In this document: in pieces, positions 1-64,000 of the stretch
Layout: each line of letters opens with the position of its first letter
Position numbering within the stretch: the first letter of the stretch is position 1
Assembly: GCF_003334335.1 (NCBI RefSeq)
Contig: NZ_QOWQ01000015.1
Length of the DNA stretch: 64,000 nt
Origin: Escherichia coli
GTDB lineage: Bacteria > Pseudomonadota > Gammaproteobacteria > Enterobacterales > Enterobacteriaceae
Strand: one strand, 5' to 3'
Translations under genes and position numbers: made by a program
The notes under the pieces: model-generated
Database searches by the model: none
Told to the model about the DNA's origin: nothing
What the model saw: only the letters and a program-made list of their open reading frames with translations

Positions 1-20100: not shown

Positions 20101-20400
20101 TAATCGGACTCCATAAAATATATTTTAATCAATTGTAATGGTGGAGCGATTAAGTGATGAGAGGCGATATGTCGGTAAACAATGACAATTTGAGACAGAG
20201 TGAAAGGTCAGATTTGCGGAGTAATGCACATAATGGTTATTTAAATAAACCACATGAATCATTAATGGGTTATTCATTATTTTTGTGATTTACTCACAAT
20301 GTATCAGGGAAATATAACTTACCGGGAGATGTAATATGTTTAATTTTTCAAATCGAAATTTAAAATATTGTGCCGGAGGCATCTCTGGCACATTGGGCAA

Positions 20401-20715
20401 TTACGGCAGGTAAAACACTTCTTGCAGCTCGCTACTCACCGGGCTGTTATCCGGGTTAGCGGGCATAACATCGGTCATATATTTCCACCAACGTTGGCAA
20501 ACATCAGTGCTGGCAACCGCATTCCAGCGTTCTTCAGATTCAATCTCTACCATGGCAAACAGCAGATTACGCGCTTTGTCGAGATAGATGGCGTAGTTAT
20601 GCGCACCGTGAGATTTCAGCACTGCTTCCAGTTCTGGCCAGATGGGATTATGCCGACGCTGATACTCTTCGTGGGCGTCGGGGTTTACCTGCATGACAAA
20701 GGCTTTGCGGATCAT
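20401..20715 (-). CDS. rhaM: L-rhamnose mutarotase
   Basis: ORF track, 104 aa, [30 protein letters not shown]…. Confidence 0.93.
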
Positions 20716-20724
20716 GTTTGCTCC

Positions 20725-21549
20725 TTACAGCGCCAGCGCACTGGCGAGTGGCGTAACGCCGAAACGCTTGCCGAGCGCTATCAACTCTTCACGGCTGATG
20801 GTCTGTTTCATGCCGCCCATCGAATAAACCTTCACTAATACTTGTGCTGATTTTTCTGCGGTGTCGATTAAACCGAAGGTTTCATCCAGCGTCGGTCCGC
20901 TGCCGAAGACGCCGTGGAAGGGCCACAACACCAGCGAATGTTTTTGCATCTCTTGTGCGGTCGCCTGGCCGATTTCGTCCGTGCCGGGCACCATCCACGG
21001 CAAAATGCCAACGCCATCCGGGAATACCACCAGACACTCGGTGCTGCCTTCCCACAGTTGGCGAGTGAAGACCGCGGTGTCGTTTTCAAGTACATAGGTG
21101 AGGGCGATCAGGTTGGTGGCGTGGCAGTGCATGATCACCCGATCTTTGCCGTTGGTGGCTTTAATGCGCTCGCAGTGGGAAAGGAAGTGAGCCGGAAGTT
21201 CGGAAGTGGGGACGGCTTCGTTGGTTAACCCCCAAAGAATGTGGTAGCCCGCGCCGTCGCTGTCGACTTTTACGATGCCTAAGTTAGCCGCAGGATCAAG
21301 CTGGACGTTACGGAAGAATTTGCCCGAGCCGGTGACAATAAACGGTGTATTTGCCAGTAAAGGCATGGGCTGGCTGAGCGGGATATAGCGCGGTTGTTGG
21401 TGGAAATTGTCGTGATATGGTGCGATATCGGCGTCATCCAGGCGTAGCGTCAGGTTGCCGCCGTTGCGCTCATCCCAGCCTTTCAGCCAGGCGTCGGTGG
21501 TGGCTTTGATCATTCCCTGGACAAACCAGGACTGAGTAATGTTTTGCAT
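20725..21549 (-). CDS. rhaD: Rhamnulose-1-phosphate aldolase (class II)
   Basis: ORF track 20725..21720 is an upstream read-through; true start at internal ATG (plus CAT 21547-21549) giving 274 aa, [18 protein letters not shown]…. Confidence 0.93.
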
Positions 21550-21574
21550 GTTCTGTGTTCCTGTAAATTCGGTG

Positions 21575-21812
21575 TTGTCGGATGCACGACCCGTAGGCCG
21601 GATAAGGCGCTCGCGCCGCATCCGGCAATCAATGCCTGATGCGACGCTGTCGCGTCTTATCAGGCCTACAACTATTGCCGACCTGTAGGCCGGATAAGGC
21701 ACTTGTGCCGCATCCGGCAATCAATGCCTGATGCGACGCTGTCGCGTCTTATCAGGCCTACAACTGTTGCCGACCCGTAGGCCGGATAAGGCGCTCGCGC
21801 CGCATCCGGCAG
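21575..21812. repeat. Tandem REP/BIME array (about 2.5 copies of a roughly 92-bp unit) between rhaD and rhaA
   Basis: Unit ccgtaggccggataaggcgctcgcgccgcatccggcaatcaatgcctgatgcgacgctgtcgcgtcttatcaggcctacaact recurs starting near 21591, 21683 and 21775. Confidence 0.9.
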
Positions 21813-21815
21813 TGT

Positions 21816-24828
<3,013 letters not shown>

Positions 24829-25665
24829 ATGACCGTATTACATAGTGTGGATTTTTTTCCGTCTGGTAACGCGTCCGTGGCGATAGAACCCCGGCTCCCG
24901 CAGGCGGATTTTCCTGAACATCATCATGATTTTCATGAAATTGTGATTGTCGAACATGGCACGGGTATTCATGTGTTTAATGGGCAGCCCTATACCATCA
25001 CCGATGGCACGGTCTGTTTCGTACGCGATCATGATCGGCATCTGTATGAACATACCGATAATCTGTGTCTGACCAATGTGCTGTATCGCTCGCCGGATCG
25101 ATTTCAGTTTCTCGCCGGGCTGAATCAGTTGCTGCCACAAGAGCTGGATGGGCAGTATCCGTCTCACTGGCGCGTTAACCACAGCGTATTGCAGCAGGTG
25201 CGACAGCTGGTTGCACAGATGGAACAGCAGGAAGGGGAAAATGATTTACCCTCGACCGCCAGTCGCGAGATCTTGTTTATGCAATTACTGCTCTTGCTGT
25301 GTAAAAGCAGTTTGCAGGAGAACCTGGAAAACAGCGCATCACGTCTCAACTTGCTTCTGGCCTGGCTGGAGGACCATTTTGCCGATGAGGTGAATTGGGA
25401 TGCCGTGGCGGATCAATTTTCTCTTTCACTGCGTACGCTACATCGGCAGCTTAAGCAGCAAACGGGACTGACGCCTCAGCGATACCTGAACCGCCTGCGA
25501 CTGATGAAAGCCCGACATCTGCTACGCCACAGCGAGGCCAGCGTTACTGACATCGCCTATCGCTGTGGATTCAGCGACAGTAACCACTTTTCGACGCTTT
25601 TTCGCCGAGAGTTTAACTGGTCACCGCGTGATATTCGCCAGGGACGGGATGGCTTTCTGCAATAA
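24829..25665 (+). CDS. rhaS: AraC-family activator of rhaBAD and rhaT
   Basis: ORF track, 278 aa; cupin N-domain and C-terminal AraC HTH. Confidence 0.95.
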
Positions 25666-25738
25666 CGCGAATCTTCTCAACGTATTTGTACGCCATATTG
25701 CGAATAATCAACTTCGTTCTCTGGCCGAGGTAGCCACG

Positions 25739-26587
25739 GTGGCGCATCAGTTAAAACTTCTCAAAGATGATTTTTTTGCCAGCGACCAGCAGGCAGTCGC
25801 TGTGGCTGACCGTTATCCGCAAGATGTCTTTGCTGAACATACACATGATTTTTGTGAGCTGGTGATTGTCTGGCGCGGTAATGGCCTGCATGTACTCAAC
25901 GATCGCCCTTATCGCATTACCCGTGGCGATCTCTTTTACATTCATGCTGACGATAAACACTCCTACGCTTCCGTTAACGATCTGGTTTTGCAGAATATTA
26001 TTTATTGCCCGGAGCGTCTGAAGCTGAATCTTGACTGGCAGGGGGCGATTCCGGGATTTAACGCCAGCGCAGGGCAACCACACTGGCGCTTAGGTAGCAT
26101 GGGGATGGCGCAGGCGCGGCAGGTTATCGGTCAGCTTGAGCATGAAAGTAGTCAGCATGTGCCGTTTGCTAACGAAATGGCTGAGTTGCTGTTCGGGCAG
26201 TTGGTGATGTTGCTGAATCGCCATCGTTACACCAGTGATTCGTTGCCGCCAACATCCAGCGAAACGTTGCTGGATAAGCTGATTACCCGGCTGGCGGCTA
26301 GCCTGAAAAGTCCCTTTGCGCTGGATAAATTTTGTGATGAGGCATCGTGCAGTGAGCGCGTTTTGCGTCAGCAATTTCGCCAGCAGACTGGAATGACCAT
26401 CAATCAATATCTGCGACAGGTCAGAGTGTGTCATGCGCAATATCTTCTCCAGCATAGCCGCCTGTTAATCAGTGATATTTCGACCGAATGTGGCTTTGAA
26501 GATAGTAACTATTTTTCGGTGGTGTTTACCCGGGAAACCGGGATGACGCCCAGCCAGTGGCGTCATCTCAATTCGCAGAAAGATTAA
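25739..26587 (+). CDS. rhaR: AraC-family activator of rhaSR
   Basis: ORF track 25565..26587; start placed at GTG 25739 (282 aa, (M)[19 protein letters not shown]…); an earlier in-frame start is possible. Confidence 0.85.
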
Positions 26588-27618
26588 TTCGCCATGCCGA
26601 TGCCGACGATGTTAGCGGCGACAATAATCACCACACAACCGAGGCTCAACACCGTTACCGGACGGCGTCCTGCATTGTACCACTCTTTCAGCACCAGCCC
26701 GACGATACCGCCGCACAATACATAGAAACTCATATGCAGCATCCAACTGATGTAGTCATACTGCGCCGGAATGCGGGCGTGGCCCCAGGCATAGAAAAAG
26801 AATTGCAGATACCACATCAACCCGCCCAGTGTCGAGAGTAACACATTGTGAATGATCAGCGATTTTGCCAGCGAGAAGTCGGCTTTTAGCGACAAATCCT
26901 TCACTTTTGCCAGACGAATAAAACAGAAACCGAGGTTAATGATCGCGCCGCCGCCCATGATGACAACATAGCTTGGCAGAGCGACATACAGTGGATCGAC
27001 GCCAAGTGCGGCAGCGGCTTCATGCATCGGTTTTGCGGCGTTCATCGCAAAGGACATCCCGGCAGAGAAAATGCCGCACATCACCGCCAGCACCAGCCCT
27101 TTTTTCAGATTGAACTCTTCGGCTTTAATGCCCATCTTGCGCTCTTTCAACTGCCCGGCGCGAGTTACAATCCCTACGCCAATCAGCGCCACCAGAACGC
27201 CGAGCAACGTCATGCGTCCGCCTTCGGTGCTAATCAACACATCGAAATTGCCGTTGATAATTGGCGTCATCAGCGTACCGACAATCAACGTAATGCCAAT
27301 GGCGATGCCAATTCCCATCGACATGCCGAGATAACGCATGGTCAGGCCGTAGTTGATATTACCGATCCCCCACATAGCGCCGAACAGAAAAACAGGCAGT
27401 AGCGTAGAGAGACTAAACGAGCTGTAATACGCCCAGAAATTCGGTAGTAACAGGGCGCTGATGGCCCACGGCAGAATAATCCACGAAACAATCCCACCGA
27501 CTGACCACATGGTTTCCCATGACCATTTTTTTACTTTTTTGAACGGAGCGTAAAAACAGGCTGCACTGGCCGCGCCGATCAAATGCCAAAATATCCCCAT
27601 CGTAATCGCGTTACTCAT
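26584..27618 (-). CDS. rhaT: L-rhamnose:proton symporter
   Basis: ORF track, 344 aa polytopic membrane protein; its stop overlaps the rhaR stop (convergent 4-nt overlap). Confidence 0.95.
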
Positions 27619-27809
27619 CTTCTTATCCTCATCATTTTTCGTCGCGTCACATCTCCGACGAGATGAGTGTAAAAATCGTGCTGTCGATTAACCTTTCGCC
27701 TGTTGCCGCCGTTGTCGATTTACTGGCAATCACGGCATTAAGTGGGTGATTTGCTTCACATCTCGGGCATTTTCCTGCAAAACCATACCCTTACGAAAAG
27801 TACGGCATT

Positions 27810-27831
27810 GATAATCATTTTCAATATCATT
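27810..27831. promoter_or_regulatory. Fur box in the sodA promoter
   Basis: gataatcattttcaatatcatt, a good match to the Fur consensus, about 70 bp upstream of the sodA start. Confidence 0.7.
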
Positions 27832-27902
27832 TAATTAACTATAATGAACCAACTGCTTACGCGGCATTAACAATCGGCCGCCCGACAATACTGGAGATGA
27901 AT

Positions 27903-28523
27903 ATGAGCTATACCCTGCCATCCCTGCCGTATGCTTACGATGCCCTGGAACCGCACTTCGATAAGCAGACCATGGAAATCCACCACACCAAACACCATCA
28001 GACCTACGTAAACAACGCCAACGCGGCGCTGGAAAGCCTGCCAGAATTTGCCAACCTGCCGGTTGAAGAGCTGATCACCAAACTGGACCAGCTGCCAGCA
28101 GACAAGAAAACCGTACTGCGCAACAACGCTGGCGGTCACGCTAACCACAGCCTGTTCTGGAAAGGTCTGAAAAAAGGCACCACCCTGCAGGGTGACCTGA
28201 AAGCGGCTATCGAACGTGACTTCGGCTCCGTTGATAACTTCAAAGCAGAATTTGAAAAAGCGGCAGCTTCCCGCTTTGGTTCCGGCTGGGCATGGCTGGT
28301 GCTGAAAGGCGATAAACTGGCGGTGGTTTCTACTGCTAACCAGGATTCTCCGCTGATGGGTGAAGCTATTTCTGGCGCTTCCGGCTTCCCGATTATGGGC
28401 CTGGATGTGTGGGAACATGCTTACTACCTGAAATTCCAGAACCGCCGTCCGGACTACATTAAAGAGTTCTGGAACGTGGTGAACTGGGACGAAGCAGCGG
28501 CACGTTTTGCGGCGAAAAAATAA
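27903..28523 (+). CDS. sodA: Manganese superoxide dismutase
   Basis: ORF track 27897..28523; [32 protein letters not shown]…; metal ligands and DVWEHAYY motif. Confidence 0.97.
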
Positions 28524-28578
28524 TCATTTGCCGCCTGCTGCAATGAGGCGTATAGGCCGCATATCAGCTTAAAAAATG

Positions 28579-28607
28579 AACCATCGCCAACGGCGGTGGT
28601 TTTTTTG
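28579..28607 (+). terminator. Rho-independent terminator of sodA
   Basis: ccatcgcc-aacg-ggcggtgg hairpin followed by TTTTTTT. Confidence 0.8.
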
Positions 28608-28642
28608 TGATCAATTCCAAAATAAAAACAATGATCCGATAA

Positions 28643-28662
28643 AAATAAAACAGCGTTTCAAT
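28643..28662. promoter_or_regulatory. KdgR operator upstream of kdgT
   Basis: aataaaacagcgtttcaatt matches the KdgR palindromic consensus (AAAACA…TGTTTCA-like half-sites). Confidence 0.6.
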
Positions 28663-28782
28663 TGATGTGGTTTTGATCACTTTTATTGATTAAATGAATG
28701 TCTATCTTCGTTTCCATCAACACTGATGCTCCATTGAGGAATTACGCATCAGCCCTTAAAAATATGCCGACAGGTGATGGAA

Positions 28783-29766
28783 ATGCAGATAAAACGCTCG
28801 ATTGAGAAAATCCCGGGGGGGATGATGCTCGTCCCGCTATTCCTTGGCGCACTGTGCCACACCTTCTCGCCGGGGGCGGGGAAATATTTTGGATCATTCA
28901 CCAACGGGATGATTACCGGTACGGTGCCCATTCTGGCGGTGTGGTTTTTTTGCATGGGGGCGTCAATAAAATTAAGCGCGACGGGAACGGTACTGCGTAA
29001 ATCCGGTACGCTGGTGGTAACTAAAATTGCCGTCGCGTGGGTGGTTGCGGCAATTGCCTCGCGTATTATTCCGGAACATGGTGTTGAAGTTGGATTCTTT
29101 GCCGGACTTTCAACGCTGGCGCTGGTGGCGGCGATGGATATGACCAATGGCGGACTTTACGCTTCCATCATGCAGCAGTACGGCACAAAAGAAGAAGCTG
29201 GGGCATTTGTGTTGATGTCGTTGGAGTCCGGGCCGCTCATGACGATGATTATTCTGGGCACTGCCGGGATTGCCTCGTTTGAACCGCATGTTTTCGTCGG
29301 CGCAGTATTACCGTTCCTGGTGGGCTTTGCCCTGGGGAACCTTGACCCTGAATTGCGAGAATTTTTCAGCAAAGCGGTGCAAACGCTGATTCCATTCTTT
29401 GCCTTCGCGCTGGGCAATACCATTGATTTGACTGTGATTGCCCAGACTGGTTTGCTGGGGATCCTGTTGGGTGTGGCAGTAATTATCGTGACCGGTATTC
29501 CGTTGATTATCGCCGATAAATTGATTGGCGGTGGCGATGGCACTGCCGGAATTGCCGCTTCCAGTTCCGCAGGGGCCGCGGTAGCGACACCTGTGCTGAT
29601 TGCAGAAATGGTGCCTGCGTTTAAACCGATGGCTCCGGCAGCAACTTCGCTGGTAGCGACGGCGGTCATTGTGACTTCGATTCTGGTGCCAATTCTTACC
29701 TCTATCTGGTCACGTAAAGTCAAAGCCAGAGCAGCGAAAATCGAAATTTTAGGTACGGTGAAATAA
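28783..29766 (+). CDS. kdgT: 2-keto-3-deoxygluconate permease
   Basis: ORF track 28774..29766; start at [13 protein letters not shown]… (327 aa); polytopic. Confidence 0.92.
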
Positions 29767-29914
29767 ACCTGCTTCCTTAATCCCCACAGCCGGATGAACT
29801 AACGTTCGTCCGGTTTGCTATTGAGTTCCTGCCTGGATACTTACCGCGAAAACAGCACGCCTGACATAAAATAAATATGGTCTAATGGGGAAATTTCTCG
29901 TGGAGAGGGAACAG

Positions 29915-30589
29915 ATGCGATATCCGGTTGATGTATACACAGGCAAGATTCAGGCTTATCCCGAAGGCAAACCCAGCGCAATTGCTAAAATCCAGGTTGA
30001 TGGTGAGTTGATGCTGACGGAGCTGGGGCTGGAAGGTGACGAGCAGGCGGAGAAAAAGGTTCACGGCGGGCCAGACAGAGCGCTGTGTCATTATCCTCGT
30101 GAGCATTATCTCTACTGGGCGCGGGAATTTCCGGAACAGGCGGAGTTGTTTGTTGCGCCTGCGTTTGGTGAAAACCTCTCAACCGACGGCCTGACGGAAA
30201 GTAATGTTTATATGGGCGATATTTTCCGCTGGGGAGAGGCATTAATTCAGGTCAGCCAGCCGCGCTCGCCTTGCTATAAACTCAATTACCATTTTGATAT
30301 CAGCGATATAGCGCAGTTGATGCAAAACACAGGTAAGGTGGGGTGGTTGTATAGCGTGATAGCGCCAGGGAAAGTGTCTGCGGACGCGCCGCTGGAGTTG
30401 GTTTCCCGTGTCAGCGATGTGACCGTGCAGGAGGCTGCCGCCATCGCATGGCATATGCCGTTTGATGACGATCAATATCACCGTTTACTCTCCGCTGCCG
30501 GGTTATCGAAAAGCTGGACGCGGACGATGCAAAAGCGCCGACTGAGCGGCAAGATCGAAGATTTTTCCCGCCGGTTGTGGGGAAAATAA
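29915..30589 (+). CDS. yiiM: MOSC-domain protein (molybdenum-cofactor sulfurase C-terminal-like; N-hydroxylated base analogue detoxification)
   Basis: ORF track 29885..30589; start at MRYPVDVYTGKIQ… (224 aa). Confidence 0.88.
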   Translation: MRYPVDVYTGKIQAYPEGKPSAIAKIQVDGELMLTELGLEGDEQAEKKVHGGPDRALCHYPREHYLYWAREFPEQAELFVAPAFGENLSTDGLTESNVYMGDIFRWGEALIQVSQPRSPCYKLNYHFDISDIAQLMQNTGKVGWLYSVIAPGKVSADAPLELVSRVSDVTVQEAAAIAWHMPFDDDQYHRLLSAAGLSKSWTRTMQKRRLSGKIEDFSRRLWGK

Positions 30590-30598
30590 CCCCCGGAG

Positions 30599-30685
30599 TG
30601 TAGGCCTGATAAGACGCTATCAGCGTCGCATCAGGCATCCTGCTCAAATGCCGGATGCGGCGTAAACGCCTTATCCTGCCTGCAA
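30599..30685. repeat. REP pair (BIME) between yiiM and cpxA
   Basis: gtaggcctgataagacgctatcagcgtcgcatcaggca … tgccggatgcggcgtaaacgccttatcctgcctgca. Confidence 0.85.
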
Positions 30686-30694
30686 ATGCGAAGT

Positions 30695-32068
30695 TTAACT
30701 CCGCTTATACAGCGGCAACCAAATCACCAGCCGTAAACCGCCCAGCGGGCTGTCTTCTGCCTTCACCCAGCCACGATGCTGCTGAATGGCGGTTTCAACA
30801 ATCGCCAGCCCCAAACCTGTACCGCCAGATTCACGATCGCGTGCTTCATCGGTACGATAGAACGGACGGAAAATCTGTTCGCGATCTTCCGGGCTAACGC
30901 CAGGACCATCGTCGTCCACCGTAATGGTGATACCGTCTTTATCTACCGCAAAGCCCACTTCAATCTTCGTATGGGAATAACGCAGAGCATTACGAACAAT
31001 GTTTTCCAGCGCACTTTCCAGGGCGTTCGGATTGCCGTACAGCGGCCACGGCCCAGGCGGGAAGTTAACTGTCAACGACTTGCCCATTTGCTCGGCTTCG
31101 AACGCCGCGTTATCCAGCACTTCACTCCACAACTGGTTGGCTTTGATGGTTTCGCTAACCAGCGCGTTTTTTTGCTGATTACGTGACATCACCAACAGAT
31201 CGTTGATCATGCTGTCCAGACGTTGCGCTTCGGTTTCAATACGCTCCAGTTCCTTGCTTTCACCGCTACGACGGCGCAGTAACGCCGTACCCAGTTGCAG
31301 ACGCGTCAGCGGGGTGCGCAGCTCGTGAGAGATATCAGAAAGCAGACGCTGCTGAGAGGTCATCATGCGCTCCAGCGCGGTGACCATCTGGTTAAAACTG
31401 GCACCTGCGGCAAGGAATTCCTGTGGCCCCGCTTCCAGTTCCGGGTGCTGGCGTAAGTTTCCCTGGGCAACTTCATCGGCAGCGTTTTTCAGCTTACGCG
31501 CCGGTTTTGCCAGACTCCAGGCCAACCACAACAGCAGCGGCGTACTGACCAACATGGTGACAATCAGCAGTAATAGCGGGCGGTCAAACAGTAAGTTAAT
31601 GAAATCGGATTGAGAACTGCTGGCCGGACGAATCAGATAAAGTTGGTAATTATCTTCGCCATCACGCACGGAGAACGGACCGACCAGTTCCACGCGGCCA
31701 TACTTTTTCTTCTGCGGATGATCGGCGTTATCGGCCTGACCAATAAAGTTACGAATGATCTGCATTTCGCTGCGTTCAGCGCCGATCACGCGGCCTTCGG
31801 TGGTCACCAATAACAAACGCTGTCCTGGCGGTGCCCACTTATCAATCGCCCGGAACAGACGCCGCCACCACATTAAATCGTTGGGCGGATCGTTCGCCAG
31901 CTCCGCTTCGACATGCTGCTCAATCATCAGCCCCTGACGCTGTTCGCTATCCAGAAGCTCGGTCATCTGGCGTGAATCGAGCTTGGGTAACATCAAAACC
32001 AACATCAACACCAGCGCCAGCGTCAGCCAGAAGATGGCGAAGATGCGCGCGGTTAAGCTGCCTATCAT
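30695..32068 (-). CDS. cpxA: Envelope-stress sensor histidine kinase CpxA
   Basis: ORF track, 457 aa; HAMP, H-box (SHELRTPL) and HATPase motifs. Confidence 0.96.
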   Translation of the reverse strand: MIGSLTARIFAIFWLTLALVLMLVLMLPKLDSRQMTELLDSEQRQGLMIEQHVEAELANDPPNDLMWWRRLFRAIDKWAPPGQRLLLVTTEGRVIGAERSEMQIIRNFIGQADNADHPQKKKYGRVELVGPFSVRDGEDNYQLYLIRPASSSQSDFINLLFDRPLLLLIVTMLVSTPLLLWLAWSLAKPARKLKNAADEVAQGNLRQHPELEAGPQEFLAAGASFNQMVTALERMMTSQQRLLSDISHELRTPLTRLQLGTALLRRRSGESKELERIETEAQRLDSMINDLLVMSRNQQKNALVSETIKANQLWSEVLDNAAFEAEQMGKSLTVNFPPGPWPLYGNPNALESALENIVRNALRYSHTKIEVGFAVDKDGITITVDDDGPGVSPEDREQIFRPFYRTDEARDRESGGTGLGLAIVETAIQQHRGWVKAEDSPLGGLRLVIWLPLYKRS

Positions 32069-32763
32069 GAAGCAGAAACCATCAGATAGCCGCGACCACG
32101 CAAGGTTTTAAACCACGGGTGACCATCTTTACGATCCGGCAGTTTACGACGCAGGTTGGAAATGTGCATATCAATAGCGCGGTCGAAAGGCGTCAGGCGT
32201 TTGCCCAACACTTCCTGGCTTAAATGTTCACGGGAAACCACCTGACCCAGATGCTGTGCCAGCAAATAGAGCAGGGTAAACTCAGTACCGGTTAACTCCA
32301 GCGTTTGCCCGTCGAAGCTGGCTTCCTGACGGCCTGGATTCAGCACTAAGGCATCAACTTCCAGTGTCGGTGAACCGTTGTCGTTGTTTTGCTGTTGCTC
32401 GCTCCAGTGCGAACGGCGCAGGATCGCGCGAATACGTGCCACCAGCTCACGATCATTAAACGGTTTCGGGAGATAGTCATCTGCGCCCAGCTCAAGGCCG
32501 AGAACGCGATCAAGTTCACTGCCGCGCGCCGTCAACATAATGACAGGCGTCTGGTGTGTCTGGCGAAGTGCTTTTAATGTGTCGATACCATTTTTCTTCG
32601 GCATCATTACGTCAAGCAAAAGTAAATCAATGCTGTCGTCCAGAAGATCAAGCGCCTGTTCCCCATCGTGGGCAACAATCACGTTGAAGCCTTCCATCTC
32701 GAGCAGCTCCTTTAATAGGGAAGTCAGCTCTCGGTCATCATCAACTAACAGGATTTTATTCAT
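32065..32763 (-). CDS. cpxR: OmpR-family response regulator CpxR
   Basis: ORF track, 232 aa, MNKILLVDDDRELTSLLKELL…; ATGA overlap with cpxA. Confidence 0.96.
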   Translation of the reverse strand: MNKILLVDDDRELTSLLKELLEMEGFNVIVAHDGEQALDLLDDSIDLLLLDVMMPKKNGIDTLKALRQTHQTPVIMLTARGSELDRVLGLELGADDYLPKPFNDRELVARIRAILRRSHWSEQQQNNDNGSPTLEVDALVLNPGRQEASFDGQTLELTGTEFTLLYLLAQHLGQVVSREHLSQEVLGKRLTPFDRAIDMHISNLRRKLPDRKDGHPWFKTLRGRGYLMVSAS

Positions 32764-32818
32764 TGTTTAAATACCTCCGAGGCAGAAATTACGTCATCAG
32801 ACGTCGCTAATCCATGAC

Positions 32819-32833
32819 TTTACGTTGTTTTAC
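32819..32833 (-). promoter_or_regulatory. CpxR-P binding box (GTAAA-N5-GTAAA) in the divergent cpxR/cpxP promoter region
   Basis: Plus strand TTTACgttgtTTTAC, i.e. GTAAAacaacGTAAA on the minus strand; further GTAAA at about 32866. Confidence 0.7.
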
Positions 32834-32912
32834 ACCCCCTGACGCATGTTTGCAGCCTGAATCGTAAACTCTCTATCGTTGAATCGCGACAGAAAGATTT
32901 TGGGAGCAAATG

Positions 32913-33413
32913 ATGCGCATAGTTACCGCTGCCGTCATGGCCTCAACGCTGGCAGTCAGTTCATTAAGCCACGCTGCTGAAGTCGGTTCAGGCGATAACT
33001 GGCATCCGGGTGAAGAACTTACGCAGCGCAGTACGCAGAGCCATATGTTCGACGGCATAAGTTTAACCGAACATCAGCGTCAGCAGATGCGAGATCTTAT
33101 GCAACAGGCCCGGCACGAACAGCCTCCTGTTAATGTTAGCGAACTGGAGACAATGCATCGCCTTGTCACCGCAGAAAATTTTGATGAAAACGCTGTGCGC
33201 GCACAGGCAGAAAAAATGGCGAATGAGCAAATTGCTCGTCAGGTTGAGATGGCAAAAGTCCGCAACCAAATGTATCGCCTGTTAACGCCGGAGCAGCAAG
33301 CGGTTTTAAACGAGAAACATCAACAACGAATGGAGCAGTTGCGTGACGTGACGCAATGGCAAAAAAGTTCATCGTTGAAGCTATTGAGTAGTAGCAACTC
33401 ACGTTCCCAGTAG
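32913..33413 (+). CDS. cpxP: Periplasmic Cpx-pathway inhibitor/adaptor CpxP
   Basis: ORF track 32910..33413; signal peptide; two LTxxQ motifs ([16 protein letters not shown]). Confidence 0.95.
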
Positions 33414-33421
33414 TAAACCCT

Positions 33422-33481
33422 GTTTTCCTTGCCATAGACACCATCCCTGTCTTCCCCCACATGCTGTGGGGGTTTTTTTTA
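33422..33481 (+). ncRNA. cpxQ: CpxQ, sRNA processed from the cpxP 3'UTR (ends at the cpxP intrinsic terminator)
   Basis: About 60 nt between the cpxP stop and a strong terminator hairpin (cccccacatgctgtggggg + T8); the 5' end is an estimate. Confidence 0.5.
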
Positions 33482-33561
33482 TCCTCAATTTGCCTGCTGC
33501 TTAATGCATTGCAGATGATTTGCTTCCGTTATACTAGCGTCAGTTGATAGCGGGAGTATTT

Positions 33562-34464
33562 ATGAATCAATCTTATGGACGGCTGGTCAGTCGGGCGGCG
33601 ATTGCTGCGACGGCGATGGCTTCGCTGCTATTGCTGATTAAAATTTTTGCATGGTGGTATACCGGGTCGGTGAGTATTCTCGCCGCGCTGGTGGATTCGC
33701 TGGTGGATATCGGCGCGTCGTTGACGAATTTATTGGTGGTGCGATATTCCCTGCAACCTGCCGACGATAATCACTCGTTTGGTCACGGTAAAGCTGAGTC
33801 CCTCGCGGCGCTGGCGCAAAGTATGTTTATCTCCGGTTCGGCACTATTCCTGTTTTTGACGGGTATTCAACATCTGATATCTCCAACACCGATGACAGAT
33901 CCAGGCGTCGGGGTTATCGTGACAATTGTGGCGCTAATTTGTACGATTATCCTTGTCTCGTTTCAGCGTTGGGTGGTGCGGCGGACGCAAAGCCAGGCGG
34001 TGCGGGCTGATATGCTACATTACCAGTCTGATGTTATGATGAACGGCGCAATTCTGCTGGCGCTGGGGTTGTCCTGGTACGGCTGGCATCGCGCCGATGC
34101 TCTGTTTGCATTGGGAATCGGCATCTATATTTTATATAGCGCGTTACGCATGGGATATGAGGCGGTACAGTCATTACTGGATCGCGCATTGCCTGATGAG
34201 GAACGGCAAGAAATTATTGATATCGTGACTTCCTGGCCGGGTGTTAGCGGCGCTCACGATCTTCGCACGCGGCAGTCAGGGCCGACCCGCTTTATTCAGA
34301 TTCATTTGGAAATGGAAGACTCTCTGCCTTTGGTTCAGGCACATATGGTGGCGGATCAGGTAGAGCAGGCTATTTTACGGCGTTTTCCGGGATCGGATGT
34401 AATTATCCATCAGGACCCCTGTTCCGTCGTACCCAGGGAGGGTAAACGGTCTATGCTTTCATAA
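33562..34464 (+). CDS. fieF: Cation-diffusion-facilitator Fe/Zn efflux transporter
   Basis: ORF track 33544..34464; start at [13 protein letters not shown]… (300 aa). Confidence 0.93.
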
Positions 34465-34644
34465 TCAGTATAAAAGAGAGCCAGACCCGCATTTTGTGTA
34501 TAAAATACCGCCATTTGGCCTGACCTGAATCAATTCAGCAGGAAGTGATTGTTATACTATTTGCACATTCGTTGGATCACTTCGATGTGCAAGAAGACTT
34601 CCGGCAACAGATTTCATTTTGCATTCCAAAGTTCAGAGGTAGTC

Positions 34645-35607
34645 ATGATTAAGAAAATCGGTGTGTTGACAAGCGGCGGTGATGCGCCAGGCATGAACGC
34701 CGCAATTCGCGGGGTTGTTCGTTCTGCGCTGACAGAAGGTCTGGAAGTAATGGGTATTTATGACGGCTATCTGGGTCTGTATGAAGACCGTATGGTACAG
34801 CTAGACCGTTACAGCGTGTCTGACATGATCAACCGTGGCGGTACGTTCCTCGGTTCTGCGCGTTTCCCGGAATTCCGCGACGAGAACATCCGCGCCGTGG
34901 CTATCGAAAACCTGAAAAAACGTGGTATCGACGCGCTGGTGGTTATCGGCGGTGACGGTTCCTACATGGGTGCAATGCGTCTGACCGAAATGGGCTTCCC
35001 GTGCATCGGTCTGCCGGGCACTATCGACAACGACATCAAAGGCACTGACTACACTATCGGTTTCTTCACTGCGCTGAGCACCGTTGTAGAAGCGATCGAC
35101 CGTCTGCGTGACACCTCTTCTTCTCACCAGCGTATTTCCGTGGTGGAAGTGATGGGCCGTTATTGTGGAGATCTGACGTTGGCTGCGGCCATTGCCGGTG
35201 GCTGTGAATTCGTTGTGGTTCCGGAAGTTGAATTCAGCCGTGAAGACCTGGTAAACGAAATCAAAGCGGGTATCGCGAAAGGTAAAAAACACGCGATCGT
35301 GGCGATTACCGAACATATGTGTGATGTTGACGAACTGGCGCATTTCATCGAGAAAGAAACCGGTCGTGAAACCCGCGCAACTGTGCTGGGCCACATCCAG
35401 CGCGGTGGTTCTCCGGTGCCTTACGACCGTATTCTGGCTTCCCGTATGGGCGCTTACGCTATCGATCTGCTGCTGGCAGGTTACGGCGGTCGTTGTGTAG
35501 GTATCCAGAACGAACAGCTGGTTCACCACGACATCATCGACGCTATCGAAAACATGAAGCGTCCGTTCAAAGGTGACTGGCTGGACTGCGCGAAAAAACT
35601 GTATTAA
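34645..35607 (+). CDS. pfkA: ATP-dependent 6-phosphofructokinase I
   Basis: ORF track 34549..35607 is upstream read-through; start at ATG 34645, [23 protein letters not shown]… (320 aa). Confidence 0.97.
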
Positions 35608-35661
35608 TGATTTCGGAAAAAGGCAGATTCCTTTACCCTGAAACCGATGACAGAAGCAAAA

Positions 35662-35762
35662 ATGCCTGATGCGCTTCGCTTATCAGGCCTACATGAATTC
35701 TGCAATTTATTGAATTTGCAAACTTTTGTAGGCCGGATAAGGCGTTCGCGCCGCATCCGGCA
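35662..35762. repeat. BIME/RIP-type element (REP – A+T spacer – REP) between pfkA and sbp
   Basis: atgcctgatgcgcttcgcttatcaggcctaca … gtaggccggataaggcgttcgcgccgcatccggca; spacer resembles those at 7331-7365 and 55080-55113. Confidence 0.85.
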
Positions 35763-35926
35763 TGGACAAAGCGCACTTTGTCAGCAATATGAGGCGGATT
35801 TCTTCCGCCTTTTTAATCCCTCAACATATACCCGCAAGTTATAGCCAATCTTTTTTTATTCTTTAATGTTTGGTTAACCTTCTGGCACGCTTTGCTCATC
35901 ACAACACAACATAAGAGAGTCGGGCG

Positions 35927-36916
35927 ATGAACAAGTGGGGCGTAGGGTTAACATTTTTGCTGGCGGCAACCAGCGTTATGGCAAAGGATATTCAGCTTCT
36001 TAACGTTTCATATGATCCAACGCGCGAATTGTACGAACAGTACAACAAGGCATTCAGCGCCCACTGGAAACAGCAAACTGGTGATAACGTGGTGATTCGT
36101 CAGTCACACGGTGGCTCAGGTAAACAAGCGACGTCGGTAATCAACGGTATTGAAGCTGATGTTGTCACGCTGGCTCTGGCCTATGACGTGGACGCAATTG
36201 CGGAACGCGGGCGGATTGATAAAGAGTGGATCAAACGTCTGCCGGATAACTCCGCACCGTACACTTCCACCATTGTTTTCCTGGTACGTAAGGGAAATCC
36301 GAAGCAGATCCATGACTGGAACGATCTGATTAAACCGGGTGTTTCGGTGATCACGCCTAATCCGAAAAGCTCTGGTGGCGCGCGCTGGAACTACCTGGCA
36401 GCCTGGGGCTACGCGCTGCATCACAACAACAACGATCAGGCAAAAGCACAGGATTTTGTTCGGGCACTGTATAAAAACGTCGAAGTTCTGGATTCTGGCG
36501 CGCGTGGCTCCACTAACACTTTTGTCGAGCGCGGAATTGGCGATGTACTGATTGCCTGGGAAAACGAAGCTCTGCTGGCAGCGAATGAACTGGGGAAAGA
36601 TAAATTCGAAATCGTCACGCCGAGTGAGTCTATCCTCGCAGAGCCAACCGTGTCGGTGGTCGATAAAGTGGTCGAGAAAAAAGGTACTAAAGAGGTGGCG
36701 GAAGCCTACCTGAAATATCTCTACTCGCCAGAAGGTCAGGAAATTGCCGCGAAAAACTACTACCGTCCGCGCGACGCTGAGGTGGCGAAAAAGTACGAAA
36801 ATGCGTTTCCAAAGCTGAAGTTATTCACCATTGATGAAGAGTTCGGCGGCTGGACGAAAGCGCAAAAAGAGCATTTTGCTAACGGCGGTACGTTCGATCA
36901 GATCAGCAAACGCTGA
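35927..36916 (+). CDS. sbp: Periplasmic sulfate-binding protein
   Basis: ORF track, 329 aa, signal peptide then mature domain. Confidence 0.95.
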
Positions 36917-36936
36917 TTTCCCCAGGATAATTATCA

Positions 36937-36969
36937 AACCCGGTGGTTTCTCGCGACCGGGTTTTTTAT
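36937..36969 (+). terminator. Rho-independent terminator of sbp
   Basis: aacccggt…accgggtt hairpin followed by TTTTTT. Confidence 0.75.
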
Positions 36970-37022
36970 TTGTCACGATTTTGCGTTACCCTTGCATCTC
37001 TTTGAGGTACAGGGAAAAAAAG

Positions 37023-37778
37023 ATGAAAAAAGCGGGTCTTCTTTTTTTGGTGATGATAGTTATCGCCGTTGTGGCTGCCGGTATTGGTTACTGGAAATTA
37101 ACCGGTGAAGAGTCGGATACATTACGTAAGATTGTCCTTGAGGAATGTTTGCCCAATCAGCAGCAAAATCAAAATCCTTCGCCATGTGCGGAAGTCAAAC
37201 CCAATGCCGGATACGTGGTTTTAAAAGATCTTAATGGCCCACTGCAATATCTGTTGATGCCAACGTATCGTATTAACGGTACTGAAAGTCCTTTGTTGAC
37301 CGATCCTTCAACGCCGAACTTCTTTTGGTTGGCTTGGCAGGCGCGTGATTTTATGAGCAAAAAATACGGCCAGCCGGTTCCCGATCGCGCGGTTTCTTTG
37401 GCGATCAACTCCCGCACCGGGCGTACGCAAAACCATTTTCATATTCATATCTCTTGTATTCGTCCTGATGTGCGCAAACAGCTGGATAACAATCTGGCGA
37501 ACATCAGCAGCCGCTGGTTGCCACTGCCAGGTGGTTTGCGCGGGCATGAATACCTGGCGCGTCGGGTAACGGAAAGCGAACTGGTACAACGCAGCCCATT
37601 TATGATGCTGGCAGAAGAAGTACCTGAGGCGCGGGAACATATGGGACGCTACGGGCTGGCGATGGTACGGCAGAGTGATAACTCATTTGTATTGCTGGCG
37701 ACACAACGAAATCTACTGACGCTTAACCGTGCTTCAGCCGAGGAAATTCAGGATCATCAGTGTGAGATTTTGCGTTAA
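37023..37778 (+). CDS. cdh: CDP-diacylglycerol pyrophosphatase
   Basis: ORF track 36831..37778 is upstream read-through across the sbp terminator; start at ATG 37023, [17 protein letters not shown]… (251 aa). Confidence 0.92.
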
Positions 37779-37801
37779 GGCGAAGAGTTAAGGAAAGTAA
37801 G

Positions 37802-37824
37802 TGCCGGATATGAAATCCGGCACC
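37802..37824. terminator. Bidirectional hairpin between convergent cdh and tpiA
   Basis: gtgccggat-atgaa-atccggcac, 9-bp perfect stem. Confidence 0.65.
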
Positions 37825-37832
37825 TGTCAGAC

Positions 37833-38600
37833 TTAAGCCTGTTTAGCCGCTTCTGCAGCTTTAACGATTACTGCGAAGGCGTCAGCTTTCAGAGAAGCAC
37901 CACCAACCAGCGCGCCGTCGATATCCGGCTGAGCAAACAGTTCTGCAGCGTTAGACGCGTTTACAGAGCCGCCGTACTGAATGATCACTTGTTCAGCGAT
38001 GTTAGCGTCAACTTTAGCGATGTGGTCACGGATGAATTTGTGAACAGCCTGTGCCTGAGCCGGAGTTGCAGATTTGCCAGTACCGATTGCCCATACAGGT
38101 TCGTAAGCGATAACCGCACCTTCGAATGCCGCAGCACCCTGAGTTTTCAGTACCGCGTCGATCTGACGTGCGCAAACTTCTTCAGTTTTGCCCGCTTCAT
38201 TTTCAGCTTCGGTTTCACCGATGCACAGAACCGGAGTCAGGCCCTGCTCTTTCAGCACCGCGAATTTTTTCGCGATCAGTTCGTCAGATTCTTTGTGGTA
38301 AGTACGACGTTCAGAGTGACCGATGATGATGTACTGTGCGCCGATGTCTTTCAGCATAGCAGCAGAGGTTTCACCGGTGAATGCGCCGGACAGGTTCAGG
38401 TCCACGTTTTGCGCACCCAGCATGATGTGGCTGCCTTCAGCTTCGCGCTTCGCCATATCGATATACATTTCCGGTGGTGCGATTGCAACCGCACAGCCAG
38501 CAACACCTGCCAGCTCTTTACGCAGGTTAGAAACCAGCTCGTGAACCATGTGGCGGCTGCCGTTCAGTTTCCAGTTACCCATCACTAAAGGATGTCGCAT
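37833..38600 (-). CDS. tpiA: Triosephosphate isomerase
   Basis: ORF track, 255 aa, [15 protein letters not shown]…; catalytic motifs. Confidence 0.97.
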
Positions 38601-38707
38601 TTTAATTCTCCACGCTTATAAGCGAATAAAGGAAGATGGCCGCCCCGCAGGGCAGCAGGTCTGTGAAACAGTATAGAGATTCATCGGCACAAAGGCTTTG
38701 CTTTTTG

Positions 38708-39307
38708 TCATTTATTCAAACCTTCAAGCGATTCAGATAGCGCCAGCTTAATCGGTTCAACAGCGAAGGTCAGCCCCTTTTCGCCGTTGTCCGCGACAAC
38801 ATAACGCAGTGCACCTTCTGTCTCGGTGTAATAACGTTTGTTTTTCCCCGCCGTTAGTAGCGACTGCAGTTTTTTCTGGCTTTGTGTTTTGGTCATTAAT
38901 GGGGTGAGTGTGCGGATCACCGCTGCCATGTATTCCTGAGCTTTCGCTTTCGCGGCTTTTTGCTCTGGCCCCTGGATGGGTAGCCAGGTCATTTGAATGC
39001 TTTTGATTTTTAAGGTACCGCGCTCCAGCGCTGTAGAAGCATACAAGTTCTCATTAATTTTACTTGCAGCACGAGTGAGATTGGCTTTGTCGGGACTGCT
39101 GTCGATGGCACGAAATTCGTTCAGTGGCAGGCAGGGATTCTGGCTGTTAAAGTCTTCTCGAAACTGGCTGATGGAGAGATCGAAAGTAGGGGCTCCAGCC
39201 AGCAGATAAGGCGCGGTCGTTGCCGTATCTGGTGTTTGTGCATGCGCCGCTGTTGTAACGGTTAATGCAGAACATAAGAGAAAAAACAGCGTACACCCTG
39301 GCTTCAT
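38708..39307 (-). CDS. yiiQ: Uncharacterised secreted protein YiiQ (DUF1454-like)
   Basis: ORF track, 199 aa, signal peptide MKPGCTLFFLLCSALTVTTAAHA. Confidence 0.85.
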   Translation of the reverse strand: MKPGCTLFFLLCSALTVTTAAHAQTPDTATTAPYLLAGAPTFDLSISQFREDFNSQNPCLPLNEFRAIDSSPDKANLTRAASKINENLYASTALERGTLKIKSIQMTWLPIQGPEQKAAKAKAQEYMAAVIRTLTPLMTKTQSQKKLQSLLTAGKNKRYYTETEGALRYVVADNGEKGLTFAVEPIKLALSESLEGLNK

Positions 39308-39407
39308 TGACAGTACCTTTTGTTATGACTGGCTCCGATTAAAACGATATCTGTCGCCCTTGTCAAAAGGGTAGAATCCTGGAAAAGACAACCATCAAGG
39401 AACTTAC

Positions 39408-39848
39408 ATGACCATACAGCAATGGTTATTCTCATTTAAAGGGCGTATTGGACGCCGTGATTTCTGGATTTGGATAGGCCTGTGGTTCGCAGGCATGCTG
39501 GTGCTTTTCTCACTGGCGGGTAAGAATCTACTCGATATTCAGACCGCGGCGTTTTGCCTTGTGTGCTTGCTCTGGCCAACAGCGGCAGTAACTGTTAAGC
39601 GCTTGCATGATCGCGGGCGTTCCGGCGCATGGGCATTTCTGATGATTGTGGCGTGGATGCTGCTGGCGGGTAACTGGGCGATTTTACCGGGTGTCTGGCA
39701 ATGGGCGGTGGGGCGTTTTGTCCCGACGTTGATTCTGGTGATGATGCTTATCGATCTTGGTGCGTTTGTTGGCACACAAGGCGAAAATAAATATGGTAAA
39801 GATACTCAGGATGTGAAGTATAAAGCCGACAATAAATCAAGTAATTAA
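39408..39848 (+). CDS. yiiR: Uncharacterised inner membrane protein YiiR (DUF805-like)
   Basis: ORF track, 146 aa, several hydrophobic helices. Confidence 0.85.
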   Translation: MTIQQWLFSFKGRIGRRDFWIWIGLWFAGMLVLFSLAGKNLLDIQTAAFCLVCLLWPTAAVTVKRLHDRGRSGAWAFLMIVAWMLLAGNWAILPGVWQWAVGRFVPTLILVMMLIDLGAFVGTQGENKYGKDTQDVKYKADNKSSN

Positions 39849-40059
39849 CCTTTAATATATCTCTTACTGCTATTTTTTTCCGGGATTGTTATTTCCACGA
39901 TGCAAATGACAATACCCGGAAAATCCTTCTGAACTCTTCACCTTAAGCAATATCAAAAAAAATGGTAATCCATAAGATCATTACTTGTTTGTTCTTCCCT
40001 TAACGGCGCATTATTCTTAAGTCGTAATCGACAGAGAGGCGAATATACAGAGGTGCCCT

Positions 40060-40359
40060 ATGAAAGATGTCGTAGATAAATGCAGTACTAAAGGATGTGC
40101 GATTGATATCGGTACGGTGATTGATAACGACAACTGTACCAGTAAGTTTTCGCGCTTTTTTGCCACCCGCGAAGAAGCAGAGTCTTTTATGACCAAACTG
40201 AAAGAGCTTGCCGCCGCTACATCCTCTGCAGATGAAGGGGCCAGCGTGGCCTATAAGATTAAGGATCTGGAGGGGCAAGTTGAGCTTGATGCGGCCTTCA
40301 CTTTCTCATGCCAGGCCGAGATGATTATTTTTGAGTTATCACTGCGTTCGTTAGCTTGA
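40060..40359 (+). CDS. yiiS: Uncharacterised small cytoplasmic protein YiiS
   Basis: ORF track, 99 aa; 26 bp upstream of uspD with an RBS-like GAAGGAG before uspD. Confidence 0.82.
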
Positions 40360-40385
40360 TGGAGTTGCTTTAGAAGGAGTTAAAC

Positions 40386-40814
40386 ATGGCTTATAAACAC
40401 ATTGGCGTGGCAATTTCCGGGAATGAAGAAGATGCCTTACTGGTGAATAAAGCCCTGGAGCTCGCCAGACATAATGACGCTCACCTGACGTTAATTCATA
40501 TTGATGATGGCTTAAGCGAGTTGTATCCGGGTATCTACTTCCCTGCAACAGAAGATATTCTTCAATTGTTGAAGAATAAGTCGGATAACAAGCTGTATAA
40601 ACTGACGAAAAATATTCAATGGCCGAAGACAAAACTGCGTATTGAACGCGGAGAAATGCCGGAAACACTGCTGGAAATTATGCAAAAAGAGCAGTGCGAC
40701 CTCCTTGTCTGTGGTCATCATCACTCATTTATCAACCGTTTGATGCCGGCATATCGCGGGATGATCAATAAGATGAGTGCGGATTTGCTCATCGTGCCGT
40801 TTATCGATAAGTAA
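40386..40814 (+). CDS. uspD: Universal stress protein D
   Basis: ORF track, 142 aa, UspA-fold. Confidence 0.9.
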
Positions 40815-40818
40815 CCGC

Positions 40819-41565
40819 TTACCAGTAATGCTCCGCTGTCATATGGCCCGGTCGGCGACGTAAATGTTTCGTCATCTGCCGGGTCTCTTTCAGCAACTGT
40901 TGTGTATCGCGCACCATCTGTGGATTGCCGCACAGCATCACATGGCTGGTTTCTTTATTCATCGGCAGGCCAATCGTGCTTTCCAGTTCCCCACTTTCAA
41001 TTAATGCCGGTATCCGTCCGGTGAGCGACCCCGCTGCCGTTTCCCGACTGACCACCGTCTGAATGCGCAGTTTTCCTTCGTAGCGTTTTTCCAGTTCCTG
41101 CATCAGTGGCAAATAGCTTAAGTCGGCGGCATAACGTGCGGCGTGCACCAGGACCAGATTTTTGAAGCGATCTAAATCTTTACCTAGTTGCAGAATCGAT
41201 AAATAAGGGCCAATCGCTGTACCGGTTGCCAGCATCCATAGCGTTTCGCAGTGCGGCACTTCATCGAGCACAAAGAATCCTGCCGCTTCGCTAACCACCT
41301 GCACTTCATCGCCTGGTTTCAGTGCCGCCAGTCGTGGGCTTAATTTGCCATCGGGGACGGTGACCAGGTAAAACTCCAGATCGGGATTATCGGGCGAGTT
41401 TACATAGGAGTAGGCGCGCTGGACGCGTTCGCCGTCGATTTCAAGGCCAAGCTTGGTAAATTGCCCGGCGGTAAACGGAAGCACGGGGGCGTGAACGGTG
41501 AGACTAAACAGGGCGTCGGTCCAGTTCTGCACTTTAGTGACTTTGCCTGTTACCCAATCAGCCAT
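40819..41565 (-). CDS. fpr: Ferredoxin/flavodoxin-NADP(+) reductase
   Basis: ORF track, 248 aa; FAD-binding RAYS motif (RAYSYV) and NAD-binding region. Confidence 0.95.
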   Translation of the reverse strand: MADWVTGKVTKVQNWTDALFSLTVHAPVLPFTAGQFTKLGLEIDGERVQRAYSYVNSPDNPDLEFYLVTVPDGKLSPRLAALKPGDEVQVVSEAAGFFVLDEVPHCETLWMLATGTAIGPYLSILQLGKDLDRFKNLVLVHAARYAADLSYLPLMQELEKRYEGKLRIQTVVSRETAAGSLTGRIPALIESGELESTIGLPMNKETSHVMLCGNPQMVRDTQQLLKETRQMTKHLRRRPGHMTAEHYW

Positions 41566-41610
41566 GTTTTTCTCCTGTTTTGATTGACTTGCCTTATCTT
41601 CGTTCTCCGA

Positions 41611-41641
41611 ACAAAAAAATTCCAGTCCCGAAGGACTGGAA
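41611..41641 (-). terminator. Rho-independent terminator at the end of the glpFKX operon
   Basis: ttccagtcc-cgaa-ggactggaa perfect hairpin; on the minus strand it is followed by TTTTTTT. Confidence 0.8.
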
Positions 41642-41661
41642 GGCTCAATCGATCAAATCAA

Positions 41662-42672
41662 TCAGAGGATGTGCACCTGCATTTCCGGGTCTTTGCGATC
41701 CAGATAGTGGATGGACTGAATGCGGCGAATGGTGCGTGACTTGCCGCGGATCAGCAGCGTTTCGGTAGTCGCGATATTGCCTTTGCGGCTAATGCCTTCC
41801 AGCAGATCGCCTTTGGTAATACCGGTGGCAGAGAAGATGACGTTATCGCTGCGCGCCATATCGCCCAGGCGCAATACTTTACCGGCTTCGATGCCCATCG
41901 CTTTGCAGCGTGCCAGCTCCTGCTCGCCAATGCGACGATTCTCTTCGTTGTCGCCTTTGACGTCATGACGCGCCAGCAGACGACCGTTCATGTCGCCATC
42001 TAATGCGCGGATCACCGCCGCAGAAACTACGCCTTCCGGCGCGCCACCAATACCGTACAGCACGTCAACTTCGCTGTCTGGCATACAGGTGAGAATTGAG
42101 GCCGCAACGTCGCCGTCCGGAATAGCAAATACGCGTACGCCGAGTTGCTGCATTTCAGCGATAACGGCATCGTGGCGTGGTTTAGCCAGAATCGTTACCG
42201 TCAGTTCGCTCAACGGTTTGCCGAGCGCCGCCGCTACATTGCGCAGGTTATCCGCCAGCGGCAGGTTCAGATCAATGGTGCCTTTGGCTCCCGGCCCGAC
42301 AATCAGCTTCTCCATATACATATCCGGCGCATTGAGGAAGCAGCCTTTATCGCCTACTGCCAGCACCGCCAGCGCGTTAGCCTGGCCCATCGCCGTCATG
42401 CGCGTGCCTTCAATCGGATCAACAGCAATATCTACCGCGTCGCCGCGACCAGTACCGACTTTTTCACCAATGTAGAGCATCGGTGCTTCGTCGATTTCAC
42501 CTTCACCAATGACGATGGTGCCGTCAATGTTGACCTGGTTGAGCATAATACGCATGGCGTTTACCGCCGCGCCGTCCGCGGTGTTTTTATCGCCGCGTCC
42601 TAACCATTTGTAGCCAGCCAGCGCCGCTGATTCGGTGACGCGGGAAAATTCGATGGCAAGTTCTCGTCTCAT
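41662..42672 (-). CDS. glpX: Fructose-1,6-bisphosphatase class II
   Basis: ORF track 41662..42801 is upstream read-through; start at internal ATG, MRRELAIEFSRVTESAALAGYKW… (336 aa). Confidence 0.95.
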   Translation of the reverse strand: MRRELAIEFSRVTESAALAGYKWLGRGDKNTADGAAVNAMRIMLNQVNIDGTIVIGEGEIDEAPMLYIGEKVGTGRGDAVDIAVDPIEGTRMTAMGQANALAVLAVGDKGCFLNAPDMYMEKLIVGPGAKGTIDLNLPLADNLRNVAAALGKPLSELTVTILAKPRHDAVIAEMQQLGVRVFAIPDGDVAASILTCMPDSEVDVLYGIGGAPEGVVSAAVIRALDGDMNGRLLARHDVKGDNEENRRIGEQELARCKAMGIEAGKVLRLGDMARSDNVIFSATGITKGDLLEGISRKGNIATTETLLIRGKSRTIRRIQSIHYLDRKDPEMQVHIL

Positions 42673-42806
42673 AGCAAACTCTAAGCAGTAAGGAATGGCG
42701 CGAAGTGTAGCACAGGGGAAGGGAGGGATTATTGATGTGTGCGGGGTTGCCCCCGCACGTTTCGGGACTACCGGATGCGGCATAAACGCTTCATTCGGCA
42801 TTTACA

Positions 42807-45183
<2,377 letters not shown>

Positions 45184-45189
45184 AATCGG

Positions 45190-45340
45190 ATCCTGAAGAG
45201 TTAATGTTTGTTGTATGCGTGAAAGTCACGGACCTCCACGATGCTTGTAGGCATGCTGTAAACTTATCGTTAACGAGCAAAAACGAGAAATATCGAACTT
45301 AAAATGTGTGTGCCTCGTCATAAAATGAGCGTTATCGCGC
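45190..45340 (-). promoter_or_regulatory. glpFKX promoter/operator region (GlpR operators, CRP site)
   Basis: Upstream of glpF; contains repeated …atcgaac…/…cgagaaatatcgaac… GlpR half-site-like sequences. Confidence 0.5.
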
Positions 45341-45559
45341 CATTTATTCCATCTGATTGTACATGATGCATGTTTGTTAGATCATTCGCGCAACAAATTT
45401 ATTAACATTTTCGATTGATGTGGATTATGTCACCAGGAGAAGGATGAAAAGTGTGGCAAACCGTAATCTGCAAGGCGTGCCGCTGGACAGCGATGGCGCG
45501 GCTTCATACAATCGGAGCTAACTAAAGTGCGCTCGTATTTATTAAGGCGTCACCGATAA

Positions 45560-45853
<294 letters not shown>

Positions 45854-45908
45854 TTACGCTTCATCTTCCGCGTAATTTCTTTACTGTGTAGGCCAACAGG
45901 TAACGCAG

Positions 45909-45936
45909 AAAAAAGGCACCTTGCGGTGCCTTTCTT
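45909..45936. terminator. Bidirectional rho-independent terminator between convergent zapB and rraA
   Basis: A-run, ggcacc-ttgc-ggtgcc hairpin, T-run. Confidence 0.75.
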
Positions 45937-45937
45937 A

Positions 45938-46423
45938 TCATTCAATATCCAGCGGATCTTCTGAAAGAATAATCCCGGTATTGTCGGCATAAAGATGGTC
46001 GCCGGAGAAGAAGGTGACACCGCCAAAATTGACGCGGACATCGCTTTCGCCAATGCCTTCGCCAGCGGCACCAACCGGAATTGCCGCCATCGCCTGGATG
46101 CCGATATCCAACTCTTCCAGGTCATCTACCTGACGCACCGCGCCGTAAATGACCAGACCTTCCCATTCATTTTGTACTGCCAGACGCGCCAGTTCAGCAT
46201 CGACCAGTGCGCGACGAACAGAACCACCGCCATCGACGACAAGAACACGACCACGGCCATTCTGTTCGAGCAGATCGTACAGCAACCCGTTGTCCTCGAA
46301 ACATTTTACCGTGATTATTTGTCCGCCAAACGACGCCCGTCCGCCAAAGTTGGAGAACAGCGGTTCCACGACGTTAACATCTTCTTGATAGATGTCACAA
46401 AGCTCGGAAGTATCGTATTTCAT
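45938..46423 (-). CDS. rraA: RNase E inhibitor RraA
   Basis: ORF track, 161 aa, [23 protein letters not shown]…. Confidence 0.93.
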
Positions 46424-46515
46424 AGGCTTAACATTCAGTTGCTGCGAGAATTTTCAGTATATCGCGCTATGTGGGCTGTTGGCAAAATCATCAATTGTTA
46501 ATTGATATTTGTCAG

Positions 46516-64000: not shown

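Follow-up and report, generated by a model that had tools for sequence, protein, structure and literature searches.

What does the A+T-rich stretch between the rhamnose catabolic genes and the frv operon of Escherichia coli hold, and is the 25-codon open reading frame (ORF) found there, on the strand opposite to both operons, a gene? The question was addressed in a 64,000-nucleotide stretch of E. coli chromosome (hereafter the window), positions 20001-20500 of which are 100% identical to strain HS and to many other strains. An earlier description made from the letters alone (hereafter the sequence-only reading) had pointed out the A+T richness of the region, had judged the ORF to be probably a chance occurrence, and had suggested that the region may hold the frv promoter together with H-NS or other silencer sites. 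To our knowledge, the literature on the frv operon is nearly empty.

Gene order and composition of the rhaM-frvA junction

The A+T-rich region of the sequence-only reading coincides exactly with the spacer between rhaM and frvA (Table 1), which corresponds to positions 4092824-4093123 of MG1655; the ORF falls at 4093059-4093136 (plus) of that genome, and the hairpin described below at 4093092-4093115. In 200-nt windows over 20100-20399 the G+C content is 0.32-0.33, compared with approximately 0.50-0.58 in the flanks and approximately 0.53 in the surroundings. A scan of 19000-21800 against Rfam (E up to 10) gave no match inside the spacer, and the sole matches in the scanned region were REP-type naRNA4 elements between rhaD and rhaA.

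The latter are two REP/BIME-type elements at 21596-21666 and 21688-21758 that match Rfam naRNA4 (RF02564, 77 bits, plus strand). The rhaD-rhaA spacer in which they lie measures 266 bp in the window and 450 bp in MG1655, indicating that the copy number of these repeats is strain-variable. A further difference between strains concerns the other rhaD junction. Some E. coli (2013C-3513, 2313) carry a gene for a fucO-like lactaldehyde reductase between rhaD and rhaM, and a rhaD-rhaM gap of matching size is seen in most other Enterobacteriaceae (compared loci L005, 2224-3372, and L008, 801-909). In the window rhaM and rhaD are only 9 bp apart (20715-20725), and the fucO-like gene is consequently absent.

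Table 1. Features of the rhaM-frvA junction, in window coordinates
Feature	Position	Strand	Evidence
frvB	18192-19649	minus	
frvA (PTS fructose-like EIIA), first gene of frvABXR	19654-20100	minus	
rhaM-frvA intergenic spacer, 300 bp, 32-33% G+C; porin-less allele of a dimorphic locus	20101-20400		
Conserved frvA upstream region; putative frv promoter, operator and 5' UTR	20101-20288	minus	cross-genus alignment
GGAG, putative frvA ribosome-binding site, 8 nt before the ATG at 20100	20109-20112	minus	invariant in 13 of 13 aligned sequences
TACAAT, -10-like hexamer (TAAAAT in most other genera)	20132-20137	minus	conserved as TA(A/C)AAT in 13 sequences
GCTCAT, conserved block	within 20154-20163	minus	13-sequence alignment
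TCATCA, weak -35-like hexamer, 17-nt spacer to TACAAT	20155-20160	minus	
Inverted repeat TTGTCA-N8-CGACAT, candidate FrvR operator	20169-20188	minus	alignment
CRP-like element TGTGC-ATTACT-CCGCA	20215-20230	minus	alignment
Allele-specific segment, 80 bp, only in porin-less E. coli alleles; holds the ORF start	20289-20368		
GGGAGA, Shine-Dalgarno-like hexamer, 6 nt before the ORF ATG	20324-20329	plus	
25-codon ATG ORF, judged a chance ORF and not a gene	20336-20413	plus	translation, allele comparison
T-rich tail 3' of the hairpin on the rhaM strand, AATATTTTAAATTT	20355-20368	minus	
Hairpin TGTGCCAGAG-ATGC-CTCCGGCACA (rhaM strand), putative intrinsic terminator of the rhaBADM transcript	20369-20392	minus	inverted repeat, folds
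rhaM (L-rhamnose mutarotase), last gene of the rha catabolic cluster	20401-20715	minus	
rhaD	from 20725	minus	

Anatomy and background frequency of the 25-codon ORF

Translation reproduced the ORF as it had been described, with 25 codons between the ATG at 20336 and the TAA at 20411-20413. The GGGAGA said to precede it is likewise in place, and the GGAG that it contains (20325-20328) lies 7 nt before the ATG, at a spacing suited to ribosome binding. The overlap with the 3' end of rhaM that had been claimed for the ORF amounts to its last 13 nt (20401-20413), which are antisense to the rhaM stop codon and to the last four codons of that gene. Upstream of this overlap, a G+C-rich inverted repeat (20369-20378 and 20383-20392) makes up codons 12-19, and the first 11 codons lie inside the allele-specific junction segment, which is poor in stop codons.

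Frames of this kind are not rare in the surrounding DNA. On its two strands the window holds 288 ORFs of 25-60 codons that begin with ATG, 10 of them with GGAG, GAGG or AGGA 5-14 nt upstream, and at least one ATG ORF of at least 25 codons was obtained in 67% of shuffles of 20101-20420. From these frequencies, the ORF needs no explanation beyond chance. Small proteins of E. coli K-12 are validated by initiation-site ribosome profiling and tagging. The ORF resembles the validated examples (up to 50 aa) in its length of 25 aa, its ATG start, its well-spaced Shine-Dalgarno-like GGAG and its intergenic location. Unlike these, its frame varies even among E. coli strains, it is unannotated, its product has no hydrophobic helix or recognisable feature, and half of it consists of the putative terminator hairpin.

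Conservation of the ORF among E. coli genomes

Conservation was assessed by comparing a 120-nt query over the ORF with 5426 complete E. coli genomes. The sequence was present in 2842 genomes, and in 2131 of them the ORF was intact at at least 99% identity. Since the intact copies are nearly identical in DNA, they are uninformative with respect to selection. A second allele class, represented by FORC_043, 2013C-3513 and 2313, forms a band of about 690 genomes at 80-90% identity. In this FORC_043-type allele a 13-bp insertion (ATATATTAACTGA) at GGGAGA splits the Shine-Dalgarno-like hexamer, and a 1-bp deletion directly after ATGTTT (codon 2) shifts the frame. The same ATG here opens a 19-residue frame (MFIFQIEIKNIVPEASPAH, then stop) unrelated to the ORF after residue 2, and the frame expected of a small-protein gene is in this way not conserved between the two classes. 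Despite the split hexamer, AGGTG precedes the ATG in the FORC_043-type allele. Both porin-less allele classes accordingly retain an ATG with a Shine-Dalgarno-like purine run ahead of it, and translation initiation as such is still possible in either. The ORF region is missing from the remaining genomes, in which a gene for a RafY-type porin occupies the site. In a single strain, 02B21CPO003B, an IS1 element lies inside the ORF, with its target duplication at 20354-20362.

The curated MG1655 record (NC_000913.3) carries no annotation between frvA and rhaM, and the peptide string occurs in no searchable paper text. The exact peptide is also missing from a collection of 15 billion protein sequences, which is a weak test as gene callers seldom report products of 25 residues. 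Among the listed small-ORF rows of the Ribo-seq tables of Stringer et al. 2021, there is no entry for the locus. A consensus scan of the spacer returned no plus-strand sigma-70 match of at least 9/12; the best candidate upstream of the ORF ATG scores 8/12, with CATAAT at 20229-20234, about 100 nt away.

These data bear on the possibility that the ORF is a real, young and lineage-specific small-protein gene, which arose de novo at the porin-less junction and is expressed from a plus-strand transcript. Such a gene could account for the well-placed GGAG and for a frame left intact in about 2130 genomes, and it would agree with the finding that the common T-to-C variant at 20387 is synonymous in the ORF; moreover, ORFs of this size with a Shine-Dalgarno-like motif number about 10 per 64 kb and not hundreds. 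The near-identity of the intact copies is, however, silent on selection, and the sister allele has lost the frame after codon 2 and has its Shine-Dalgarno sequence split by 13 bp. Nor does any plus-strand promoter candidate score above 8/12, and the one with that score lies 100 nt upstream. The curated K-12 annotation, which takes in small proteins validated by Ribo-seq, does not include the ORF, the listed rows of the one Ribo-seq table set likewise hold no entry for it, and codons 12-19 are dictated by a hairpin that is conserved for another reason. We therefore hold a young gene to be highly improbable. Almost no chance is given to a more elaborate version, in which a very young de novo gene formed when the porin-less junction became joined to the rhaM hairpin, gives rise to a scarce plus-strand transcript, for instance upon relief from H-NS silencing, and is translated only in the lineage with the K-12-type allele. 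If that version were true, the sister allele would encode a different product of 19 residues from the same start.

The ORF is instead very probably a chance frame running over a terminator hairpin and an allele-specific junction, in a spacer made up of the end of the rha operon and the frv control region. The "probably chance" of the sequence-only reading is borne out by a frame that is broken in a common allele, lost where the porin gene is present, unannotated, and associated with a peptide that is off record. The observation itself is ordinary, and the ORF is removed from the list of small-ORF candidates.

A conserved hairpin directly downstream of rhaM

On the rhaM strand, a hairpin with a 10-bp stem and a 4-nt loop begins 8 nt after the rhaM stop codon. 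Written as RNA of that strand, it reads TGTGCCAGAG-AUGC-CUCCGGCACA, followed by AAUAUUUUAAAUUU. An inverted-repeat search found the two arms to be 90% complementary, and the fold of the rhaM strand reached z = -2.6 relative to shuffles. The imperfection in the window stem is one A.C mismatch on the rhaM strand, equivalent to a G.U pair on the plus strand. A consensus promoter and terminator scan of the window allele returned zero sites; because of the A.C mismatch, a simple scanner misses the hairpin. In alleles with C at the position of 20387, as well as in FORC_043-type alleles, the 10-bp stem is perfect with 7 G-C pairs, and the scanner reports a minus-strand terminator in both kinds of allele, whose tails contain the 5 T in 8 that it demands. 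The T/C polymorphism at 20387 splits the K-12-type alleles roughly two to one, with T in the window and in K-12. Judged from its A.C mismatch, the T allele may be a less efficient terminator and permit read-through towards frvA.

The hairpin was retained in every allele examined, including those in which the ORF is frameshifted or split by IS1. To extend the comparison beyond E. coli, the first 60 nt after the rhaM stop codon were folded in approximately 78 loci of other Enterobacteriaceae, fetched with a RhaM query. Nearly all of these loci have a strong G+C-rich hairpin at the same position, varied in sequence and mostly between -15 and -35 kcal/mol. A related hairpin, GCGGUGCCGGA-AAAUA-UCCAGCACCGC, is present in the porin-bearing E. 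coli alleles, where it occupies the 40-nt spacer between the convergent rhaM and porin genes.

The element thus combines a stable G+C-rich stem-loop, a U-rich tract and a location at the end of an operon that is conserved in position, as expected of an intrinsic terminator. On the grounds of this anatomy and conservation, we infer that the hairpin is the intrinsic terminator of the rha catabolic transcript. It is similar to rho-independent operon-end terminators in having a G+C-rich 10-bp stem, a 4-nt loop, a T-rich stretch on the coding strand and conservation across Enterobacteriaceae, and its position between rhaM and the porin gene in porin-bearing strains is that of a bidirectional terminator between convergent genes. 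It differs from canonical intrinsic terminators in the internal A.C mismatch of the window allele and in its interrupted U tract (AAUAUUUUAAAUUU), the tail starting with AAUA ahead of the U run. With such a tract, the hairpin is probably not a strong terminator and may release transcripts inefficiently. Neither operon, rha or frv, is expressed in standard media, and rhaM and frvA have no entry in the 3'-end tables of Adams et al. 2021, obtained under conditions that do not induce the rha operon.

The same imperfections could be taken to mean that the hairpin does not terminate rha transcription at all, being a relic of a bidirectional terminator once shared with a lost porin gene, or else a protein-binding palindrome, so that rha transcription reads into frvABXR. 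The A.C mismatch and imperfect U tract on the rhaM strand of the window allele, a stem that improves in plus-strand RNA where G.U replaces the mismatch, and the related hairpin between two convergent genes in porin-bearing alleles would all be understandable on these terms. Yet in about half of the spacer-bearing genomes the stem is perfect, a T-rich tail follows it on the rhaM strand and the scanner calls a terminator, and on the plus strand the stem is followed by AUUGGGCAAUUAC, which is no U tract. Hairpins directly 3' of rhaM are moreover near universal whatever the downstream gene, and a relic or palindrome is accordingly regarded as improbable. An operon-end terminator, possibly of limited efficiency, is the reading adopted in what follows.

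Conserved blocks upstream of frvA

BLAST aligns positions 20103-20288 with the sequence upstream of frvA in porin-bearing Escherichia alleles, at 72% identity, and in Citrobacter and Salmonella (subsp. diarizonae and arizonae), at 63-68%. Taken together, the alignments with these two genera and with other Escherichia cover 88-211 nt at 63-72% identity. In an alignment of 13 sequences from Escherichia, Citrobacter, Salmonella, Kluyvera and Trabulsiella, the similarity resolves into discrete blocks, invariant or nearly so, on the frvA strand (Table 1), and the region expected to hold the frvABXR promoter is hence conserved among species that keep the operon. The earlier suggestion that the frv promoter may be located here gains indirect support from this alignment, in which the 190 bp adjoining frvA are shared by five genera with invariant motif blocks. 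From their conservation we infer that the blocks constitute the frv promoter and operator.

The pair TCATCA-17-TACAAT has 8/12 sigma-70 matches, which is below the threshold of the scanner. If TACAAT serves as the -10 element, the inverted repeat would be centred about 54 nt and the CRP-like element about 98 nt upstream of the resulting start. In most other genera the repeat reads TTGTCAC-N8-TGACAT; TTGTCA does not vary in the alignment, and 12 of the 13 sequences have an unaltered GACATAT. The CRP-like element has 7/10 matches to TGTGA-N6-TCACA in the window and 8/10 in Citrobacter (TGTGT-N6-CCACA). It is conserved as TGTG-N8-C-N-CAAA, with invariant TGTG and CAAA columns.

The operon ends with frvR, whose product combines an HTH_11 domain at the N terminus with a PTS_EIIA_2 domain at the C terminus. 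This architecture fits a PTS-controlled DNA-binding regulator that could use the repeat as operator, and the conserved inverted repeat is probably the FrvR operator. PTS-controlled HTH activators of the MtlR/LicR/ManR type usually bind just upstream of the -35 element. The frv arrangement is similar in that the adjacent operon encodes an HTH and EIIA regulator and the repeat is situated just upstream of the weak -35. Unlike regulators of that type, FrvR shows no PRD domains at the Pfam threshold.

Additional elements were observed in or next to this region. A perfect palindrome at 20284-20298, TGTGA-TTTAC-TCACA, has CRP-like half-sites with a 5-nt spacer. It lies where the cross-genus homology gives out, and the two porin-less allele classes do not differ in it. 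A minus-strand ATG ORF of 50 codons (20125-20277) runs in the direction of frvA through the conserved promoter and operator blocks, and was considered as a frv leader peptide. It has no equivalent in Citrobacter, Salmonella or Kluyvera, and porin-bearing Escherichia alleles carry different ORFs; it was rejected as a chance ORF. Trabulsiella guamensis (L079, 6310-6483) provides an independent instance of frvA directly after rhaM, 174 bp apart and without a porin gene, and the frvA-proximal blocks are conserved. In strain EC2001 an IS1 insertion, with the 9-bp target duplication TTTAATCAA (20124-20132), separates the -10-like hexamer from the frvA ribosome-binding site.

The A+T richness of the spacer also permits a different emphasis. 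frvA has been reported among poorly transcribed and largely horizontally acquired genes at which an rpoZ mutation strongly changes the occupancy by RNA polymerase. The spacer could on that basis be mainly a site of H-NS nucleation and silencing that keeps frv cryptic, its base composition reflecting silencing and not promoter content. A tract of 300 bp at 32-33% G+C is of the kind expected of an H-NS silencer, as is the membership of frvA in that poorly transcribed, largely foreign group. The motif prediction gave less encouragement to the silencer sites proposed in the sequence-only reading, since the spacer has no match with at most one mismatch to the published high-affinity motif (TCGATAAATT-like). 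It does contain two 2-mismatch matches to TCGATAAATT, at 20110-20119 (plus) and 20342-20351 (minus), when about 0.4 per 300 bp would be expected from the window average. The discrete conserved blocks near frvA, however, are typical of sites for specific factors and not of bare A+T richness. H-NS silencing as the main role is, in our judgement, doubtful; it would in any case be compatible with a promoter and operator at this site and would not replace them.

Porin-bearing and porin-less states of the junction

In strain ET245 a 1395-bp gene lies on the plus strand between frvA and rhaM. Its 464-aa product matches the RafY glycoporin family from end to end (PF16966, E = 8e-154). At a coverage of at least 80%, the porin gene is found in 2557 of the 5426 E. 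coli genomes (approximately 47%), a distribution complementary to that of the 2842 porin-less genomes (approximately 52%), and RafY-type glycoporin genes thus occupy in nearly half of the species the very spacer analysed here. In these other E. coli the porin gene is convergent with rhaM. Strains resembling phylogroup B2, such as ST95-32, have kept the porin gene and lost frvABXR together with part of yiiG. Outside the species, rhaM followed by a convergent porin gene is widespread in Citrobacter, Kluyvera, Klebsiella spallanzanii and Pseudocitrobacter, and the order rhaM-porin-...-frvAB was found in one Escherichia sp., two Citrobacter and one Kluyvera.

When ET245 was compared with the window, identity was 100% across frvB and the whole of frvA, as far as its start codon. 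It changed abruptly to 56-78% in the spacer, was 92-98% in rhaM, and returned to 100% from about 20814. This abrupt change indicates a patch exchanged by homologous recombination. Between the two states the frv control region shows a divergence of about 28% even though frvA and frvB can be 100% identical, a pattern which implies that its two versions arose long before the strains in which they are found. The spacer of the window is consequently one state of an old two-state polymorphism that is moved by homologous recombination. The sequence-only reading was right in treating the ORF as probable chance, its suggestion of a frv promoter has indirect support, and it missed both the rhaM hairpin and the porin dimorphism.

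Comparison of 20101-20400 with porin-bearing loci (L003, 6101-8011, and L002, 6213-8001) showed that the alleles have in common only the rhaM-adjacent hairpin and the 190 bp nearest frvA, with no alignable trace of the porin gene in the window. Both the cross-genus and the porin-allele alignments end at about 20288. When the segment 20289-20368 was aligned with the porin cassette and its upstream region on both strands, the Smith-Waterman scores equalled the shuffle mean. The segment has no other copies in E. coli genomes and no matches in phages, and its only matches in plasmids are chromosome-sized E. coli records filed as plasmids. An origin as the scar of a porin gene was considered and is not claimed, as there is no significant alignment to the porin cassette. 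An 11-nt match (ACATCTCCCGG) 3' of rhaM in E. whittamii was dismissed as chance, the downstream gene being unrelated.

Insertions and deletions have also affected the spacer in individual strains. IS1 has inserted independently more than once (20124-20132 and 20354-20362). In strain E41 an IS1 element adjoins a deletion that removes frvA, frvB, frvX and most of frvR and cuts the 3' end of rhaM.

Discussion

In combination, these comparisons suggest a simple organisation of the junction along the minus strand. The rha catabolic transcript would end just 3' of rhaM, at the hairpin 20392-20369 and its T-rich tail. The next 80 bp (20368-20289) would form a stretch confined to E. coli alleles without the RafY-type porin gene, and the last 190 bp (20288-20101) would serve as the frv control region, comprising a CRP-like site, the probable FrvR operator repeat, a weak -35/-10 pair and the frvA ribosome-binding site. 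The 25-codon ORF on the plus strand would then be a by-product of the junction segment, the hairpin and the antisense of the rhaM stop codon.

The spacer is in this way assigned to ordinary functions, a terminator at the end of one operon and the control region of the next, and carries little biological weight. For the frv operon and FrvR, both of them uncharacterised, the conserved footprint supplies testable candidate sites in the form of the inverted repeat, the CRP-like element and the -10 hexamer. For E. coli as a species, the rhaM-frvA junction is a clean two-state polymorphism and a tidy example of an old pair of alleles that recombines.

Follow-up and report, generated by a model that had tools for sequence, protein, structure and literature searches.

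Introduction

REP clusters of the kind considered here have been described since the 1980s-90s. In BIME-1 elements, a Y unit is paired with a Z1 unit around an IHF-binding linker and the element is not tandemly amplified, IHF binding being a property of these BIME-1/RIP elements. For BIME-2 elements, gyrase cleavage was found to be over-represented in a subset of them, with a preference for Y REPs, and it was undiminished under transcription inhibition (PMC6379681). At the RNA level, when the REP325 array was deleted, expression of the downstream gene went up about 8-10-fold and the level of the upstream mRNA went down, with a Rho dependence that appeared only with the full 12-REP array and none detectable with 2-4 hairpins; moreover, REP-separated tandem gene pairs had higher upstream/downstream expression ratios genome-wide, with a large context dependence (bioRxiv 10.64898/2026.03.23.713779). 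Furthermore, genes whose stop codon lies <16 nt from a REP were reported to be translated less (Liang et al. 2015, summarised in PMC12306157).

The rhamnose operon of E. coli K-12 carries such a cluster between rhaA and rhaD, which was tabulated as a 401-bp BIMEs2, 'rhaA>-rhaD>' (Sutormin et al. 2019, PMC6379681, suppl. DS3). In EcoCyc the cluster goes by the name REP299a-i; a 2024 preprint places it inside the rhaBAD operon, within 15 nt of the preceding gene, counts it as one of eight REP regions that resisted exonuclease when the mobilome was prepared, and gives a RAREFAN prediction of it as a RAYT-associated REPIN (bioRxiv 10.1101/2024.07.17.603846). The repeat analysed here lies in a 64,000-nt stretch of E. 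coli DNA (contig NZ_QOWQ01000015.1), referred to as the window, and is the REP299 locus of E. coli, a BIME-2-type array that occupies the space between rhaA and rhaD in the rhamnose operon and has the structure Y-(Z2-Y)n, n being 2 in this case.

Results

To begin with, one array was detected at positions 21587-21811 by Tandem Repeats Finder (period 92, 2.4 copies, 93% matches, no indels, score 415), while a gap-free repeat search returned two copies that were 95% identical, at 21587-21678 and 21679-21770, plus a partial third copy. The degenerate REP consensus pattern matched exactly at 21634-21669 and 21726-21761, with no match in 100 shuffles. The tandem REP repeat of roughly 92 bp claimed by the first-pass annotation was thereby borne out, and the palindromes quoted in it were present. 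As for its count of about 2.5 copies, each with a REP pair, the repetition stood, whereas the copy number came to 2.4 and the last, partial unit held one palindrome. At megablast stringency, a query that included the unit found matches at nine sites in the median E. coli genome.

The array occupies the 266-bp rhaA-rhaD spacer (21550-21815) and is wholly extragenic, the two flanking genes being co-directional on the minus strand. Upstream in the operon are rhaB (23072-24541, minus strand, NCBIfam equivalog model) and rhaA (L-rhamnose isomerase, minus strand, 21816-23075 with the 5′ end given approximately; NCBIfam TIGR01748, 829 bits, and RefSeq annotation of identical DNA), and downstream are rhaD (rhamnulose-1-phosphate aldolase, minus strand, 20725-21549; NCBIfam NF002963, 479 bits) and then rhaM (20401-20715, minus strand; TIGR02625, 194 bits). 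The match to the rhaD model was full-length, beginning with the ATG at 21549. Since these NCBIfam models name the flanking genes as rhaD and rhaA, the array had been placed correctly in the rhaD-rhaA intergenic region. Open reading frames running over the array were examined for coding potential and set aside as mechanical: one on the minus strand (20725-21720) is a TTG extension of rhaD, and one on the plus strand (21731-22009) runs antisense into rhaA.

Read in mRNA sense, that is, along the minus strand, the rhaA stop codon TAA (21818-21816) is followed by a 5-nt spacer, ACACT (21811-21815), which was found in 14/14 E. coli alleles examined. Next comes the rhaA-proximal Y-type REP (21777-21810), an 'outer' variant, GGCGCGAGCGCC, which reads GCCGGATG...CCGGCCTAC in the mRNA and forms a hairpin of about -21 kcal/mol. 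A 15-nt long linker, gggtcggcaacagtt (21762-21776), lies between the GTAG/CTAC ends of this Y unit and of the first Z2-type REP (21726-21761), which is inverted and forms a hairpin of about -22 kcal/mol. After a 7-nt short linker, attgatt (21719-21725), the second Y-type REP (21685-21718) is an 'inner' variant, GGCACAAGTGCC, with an A-T in place of a G-C pair, and leads through the second 15-nt linker, aggtcggcaatagtt (21670-21684), to the second inverted Z2-type REP (21634-21669), which was located by both the REP pattern and the parsing of units. Another attgatt linker (21627-21633) precedes the rhaD-proximal Y-type REP (21593-21626), again an 'outer' variant. The remaining 43 nt (21550-21592) form the leader of rhaD, with the Shine-Dalgarno sequence AGGAAC (21562-21557) 7 nt before the ATG. 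All these elements are on the minus strand. In the same sense, the three Y units read GCCGGATGCGG...CCGGCCTAC and the two Z2 units GTAGGCCTGATAAG...CATCAGGC, and the top of the stem is GGCGC/GCGCC in the two outer Y units and GGCAC/GTGCC in the inner one.

Thus, the array consists of five units of 34-36 nt, each ending in GTAG/CTAC, with an internal loop in the stem and a folding energy of -20 to -22 kcal/mol, as expected of REPs. Three Y and two Z2 units alternate in orientation, separated by 7-nt and 15-nt linkers, in the layout Y-(Z2-Y)2, and they are inverted, tandemly repeated and variable in number, as in BIME-2 elements. These alternating Y and Z2 REPs uphold the earlier description of a BIME-type array of inverted REPs inside the rhaBAD(-rhaM) transcription unit. 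Moreover, the IHF consensus WATCAANNNNTTR was absent from both strands of the spacer, in agreement with the lack of an IHF-binding linker in BIME-2 elements. The IHF binding mentioned earlier for such arrays is consequently a property that does not apply to this one, given that neither strand carries the consensus.

Over 20 kb, the window and K-12 MG1655 shared 99.9% identity, the exception being 184 bp within the array. The MG1655 spacer has 450 bp and 4.4 copies of the 92-bp unit, equivalent to Y-(Z2-Y)4 with 9 REPs. As the K-12 allele of the same spacer is 184 bp longer, the window allele is mid-sized and the label 'unusually long' given to it earlier does not hold. In K-12, the long linkers alternate between ...caaCagtt and ...caaTagtt (C, T, C, T), while those of the window are C and T; this alternation indicates that the two alleles differ by one two-unit block (184 bp).

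A total of 5,426 complete E. coli genomes were searched with the rhaD and rhaA coding flanks only, taking the gap between the matched pieces as the spacer length. Of those, 5,403 matched, and lengths were read from 118 rows in two evenly spaced listings. The spacer lengths of these 118 sampled genomes formed a series 92 bp apart. Spacers of 82/92 bp (n = 0) appeared in 25 rows (21%), those of 174/176/184 bp (n = 1) in 26 (22%), those of 266/276 bp (n = 2) in 13 (11%) and those of 358/368 bp (n = 3) in five (4%), while 450/460 bp (n = 4) accounted for 31 rows (26%), a class swollen by K-12 laboratory strains. Furthermore, one row had 723 bp (n about 7), another had 436 bp, and 16 (14%) had a 241-bp spacer with a different insert. 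One spacer sequence was read for every length class but that of 436 bp, which confirmed the structure Y-(Z2-Y)n. The variation in copy number between strains, as had been claimed, therefore extends from n = 0 to about 7 in the sampled E. coli genomes.

Among the roughly 30 sampled genomes with flanks at least 99.7% identical to those of the window, n = 4, 3 and 0 were all seen, while n = 2 was found in the window and in the complete genome of strain H2 (NZ_CP010163), which was 100% identical to it over 701 bp spanning the whole array. Since all these values occur on near-identical flanks, array length changes faster than the flanks gain substitutions. The 92-bp steps in n fit unequal recombination or replication slippage between units. 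In addition, 12 distinct sequences of the Y stem had one varying pair, which was A-U in seven, G-C in two, G-U in one and unpaired in two.

Other variants of the spacer were also observed. The rhaD leader also comes in a second haplotype with 10 extra nt (53 instead of 43, ...catccggcaacaggcacggacgtccaattaacaggaac...; L004, L007, L010, L012 and L013), which was found with every copy number and gives rise to a parallel '+10' series of 92, 184, 276, 368 and 460 bp. In the 176-bp allele of E. coli YJ1 (L006:401-576), the rhaD-proximal REP is a hybrid with Y-like GCCGGATG/ATCCGGC ends and the Z2 central part GCGACGCTGTCGCGTC, which suggests conversion between neighbouring units. In the 241-bp allele (e.g. 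E. coli OkiPb01708, NZ_AP042652, L008:401-641), (Z2-Y)n is swapped for an unrelated element of about 125 bp with 35-nt imperfect terminal inverted repeats, CCCTCACCC.../...GGGTGAGGG; this element had no Rfam match and no copy within the window.

Regarding other genera, 80 loci, one per species, were found with RhaD, and both rhaA and rhaD could be placed in 76 of them, in which the spacer measured between 15 and 466 bp. One or two E. coli-like REPs were present in Citrobacter, Kluyvera and Salmonella enterica subsp. arizonae, and many genera among these 76 loci had no E. coli-like REPs in the spacer. Superficieibacter electus (L046:2077-2481) presented 8.2 tandem copies of a 49-bp unit with its own REP-like palindrome, GCAGGCCCGGTAAGCGCAGCGCCACCGGGC..., an independent array at the same site. 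Moreover, G-rich 'CCCTCTCCC/GGGAGAGGG' palindromes were observed in the spacers of Pseudocitrobacter faecalis and an uncultured enterobacterium (L017:2328-2503 and L079:2094-2503), which resemble the 241-bp E. coli allele. Escherichia was represented in this cross-species set, which included no E. coli, E. albertii or E. fergusonii, by one contig of the cryptic Escherichia sp. MOD1-EC7003, starting inside or next to the array, with at least 10.7 units upstream of rhaD (L015:1-1078). The first 63 nt of this contig do not belong to rhaA, which means that either the array is interrupted there or the assembly is broken there. The rhaA-rhaD spacer is thus a place where small palindromic repeats recurrently land or expand, its conserved content being limited to E. 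coli, where the first Y REP lies 5 nt past the rhaA stop in 14/14 alleles. Furthermore, the use of rhamnose does not call for any given array length, since about 21% of the sampled E. coli have a single REP, 14% of them carry a different insert and REPs are missing from the spacer in many related genera.

At the DNA level, the BIME-2 between rhaA and rhaD in K-12 contained four Topo-Seq cleavage sites with ciprofloxacin (Cfx), two with rifampicin plus ciprofloxacin (Rif+Cfx), one with microcin B17 and none with oxolinic acid (PMC6379681, DS3). The expected number of Cfx sites in the K-12 array, computed from the DS3 totals (4635 sites in 4.52 Mb; PMC6379681), was about 0.4. The gyrase binding mentioned earlier for such arrays thus found documented cleavage behind it (PMC6379681, suppl. 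DS3), at the 9-REP allele of K-12 and not at the 5-REP allele of the window. Because this in vivo cleavage falls inside the K-12 BIME-2 and occurs also with transcription blocked, the array is regarded as a site of gyrase binding and cleavage on DNA, and we infer that the window allele, with its three Y REPs, would be a gyrase site as well. Of the roles considered, that of gyrase is the only one with direct data at the rhaA-rhaD locus, coming from the K-12 copy. As a side observation, gyrase cleavage sites (3, 3, 0 and 0; PMC6379681, DS3) are also tabulated for a BIME-2 in the araD-araA spacer of the arabinose operon, which is a second sugar-catabolic operon with such an insert.

At the RNA level, a 291-nt region of the minus strand was predicted to fold at -143.1 kcal/mol, with a z of -7.2 vs. 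shuffles. Single REPs folded at -20 to -22 kcal/mol on either strand, and a Y unit together with its neighbouring Z2 could alternatively form one long hairpin of -53.8 kcal/mol. In the predicted fold, the rhaD leader was mostly unpaired and its ribosome-binding site largely so. Neither a sigma-70-like promoter nor a terminator made of a hairpin plus a U-tract (0 sites) was found on either strand within 21300-22100, which implies that rhaD-rhaM rely on read-through of a 266-nt untranslated structured segment. The setting is that of a REP325-like stabiliser or attenuator, with co-directional genes, no promoter between them and stable hairpins on the transcribed strand. In mRNA sense, the spacer had a C/G ratio of 0.95, with no C>G bias and no C-rich stretch, for which reason it is not a typical Rho loading site, composition here being uninformative rather than excluding.

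The Rfam model RF02564 (naRNA4) matched the plus strand at 21596-21666 and 21688-21758 with 77.0 and 76.6 bits, above its gathering score of 59.5, while on the transcribed minus strand the scores, 56.5 and 53.2 bits, were below 59.5. This strand bias arises because the rha array is inverted with respect to transcription relative to REP325, with another period and other linkers. A naRNA4 gene was therefore rejected as an annotation, the matches above threshold being on the non-transcribed strand only and the model amounting to one Y-linker-Z2 unit.

Elsewhere in the window, REPs were seen at about 7297-7394, 30604-30679, 35664-35761 and 55045-55141. Among these, a single Z2-Y BIME-2 unit (30603-30680, minus strand, 78.6 bits for RF02564) is located between the convergent genes yiiM and cpxA, as judged by K-12 coordinates. 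The other three, at 35664-35761, 55045-55141 and 7297-7394, are REP pairs with a short palindrome partner of about 25 nt and are probably BIME-1-type elements; linker matches to Rfam ES036/CssrF appeared at 35685-35726 (minus strand) and 55079-55120 (plus strand). Further Rfam matches above threshold were SECIS_3 at 12459-12517 (fdoG region), the ClpQY promoter element at 49378-49435 and the L31 ribosomal-protein leader at 54047-54099.

Discussion

Overall, the explanation that best accounts for these results, and which we consider likely, is that of a BIME-2 array serving as a gyrase site on DNA and, through its hairpins, favouring rhaBA over rhaD-rhaM in the mRNA. On DNA, the array is most likely a mobile-element-derived repeat acting as a gyrase site. 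On RNA, the array is a segment of the rhaBAD(-rhaM) transcript, and its hairpins would therefore act on that molecule. Five hairpins of about -20 kcal/mol (or the long Y/Z2 hairpins of about -54 kcal/mol) would block 3′-to-5′ exonucleases, and the same hairpins would partly attenuate read-through. Expression of rhaB-rhaA would be raised in this way relative to rhaD-rhaM, as measured for REP325 in yjdMN, and the effect would probably grow with n. By analogy with that array, a moderate, n-dependent bias toward rhaBA over rhaD-rhaM is probable.

Against this stands the possibility, to which we give limited credence, that the array is a neutral or selfish REPIN/BIME remnant drifting in a permissive spacer, with no meaningful effect on operon or chromosome. 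That n takes values between 0 and at least 10, none of them preferred, speaks for drift, and so does the acceptance of unrelated inserts at the site (the 241-bp E. coli allele and the 49-bp-period Superficieibacter array), together with its emptiness in many genera. The Y stem had one covarying base pair, not above shuffled controls (83/500); with a single varying pair, 83/500 shuffles and copies that are not independent, covariation of the stem was discarded as evidence of selection. However, gyrase cleavage at the K-12 copy was measured and not inferred, five stable mRNA hairpins can hardly be expected to have no effect at all, in view of the expression bias seen across the genome between genes upstream and downstream of REPs, and the first Y REP and its 5-nt distance to the rhaA stop are kept in 14/14 E. 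coli alleles. This same short distance, present in the window and in those 14/14 alleles and below the 16 nt mentioned above, underlies a tentative alternative that is compatible with the best explanation: a translation brake, by which the REP 5 nt past the rhaA stop would stall terminating ribosomes, leading to tmRNA action and less RhaA. REP299 is listed as within the limit (bioRxiv 10.1101/2024.07.17.603846), whereas the <16-nt rule was established on a few genes, and a brake would account for the first REP only and not for the array or its variation in copy number.

Three other readings are far less probable. A full terminator, with or without an internal promoter, splitting rhaBA from rhaD-rhaM would agree with strong hairpins between two genes and with the coincidence of terminators with some REPs; nevertheless, it is extremely unlikely, as the search of 21300-22100 returned neither a terminator nor a sigma-70-like promoter on either strand, rhamnose catabolism requires rhaD expression and the locus was described as within the rhaBAD operon (bioRxiv 10.1101/2024.07.17.603846). 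We hold just as improbable a nucleoid-associated small RNA gene of the naRNA4 type, acting with HU to condense the chromosome. In its favour is the pair of plus-strand RF02564 sites above the gathering score, but since the model is in effect one Y-linker-Z2 unit, any BIME-2 matches it; moreover, the matching strand is antisense to the rha operon, the open reading frames assigned by NCBIfam/RefSeq between 15384 and 24541 are all on the minus strand, no promoter-like site lies in 21300-22100, and a 2026 re-examination failed to reproduce nucleoid condensation by REP325/naRNA4 (bioRxiv 10.64898/2026.03.23.713779). Finally, short-read assemblies can collapse tandem 92-bp repeats and the close relatives of the window mostly have n = 4, so its n = 2 might be a collapsed longer array; such an artefact is very unlikely, since the complete genome of strain H2 (NZ_CP010163) is identical over 701 bp across the whole array and n = 2 occurs in about 11% of the sampled complete genomes.

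A more speculative extension of the gyrase-and-hairpin reading, which we think rather unlikely, is that the number of Z2-Y units works as a fast-mutating 'dial', setting the share of transcription and mRNA survival that rhaD-rhaM receive in comparison with rhaBA and perhaps the recruitment of gyrase. If so, strains would tune the ratios of rhamnose-pathway enzymes with no changes in promoter or proteins, and the unrelated arrays found in the same spacer in other genera would represent a convergent use of the site. What is added here is the recognition of rhaA-rhaD as a length-variable repeat inside a catabolic operon, changing in exact 92-bp steps and with several lengths on near-identical flanks. 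The rha promoter and operon are in wide use for expression systems. The locus is a convenient natural system in which to ask whether the copy number of REPs quantitatively determines expression ratios within an operon and the recruitment of gyrase, and the variation in spacer length could also serve as a strain-typing marker. The scale of this variation and the repeated occupation of the spacer by different repeats make the locus mildly notable.

Compared to known systems, the rha array shares with BIME-1/RIP elements the inverted orientation of the REP palindromes, from which it differs in having Z2 units, no IHF consensus and an amplified structure. With respect to REPIN/RAYT (TnpA-REP) systems, its inverted REP pairs, conserved GTAG and mismatch-containing stem are the features recognised by the E. 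coli TnpA-REP, whereas no RAYT gene is apparent in or next to the array, and homologous recombination or slippage accounts for the 92-bp steps just as well as RAYT action would. The RAYT gene of K-12 is presumably far from the rha region. The BIME-2 elements of sucB-sucC and araD-araA are likewise located between co-directional genes of one operon and have multiple gyrase cleavage sites (PMC6379681, DS3), although they are other loci, of 166 and 247 bp, likened to this one by the table listing.

A closer parallel is REP325 (naRNA1-6, yjdM-yjdN of K-12), the best-studied stabiliser of upstream mRNA and a partial, partly Rho-dependent attenuator, which is also an alternating Y/Z2 tandem array between co-directional operon genes and matches the same Rfam model. 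However, REP325 has a 100-bp period, 13-nt and 17-nt linkers and 12 REPs, in contrast to the 92 bp and the 7-nt and 15-nt linkers of the rha array, and the orientation relative to transcription is opposite, with Y reading GTAGG...GGC in the yjdMN mRNA and GCC...CCTAC in the rha mRNA. The closest system is REP299a-i of K-12 itself, which has the locus, the flanking genes, the Y/Z2 units and the 7-nt and 15-nt linkers in common with the window, on flanks that are 99.9% identical, and which differs in having 9 REPs (n = 4) in a 450-bp spacer instead of 5 REPs (n = 2) in 266 bp. The feature of the window is, in short, an ordinary and already known one, a shorter allele of a BIME-2 cluster that had been named and described before.

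Follow-up and report, generated by a model that had tools for sequence, protein, structure and literature searches.

How are the transcripts of two convergent genes brought to an end when their coding regions leave no DNA between them? The L-rhamnose locus of Escherichia coli raises this question at the junction between rhaR and rhaT. We analysed the locus in a 64,000-nucleotide stretch of E. coli DNA (RefSeq assembly GCF_003334335.1, contig NZ_QOWQ01000015.1), hereafter called the window, in which it is located at 23-30 kb. It contains rhaB (23072-24541, minus strand), rhaS (24829-25665, plus strand), which is the first gene of the rhaSR operon, rhaR (25739-26587, plus strand), which is the second gene of this operon and codes for an AraC-family activator of 282 amino acids, and rhaT (26584-27618, minus strand), which codes for the L-rhamnose/H+ symporter of 344 amino acids. 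Beyond rhaT, the window continues with sodA and then kdgT. A first-pass annotation of the window had described the regulator RhaR as helping to control the transporter. Such a link exists, but it is an indirect one: RhaR activates rhaSR, and RhaS in turn activates rhaT (PMC9429829). Both promoters, PrhaSR and PrhaT, are activated by rhamnose and CRP and are induced together (PMC9429829).

Results

rhaR and rhaT share four nucleotides at their 3' ends

The first-pass annotation had stated that rhaR and rhaT overlap by 4 nt at their 3' ends and that their stop codons overlap as well, and both statements were borne out when the frames were re-checked. The junction at 26582-26589 reads GAT TAA TT (in its longer context ...CAG AAA GAT TAA TTC GCC ATG CC...). 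The rhaR gene, the translation of which was checked, ends with ...CAG AAA GAT TAA and has its stop codon at 26585-26587, and rhaT, read on the minus strand, ends with ...GGC ATG GCG AAT TAA and uses the reverse complement of 26584-26586 as its stop codon. With their stop codons included, the two coding regions have the four nucleotides TTAA at 26584-26587 in common, one gene on each strand, whereas the two TAA codons themselves share only the two nucleotides 26585-26586. The open reading frames listed for the window end at exactly the positions read at the junction, and RefSeq annotates the overlap in the same way. The start of rhaR is also as in RefSeq, a GTG at 25739; its frame is open further upstream, as far as a GTG at 25565, from which a protein of 340 amino acids would be encoded that begins 101 nt into the 3' end of rhaS. 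Another overlap of 4 nt is present at 23072-23075 between two minus-strand genes, rhaB and rhaA, which is a common co-directional arrangement.

An identical 4-nt overlap of rhaR and rhaT is annotated by RefSeq in strain EC416, which was 100% identical in a comparison of 801 nt, and also in K-12 MG1655 (rhaR at 4098646-4099494, rhaT at 4099491-4100525). The window is collinear with K-12 over its first ~50 kb, the part that was compared, and the K-12 coordinate is obtained by adding 4072907 to the window position. Of 5426 complete E. coli genomes, 5424 contain the rhaR-rhaT stretch. The two partners have been characterised in E. coli (PMC9429829) and are no artefacts of reading-frame prediction, as RhaT orthologues are 86-97% identical across 80 species-level genomes and RhaR orthologues 62-98% identical across 74 species.

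The overlap is known and ordinary

TAA and TAG stop codons have the complements TTA and CTA, and an A or G after these creates a TAA or TAG in the other gene, shifted by one base. A YTAR tetranucleotide is therefore to be expected once convergent genes abut. The rhaR-rhaT junction has the properties of such a pair, that is, two genuine genes on opposite strands, the 3' ends of which share the bases of a YTAR tetranucleotide. A census of E. coli has counted 663 overlapping adjacent gene pairs, 75 of which are convergent, and the movement of stop codons has been discussed as a route to convergent overlaps (PMC4161906). The part of the window that was compared with K-12 (~50 kb) holds seven convergent pairs, spaced by -4, 4, 49, 54, 84, 105 and 329 nt, and the rhaR-rhaT overlap is the tight end of this range and no oddity. 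The overlap is thus already known and ordinary, since it is annotated by RefSeq, belongs to about 75 convergent overlaps in E. coli and involves a pair that appears in a published excludon list (PMC12288877).

The tail-to-tail layout is kept in Enterobacteriaceae, while the stop codons interchange

A scan for RhaT with one genome per species yielded 80 loci from Enterobacteriaceae, and in 74 of these rhaR was found convergent to rhaT by tblastn and stop-finding. The spacing between the two genes is -4 nt at 20 loci (for example in Escherichia, Citrobacter, Salmonella, Intestinirhabdus, Trabulsiella and Atlantibacter) and 0 nt at 28 loci (for example in Enterobacter, Kosakonia, Lelliottia, Leclercia, Yokenella, Pseudocitrobacter, Pluralibacter and Cedecea). 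It amounts to -8 nt in Enterobacter sp. R1(2018) (locus L067) and Dryocola boscaweniae (L078), to +4 to +10 nt at 12 loci (for example in Klebsiella, Raoultella and Kluyvera) and to 26-117 nt at nine loci (for example in Mangrovibacter, Shimwellia, Buttiauxella and Tenebrionibacter), and at the three remaining loci (L028, L043 and L079) insertions have driven it to over 1 kb. The spacing is therefore zero or negative in 50 of the 74 species and at most 10 nt (-8 to +10) in 62, counts that are not phylogenetically independent, because the species are related.

All four YTAR forms occur in the 20 loci with a 4-nt overlap (TTAG at 10, TTAA at five, CTAG at three and CTAA at two loci). The C-terminus of RhaT is fixed as GMAN or GMAS in the orthologues compared, and the tail of RhaR beyond the residues W-R-H/Q varies among orthologues in sequence and length. 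The simplest reading of these alignments is that RhaR has a dispensable tail, which would extend until it is stopped by the complement of the rhaT stop codon.

A strong hairpin is located inside the 3' end of rhaR

The first-pass annotation had also claimed that the overlap leaves no intergenic terminator. This is correct as far as it goes: without intergenic DNA there can be no intergenic terminator, and a scan for canonical terminators at the rhaR-rhaT junction returned nothing, the nearest calls being weak 5-bp stems inside the genes. What was missed is a conserved hairpin within the last 20 codons of rhaR. This palindromic element, GGGATGACGCC-CAGCCAGT-GGCGTCATCTC, was identified as an inverted repeat and by folding at 26540-26569 and is present on both strands. 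Its core is a perfect 9-bp inverted repeat, GATGACGCC-N8-GGCGTCATC, in which 26542-26550 pair with 26559-26567. On the rhaR strand, the stem grows to 11 pairs (26540-26569), as the outer G-U pairs form on the rhaR-sense strand only. The core begins 16 nt past the rhaT stop codon on the rhaT strand and ends 17 nt short of the rhaR stop codon on the rhaR strand, and its codons are those for the conserved residues M-T-P..W-R-H of RhaR.

When folded alone, the hairpin has predicted free energies of -19.7 (plus strand; z -4.5) and -18.6 kcal/mol (minus strand; z -3.8), and none of 200 shuffled sequences was as stable. In a 40-nt sliding fold over the 2.8 kb of rhaS, rhaR and rhaT (24829-27618), the hairpin window was the most stable one on both strands, with -23.0 (plus) and -22.1 kcal/mol (minus) compared to means of -6.5 and -7.0 kcal/mol (standard deviations 3.4-3.5). 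A small adjacent hairpin, CCCGG-GAAA-CCGGG, was seen at 26529-26542 in centroid structures and in the alignment; it forms in competition with the outer pairs of the main stem and is limited to the Escherichia/Citrobacter/Salmonella group.

Neither strand has a U-tract 3' of the stem, the plus strand continuing with UCAAUUCGC and the minus strand with CCGGUUUCC. Although the hairpin is GC-rich, it is therefore not a canonical intrinsic terminator. A search against Rfam gave only chance matches below threshold (isrA with 17.6 bits against a threshold of 51 bits, SCARNA13 with 13 bits). There is a single copy of the hairpin in the window and in each E. coli genome, by which a repeated palindromic motif or operator was ruled out.

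Synonymous sites of the stem are conserved

Since the hairpin is written in codons, we compared it with recoded versions of the same peptide. The codons of the last 40 RhaR residues were resampled 1500 times with the codon usage of six local genes. On the plus strand, the best 40-nt folds of the resampled sequences had -12.9 +/- 2.9 kcal/mol, and only 0.2% of them reached the observed -23.0 kcal/mol (P=0.002); on the minus strand, 1% reached the observed fold (P=0.01).

Synonymous sites were then compared between 44 distinct orthologues that keep W-R-H. In the stem, the Thr codon is ACG in 44 of 44 orthologues, which is the lowest entropy of 38 four-fold columns, and the His codon is CAT, again in all 44. 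The Arg codon is CGT in 43 of 44 (second lowest of 48 six-fold columns) and the Gly codon GGG in 41 of 43 (third lowest of the 38 four-fold columns). The Pro codon in the loop makes use of all four third bases (H = 1.46 in the 44 orthologues). A sliding average of class-normalised synonymous entropy reaches its rhaR minimum in the ~24 codons at the 3' end of the gene (mean z approximately -1.0 to -1.1), and the same average detected no depression at the 3' end of rhaT (z 0 to +0.5). Synonymous variation in the 44 orthologues is also strongly depressed in the first 24 codons of rhaT (27547-27618; mean z -1.12), which is the usual signature of constraint at a translation start.

The position of the hairpin is shared more widely than its sequence. 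Across 72 loci, the most stable 40-nt fold in rhaR plus rhaT was located by the junction in 51 cases on the rhaR strand and in 29 on the rhaT strand, where about 10% would be expected by position. The W-R-H-type stem is weakened in the WRQ group (Klebsiella, Raoultella and Kluyvera), and clades without this stem have another hairpin by the junction, such as GCGGCAACGC-AGTC-GCGTTGCCGC in the rhaR tail of Raoultella. Within E. coli, 71 nt over the hairpin and the junction are identical in 5151 of 5415 genomes, and an identity of 99% or more over the surrounding 801 nt is reached by only 1821 of 5424 genomes.

A covariation test on 62 sequences gave no support over shuffle and slide controls: 86% of the cells were paired and the pairs were nearly invariant, and it is because the stem hardly varies that no covariation is seen. 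Selection on the hairpin is consequently deduced from the conservation of synonymous sites alone, and this type of conservation does not tell whether the constraint is on an RNA hairpin, on a DNA palindrome or on something else at the nucleotide level. Moreover, part of the complementarity of the stem (ACGCC/GGCG) is supplied by conserved residues of the AraC-family motif. The evidence thus amounts to a nucleotide-level constraint in the shape of a hairpin and is not proof of an RNA structure.

rhaT is followed by a stem-loop where its 3' flank is free

Loci at which rhaT has a non-coding 3' flank serve as natural experiments. At these loci, a strong GC-rich hairpin follows the rhaT stop codon, in some cases together with a T-run. 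Such hairpins are present 3' of rhaT in Shimwellia (L072; ACGCCCATGCCCCGCATGGGCGTTTTTT) and Buttiauxella sp. (L079; TCCCTGTCATTTTGACGGGGATTTTTTT), and likewise in Tenebrionibacter (L075), Klebsiella spallanzanii (L028), Superficieibacter (L019 and L044) and at loci L037 and L069. Canonical terminators are found after rhaT in two relatives with a free spacer, Shimwellia and Buttiauxella sp. A111. At the three loci in which 1.1-2.1 kb are inserted between rhaT and rhaR (L028, L043 and L079), a strong hairpin follows the rhaT stop codon in each case, accompanied by a T-run in L079 and L028.

In a metagenome-assembled genome of Pluralibacter sp. (L022), rhaR is gone and a gene for an 829-amino-acid PTS enzyme-I-like protein, ending at 4084, converges on rhaT. 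The 48-nt spacer (4036-4083) is a remnant of the rhaR tail in which the hairpin, GATGGCGCC-N8-GGCGTCATC, has been retained, and the deletion of rhaR in this assembly may be recent. Together, the loci with free flanks and L022 indicate that rhaT normally carries a 3' stem-loop, the position of which would be taken by the stem inside rhaR in lineages in which the two genes abut.

A different rearrangement was observed in a soil metagenome-assembled genome (L018), in which an island of ~2.7 kb with two small HTH-like genes and an open reading frame of 593 amino acids is located between rhaT and rhaR (4057-7030). The 3' end of rhaR is duplicated there, with amino acids 243-276 encoded beside rhaT and 232-276 on the distal side of the island, a pattern that resembles integration of an element at this end of the gene.

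Transcription across the junction and the RNA beyond the rhaR stop codon

The rhaR-rhaT pair is listed among 165 convergent "excludons" whose transcripts overlap in half or more of 58 RNA-seq data sets of MG1655 (ExcludonFinder, PMC12288877, Table 1). As the coding regions themselves overlap, an overlap of the transcripts is nearly automatic and does not inform on regulation. The co-induction of PrhaSR and PrhaT by rhamnose (PMC9429829) is at odds with the mutually exclusive expression expected of an excludon, and we therefore gave less weight to a canonical excludon at this locus. The transcriptional interference or antisense effects brought up in the first-pass annotation, with some mutual damping of rhaR and rhaT, are possible.

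RNA that continues past the rhaR stop codon is antisense to the 3' end of rhaT (26588-26725, plus strand). It is C-rich, G-poor and unstructured, with a C/G ratio of 1.4-1.9 over the first 140 nt and a predicted fold no better than that of shuffled sequences (z -0.19). Judged by its composition, this region would be compatible with loading of Rho, to which such features are not specific. The supplements of the Term-seq study by Adams et al. 2021 have no entries for rhaS, rhaR or rhaT, a literature search for Rho-inhibition (bicyclomycin) data on rhaT gave no match for this locus, and a search for a stem-loop or terminator of rhaT or rhaR returned expression-vector papers only.

Discussion

The overlap of rhaR and rhaT is in itself of little weight, as all E. 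coli annotations include it and overlaps of this class are common. What we add is a comparative result, a conserved hairpin embedded in rhaR that is most likely a substitute for an intergenic terminator. We propose that the overlap is a passive by-product of compaction and that the functional element is the hairpin, written in codons and kept by selection, which likely acts as the 3' stem-loop of rhaT and as a two-way pause site; we would put the probability of this explanation at roughly 0.55. The overlap and its conservation, the hairpin and the selection on its synonymous sites are shown by the comparisons described above, and from these we infer the role of the hairpin and the termination of either transcript.

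Compaction would have pushed rhaR and rhaT tail to tail without a spacer in Enterobacteriaceae. On the rhaT strand, the hairpin is at the usual position of a 3' stem-loop, 16 nt past the rhaT stop codon. An RNA polymerase transcribing rhaT would pass the stop codon, transcribe the stem and pause. The stem would then most likely mark the 3' end of the rhaT mRNA and shield it from 3' exonucleases, and in this manner the hairpin would probably replace the missing end-of-transcript signal. As the element is a palindrome, the same hairpin can form in the rhaSR RNA, which makes a pause or barrier in both directions possible. Coming from the other side, the polymerase and the ribosome on rhaSR would have to cross the hairpin before reaching the rhaR stop codon, and the rhaSR transcript would probably end in the C-rich RNA antisense to rhaT, either through Rho or through collision with polymerases that started at PrhaT. 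One might go further and speculate that the hairpin is a coding-embedded two-way termination or pause element conserved across Enterobacteriaceae, which sets the 3' end of rhaT, fixes the point at which the polymerases meet and thereby mechanically couples the output of the regulator and the transporter under rhamnose. We regard this extended version as tentative and consider it more doubtful than the explanation proposed above.

It appears unlikely that neutral compaction is all there is to explain, with both the overlap and the hairpin being functionless, the hairpin following from the peptide, codon bias and shared ancestry, and the transcript ends being set by Rho or by decay. Convergent overlaps are indeed common, with 75 such pairs in E. 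coli (PMC4161906), and the ACGCC/GGCG part of the stem follows from conserved residues; the lack of compensatory changes and of a U-tract as well as the weaker stem in the WRQ clade are also consistent with neutrality. However, just 0.2% of synonymous recodings fold as well as the natural sequence, and four synonymous sites of the stem are extremely invariant for rhaR, while the loop site is free to vary. In addition, different strong hairpins occupy the same place in other clades, free flanks of rhaT carry a hairpin or terminator, and L022 retains the hairpin without rhaR, all of which speaks against a purely passive origin.

The model of the first-pass annotation is somewhat less probable still. 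According to this model, convergent polymerases that nothing stops would interfere with each other and/or produce sense-antisense duplexes, as in an excludon, and so tune the regulator against the transporter. Both promoters fire under one condition, so that polymerases would meet (PMC9429829), but this co-induction is at the same time the opposite of the mutually exclusive pattern by which excludons are defined. Likewise, the listing of the pair among ExcludonFinder's 165 convergent excludons (PMC12288877) favours the model, yet an overlap of the transcripts comes automatically with overlapping coding regions. No canonical terminator is present at the junction, but the conserved hairpin argues for a limited rather than a free read-through, and the synonymous sites at the rhaT 3' end do not have the constraint that a regulated duplex might show. 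Least of all do we favour the idea that the palindrome acts at another level, either as the binding site of a dimeric DNA-binding protein or as an RNA structure just ahead of the rhaR stop codon that would act as a brake on ribosomes or give stability to the rhaSR mRNA. The perfect Watson-Crick core would serve equally well as DNA, the outer G-U pairs are confined to the rhaR-sense strand, and the strongest-fold signal is steadier on the rhaR strand (51 versus 29 of 72 loci). On the other hand, there is one copy per genome and in the window, which matches no known RNA family, an exonuclease barrier upstream of the stop codon would leave a stop-less rhaR mRNA, and the unrelated junction hairpins of other clades fit a conserved structure better than a sequence-specific site.

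For annotation, a modest lesson would be that, where there is no spacer, the signal for a transcript end can sit in the coding sequence of the neighbouring gene and constrain its choice of codons. The finding may also be of practical use for rhamnose-inducible expression tools, as cutting rhaR or rhaT at the stop codon would remove the hairpin and recoding rhaR would break it. A second convergent pair in the window has the same layout. The genes uspD (plus strand) and fpr (minus strand) are separated by a 4-nt spacer (TAA CCGC TTA, junction 40812-40821) and are also in the ExcludonFinder list (PMC12288877), and the strongest 40-nt fold of this 1.2-kb pair is again close to the junction, inside the 3' end of fpr at 40845-40884 (-19.2 kcal/mol compared to a mean of -6.3, standard deviation 2.9). 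The uspD-fpr pair hints that spacer-less convergent pairs in general may hide end signals in the coding sequence of one partner.

When compared with known systems, rhaR-rhaT shows no essential difference from other convergent pairs with a 4-nt YTAR overlap: two conserved genes on opposite strands have interlocked stop codons, here through TTAA, and the tail of one gene reaches the complement of the other gene's stop codon. What deserves attention is that the layout is kept while the stop codons interchange. With excludons, the locus has in common that it is a convergent pair for which overlapping transcripts have been reported (PMC12288877); it differs in that excludons involve the antagonistic expression of neighbours, whereas rhaR and rhaT are switched on together by L-rhamnose, through RhaR and then RhaS. 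An intrinsic terminator is resembled in that a GC-rich stem (9-11 bp, 8-nt loop) lies shortly after the rhaT stop codon, but the rhaR hairpin lacks a U-tract on either strand and was not called by the scan. The closest published model is that of bidirectional terminators. For convergent E. coli genes, it has been described that a non-intrinsic hairpin traps RNA polymerases arriving from both sides, which are then released by head-on and trailing collisions (bioRxiv 10.1101/2022.10.23.513370). Wang et al. (bioRxiv 10.1101/2022.10.23.513370) give a summary of the bidirectional terminator elements that Ju et al. 2019 reported between convergent E. coli genes. The predicted rhaR-rhaT hairpin differs from these in that it is located wholly inside the coding region of rhaR and not in a spacer. 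The features shared with these elements are an RNA hairpin that can form in either direction, a position at a convergent boundary and the lack of a U-tract, and at rhaR-rhaT the hairpin folds on both strands and lies 16-17 nt from both stop codons. If our proposal is true, the junction of rhaR and rhaT would provide the polymerase-collision model with a clean case, found in nature, of a two-way hairpin embedded in coding sequence.

Follow-up and report, generated by a model that had tools for sequence, protein, structure and literature searches.

Regulator sites stacked on the sodA core promoter and a divergent rhaT promoter in the rhaT–sodA intergenic region of Escherichia coli

The sodA promoter of Escherichia coli K-12 was reportedly described in 1993, by Compan and Touati and by Tardat and Touati, as a promoter under six global regulators. 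The literature lists Fnr, ArcA, IHF and SoxRS as further regulators of sodA (PMC3212961), IscR is said to regulate it as well, and control by the small RNA RyhB has been reported (PMC3951346). Parts of this arrangement are familiar from other systems. Fur-repressed promoters with GATAAT arrays, such as fepA-fes, cir and ryhB, carry overlapping predicted sites over the −35 element and the spacer. Class II Mar/Sox/Rob promoters such as micF have a forward box over a poor −35 hexamer, with a centre 30-42 bp before the transcription start. The leaders of pnp, gadE and adhE, which are processed by RNase III, contain a structured element. The rhaBAD promoter combines a CRP core, RhaS half-site regions and a −10 hexamer in a set order and spacing.

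The DNA analysed here is a 64,000-nucleotide stretch of E. coli (hereafter the window), and positions 27619-27902 are its complete rhaT–sodA intergenic region of 284 bp. The region is bordered on the left by the rhaT ORF (minus strand, 344 aa), whose start codon ends at 27618, and on the right by the sodA ATG at 27903, which opens a product starting MSYTLP. A 601-bp segment around the region is 100% identical, with zero mismatches, to positions 4100400-4101000 of K-12 MG1655 (NC_000913.3), where rhaT and sodA are annotated. Positions 27400-28100 were found by megablast in 5425 of 5426 complete E. coli genomes, again with annotated rhaT and sodA. The ORF borders and the identity to annotated K-12 sequence thus bear out the initial annotation, which had placed this DNA between rhaT and sodA from its letters alone.

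Because the sequence is identical to that of K-12, published K-12 data are directly applicable to the locus. The K-12 sodA promoter has the same bases throughout, and its Fur footprint, start site and regulator list carry over directly. Published positions were mapped as window position = NC_000913.2 coordinate − 4098833 + 27903; the offset from NC_000913.2 to NC_000913.3 is 1977 and was checked via the FNR site upstream of katG. We conclude that the region is, almost certainly, the E. coli rhaT–sodA spacer with two back-to-back promoters and regulator sites stacked on the sodA core (Table 1). Apart from the finer points of leader conservation, all of its elements are already known and documented for exactly these bases.

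Table 1. Features of the rhaT–sodA intergenic region, in window coordinates
Feature	Position	Strand	Basis or remark
rhaT–sodA intergenic region	27619-27902		two divergent promoters; 43% G+C against 52% in the window
rhaT −10 hexamer TACACT (predicted)	27666-27671	-	aligns with the rhaBAD −10 hexamer TAGACT
Promoter-proximal RhaS half-site candidate CGGCAACAGGCGAAAGG	27692-27708	-	from the rhaT/rhaBAD alignment
Promoter-distal RhaS half-site candidate TTAATGCCGTGATTGCC	27725-27741	-	from the same alignment; 11/17 identical to the rhaBAD distal region
CRP site GGTGATTTGCTTCACA	27745-27760		9/10 of the core TGTGA-N6-TCACA; serves rhaT
IHF-core-like 13-mer TATCAATGCCGTA, best conserved	27801-27813	-	8/9 to WATCAANNNNTTR
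Other IHF-core-like 13-mers	27728-27740; 27739-27751; 27825-27837; 27847-27859	+; -; +; +	8/9 each
Candidate class II marbox/soxbox ACGGCATTGATAATCATTTT	27802-27821	+	SoxS/MarA/Rob; overlaps the −35 hexamer
Fur operator	27804-27831		overlapping 19-mers 27804-27822 and 27810-27828; 7-1-7 core 27809-27823
sodA −35 hexamer TTTTCA	27818-27823	+	promoter scan, 10/12 match, 16-bp spacer
ArcA box TAGTTAATTAAATGATAT	27824-27841	-	two direct repeats 11 bp apart; covers spacer and first two −10 bases
sodA −10 hexamer TATAAT	27840-27845	+	promoter scan; present in 118/118 orthologous upstream regions
sodA transcription start	27850	+	EcoCyc 4,098,780 as quoted in PMC2787020, mapped; leader of 53 nt
Conserved leader box CTGCTTACGCGG	27853-27864	+	most positions at least 90% identical in 51 non-Escherichia genera
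Leader hairpin GCGGC / GCCGC	27861-27865 / 27877-27881	+	in the MFE fold
Ribosome-binding region AAUACUGGAG	27887-27896	+	complementary to RyhB CUUCCAGUAUU; Shine-Dalgarno GGAG 27893-27896; ATG 27903-27905

A promoter scan found a single sigma-70-like promoter on the plus strand of the region. A sigma-70 ChIP-seq peak lies at 4098789 (window 27859), with an occupancy of 516.8 aerobically versus 2.3 anaerobically (PMC3688515, Table S2), and the sodA transcript is 13.9-fold more abundant under aerobic conditions (PMC3688515; Tables S2 and S12). Transcription of sodA would start near 27850 from this sigma-70 promoter, with the regulator sites stacked on its core elements. A second or alternative-sigma promoter behind a conserved box at +4 to +15 was considered and rejected, as inspection by eye gave no acceptable −35/−10 pair.

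Orthologous loci were retrieved with a degenerate pattern for the SodA N-terminus, which yielded 120 loci from contigs representing one genome per species of Enterobacterales. The 118 upstream regions analysed comprise 117 of these loci and the window's own. Fifty-one non-Escherichia representatives at the genus level were aligned on TATAAT. A block from about 27801 to 27864 is nearly invariant in this stack, and upstream of about 27784 identity drops to 10-50%, including columns 27765-27783. The Fur box of Erwiniaceae has decayed in its 3' half, and GGCATTGATAA and TTTAACTATAAT are kept there. Such persistence would be expected of bases that SoxS, IHF and ArcA use as well.

The string gataatcattttcaatatcatt, which had been singled out as a strong Fur box, lies at 27810-27831. 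Fur sites were scored by consensus counts and by the published information-theory score rather than by a data-derived matrix. The 19-bp consensus GATAATGATAATCATTATC is matched at 16 of 19 positions at 27810-27828 (minus strand) and at 15 of 19 at 27804-27822, and the 7-1-7 form at 13 of 14 positions at 27809-27823. The 19-bp and the 7-1-7 matches are each the best among the roughly 128,000 positions of the window. Only one consensus match with at most three mismatches occurs in the 64 kb (0.01 expected from 100 dinucleotide shuffles). The 284 bp contain four matches of at least 14/19 against 0.03 from dinucleotide shuffles, a count reached by 1 of 500 shuffles. The published DNase footprint of Fur, at NC_000913.2 4098726-4098780 (window 27796-27850), spans the box. 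Three overlapping predicted sites form a cluster of 23.3 bits centred on 4098746 (window 27816), which ranks fifth in the table of strong predicted genomic clusters (Chen et al., PMC2189734). The Fur box was thus called in the correct place, lies far beyond chance and falls inside the published footprint.

The Fur operator overlaps the whole −35 hexamer and most of the spacer and ends within 9 bp of the −10 hexamer, a classical occlusion geometry. Fe2+-Fur bound to the overlapping GATAAT-type repeats would cover the −35 element and block RNA polymerase when iron is plentiful. The locus resembles fepA-fes, cir and ryhB in its overlapping predicted sites, three in this case, over the −35 element and spacer. 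Unlike in those systems, the target is an oxidative-stress enzyme rather than iron uptake, and the operator would be common to ArcA, SoxS and IHF.

The operator is also retained in other genera. GATATTGAAAATGATTATC is letter-identical in 50 of the 118 upstream regions (53 score 16/19), and its spacing to TATAAT is constant at 21 bp; the genera with the identical sequence include Escherichia, Salmonella, Citrobacter, Enterobacter, Kluyvera, Hafnia, Serratia, Rahnella and Yersinia. The region is poorer in G+C than the window (Table 1) and several other AT-rich motifs score in it too, as might be expected if the likeness to a Fur box were a functionless by-product of AT-rich promoter DNA. Composition-matched shuffles, however, almost never yield equal matches, and different families of Enterobacterales have the sequence letter for letter, at a constant distance from the −10 hexamer. 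In Salmonella, moreover, deletion of fur derepresses sodA more than 9-fold (PMC3212961). The published genetics and the footprint (PMC2189734) refute the by-product explanation, to which we assign virtually no chance of being correct.

The ArcA box was scored with a matrix from 115 published boxes, whose training scores have a minimum of 9.7 and a median of 16.3 bits (Park et al.). It reaches 14.9 bits, rank 2 among 127,966 window positions. Two TGTTAA-like repeats lie 11 bp apart centre to centre, and the score is within the training range; by this sequence class test, sodA carries an ArcA box. The segment is nearly invariant in the 51 non-Escherichia genera. The box sits between the Fur box and the −10 hexamer and within the Fur footprint, so that the two repressors would compete for overlapping DNA. 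Tardat and Touati are said to have described such Fur/ArcA competition at sodA in 1993. In vivo use of the ArcA box at sodA rests on older footprint and genetic work. Under anaerobic glucose fermentation, neither ChIP-seq nor ChIP-chip gave an ArcA peak at sodA, and the missing peak has been ascribed to Fur outcompeting ArcA (Park et al.). The position of the box fits both the published competition and this account of the absent peak. To the literature on the K-12 promoter the present scan adds that the ArcA box is good by a modern 18-bp matrix despite the negative ArcA ChIP. Under anaerobic conditions, either phosphorylated ArcA on 27824-27841 or Fur could alone shut the sodA promoter.

The candidate box for SoxS, MarA and Rob is of a different kind. 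It matches the marbox consensus AYnGCACnnWnnRYYAAAYn at 11 of 14 positions, which is not above chance: the region holds two such matches against 0.82 expected, and 93 of 500 shuffles contain as many. With a matrix built from 87 Salmonella SoxS ChIP-seq sites (training minimum 4.25 bits), its core scores −5.9 bits and fails the sequence test. It passes the positional class II test, as it is in forward orientation and centred at about −38 over the poor −35 hexamer; the class II rule places a forward box 30-42 bp upstream of the start (PMC10268841). GGCATTGATAA hardly varies between genera, including those with a decaying Fur box. We infer this candidate box solely from its position, orientation and conservation.

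Published data for SoxS and MarA bear on the same promoter. A SoxS ChIP-seq peak is found upstream of Salmonella sodA, which is flagged as an E. coli SoxS ChIP-exo target, and the MEME motif under the Salmonella peak lies elsewhere, farther upstream and on the opposite strand to the candidate box. The MarA affinity used for sodA is weak, with a Kd of 2000 nM versus 50 nM for micF (PMC2787020). An upstream class I marbox at 27767-27781 is the best matrix match, at 5.1 bits, and was considered as a counterpart of that Salmonella MEME motif; it was rejected, as it has the opposite orientation, lies in non-homologous, unconserved DNA and ranks 297th in the window. SoxS, and also MarA and Rob, may instead activate sodA from the weak, degenerate box at 27802-27821, in class II fashion over the −35 hexamer. 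Compared with other class II promoters, the sodA box is far weaker, with −5.9 bits against the training minimum, and has bases in common with a Fur operator, namely with its upstream end.

IHF-core-like sequences are enriched in the region. Matches of 8/9 to the core WATCAANNNNTTR number five against 0.49 expected, a count reached by 0 of 500 shuffles, and there is no 9/9 match. A published IHF ChIP-chip region at 4098427-4098897 (window 27497-27967) spans the locus (Myers et al., PMC3688515, Table S4). IHF would bind somewhere in the AT-rich sodA promoter DNA, and the 13-mers of Table 1 are candidate cores. Scans of the region with approximate type 1 and type 2 consensus sequences for IscR gave nothing above background.

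No FNR site is recognisable between 27619 and 27902. The best position scores 5.8 bits with a matrix from 63 ChIP-supported sites (Myers et al., PMC3688515), for which the training minimum is 11.9 bits, and no position in the region matches TTGAT-N4-ATCAA at 8/10. The same matrix recovers the known site upstream of katG elsewhere in the window. Published tables agree: sodA is missing from the FNR ChIP-seq peaks, from the predicted FNR sites, from the FNR peaks unmasked in hns/stpA mutants and from the Δfnr differential-expression table (PMC3688515). The lack of a recognisable FNR box or ChIP peak is a second addition of these scans to the literature on the K-12 promoter.

An indirect route has been published, in which FNR activates the small RNA FnrS, which represses sodA (PMC3212961). 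The FNR input to sodA is probably indirect and operates without a site of its own; it would act via FnrS and other anaerobic repressors. Pairing of FnrS with sodA was unsupported in our windowed duplex predictions (−16.5 kcal/mol; 50 of 60 random segments did better), and predictions with full-length FnrS or RyhB against the leader gave duplexes that unrealistically spanned whole molecules and did not beat random ones. Could FNR nevertheless repress sodA directly, through a cryptic poor site over the Fur box and −35 hexamer such as TTGATAATCATTTT (27808-27821)? The gene fnr is among the listed sodA regulators (PMC3212961), and half-site-like matches of at least 7/10 to TTGAT-N4-ATCAA are in excess (16 observed, 4.4 expected). 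Fur occupancy could also hide FNR in ChIP, as proposed for ArcA (Park et al.). Set against these points are the low matrix score in a scan that does recover the katG-upstream site, the lack of any 8/10 match, the absence of sodA from all of the tables above and the availability of the FnrS route. We give direct repression little chance and prefer the indirect route. As FNR would act without any box, the integration of five regulators at this promoter is partly indirect.

The left part of the region points towards the neighbouring gene. CRP cores matching at 9/10 occur only three times in the 64 kb, and another of them lies in the equivalent place of the rhaBAD promoter, at 24650-24665. The stretch running from 27770 to 27655 is colinear with rhaBAD from 24680 to 24560; the alignment scores 43 against 25.4±5.0 for shuffles (z 3.5, reached by 1 of 300). 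Common to both, in order, are the CRP core, a TTGCC distal element, an AAGGT proximal element and TTTTTA(C/G)ACT. The −10 assignment for rhaT would put the CRP site near −93, as at rhaBAD, and the RhaS half-sites were assigned from a single pairwise alignment. The rhaT promoter shows the features of a rha promoter: its CRP core is some 90 bp before the start and is followed by a pair of candidate RhaS half-sites and a −35 element that is weak. Compared with the rhaBAD promoter of the same window (about 24542-24680), the order and spacing of CRP core, half-site regions and −10 hexamer are the same, and the half-site sequences differ. One RhaS element and one CRP element have been described for the rhaT promoter (PMC9429829). 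We propose that 27666-27760, within the left ~140 bp, would act as a rhamnose-inducible rhaT promoter that is activated by RhaS and CRP in the rhaBAD layout.

Comparison between genera separates the two promoters. Citrobacter and Enterobacter have the same upstream region and keep the CRP bases and the distal GGCAAT...TTAAG. E. albertii has a degraded CRP/RhaS part, and Salmonella has unrelated DNA in its place; all four nevertheless carry the same sodA promoter. The two promoters are only about 190 bp apart, and published IHF and H-NS ChIP regions cover the entire spacer, so that architectural coupling is conceivable (PMC3688515) and all 284 bp, CRP/RhaS segment included, might act on sodA. 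We consider this highly improbable: conservation ends near 27784, with the low identity given above in the columns just upstream; the sodA promoter stays intact where the CRP/RhaS part is degraded or replaced; and the layout of that part mirrors rhaBAD, which points towards rhaT. The control region of sodA is about 27784-27902 only, which is close to 40% of the interval, at its right-hand end. The name "sodA control region", which the initial annotation had given to the whole interval, therefore holds for this part and not for 27666-27760, the divergent rhaT promoter.

The 53-nt leader may add post-transcriptional control. Its first 15 transcribed bases are at least 90% conserved in the 51 genera, especially CTGCTTACGCGG; the near-invariant box from +4 to +15 is CUGCUUACGCGG, and its +4 to +11 part is CUGCUUAC. 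Downstream, the hairpin has a loop that varies from about 10 to 22 nt across genera, and its arms change together in several of them. Hafnia, Tatumella and Xenorhabdus have other stem sequences that still pair. In an alignment of 42 sequences the consensus helix is 93.6% paired, with changes on both sides in four of six pairs. Its covariation score was reached by 0 of 500 shuffles, and slid controls were clearly worse. The support is moderate, since the stem is short (5-6 bp) and mostly invariant and the leader is not unusually stable overall: the whole leader folds no better than shuffles (z 0.17). An Rfam scan of 27500-28750 with E-values up to 10 returned no credible family in the intergenic region.

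The hairpin coincides with a published processing site. RNase III cuts the sodA 5'-UTR at +28 in vitro, which agrees with the one site that an earlier targetome study had mapped in vivo, and sodA mRNA stability is reduced in rnc mutants (Lejars & Hajnsdorf, PMC9032294). With +1 at 27850, the cut at +28 maps to 27877, the first base of the 3' arm. The leader thus has a conserved base-paired element that contains the published RNase III cut. In this it resembles pnp, gadE and adhE, and as there RNase III raises mRNA stability (PMC9032294); unlike in those leaders, the intramolecular stem at sodA is only 5-6 bp, which is brief for an RNase III substrate. The authors find that RNase III affects sodA mostly through transcription, in an indirect way (PMC9032294). 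Further downstream, the ribosome-binding region is complementary to RyhB. The best windowed duplex, −18.6 kcal/mol at 27888-27909, is better than 57 of 60 random segments, which lends weak support to pairing. In the proposed mechanism, the leader would act through its RNase III-cut hairpin and its RyhB-complementary ribosome-binding region.

The conservation of 27853-27881 could also be that of a DNA operator rather than an RNA hairpin, for instance an additional ArcA site in phase with the first, TTGTTAATGCCGCGTAAG (27856-27873, minus strand), or a binding site of some other factor. The ArcA matrix gives 8.2 bits here, with a perfect TTGTTAA repeat at 27867-27873 inside the match; ArcA sites often have several repeats (Park et al.), and the stem and part of the loop are conserved in sequence, which limits covariation. 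The score is, however, below that of all 115 training boxes, and the most conserved bases, CTGCTTACGCGG, differ from those of the ArcA repeats. Arms that remain complementary around a loop of variable length fit an RNA and not a protein site with fixed spacing, as do the divergent stems that still pair in Hafnia, Tatumella and Xenorhabdus, and RNase III cuts within the 3' arm (PMC9032294). A DNA operator appears unlikely to us on this evidence. We tentatively suggest that the leader may carry a functionally constrained, uncharacterised RNA element, made up of the CUGCUUACGCGG box and the hairpin; this is a possibility that we hold with less than even confidence. Both the box and the hairpin are retained in genera from Escherichia through to Pantoea, Yersinia and Dickeya, also in those with a decayed Fur box.

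The value of the locus is mainly that of a positive control: a reading by eye recognised a heavily studied multi-input promoter of E. coli, and the proposed scans performed there as expected. Of the inputs that the initial annotation had listed (Fur, ArcA, FNR, IHF and SoxRS/MarA), the multi-regulator character of the region stands, whereas an FNR box is absent and the SoxS/MarA box cannot be found by scanning. The position weight matrix scans that it had put forward gave significant Fur and ArcA sites, with IHF-like cores enriched, and failed for FNR and SoxS/MarA. Matrix scans thus locate Fur and ArcA at sodA and miss SoxS, an input that genetics has established but that has too degenerate a box. 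Roughly half of the flagged interval serves the neighbour rhaT. The first 30 nt of the sodA leader, which are deeply conserved, are the sole feature that is possibly worth more work. If the leader element is real, it could be a docking or processing signal for RNase III, perhaps with a trans-acting RNA partner, or an Hfq/sRNA site, and it would set the stability or translation of sodA mRNA independently of the promoter.

The left part of the rhaT–sodA intergenic region is the rhaT promoter. Colinear counterparts of its CRP core, RhaS half-site regions and -10 hexamer occur in the rhaBAD promoter (z 3.5). In Escherichia albertii (locus L004), the spacer upstream of sodA has GATGATTTGGCGCATA instead of GGTGATTTGCTTCACA and its CRP/RhaS part has degenerated, whereas sodA retains an intact promoter and leader. 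Decay of the rhamnose transport promoter in this species would fit this pattern.

The entire intergenic region lies within an IHF-enriched ChIP-chip region detected anaerobically and an H-NS-enriched region detected aerobically; under anaerobic conditions, the H-NS region is displaced into the sodA coding sequence (PMC3688515). An FNR matrix built from 63 ChIP-supported sites gives its top score in the window (15.98 bits) to TTGATGACGATCAA, a perfect FNR-type palindrome within an ORF (29885-30589) downstream of kdgT.

Coordinates of features at the rhaT–sodA locus and elsewhere in the window
Feature	Window	Strand	K-12 (NC_000913.2)	Source
IHF-enriched region (anaerobic) and H-NS-enriched region (aerobic)	27497-27967 (IHF)		4098427-4098897 (IHF); 4098375-4098938 (H-NS, aerobic)	ChIP-chip tables
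H-NS-enriched region, anaerobic			4098855-4099269	PMC3688515
rhaBAD promoter	24560-24680
rhaT promoter	27666-27760
Upstream block of sodA	27784-27795
sodA leader, first ~30 nt	27853-27881
Invariant leader box CTGCTTACGCGG	within 27853-27881	+		Cross-Enterobacterales comparison
FNR-type palindrome TTGATGACGATCAA	30462-30475

Upstream of sodA, at about -66 to -55, is a moderately conserved block that reads ATAACC(T/A)(T/C)A(T/C) in most genera, CATACCCTTACG in E. coli and TTATAACCTTATAA in many Enterobacteriaceae. Conservation across Enterobacterales is higher in the opening ~30 nt of the sodA leader than over most of the promoter DNA upstream of -50. Here the invariant box is followed by a GCGGC/GCCGC hairpin whose loop varies and in which some changes are compensatory, and the reported RNase III cut at +28 falls in its 3' arm (PMC9032294). 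In Brenneria, Dickeya and Symbiopectobacterium (L017, L063 and L090), sequence inserted downstream of the conserved hairpin and ahead of the ribosome-binding site lengthens the leader to 130-150 nt; these loci keep the hairpin itself as well as the promoter and the +4 to +15 box.

The Fur box differs in Erwiniaceae (Pantoea, Erwinia and Tatumella; L014, L029, L036, L042, L049 and others), where its 3' half is gone and the site reads GGCATTGATAACCCTTTTC, matching 12-13 of the 19 consensus positions. These loci still carry GGCATTGATAA together with the leader box and the -10 region. The pattern points to weakened or rewired iron control of sodA transcription in Erwiniaceae.

What the first reader, a model, noticed from the sequence alone, without database searches (positions are those of the whole stretch)
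33414..33481. cpxP 3'UTR and terminator: probable CpxQ sRNA
Between the cpxP stop and a very strong intrinsic terminator (cccccacatgctgtggggg + T8) lies about 60 nt of structured sequence. In E. coli and Salmonella the cpxP 3'UTR is processed by RNase E into the Hfq-dependent sRNA CpxQ, which represses inner-membrane protein mRNAs. The sequence here is consistent with that arrangement, but the 5' processing site cannot be fixed from sequence alone.
Basis: partly seen in the sequence, partly recalled or inferred. Interest (0 to 1): 0.35.

Follow-up and report, generated by a model that had tools for sequence, protein, structure and literature searches.

The report
Known CpxQ small RNA after cpxP
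The stretch after the cpxP gene is the already described and annotated E. coli small regulatory RNA CpxQ, cut from the tail of the cpxP messenger. It is base-for-base identical to the reference copy, so it is an ordinary, known feature.

Summary

- **Identity:** Window 33423-33480 (+) matches all 58 bases of the curated ncRNA cpxQ (b4716) of E. coli K-12 MG1655, which lies 9 nt after the cpxP stop codon.
- **Conservation:** In 80 other Enterobacteriaceae species a ~40-nt core is invariant, while CpxP protein falls to about 71% identity and the downstream DNA becomes unalignable. The terminator stem shows compensatory changes.
- **Target pairing:** The seed forms long ungapped helices with published targets: 12 bp with nhaB at +299..+310, 11 bp across the skp Shine-Dalgarno region, and 8 bp with cfa at -135..-128.
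- **Promoter control:** The window's only exact CpxR box sits upstream of cpxP.
- **Published experiments:** Work in E. coli and Salmonella shows a stable 58-nt, RNase E-processed, Hfq-dependent RNA.
- **Open point:** The exact 5' end cannot be fixed from sequence. The annotated cut matches 3 of 4 positions of the RNase E consensus, and the bond one base downstream matches 4 of 4.
- **Side note:** Rfam has no CpxQ family. Its Hrs1 family (RF02628) is the reverse complement of CpxQ orthologues.

Novelty: already known. Interest is low.

The parts
32819..32833 (-). CpxR consensus box GTAAA-N5-GTAAA (GTAAAACAACGTAAA) in the cpxR-cpxP intergenic region. It ties cpxP/CpxQ transcription to the Cpx envelope stress response.
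   Evidence: This is the only exact match in the 64-kb window, against 0.09 expected by chance. That this consensus is the CpxR box is established knowledge. CpxR dependence of cpxP is stated in PMC4817254 and PMC9438474.
32913..33413 (+). cpxP coding sequence, the parental mRNA of the sRNA. TAG stop at 33411-33413, followed by an in-frame TAA at 33414-33416.
   Evidence: ORF list and the MG1655 annotation of cpxP, b4484, 501 nt. Homologues carry Pfam LTXXQ (PF07813) and source names of CpxP.
33418..33426 (+). Processing-site region CCCUG|UUUU. By annotation the 5' end of CpxQ is U33423. The adjacent bond 33423|33424 is the full RN|WUU match.
   Evidence: Annotated 5' end. Motif scan: 33422|33423 matches 3/4 and 33423|33424 matches 4/4. 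CCCTGTTTT is present in all 80 Enterobacteriaceae loci. RNase E cleavage at a conserved site near the cpxP 3' end is reported in the review PMC9438474. Cleavage was not tested here.
33423..33480 (+). CpxQ sRNA, 58 nt.
   Evidence: Matches 58/58 bases of the MG1655 ncRNA cpxQ b4716. A 58-nt species was seen on Northern blots in E. coli (PMC6755755).
33423..33435 (+). Unpaired 5' seed UUUUCCUUGCCAU (nt 1-13), an anti-Shine-Dalgarno-like sequence.
   Evidence: Predicted unpaired. CCUUGCCAUAGA is kept even in CpxP loci at about 48-62% protein identity. Ungapped helices with nhaB, skp and cfa, against a background of 0.019 helices of >=11 bp per 300 nt. The 5' end is stated to be the seed for nhaB and cfa in PMC6755755.
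33436..33452 (+). Hairpin 1: arms AGACA (33436-33440) and UGUCU (33448-33452), loop CCAUCCC (33441-33447).
   Evidence: Present in the MFE and centroid folds and in the RNAalifold consensus. There is no covariation: all 5 pairs are invariant across the 80 species. The arms are retained while the loop changes in distant loci L150 and L151, with one A-U to G-U change.
33445..33455 (+). Second copy (CCCUGUCUUCC) of the 11-nt direct repeat. The first copy (CCCUGUUUUCC, 33418-33428) spans the processing site. Its role is not established.
   Evidence: Repeat found by the repeat finder, 10/11 identical, spacing 27. Both copies are invariant in the 80 species. A 9-bp complementarity to cfa -176..-168.
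33454..33480 (+). Rho-independent terminator: stem CCCCCACA/UGUGGGGG (33454-33461 / 33465-33472), loop UGC, U8 tail (33473-33480). It is also the expected Hfq-binding 3' module.
   Evidence: Terminator scan and inverted repeat. Compensatory changes at 2 pairs across the 80 species and at 3 pairs once distant loci are added. Hfq dependence comes from the literature and was not tested here.

Best explanation
Window 33423-33480 (+) is CpxQ, the known Hfq-dependent small RNA derived from the cpxP 3'UTR.

Mechanism, step by step:
1. Envelope stress activates CpxA/CpxR. CpxR~P drives the cpxP promoter through the GTAAA-N5-GTAAA box at 32819-32833. (Literature; the box itself was seen here.)
2. Transcription runs through cpxP and stops at the intrinsic terminator at 33454-33480. 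(Sequence level.)
3. RNase E cuts the mRNA at the conserved CCCUG|UUUU site 9-10 nt after the stop codon and releases a 5'-monophosphate RNA of about 58 nt. Hfq stabilises it, probably through the U8 tail. (Literature; not testable here.)
4. The unpaired 5' seed UUUUCCUUGCCAU pairs with target mRNAs. At Shine-Dalgarno regions (skp) this blocks translation. Inside the nhaB coding sequence it promotes RNase E decay. In the cfa 5'UTR it increases Rho-dependent termination. (Literature; the complementarity was verified here.)

CpxQ thus acts as the non-coding arm of the Cpx response and lowers the load of membrane and periplasmic proteins.
For: - **Identity and context:** 58/58 identity to the curated cpxQ b4716, in the same gene order.
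- **Spread within E. coli:** the 196-base query around it matches in 5426 of 5426 complete genomes.
- **Conservation:** in 80 Enterobacteriaceae species the block from CCCTG to the T-run keeps 96.8% of E. coli bases. The last 150 nt of cpxP keep 81.3% and the 60 nt after the T-run keep 58.1%. The core CCCTGTTTT(T)CCTTGCCATAGACACCATCCCTGTCTTCCCC is invariant.
- **Terminator:** the stem carries compensatory changes.
- **Fold:** z = -2.8 with an unpaired seed.
- **Target pairing:** 12 bp with nhaB +299..+310, 11 bp with skp -17..-7 across AAGGAG, 11 bp with nhaB -16..-6, and 8 bp with cfa -135..-128. The background is 0.019 helices of >=11 bp per 300 nt.
- **CpxR box:** the only exact one in the window lies upstream of cpxP.
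- **Published experiments:** PMC4817254, PMC9438474, PMC10250213, PMC6755755, bioRxiv 10.1101/2024.02.02.578684, 10.1101/2024.10.18.618624, 10.1101/2025.09.11.675593.
Against: Nothing contradicts the reading. Its limits are these:
- There are no expression data for this particular strain, which differs from MG1655 by about 21 SNPs and a REP-array length over 50 kb.
- The annotated 5' end matches only 3/4 positions of the RNase E motif, while the neighbouring bond matches 4/4.
- Hairpin 1 has no covariation support.
- Loop-tolerant duplex energies for nhaB, skp and the cpxP 5' region were no better than shuffled sRNA. Only cfa stood out, at z = -3.75.
- Rfam gives no hit at gathering threshold on the + strand.
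- The primary paper (Chao & Vogel 2016) could not be read.
Confidence: 0.97

Rival explanations
1. The conserved 3'UTR acts only in cis, as the terminator and a stability element of cpxP mRNA or as insulation from fieF. It would have no trans-acting RNA product.
For: A strong intrinsic terminator is present. [quoted passage not shown]
Against: A terminator does not explain an invariant 35-nt unpaired or weakly paired stretch upstream of it across 80 species, when the terminator stem itself is free to vary. The seed is complementary to validated targets. A trans function has been shown with plasmid-borne CpxQ.
Confidence: 0.01
2. CpxQ is a primary transcript made from its own promoter inside the 3' end of cpxP (the MicL/DapZ type), not a processing product.
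For: Some 3'UTR sRNAs do have internal promoters (MicL). The promoter scan used here is crude.
Against: No sigma-70-like promoter was found in 32600-33700. This is weak evidence, because the scan also misses the cpxP promoter itself. The literature reports RNase E processing, loss of CpxQ when the cleavage site is mutated, and a natural 5' monophosphate. The RNA would begin with U, which is a poor start nucleotide (noted in PMC10250213).
Confidence: 0.015
3. The functional RNA is on the minus strand, as the orientation of the Rfam Hrs1 model (RF02628) would imply.
For: The best Rfam hit is on the minus strand: 41.4 bits in the window, and 64.6-83.4 bits in three related loci.
Against: Read on the minus strand, the element starts with A8 followed by the GC hairpin and has no U-tail, so it is a reverse-complemented terminator. 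Zeng & Sundin list hrs1 on the same strand as cpxP and fieF, with a Rho-independent terminator. The curated E. coli annotation is on the + strand.
Confidence: 0.005

Closest known systems
CpxQ of E. coli K-12 (b4716) and Salmonella (Chao & Vogel 2016; Grabowicz et al. 2016)
   Same: Identical 58-nt sequence, position, strand and neighbouring genes. The seed, hairpin and terminator are the same, and so is the complementarity to nhaB, skp and cfa.
   Different: Nothing differs in the RNA itself. Against most other species, including Salmonella enterica subspecies (L012, L021), the E. coli K-12 terminator loop is UGC rather than UGA. The host strain differs from MG1655 by a few SNPs elsewhere.
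Hrs1 of Erwinia amylovora (Rfam RF02628)
   Same: It lies between cpxP and fieF on the same strand, is Hfq-regulated and has a Rho-independent terminator. Reverse-complemented, the model consensus reads ...CCCUGUUUaCCUUGCCA...UCCCUGUCUaCCCC-stem-U7, which is the CpxQ layout. The model hits directly after cpxP in related loci.
   Different: The Rfam model is built on the opposite strand. The E. coli sequence scores 41.4 bits, below the gathering score of 56.4. The original paper classed Hrs1 as restricted to Erwinia, whereas the sequences show it is the CpxQ orthologue.
Other RNase E-processed, Hfq-bound 3'UTR sRNAs (SdhX, NarS, SroC)
   Same: Each is released from the 3' end of an mRNA near the stop codon, shares the parental terminator, carries a 5' monophosphate and has a seed at or near the new 5' end.
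   Different: The parental genes, regulons and seeds differ. CpxQ comes from a monocistronic mRNA and serves the Cpx envelope response.
MicL and DapZ (3'UTR sRNAs with their own internal promoters)
   Same: They overlap the 3' end of a coding gene, share its terminator and depend on Hfq. MicL also acts in envelope stress.
   Different: They are transcribed from internal promoters. CpxQ is reported to use the cpxP promoter and to arise by cleavage.

Membership tests
CpxQ sRNA | Sequence identity to the experimentally defined and curated CpxQ | tested here: met
   Window 33423-33480 matches 58/58 bases of NC_000913.3 4106330-4106387, ncRNA cpxQ b4716.
CpxQ sRNA | Lies in the 3'UTR of cpxP, on the same strand, starting just after the stop codon, in the cpxRA / cpxP-fieF context | tested here: met
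   cpxP is 32913-33413 and the RNA starts at 33423. cpxR and cpxA are divergent upstream, and fieF and pfkA lie downstream. The 3'UTR core lies directly after cpxP in all 80 other species. The cpxRA / fieF-pfkA neighbours were seen in most of the distant loci.
CpxQ sRNA | Conserved unpaired 5' seed complementary to validated targets (nhaB CDS, skp translation initiation region, cfa 5'UTR) | tested here: met
   12 bp with nhaB +299..+310, 11 bp with skp -17..-7 and 8 bp with cfa -135..-128. Helices of >=11 bp occur at 0.019 per 300 nt in the background. The seed is invariant. Loop-tolerant duplex energies did not discriminate except for cfa.
CpxQ sRNA | Rho-independent terminator with a long U-tail (the Hfq-binding 3' module) | tested here: met
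   8-bp stem with 6 G-C pairs, 3-nt loop and U8. Compensatory changes in the stem. Hfq binding itself was not tested.
CpxQ sRNA | 5' end generated by RNase E cleavage of cpxP mRNA (5' monophosphate) | not testable with these tools
   Only motif-level evidence is available: the annotated cut matches 3/4 positions of RN|WUU and the next bond matches 4/4. Experimental support comes from the literature.
CpxQ sRNA | Expression driven by the CpxR-dependent cpxP promoter | tested here: met
   At sequence level only. The window's single exact GTAAA-N5-GTAAA box lies at 32819-32833, 80-94 nt upstream of the cpxP start codon.
CpxQ sRNA | Hfq-dependent stability and function | not testable with these tools
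   Literature only.
Rfam RF02628 Hrs1 | Covariance-model score at or above the gathering threshold (56.4 bits), in the orientation of the model | tested here: not met
   The window scores 41.4 bits (E = 6.8e-7 for the 301-base search), and only on the minus strand. Related loci score 64.6-83.4 bits, also on the strand opposite to cpxP. The model therefore appears to be the reverse complement of the real RNA.

The most novel reading that the evidence does not exclude
The 11-nt direct repeat CCCUGU(U/C)UUCC (33418-33428 and 33445-33455) may not be incidental. The first copy holds the RNase E processing site. The second copy, half buried in hairpin 1, could be a masked second RNase E/Hfq recognition element or a second seed. 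That would give a shorter isoform of about 31-36 nt, or a second target-binding surface. Two hints point this way: a 9-bp match to cfa -176..-168 inside the region reported as an Hfq site, and the two Northern bands reported for the Erwinia orthologue Hrs1. From memory and unverified here, the primary Salmonella paper may already describe a second conserved pairing region. If so, little of this would be new.
Probability: 0.12. Interest if true: 0.25.

Novelty: already known. Interest (0 to 1): 0.07.

Why it matters
For the scan, this confirms that a reader working from raw sequence correctly recognised a textbook 3'UTR-derived sRNA, and no new biology follows. CpxQ itself matters because it is the non-coding arm of the Cpx inner-membrane stress response.

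The one practical by-product concerns annotation. Rfam 15 has no CpxQ family, and its Hrs1 family models the orthologue on the wrong strand. This is probably why the listed pipeline-annotated E. coli genomes show no cpxQ feature under the match, while the curated MG1655 record does.

Tried and rejected
1. **Metagenome DNA-pattern scan for Erwinia-type CpxQ** (TGTTTVCCTTGCCAN{5,11}TCCCTG). It returned 56 hits. None has a cpxP homologue on its contig (tblastn) and none shows a CpxQ-like terminator, so all are chance matches.
2. **The search for homologous proteins with CpxP**. It listed only Escherichia and Shigella proteins at >=88% identity, which was no use for distant taxa. The representative search followed by the look-up of encoding contigs worked instead. 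P0126 was not on record.
3. **Loop-tolerant duplex energies (RNAduplex) of CpxQ nt 1-38 against targets**. nhaB, skp and the cpxP 5' region were no better than shuffled sRNA (z from -0.2 to +0.6), and only cfa was significant. I replaced this with ungapped-helix counts against a 128-kb background.
4. **Self-targeting of the cpxP 5' region** (suggested by PMC4817254). No ungapped helix of >=7 bp was found with cpxP -60..+120.
5. **Seed matches of >=11 bp elsewhere in the window** (yiiG, metB and glpK coding sequences, and antisense to the metL-metF spacer). These hits are themselves the background set and none lies at a translation start, so I do not treat them as targets.
6. **Primary literature.** The primary paper (Chao & Vogel 2016) is not held. 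The Erwinia paper's supplement has no Hrs1 sequence.
7. **Minus-strand ORFs overlapping the region** (33166-33462 and 33320-33460). They are mechanical ORFs antisense to cpxP. The conservation is a solid invariant block with no codon-like periodicity and it ends at the T-run, so I reject a coding reading.

Full report
**Observation**

The window around the finding carries cpxA (30695-32068, -), cpxR (32065-32763, -), cpxP (32913-33413, +), fieF and pfkA. cpxP ends with TAG at 33411-33413, followed by an in-frame TAA.

Three details of the description need correcting:
- There are 40 nt between the stop codon and the terminator stem, not about 60.
- Most of that stretch is predicted unpaired.
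- Base 33481 lies outside the RNA.

The 58-nt RNA folds into a small hairpin (arms AGACA/UGUCU, 33436-33452) plus the terminator. The energy is -17.4 kcal/mol, z = -2.8 against dinucleotide shuffles.

**Identity**

The curated RefSeq record of E. coli K-12 MG1655 annotates an ncRNA, cpxQ (b4716, 'small regulatory RNA CpxQ'), at 4106330-4106387. It begins 10 nt after the last base of cpxP. Window 33423-33480 is identical to it at all 58 positions, and the flanks are identical too.

The 196-base query around it matches in 5426 of 5426 complete E. coli genomes, with at least 80% of the query covered in 4591. None of the 15 listed records carries a cpxQ feature under the match. They show only cpxP.

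Where I compared it (window 14185-64000), the window is about 99.9% identical to MG1655. There are about 21 SNPs and a shorter REP array between rhaD and rhaA.

**Conservation**

A scan of one genome per species returned 80 cpxP loci from Enterobacteriaceae other than E. coli, with CpxP protein identity from 100% down to 71%.

- In all 80, the 3'UTR contains CCCTGTTTT(T)CCTTGCCATAGACACCATCCCTGTCTTCCCC. The only change is a 4-versus-5 T length difference.
- The block from CCCTG to the T-run keeps 96.8% of E. coli bases on average. The last 150 nt of cpxP keep 81.3% and the 60 nt after the T-run keep 58.1%.
- This agrees with the published remark that the region is more conserved than any other part of cpxP (PMC9438474).

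The terminator stem is free to vary and does so in a compensatory way (CCCCCACA/TGTGGGGG, CCCCCTCA/TGAGGGGG, CCCCTCC/GGAGGGG, CCCCGCC/GGCGGGG). Two pairs change on both sides across the 80 species. The covariation score is 0.130, against 0.049 in shuffles and at most 0.062 when partners are slid. Three pairs change on both sides once more distant loci are added.

Hairpin 1 never varies across the 80 species, so covariation neither supports nor refutes it. In distant loci (CpxP about 48-62% identical) its arms persist while the loop changes (L150, L151), with one A-U to G-U change. Across those loci the constant parts are CCUUGCCAUAGA, the hairpin arms and the terminator.

**Mechanism**

Steps shown or supported here at sequence level:
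- The only exact CpxR box (GTAAA-N5-GTAAA) in the 64-kb window lies at 32819-32833, upstream of cpxP (0.09 expected by chance).
- A strong intrinsic terminator defines the 3' end.
- The 5' 13 nt are unpaired.
- That seed forms long ungapped helices with published targets:
  - nt 7-18 with nhaB +299..+310 (12 bp)
  - nt 3-13 with skp -17..-7, across the AAGGAG Shine-Dalgarno sequence (11 bp)
  - nt 4-11 with cfa -135..-128 (8 bp)
- In 128 kb of window sequence, helices of >=11 bp with nt 1-18 occur at 0.019 per 300 nt.
- The nhaB coding-sequence site and the cfa 5'UTR site agree with the positions described in PMC10250213 and PMC6755755.

Steps taken from the literature and not testable here:
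- RNase E cleaves cpxP mRNA at a conserved site near its 3' end. Hfq sharpens the cut and protects the product.
- The E. coli product is 58 nt, carries a 5' monophosphate and is very stable, with a half-life above 16 min.
- It represses nhaB, skp, agp, ydjN and fimA.
- It represses cfa mainly by increasing Rho-dependent termination.
- It also represses fad genes via FadL, and gcd and psiF, and it contacts CsrB.

**The 5' end**

Against the RNase E motif RN|WUU (quoted in PMC6755755), the annotated bond 33422|33423 (UG|UUU) matches 3 of 4 positions. The next bond, 33423|33424 (GU|UUU), matches 4 of 4.

**Rivals**

- **Cis-only terminator or 3'UTR.** This does not explain an invariant unpaired block upstream of a stem that itself varies, and a trans function has been shown with ectopic CpxQ.
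- **Internal promoter.** None was found, although that scan is weak. The literature reports processing and loss of the RNA when the cleavage site is mutated.
- **Minus-strand RNA.** Only the orientation of an Rfam model suggests this (see the next section).
- **Small ORFs.** The conservation pattern excludes them.

**Database side finding**

Rfam 15 reports nothing here at gathering thresholds. A permissive scan gives RF02628 'Hrs1' on the minus strand over 33408-33480, at 41.4 bits against a gathering score of 56.4, covering the whole model.

- The model consensus starts with A7 followed by a GC hairpin, which is a reverse-complemented terminator.
- Hrs1 was defined in Erwinia amylovora as an Hfq-regulated sRNA between cpxP and fieF, on their strand, with a Rho-independent terminator (PMC4070566).
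- In loci oriented with cpxP on the + strand, Hrs1 hits directly after cpxP on the minus strand. The scores are 83.4, 74.7 and 64.6 bits in L145, L144 and L148, and sub-threshold in three more.
- The + strand sequences there are plainly CpxQ.

So Hrs1 is the CpxQ orthologue, modelled on the wrong strand. The original paper's view that it is confined to Erwinia does not hold.

**Verdict**

The feature is already known and curated, so interest is low. The only loose ends are minor:
- The 1-nt ambiguity of the processing site.
- An 11-nt internal repeat, CCCUGU(U/C)UUCC, whose second copy has no assigned role.
- An 11-bp complementarity to the E. coli nhaB translation initiation region, although PMC10250213 states that this site is not conserved in E. 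coli.

Noticed in passing
window 33408-33480 (-); L145 2029-2101, L144 2011-2084, L148 2005-2078 (all - relative to cpxP): Rfam RF02628 'Hrs1' appears to be the reverse complement of the cpxP-3'UTR sRNA, that is, of CpxQ orthologues. It hits directly after cpxP on the opposite strand at 64.6-83.4 bits in three related loci and at 41.4 bits (below threshold) in E. coli. Rfam has no CpxQ family. The listed pipeline-annotated E. coli genomes show no cpxQ feature under the match.
   Followed up: yes
window 33418-33428 and 33445-33455: An 11-nt direct repeat, CCCTGTTTTCC / CCCTGTCTTCC, with 27-nt spacing. The first copy spans the annotated RNase E cut and the second overlaps the 3' arm of hairpin 1. 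Both are invariant in 80 species. The second copy is complementary over 9 bp to cfa 5'UTR -176..-168.
   Followed up: partly
L082 (MG1655 nhaB), positions -16..-6 relative to the AUG: CpxQ nt 1-11 can form an 11-bp helix (2 G:U) with the E. coli nhaB Shine-Dalgarno region GGUAAGGGAAA. PMC10250213 states that the translation-initiation-region site is not conserved in E. coli.
   Followed up: partly
window 32819-32833 (-): The only exact CpxR consensus box (GTAAAACAACGTAAA) in the 64-kb window lies in the cpxR-cpxP intergenic region.
   Followed up: yes
window 33462-33464: The E. coli K-12 terminator loop is UGC. Most of the 80 other species have UGA, including Escherichia sp. and E. albertii, and a few have UGAC or longer loops.
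   Followed up: no
window 21583-21811 (between rhaD and rhaA): The REP / naRNA4 (RF02564) array is 185 nt shorter than in MG1655. The window has two Rfam naRNA4 hits there (21596-21666 and 21688-21758). Across the part compared (14185-64000) the window differs from MG1655 by only about 21 SNPs, so it is a close relative of K-12 rather than MG1655 itself.
   Followed up: partly
window 12459-12517 (-), 49378-49435 (-), 54047-54099 (+), 30603-30680 (-), 35685-35726 (-), 55079-55120 (+): Other Rfam hits at gathering threshold are a SECIS_3 element, the ClpQY (hslVU) promoter element, the L31 (rpmE) leader, a further naRNA4 REP unit and two ES036 (CssrF) elements. The hslVU and rpmE hits sit beside their annotated genes. 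The rest were not checked further.
   Followed up: no

Follow-up and report, generated by a model that had tools for sequence, protein, structure and literature searches.

Do the four consecutive small genes yiiQ, yiiR, yiiS, and uspD, which lie next to fpr in Escherichia coli, constitute one functional cluster, or are they separate units that merely adjoin? The question was examined within a 64,000-nucleotide stretch of E. coli DNA (here called the window). The locus is ordinary, fully annotated E. coli core chromosome: every one of the 5426 complete E. coli genomes searched contained the segment, the RefSeq annotations of MG1655 and of an identical strain contain the same genes, and the genes, the operon, the sigma factor, and three activators have already been published. 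The coordinates, gene identities, and spacings proposed in a sequence-only reading of this DNA all agreed with the ORF list, the profile searches, and the RefSeq annotation. Its view of the four genes as one cluster did not survive comparison of gene maps and blastn breakpoints, according to which yiiQ-yiiR would be ancestral and yiiS-uspD an insertion found in Escherichia only. The best overall explanation, to which we assign a probability of roughly 0.8, comprises two unrelated core-genome modules, an inserted regulated operon, a repeat with a dual role, and overlapping convergent mRNA ends. PADLOC and PHROGs scans gave neither a defense nor a phage signal, and an Rfam scan of positions 37500 to 42000 at a permissive threshold returned a chance microRNA match only, indicating that this interval holds no known RNA family.

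Two gene pairs of probably different age

The gene yiiQ (38708-39307, minus strand) encodes a secreted DUF1454 protein of 199 amino acids, and the divergent gene yiiR (39408-39848, plus strand) encodes a DUF805 inner-membrane protein of 146 amino acids. In profile searches, YiiQ matched DUF1454 (PF07305) over residues 9 to 192 with an E value of 1.4e-91, and YiiR matched DUF805 (PF05656) over residues 7 to 131 with an E value of 9.5e-19. The YiiQ N terminus, MKPGCTLFFLLCSALTVTTAAHA followed by Q, is a likely signal peptide ending in AHA before that Q, as judged by eye only. A single-sequence AlphaFold model of YiiQ was useless (pLDDT 46.8), and an AF2 model built on a 14-sequence alignment (pLDDT 74.5) was used instead; a structural similarity search with this model returned no convincing relative outside the protein's own family, and a YiiQ profile had no match among PDB sequences. 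The two genes adjoined each other in 47 of 47 metagenome loci as well as in Salmonella and Citrobacter, and on the evidence of gene order yiiQ-yiiR is an ancestral divergent pair of Enterobacterales. This pair of a periplasmic DUF1454 protein and a DUF805 membrane protein would constitute the first module, ancestral to Enterobacteriaceae.

The second pair has a different distribution. The Escherichia-specific segment (39830-40816), delimited by blastn breakpoints and gene maps, contains the yiiR tail, an inverted repeat, a promoter region, yiiS, and uspD. Homology with the comparison sequences L022 and L023 broke off at 39829 and 40817/40821, with Salmonella and Citrobacter koseri homology ending at 39829, and the last ~6 codons of yiiR thus lay within Escherichia-specific DNA. 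The order yiiR-yiiS-uspD-fpr was shared by E. coli and E. albertii; in Salmonella and C. koseri, yiiR converged directly on fpr across gaps of 105 and 75 bp with REP-like palindromes, and in several genera yiiR and fpr were spaced 0 to 6 nt apart with no scar. Among the metagenome loci, yiiS and uspD were absent from all 24 whose YiiQ was 66 to 84% identical, in which yiiR again converged directly on fpr, and present in every one with YiiQ identity of at least 93% that reached past yiiR. Homologs of yiiS in Klebsiella, Kluyvera, Edwardsiella, and Haemophilus occupied other loci and had no UspD within 4 kb, and UspD orthologs of at least 85% identity were confined to Escherichia. No convincing direct repeats marking the insertion were found at its flanks. 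From the comparative maps, we infer that yiiS-uspD is an Escherichia-specific insertion of ~980 bp between yiiR and fpr. The second module would accordingly be a bicistronic stress operon that entered the Escherichia lineage between the stop codons of yiiR and fpr.

Two other histories of the locus were considered. In the first, yiiS-uspD would be ancestral here, with repeated losses in Salmonella, Citrobacter, Klebsiella, and other genera. In its favor, DUF406 genes, the family to which yiiS belongs, are present in Klebsiella, Kluyvera, and Edwardsiella, which makes it an old family within the order; however, those copies were at unrelated loci and without UspD, many independent precise deletions would be needed, and the near-abutting, scarless yiiR-fpr junctions point the other way, so that this less parsimonious course of events is very unlikely. 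The view of the sequence-only reading, a single stress cluster of four genes with linked functions, is scarcely tenable: the genes are adjacent and all small, and UspD is a stress protein, but yiiQ-yiiR occurred without yiiS-uspD at every non-Escherichia locus examined, yiiS homologs elsewhere had other neighbors, and yiiR, unlike yiiS and uspD, is not induced by the regulator YdeO (PMC4222967). The different ages of the two modules caution against deriving a function for YiiQ or YiiR from that of UspD.

The YiiS and UspD proteins

All four genes had been described as obscure in the sequence-only reading. That description fits YiiQ, YiiR, and YiiS insofar as none of the three has an assigned biochemical function; it does not fit UspD, for which phenotypes in superoxide defense and intracellular iron have been published (reviewed in PMC8509486), and it overlooks a published structure of YiiS and a reported acid-resistance phenotype (PMC4918353). 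UspD passed the equivalog model NF007436 with 329.2 bits (cutoff, 203), and the UspA and UspC models scored below their cutoffs. It was related to UspA (1jmv, E value of 7e-22). The ATP-binding motif of UspFG is G-2x-G-9x-G(S/T) (PMC8509486); the C-terminal region of UspD has no G-x2-G and so lacks this motif. Among the usp genes, including those for the class I proteins UspA, UspC, and UspD, uspD was the only one seen here in a pair with a DUF406 gene. UspD orthologs were confined to Escherichia save for relatives of 55 to 65% identity, and the two of these that were looked up lay on an island and on a plasmid-like contig.

YiiS was assigned to its family by NF007435 (197.4 bits; cutoff, 130), TIGR00743 (131 bits; cutoff, 71), and Pfam PF04175 (E value of 1.3e-28). 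It differed from chain A of the solved Shigella NMR structure 2k3i by 1 mismatch in 99 aligned residues (E value of 3.4e-59), and through this match it has the beta-alpha-beta-beta-alpha fold described for DUF406 (PMC2860719). Like other members of the YfcZ/YiiS family (DUF406, or UPF0381; structures 2k3i, 2jz5, and 2khd), YiiS retains F82, which is invariant, C84 and E87, which are nearly so, and the CQAE helix. Most DUF406 members, including the E. coli paralog YfcZ, have five or six cysteines (in C/CC, DC, EPC, and CQAE), whereas the YiiS clade keeps four, C8, C13, C26, and C84, which were invariant in alignments of that clade. With CC changed to GCA and EPC to EGA, YiiS lacks the full cysteine set and is a reduced variant of the family rather than a nonmember. 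YfcZ-type genes adjoin fadL, and of three that were looked up, two were upstream of fadIJ, whereas YiiS-type genes move between loci and pair with a Usp gene.

Conservation within the YiiS clade was concentrated at the N terminus, where 20 of the 28 positions in residues 1 to 28 were at least 90% conserved, compared with 22 of 71 in the folded domain. In published NMR work, residues 1 to 16 of VPA0419 were removed, and in YiiS, studied in 10 mM DTT and with no added transition metal, residues 1 to 28 were outside the ordered region. Furthermore, a DUF406 gene directly followed asrABC, which encodes anaerobic sulfite reductase, at three places: an island in E. coli, a plasmid-like contig from Salmonella, and the Edwardsiella chromosome. 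The E. coli and Salmonella copies were each paired with a Usp gene. DUF406 proteins could conceivably be small cysteine-ligated metal, iron-sulfur, or thiol-relay proteins whose functional N terminus was discarded by structural genomics, although we regard this as rather improbable. If it were true, a copy of a mobile sulfur- or iron-stress module would have been domesticated beside fpr as the yiiS-uspD operon of Escherichia. The cysteine motif, the link to sulfite reductase genes, and the position of YfcZ next to fadL together supply a concrete hypothesis for an orphan family. The mobile asr-linked pair was not supported as the direct donor: its identities were only 62% for YiiS and 57% for UspD, and the similarity did not extend upstream of the start codon. 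Large “multi-repeat DUF406” proteins (P0280 and P0286) were also discarded as spurious matches to low-complexity or Calx-like repeats.

Operon control and the inverted repeat upstream of yiiS

The operon consists of yiiS (40060-40359, plus strand; 99 amino acids; DUF406, YfcZ/YiiS family) followed after a gap of 26 bp (40360-40385) by uspD (40386-40814, plus strand; 142 amino acids; class I universal stress protein). Cotranscription of the two genes, predicted from their spacing in the sequence-only reading, agrees with the published transcription unit yiiS-yiiT/uspD (PMC4222967). The locus is the same as that of the K-12 yiiS-uspD (yiiS-yiiT) unit, with a spacer identical to that of MG1655 and no difference from the K-12 unit, so that what has been published on the operon, its regulators, and the region they bind applies to it directly. 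YdeO induces yiiS and uspD equally (0.72 and 0.70 log10, respectively; PMC4222967), and with AppY both are up ~8-fold (PMC10057817). The sigma-E regulon lists the two genes together, with inductions of 1.8-fold for yiiS and 5.1-fold for uspD (PMC2731931), and yiiS serves as a sigma-E reporter (PMC6941253). YdeO, AppY, and GadX are AraC-family regulators with the operon as a direct target (PMC4222967, PMC10057817, PMC4918353). Published work places the operon in the sigma-E envelope-stress regulon, with the acid-stress regulators YdeO, AppY, and GadX activating it from the yiiR-yiiS spacer. To this published picture the present analysis adds the Escherichia-specific insertion and the coincidence of the bound region with a hairpin bearing a mapped RNA 3' end.

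That hairpin corresponds to an imperfect 48-nt palindrome (39876-39923, plus strand). An imperfect inverted repeat had been noted here from the sequence; it is real, but it is larger than was written, with a stem of ~19 bp. Perfect arms, TTTTCCGGG and CCCGGAAAA, were at 39876-84 and 39915-23, and pairing of 39876-39894 with 39904-39923 as RNA gave -22.8 kcal/mol, compared with -8.5 +/- 2.3 kcal/mol for shuffled sequences (z = -6.3); none of 200 shuffles folded as stably. The repeat was present as a single copy per genome in 5426 E. coli genomes, and an origin as a dispersed repeat or MITE was therefore rejected. A Term-seq RNA 3' end mapped to 39930 on the plus strand (PMC7815308 supplement, coordinate 4112837 with printed sequence; offset from comparison with MG1655), 7 nt past the stem; the start codon of yiiS follows 130 nt downstream of this end. 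This end was weak and appeared in only one of the three conditions, with ~1,170 reads (PMC7815308 tables). The repeat was not called a terminator by a consensus scan, which requires 5 U in 8 where the tail UCCUUCUG has 4, and the hairpin tail UCCUUCU has no proper U-tract. One two-sided base change preserved pairing in E. albertii and in divergent E. coli; this covariation, consisting of one base pair in four sequences, was not significant, with 86 of 500 shuffles equaling it.

The position of the GadX site on this sequence depends on an offset of +1977 from an older genome version. So converted, the GadX ChIP-exo site covers ~39871-39891, on the left arm (PMC4918353 table), and the AppY summit falls on the same arm at 39882 (PMC10057817), although the enriched AppY motif was not found at yiiS (PMC10057817). 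The repeat lies in the intergenic region bound by YdeO, whose box consists of inverted ATTTCA hexamers with 9- to 21-nt spacing (PMC4222967). Two hexamers found by eye, ATTTCC (39891-96) and GGAAAA (39918-23), are 21 nt apart and match that box poorly, at 5/6 and 4/6 positions.

A candidate sigma-E-type promoter, GAACT-17 nt-TCAAA (39931-39957, plus strand), follows the repeat, with a predicted start near 39964. The pattern scored was a GGAACTT-like -35 element, a spacer of ~16 nt, and a TCAAA-like -10 element, for which the candidate reads TGAACTC, 16 nt, and TCAAA at 39930-39957; it was the only match in the 64-kb window, where 0.13 was expected. In alignments, the candidate -35 element was degenerate and not conserved in the divergent E. 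coli L007 and in E. albertii. A block from 39943 to 40000 (plus strand) showed 100% identity between E. coli, a divergent E. coli, and E. albertii, and on this conservation it probably holds the core promoter or leader signals of yiiS.

With a mapped 3' end 7 nt past its stem and GadX and AppY positions on its left arm, the inverted repeat has the appearance of an activator site overlapped by a terminator or attenuator. Situated upstream of the sigma-E-type promoter, it may well have RNA and DNA roles that both hold. As RNA, the strong hairpin would stop plus-strand transcripts that originate in yiiR or begin within the yiiR 3' end, and would thereby insulate or attenuate the operon. In double-stranded DNA, the GadX footprint and the AppY summit coincide with the arms of the repeat, which would be centered on a normal position for an activator, at approximately -80 and -50 relative to the predicted start for sigma-E.

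Two other readings of the repeat were weighed. The repeat could be an attenuator in a long yiiS-uspD 5' leader that begins inside the yiiR 3' end near 39810, setting how much transcription reaches the operon instead of only terminating the yiiR mRNA. Consistent with this, the 39930 end was kept in the Term-seq 5' UTR table, which demands a mapped start site no more than 200 nt upstream of the 3' end (PMC7815308), the GadX table gives its site at +71 from the start used, which corresponds to a start at ~39810 (PMC4918353), a SELEX peak for the sigma-S holoenzyme is recorded within yiiR, and a promoter-like TTGGCA-17-TATGGT is present at 39769-39797. However, the ~39810 start is deduced rather than read from data, the promoter-like sequence is a weak match (9/12) of a kind no commoner here than in shuffles, the 39930 end is of low abundance, and read-through from yiiR accounts for the same end; we consider such a leader possible but doubtful. 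The other view, that the repeat acts only as double-stranded DNA, a two-fold symmetric site for dimeric AraC-family activators with the RNA hairpin as a by-product, is unlikely. It would explain the GadX footprint and AppY summit on the left arm and the YdeO-like inverted hexamers, and the two-sided change in E. albertii keeps DNA symmetry as well as RNA pairing. The transcript 3' end just beyond the stem argues against it, as do the poor hexamer match and the absence of the AppY motif. A repeat serving in both capacities is the reading that we retain.

Convergent ends of uspD and fpr

The convergent neighbor of the operon, fpr (40819-41565, minus strand; identified by ORF and annotation), encodes ferredoxin/flavodoxin-NADP+ reductase and is separated from uspD by 4 bp (40815-40818, CCGC). 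A consensus scan detected no terminator-like site between the two genes, and the earlier remark that there is no room for one was confirmed by Term-seq 3' ends, each of which falls within the opposite gene (PMC7815308). Because the insertion left only 4 bp, both genes lack an intergenic terminator. The uspD mRNA feature (40845-40889, plus strand) lies antisense inside fpr and consists of a hairpin (40845-40885; -22 kcal/mol, z = -3.3) and a 3' end 4 nt past it at 40889 (Term-seq coordinate 4113796), near a Rho termination region at ~40893 (Rho table coordinate 4113800; PMC7815308). The corresponding fpr mRNA feature (40689-40726, minus strand) comprises a hairpin and a 3' end at 40693 (Term-seq coordinate 4113600), 126 nt inside uspD and antisense to it. 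This end was abundant, with 50,000 to 63,000 reads in three conditions, and was near a Rho termination region at ~40669 (Rho table coordinate 4113576; PMC7815308). Its interpretation as a hairpin plus U5 was rejected, since the printed sequence runs 10 nt past the end and the true end is at the hairpin base.

By these published 3' ends, the uspD and fpr mRNAs overlap by 197 nt in antisense. Each mRNA enters the opposing gene and stops at a hairpin within a Rho-dependent region, thereby generating the overlap. The arrangement resembles other overlapping convergent units with Rho-dependent, hairpin-stabilized ends, in which the ends likewise lie at hairpins inside the opposing ORF near bicyclomycin-sensitive regions. 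It differs from them in that uspD and fpr share no bidirectional intrinsic terminator, and in that the fpr 3' end has a tight junction as an ancestral trait, with 0 nt separating yiiR from fpr in L067. The 4-bp junction is thus simply explained, since tight convergence on fpr is ancestral and was preserved by the insertion. The gene fpr is under SoxRS control, and the 197-nt overlap makes transcriptional or antisense interference between the stress operon and fpr directly testable.

Gene map and distribution of the locus

Gene intervals were read from the raw sequence and a list of ORFs in all six frames, and families were assigned by profile searches. The interval contained yiiQ (38708-39307, minus strand; DUF1454, E 1.4e-91), yiiR (39408-39848, plus strand; DUF805, E 9.5e-19), yiiS (40060-40359, plus strand; DUF406, with an NCBIfam equivalog score of 197 bits, above the cutoff of 130), uspD (40386-40814, plus strand; UspD equivalog score of 329 bits, above the cutoff of 203), and fpr (40819-41565, minus strand). 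The same gene names are used in the RefSeq annotations of an identical strain and of K-12 MG1655, and a 2.3-kb query covering the region found matches in all 5426 complete E. coli genomes, with at least 99% identity in 4224 of them. The gaps that the sequence-only reading had claimed, 26 bp between yiiS and uspD and 4 bp between uspD and fpr, were exact; the observation is accurate, and its object is ordinary and previously described. A GC-rich hairpin between yiiQ and tpiA (38639-38656, minus strand; GCTGCCCTGCGGGGCGGC), with only a weak T-tail, may separate yiiQ from the tpiA promoter.

The same reading had treated yiiQ, yiiR, yiiS, and uspD as one cluster, and this grouping did not survive comparison across genera, which splits the genes into two modules: at the non-Escherichia loci compared, yiiQ-yiiR occurred without yiiS-uspD. 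In E. coli and E. albertii, the gene order was tpiA-yiiQ-yiiR-yiiS-uspD-fpr-glpX. In Salmonella and Citrobacter koseri, glpX-fpr was followed by directly convergent yiiR-yiiQ-tpiA, with fpr-yiiR gaps of 105 bp (Salmonella locus L022:3367-3471) and 75 bp (C. koseri locus L023:3379-3453). These gaps were filled with REP-like GC-rich palindromes (gccggataag..., gcccggtggcgctg...cttaccgggc), which were absent at the E. coli site. Among 47 metagenome loci carrying yiiQ, all those with YiiQ identity of at least 93% (Escherichia) that reached past yiiR had yiiS, plus uspD where the contig extended far enough, and both genes were missing from 24 of the 24 loci with YiiQ identities of 66-84%. Aligned with Salmonella or C. 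koseri DNA, the E. coli sequence lost homology at 39829 and regained it at 40817-40821; therefore, about 980 bp, holding the last few yiiR codons, the inverted repeat, the promoter region, yiiS, and uspD, is Escherichia specific. All UspD orthologues with at least 85% identity came from Escherichia or from unnamed metagenome sequences. Going by these distributions, a single gain of yiiS-uspD in the Escherichia ancestor is the most economical explanation. An Escherichia-specific insertion of the operon was not described in the publications consulted and is a lead of modest weight.

Scanning genomes with a YiiS alignment yielded only 15 loci. The yiiS homologues of Kluyvera, Klebsiella, Edwardsiella, and Haemophilus lay elsewhere, with none of the six other genes of the locus within 4 kb. 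The Kluyvera copy had fimbrial and HlyD genes as neighbors; in Klebsiella, the neighboring genes were curcumin reductase-like and amidohydrolase-like. The Edwardsiella hoshinae segment (L011:2006-5984) contained asrB, asrC, yiiS, a gene for a small SoxS/AraC-like regulator, and the lipoprotein gene slp; a 349-amino-acid ORF preceding asrB is presumably asrA. In E. coli, slp and yiiS have the AraC-family regulators YdeO, AppY, and GadX in common, and these shared regulators together with the adjacency in Edwardsiella imply that the association of slp with yiiS may be older than Escherichia.

Regulation of yiiS-uspD and the inverted repeat

Cotranscription of yiiS and uspD, proposed from their spacing, agrees with a named transcription unit, yiiS-uspD (alias yiiS-yiiT), and with equal induction of the two genes by YdeO (0.72 and 0.70 log10, respectively), to which yiiR did not respond (PMC4222967). 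ChIP-chip and gel shift experiments also showed YdeO binding to the spacer that precedes yiiS, and YdeO raised expression of a yiiS-lacZ fusion (PMC4222967). AppY, a YdeO paralogue, gave a ChIP-seq peak summit at MG1655 position 4112789 and raised yiiS and uspD mRNAs about 8-fold (PMC10057817). GadX bound upstream of yiiS-uspD in ChIP-exo experiments, and a yiiS deletion implicated the gene in general acid resistance (PMC4918353). Furthermore, sigma-E regulon lists from several groups include yiiS and uspD (PMC2731931), and yiiS is in use as a sigma-E reporter gene (PMC6941253).

Published positions were converted by subtracting 4,072,907 from the MG1655 coordinate. As a positive control, the clean intrinsic terminator after glpX (41620-41641, minus strand; TTCCAGTCCTTCGGGACTGGAA followed by T7) coincided with a 3' end published from Term-seq data; its MG1655 position, 4114522, converts to 41615 in the window.

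The imperfect inverted repeat noticed in the yiiR-yiiS spacer is real and was larger than first described, with perfect 9-nt outer arms. The full hairpin (39876-39894 paired with 39904-39923) had a folding energy of -22.8 kcal/mol and a z score of -6.3, and none of 200 shuffles was as stable. Every E. coli genome carried one copy; therefore, it is not a dispersed repeat. An Rfam scan of the region gave no match. As judged from sequence variants, the pairing is apparently maintained within Escherichia: common E. coli variants affected a bulged base or a loop base or turned an A-U pair into G-U, and a divergent E. coli and E. albertii showed a two-sided change in the stem from U-A to C-G. The cells of the repeat were paired in 92.9% of cases, compared with 33-54% when partners were slid by one to three columns; covariation across the four sequences was nonsignificant, being equaled by 86 of 500 shuffles.

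The AppY summit (PMC10057817) converts to 39882, in the left arm of the repeat. The GadX site, 4110801-4110821 in an older genome version, converts to 39871-39891, also in the left arm. The latter conversion uses a genome-version offset that we take to be +1977. A plus-strand RNA 3' end mapped by Term-seq at MG1655 4112837 corresponds to 39930, 7 nt past the stem, as confirmed by the sequence printed in the table; this end was weak, being supported by about 1,170 reads in a single condition out of three (PMC7815308). The repeat is not a textbook intrinsic terminator, because the tail past the stem is UCCUUCU, and a consensus terminator scan did not call it. The Term-seq "5' UTR" table, whose filter demands a mapped start at most 200 nt upstream, retains this end (PMC7815308), and the position of +71 given for the site in the GadX table corresponds to a start near 39810, within the 3' end of yiiR (PMC4918353). 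A promoter-like site, TTGGCA-17-TATGGT, lies within this 3' end (39769-39810 region, plus strand); a start near 39810 is implied by both sources, and a sigma-S holoenzyme SELEX peak is listed within yiiR (PMC5493296).

Directly after the 3' end at 39930 lies a candidate sigma-E-type promoter, GAACT-N17-TCAAA (39931-39957, plus strand), which was the sole match in the 64-kb window, where 0.13 would be expected. It agrees with what we take to be the sigma-E consensus. Its -35 half was not conserved in the divergent E. coli or in E. albertii, and positions 39943-40000 were 100% conserved in the comparison with both. As RNA, the repeat would end or attenuate transcripts coming from upstream, as the published 3' end data suggest; as DNA, it could seat AraC-family activators at roughly -80 and -50 relative to the predicted sigma-E start. 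The coincidence of the hairpin with a mapped RNA 3' end and activator binding positions was not described in the publications consulted and carries modest weight as a lead.

Convergence of uspD and fpr

The uspD-fpr gap was said to leave no room for a terminator, and the published 3' ends indeed lie inside the opposing genes (PMC7815308). The fpr mRNA ends at 40693 (minus strand; 50,000-63,000 Term-seq reads in all three conditions), 126 nt within uspD and at the base of a hairpin, with a bicyclomycin-sensitive (Rho) region nearby at about 40669 (PMC7815308). The uspD mRNA has a weaker Term-seq end at 40889 (plus strand), within fpr and 4 nt past a hairpin of -22 kcal/mol (z score of -3.3); the Rho region reported here is at about 40893 (PMC7815308). 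The two mRNAs therefore overlap by 197 nt. The hairpin in the 3' coding region of fpr was kept in some genera without uspD and not in Salmonella; because the sequence is coding, its conservation says little.

In one non-Escherichia Enterobacteriaceae locus (L067:1964-1969), the fpr stop codon TAA ran straight into TCA, which is the yiiR stop codon read in reverse complement (TAATCA; gap of 0 nt), and five more such loci (L068, L071, L072, L075, and L076) had fpr-yiiR gaps of about 6 nt. Therefore, tight convergence on fpr is ancestral and predates the insertion of yiiS-uspD, which preserved it.

DUF406 proteins and the other gene products

All four genes had been considered obscure, a view contradicted by UspD phenotypes (PMC8509486), the NMR structure 2k3i of YiiS, and the acid-resistance phenotype reported for yiiS (PMC4918353). 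UspD belongs to class I of the universal stress proteins and has been implicated in superoxide defense and intracellular iron (review, PMC8509486). Literature searches found no functional studies of yiiQ, yiiR, DUF1454, or DUF805, and DUF805 was the sole match of YiiR. The AlphaFold model of YiiQ, built with a 14-sequence alignment, was usable (mean pLDDT of 74.5), and most 10-residue blocks of its core (residues 40-188) averaged 80-96. An AFDB50 search with YiiQ returned DUF1454 proteins across Enterobacterales and one weak Aeromonas match; YiiQ is a "conserved periplasmic protein" for which no function beyond that can be proposed.

YiiS differed from 2k3i by one mismatch in 99 aligned residues, and the only suggestion of the authors of that structure was a weak resemblance to pterin-4a-carbinolamine dehydratases (PMC2860719). 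The DUF406 family is small, numbering 77 cluster representatives in 1.84 billion proteins, and its consensus has the cysteine pattern C/CC ... DC ... EPC ... CQAE. Among three long proteins (P0280, P0286, and P0293; 787-1083 amino acids) that scored as having five to six DUF406 stretches, P0280 and P0286 gave spurious hits, being low-complexity or Calx-like repeat proteins. E. coli yfcZ, which has no published function and was present in all 5426 genomes, belongs to the cysteine-rich type. Cysteine-rich genes adjoined the fatty-acid porin gene fadL in three of three contexts (L028:5001-5297, L030:1015-1299, and L032:5001-5288), and two of the three members (P0245 and P0253) were also upstream of fadI/fadJ-like thiolase and dehydrogenase genes.

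The YiiS clade retains four cysteines, and its best-conserved part is residues 1-28. This segment is not part of the ordered region in the NMR structure, which was determined in 10 mM DTT with no transition metal present; the Vibrio DUF406 NMR construct was made without residues 1-16. Between genera, yiiS DNA was alignable by blastn only over its first ~80 nt (40060-40140) and last ~50 nt (40295-40350), at 75-87% identity, the middle having diverged past detection. At the protein level, Escherichia YiiS shared 52-62% identity with its Kluyvera, Klebsiella, and Edwardsiella homologues, compared with 82% between E. coli and Salmonella for the very highly conserved YiiQ.

A mobile paralogous pair, consisting of a DUF406 gene (99 amino acids, 62% identical to YiiS) and a Usp gene (140 amino acids, 57% identical to UspD) 29 bp apart, directly followed the anaerobic sulfite reductase genes asrABC on the E. 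coli OU349843.1 island (L024:3232-6423) and two metagenome contigs; the pair or a related region was listed at loci L025, L026, L027, and L080 as well. These arrangements favor, short of proof, a connection of DUF406-Usp pairs with sulfite or sulfur chemistry. The conserved cysteine motif of DUF406 and the connection with asr genes were not described in the publications consulted and are likewise leads of modest weight. AlpA, YagK/YfjJ, and Hha genes were near the module on the E. coli island, and a Salmonella contig had a related region near Rep3 and integrase genes, in which only the Usp gene was called and YiiS-like DNA was detectable just upstream. Most of the module was present in 3 of the 5426 complete E. 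coli genomes.
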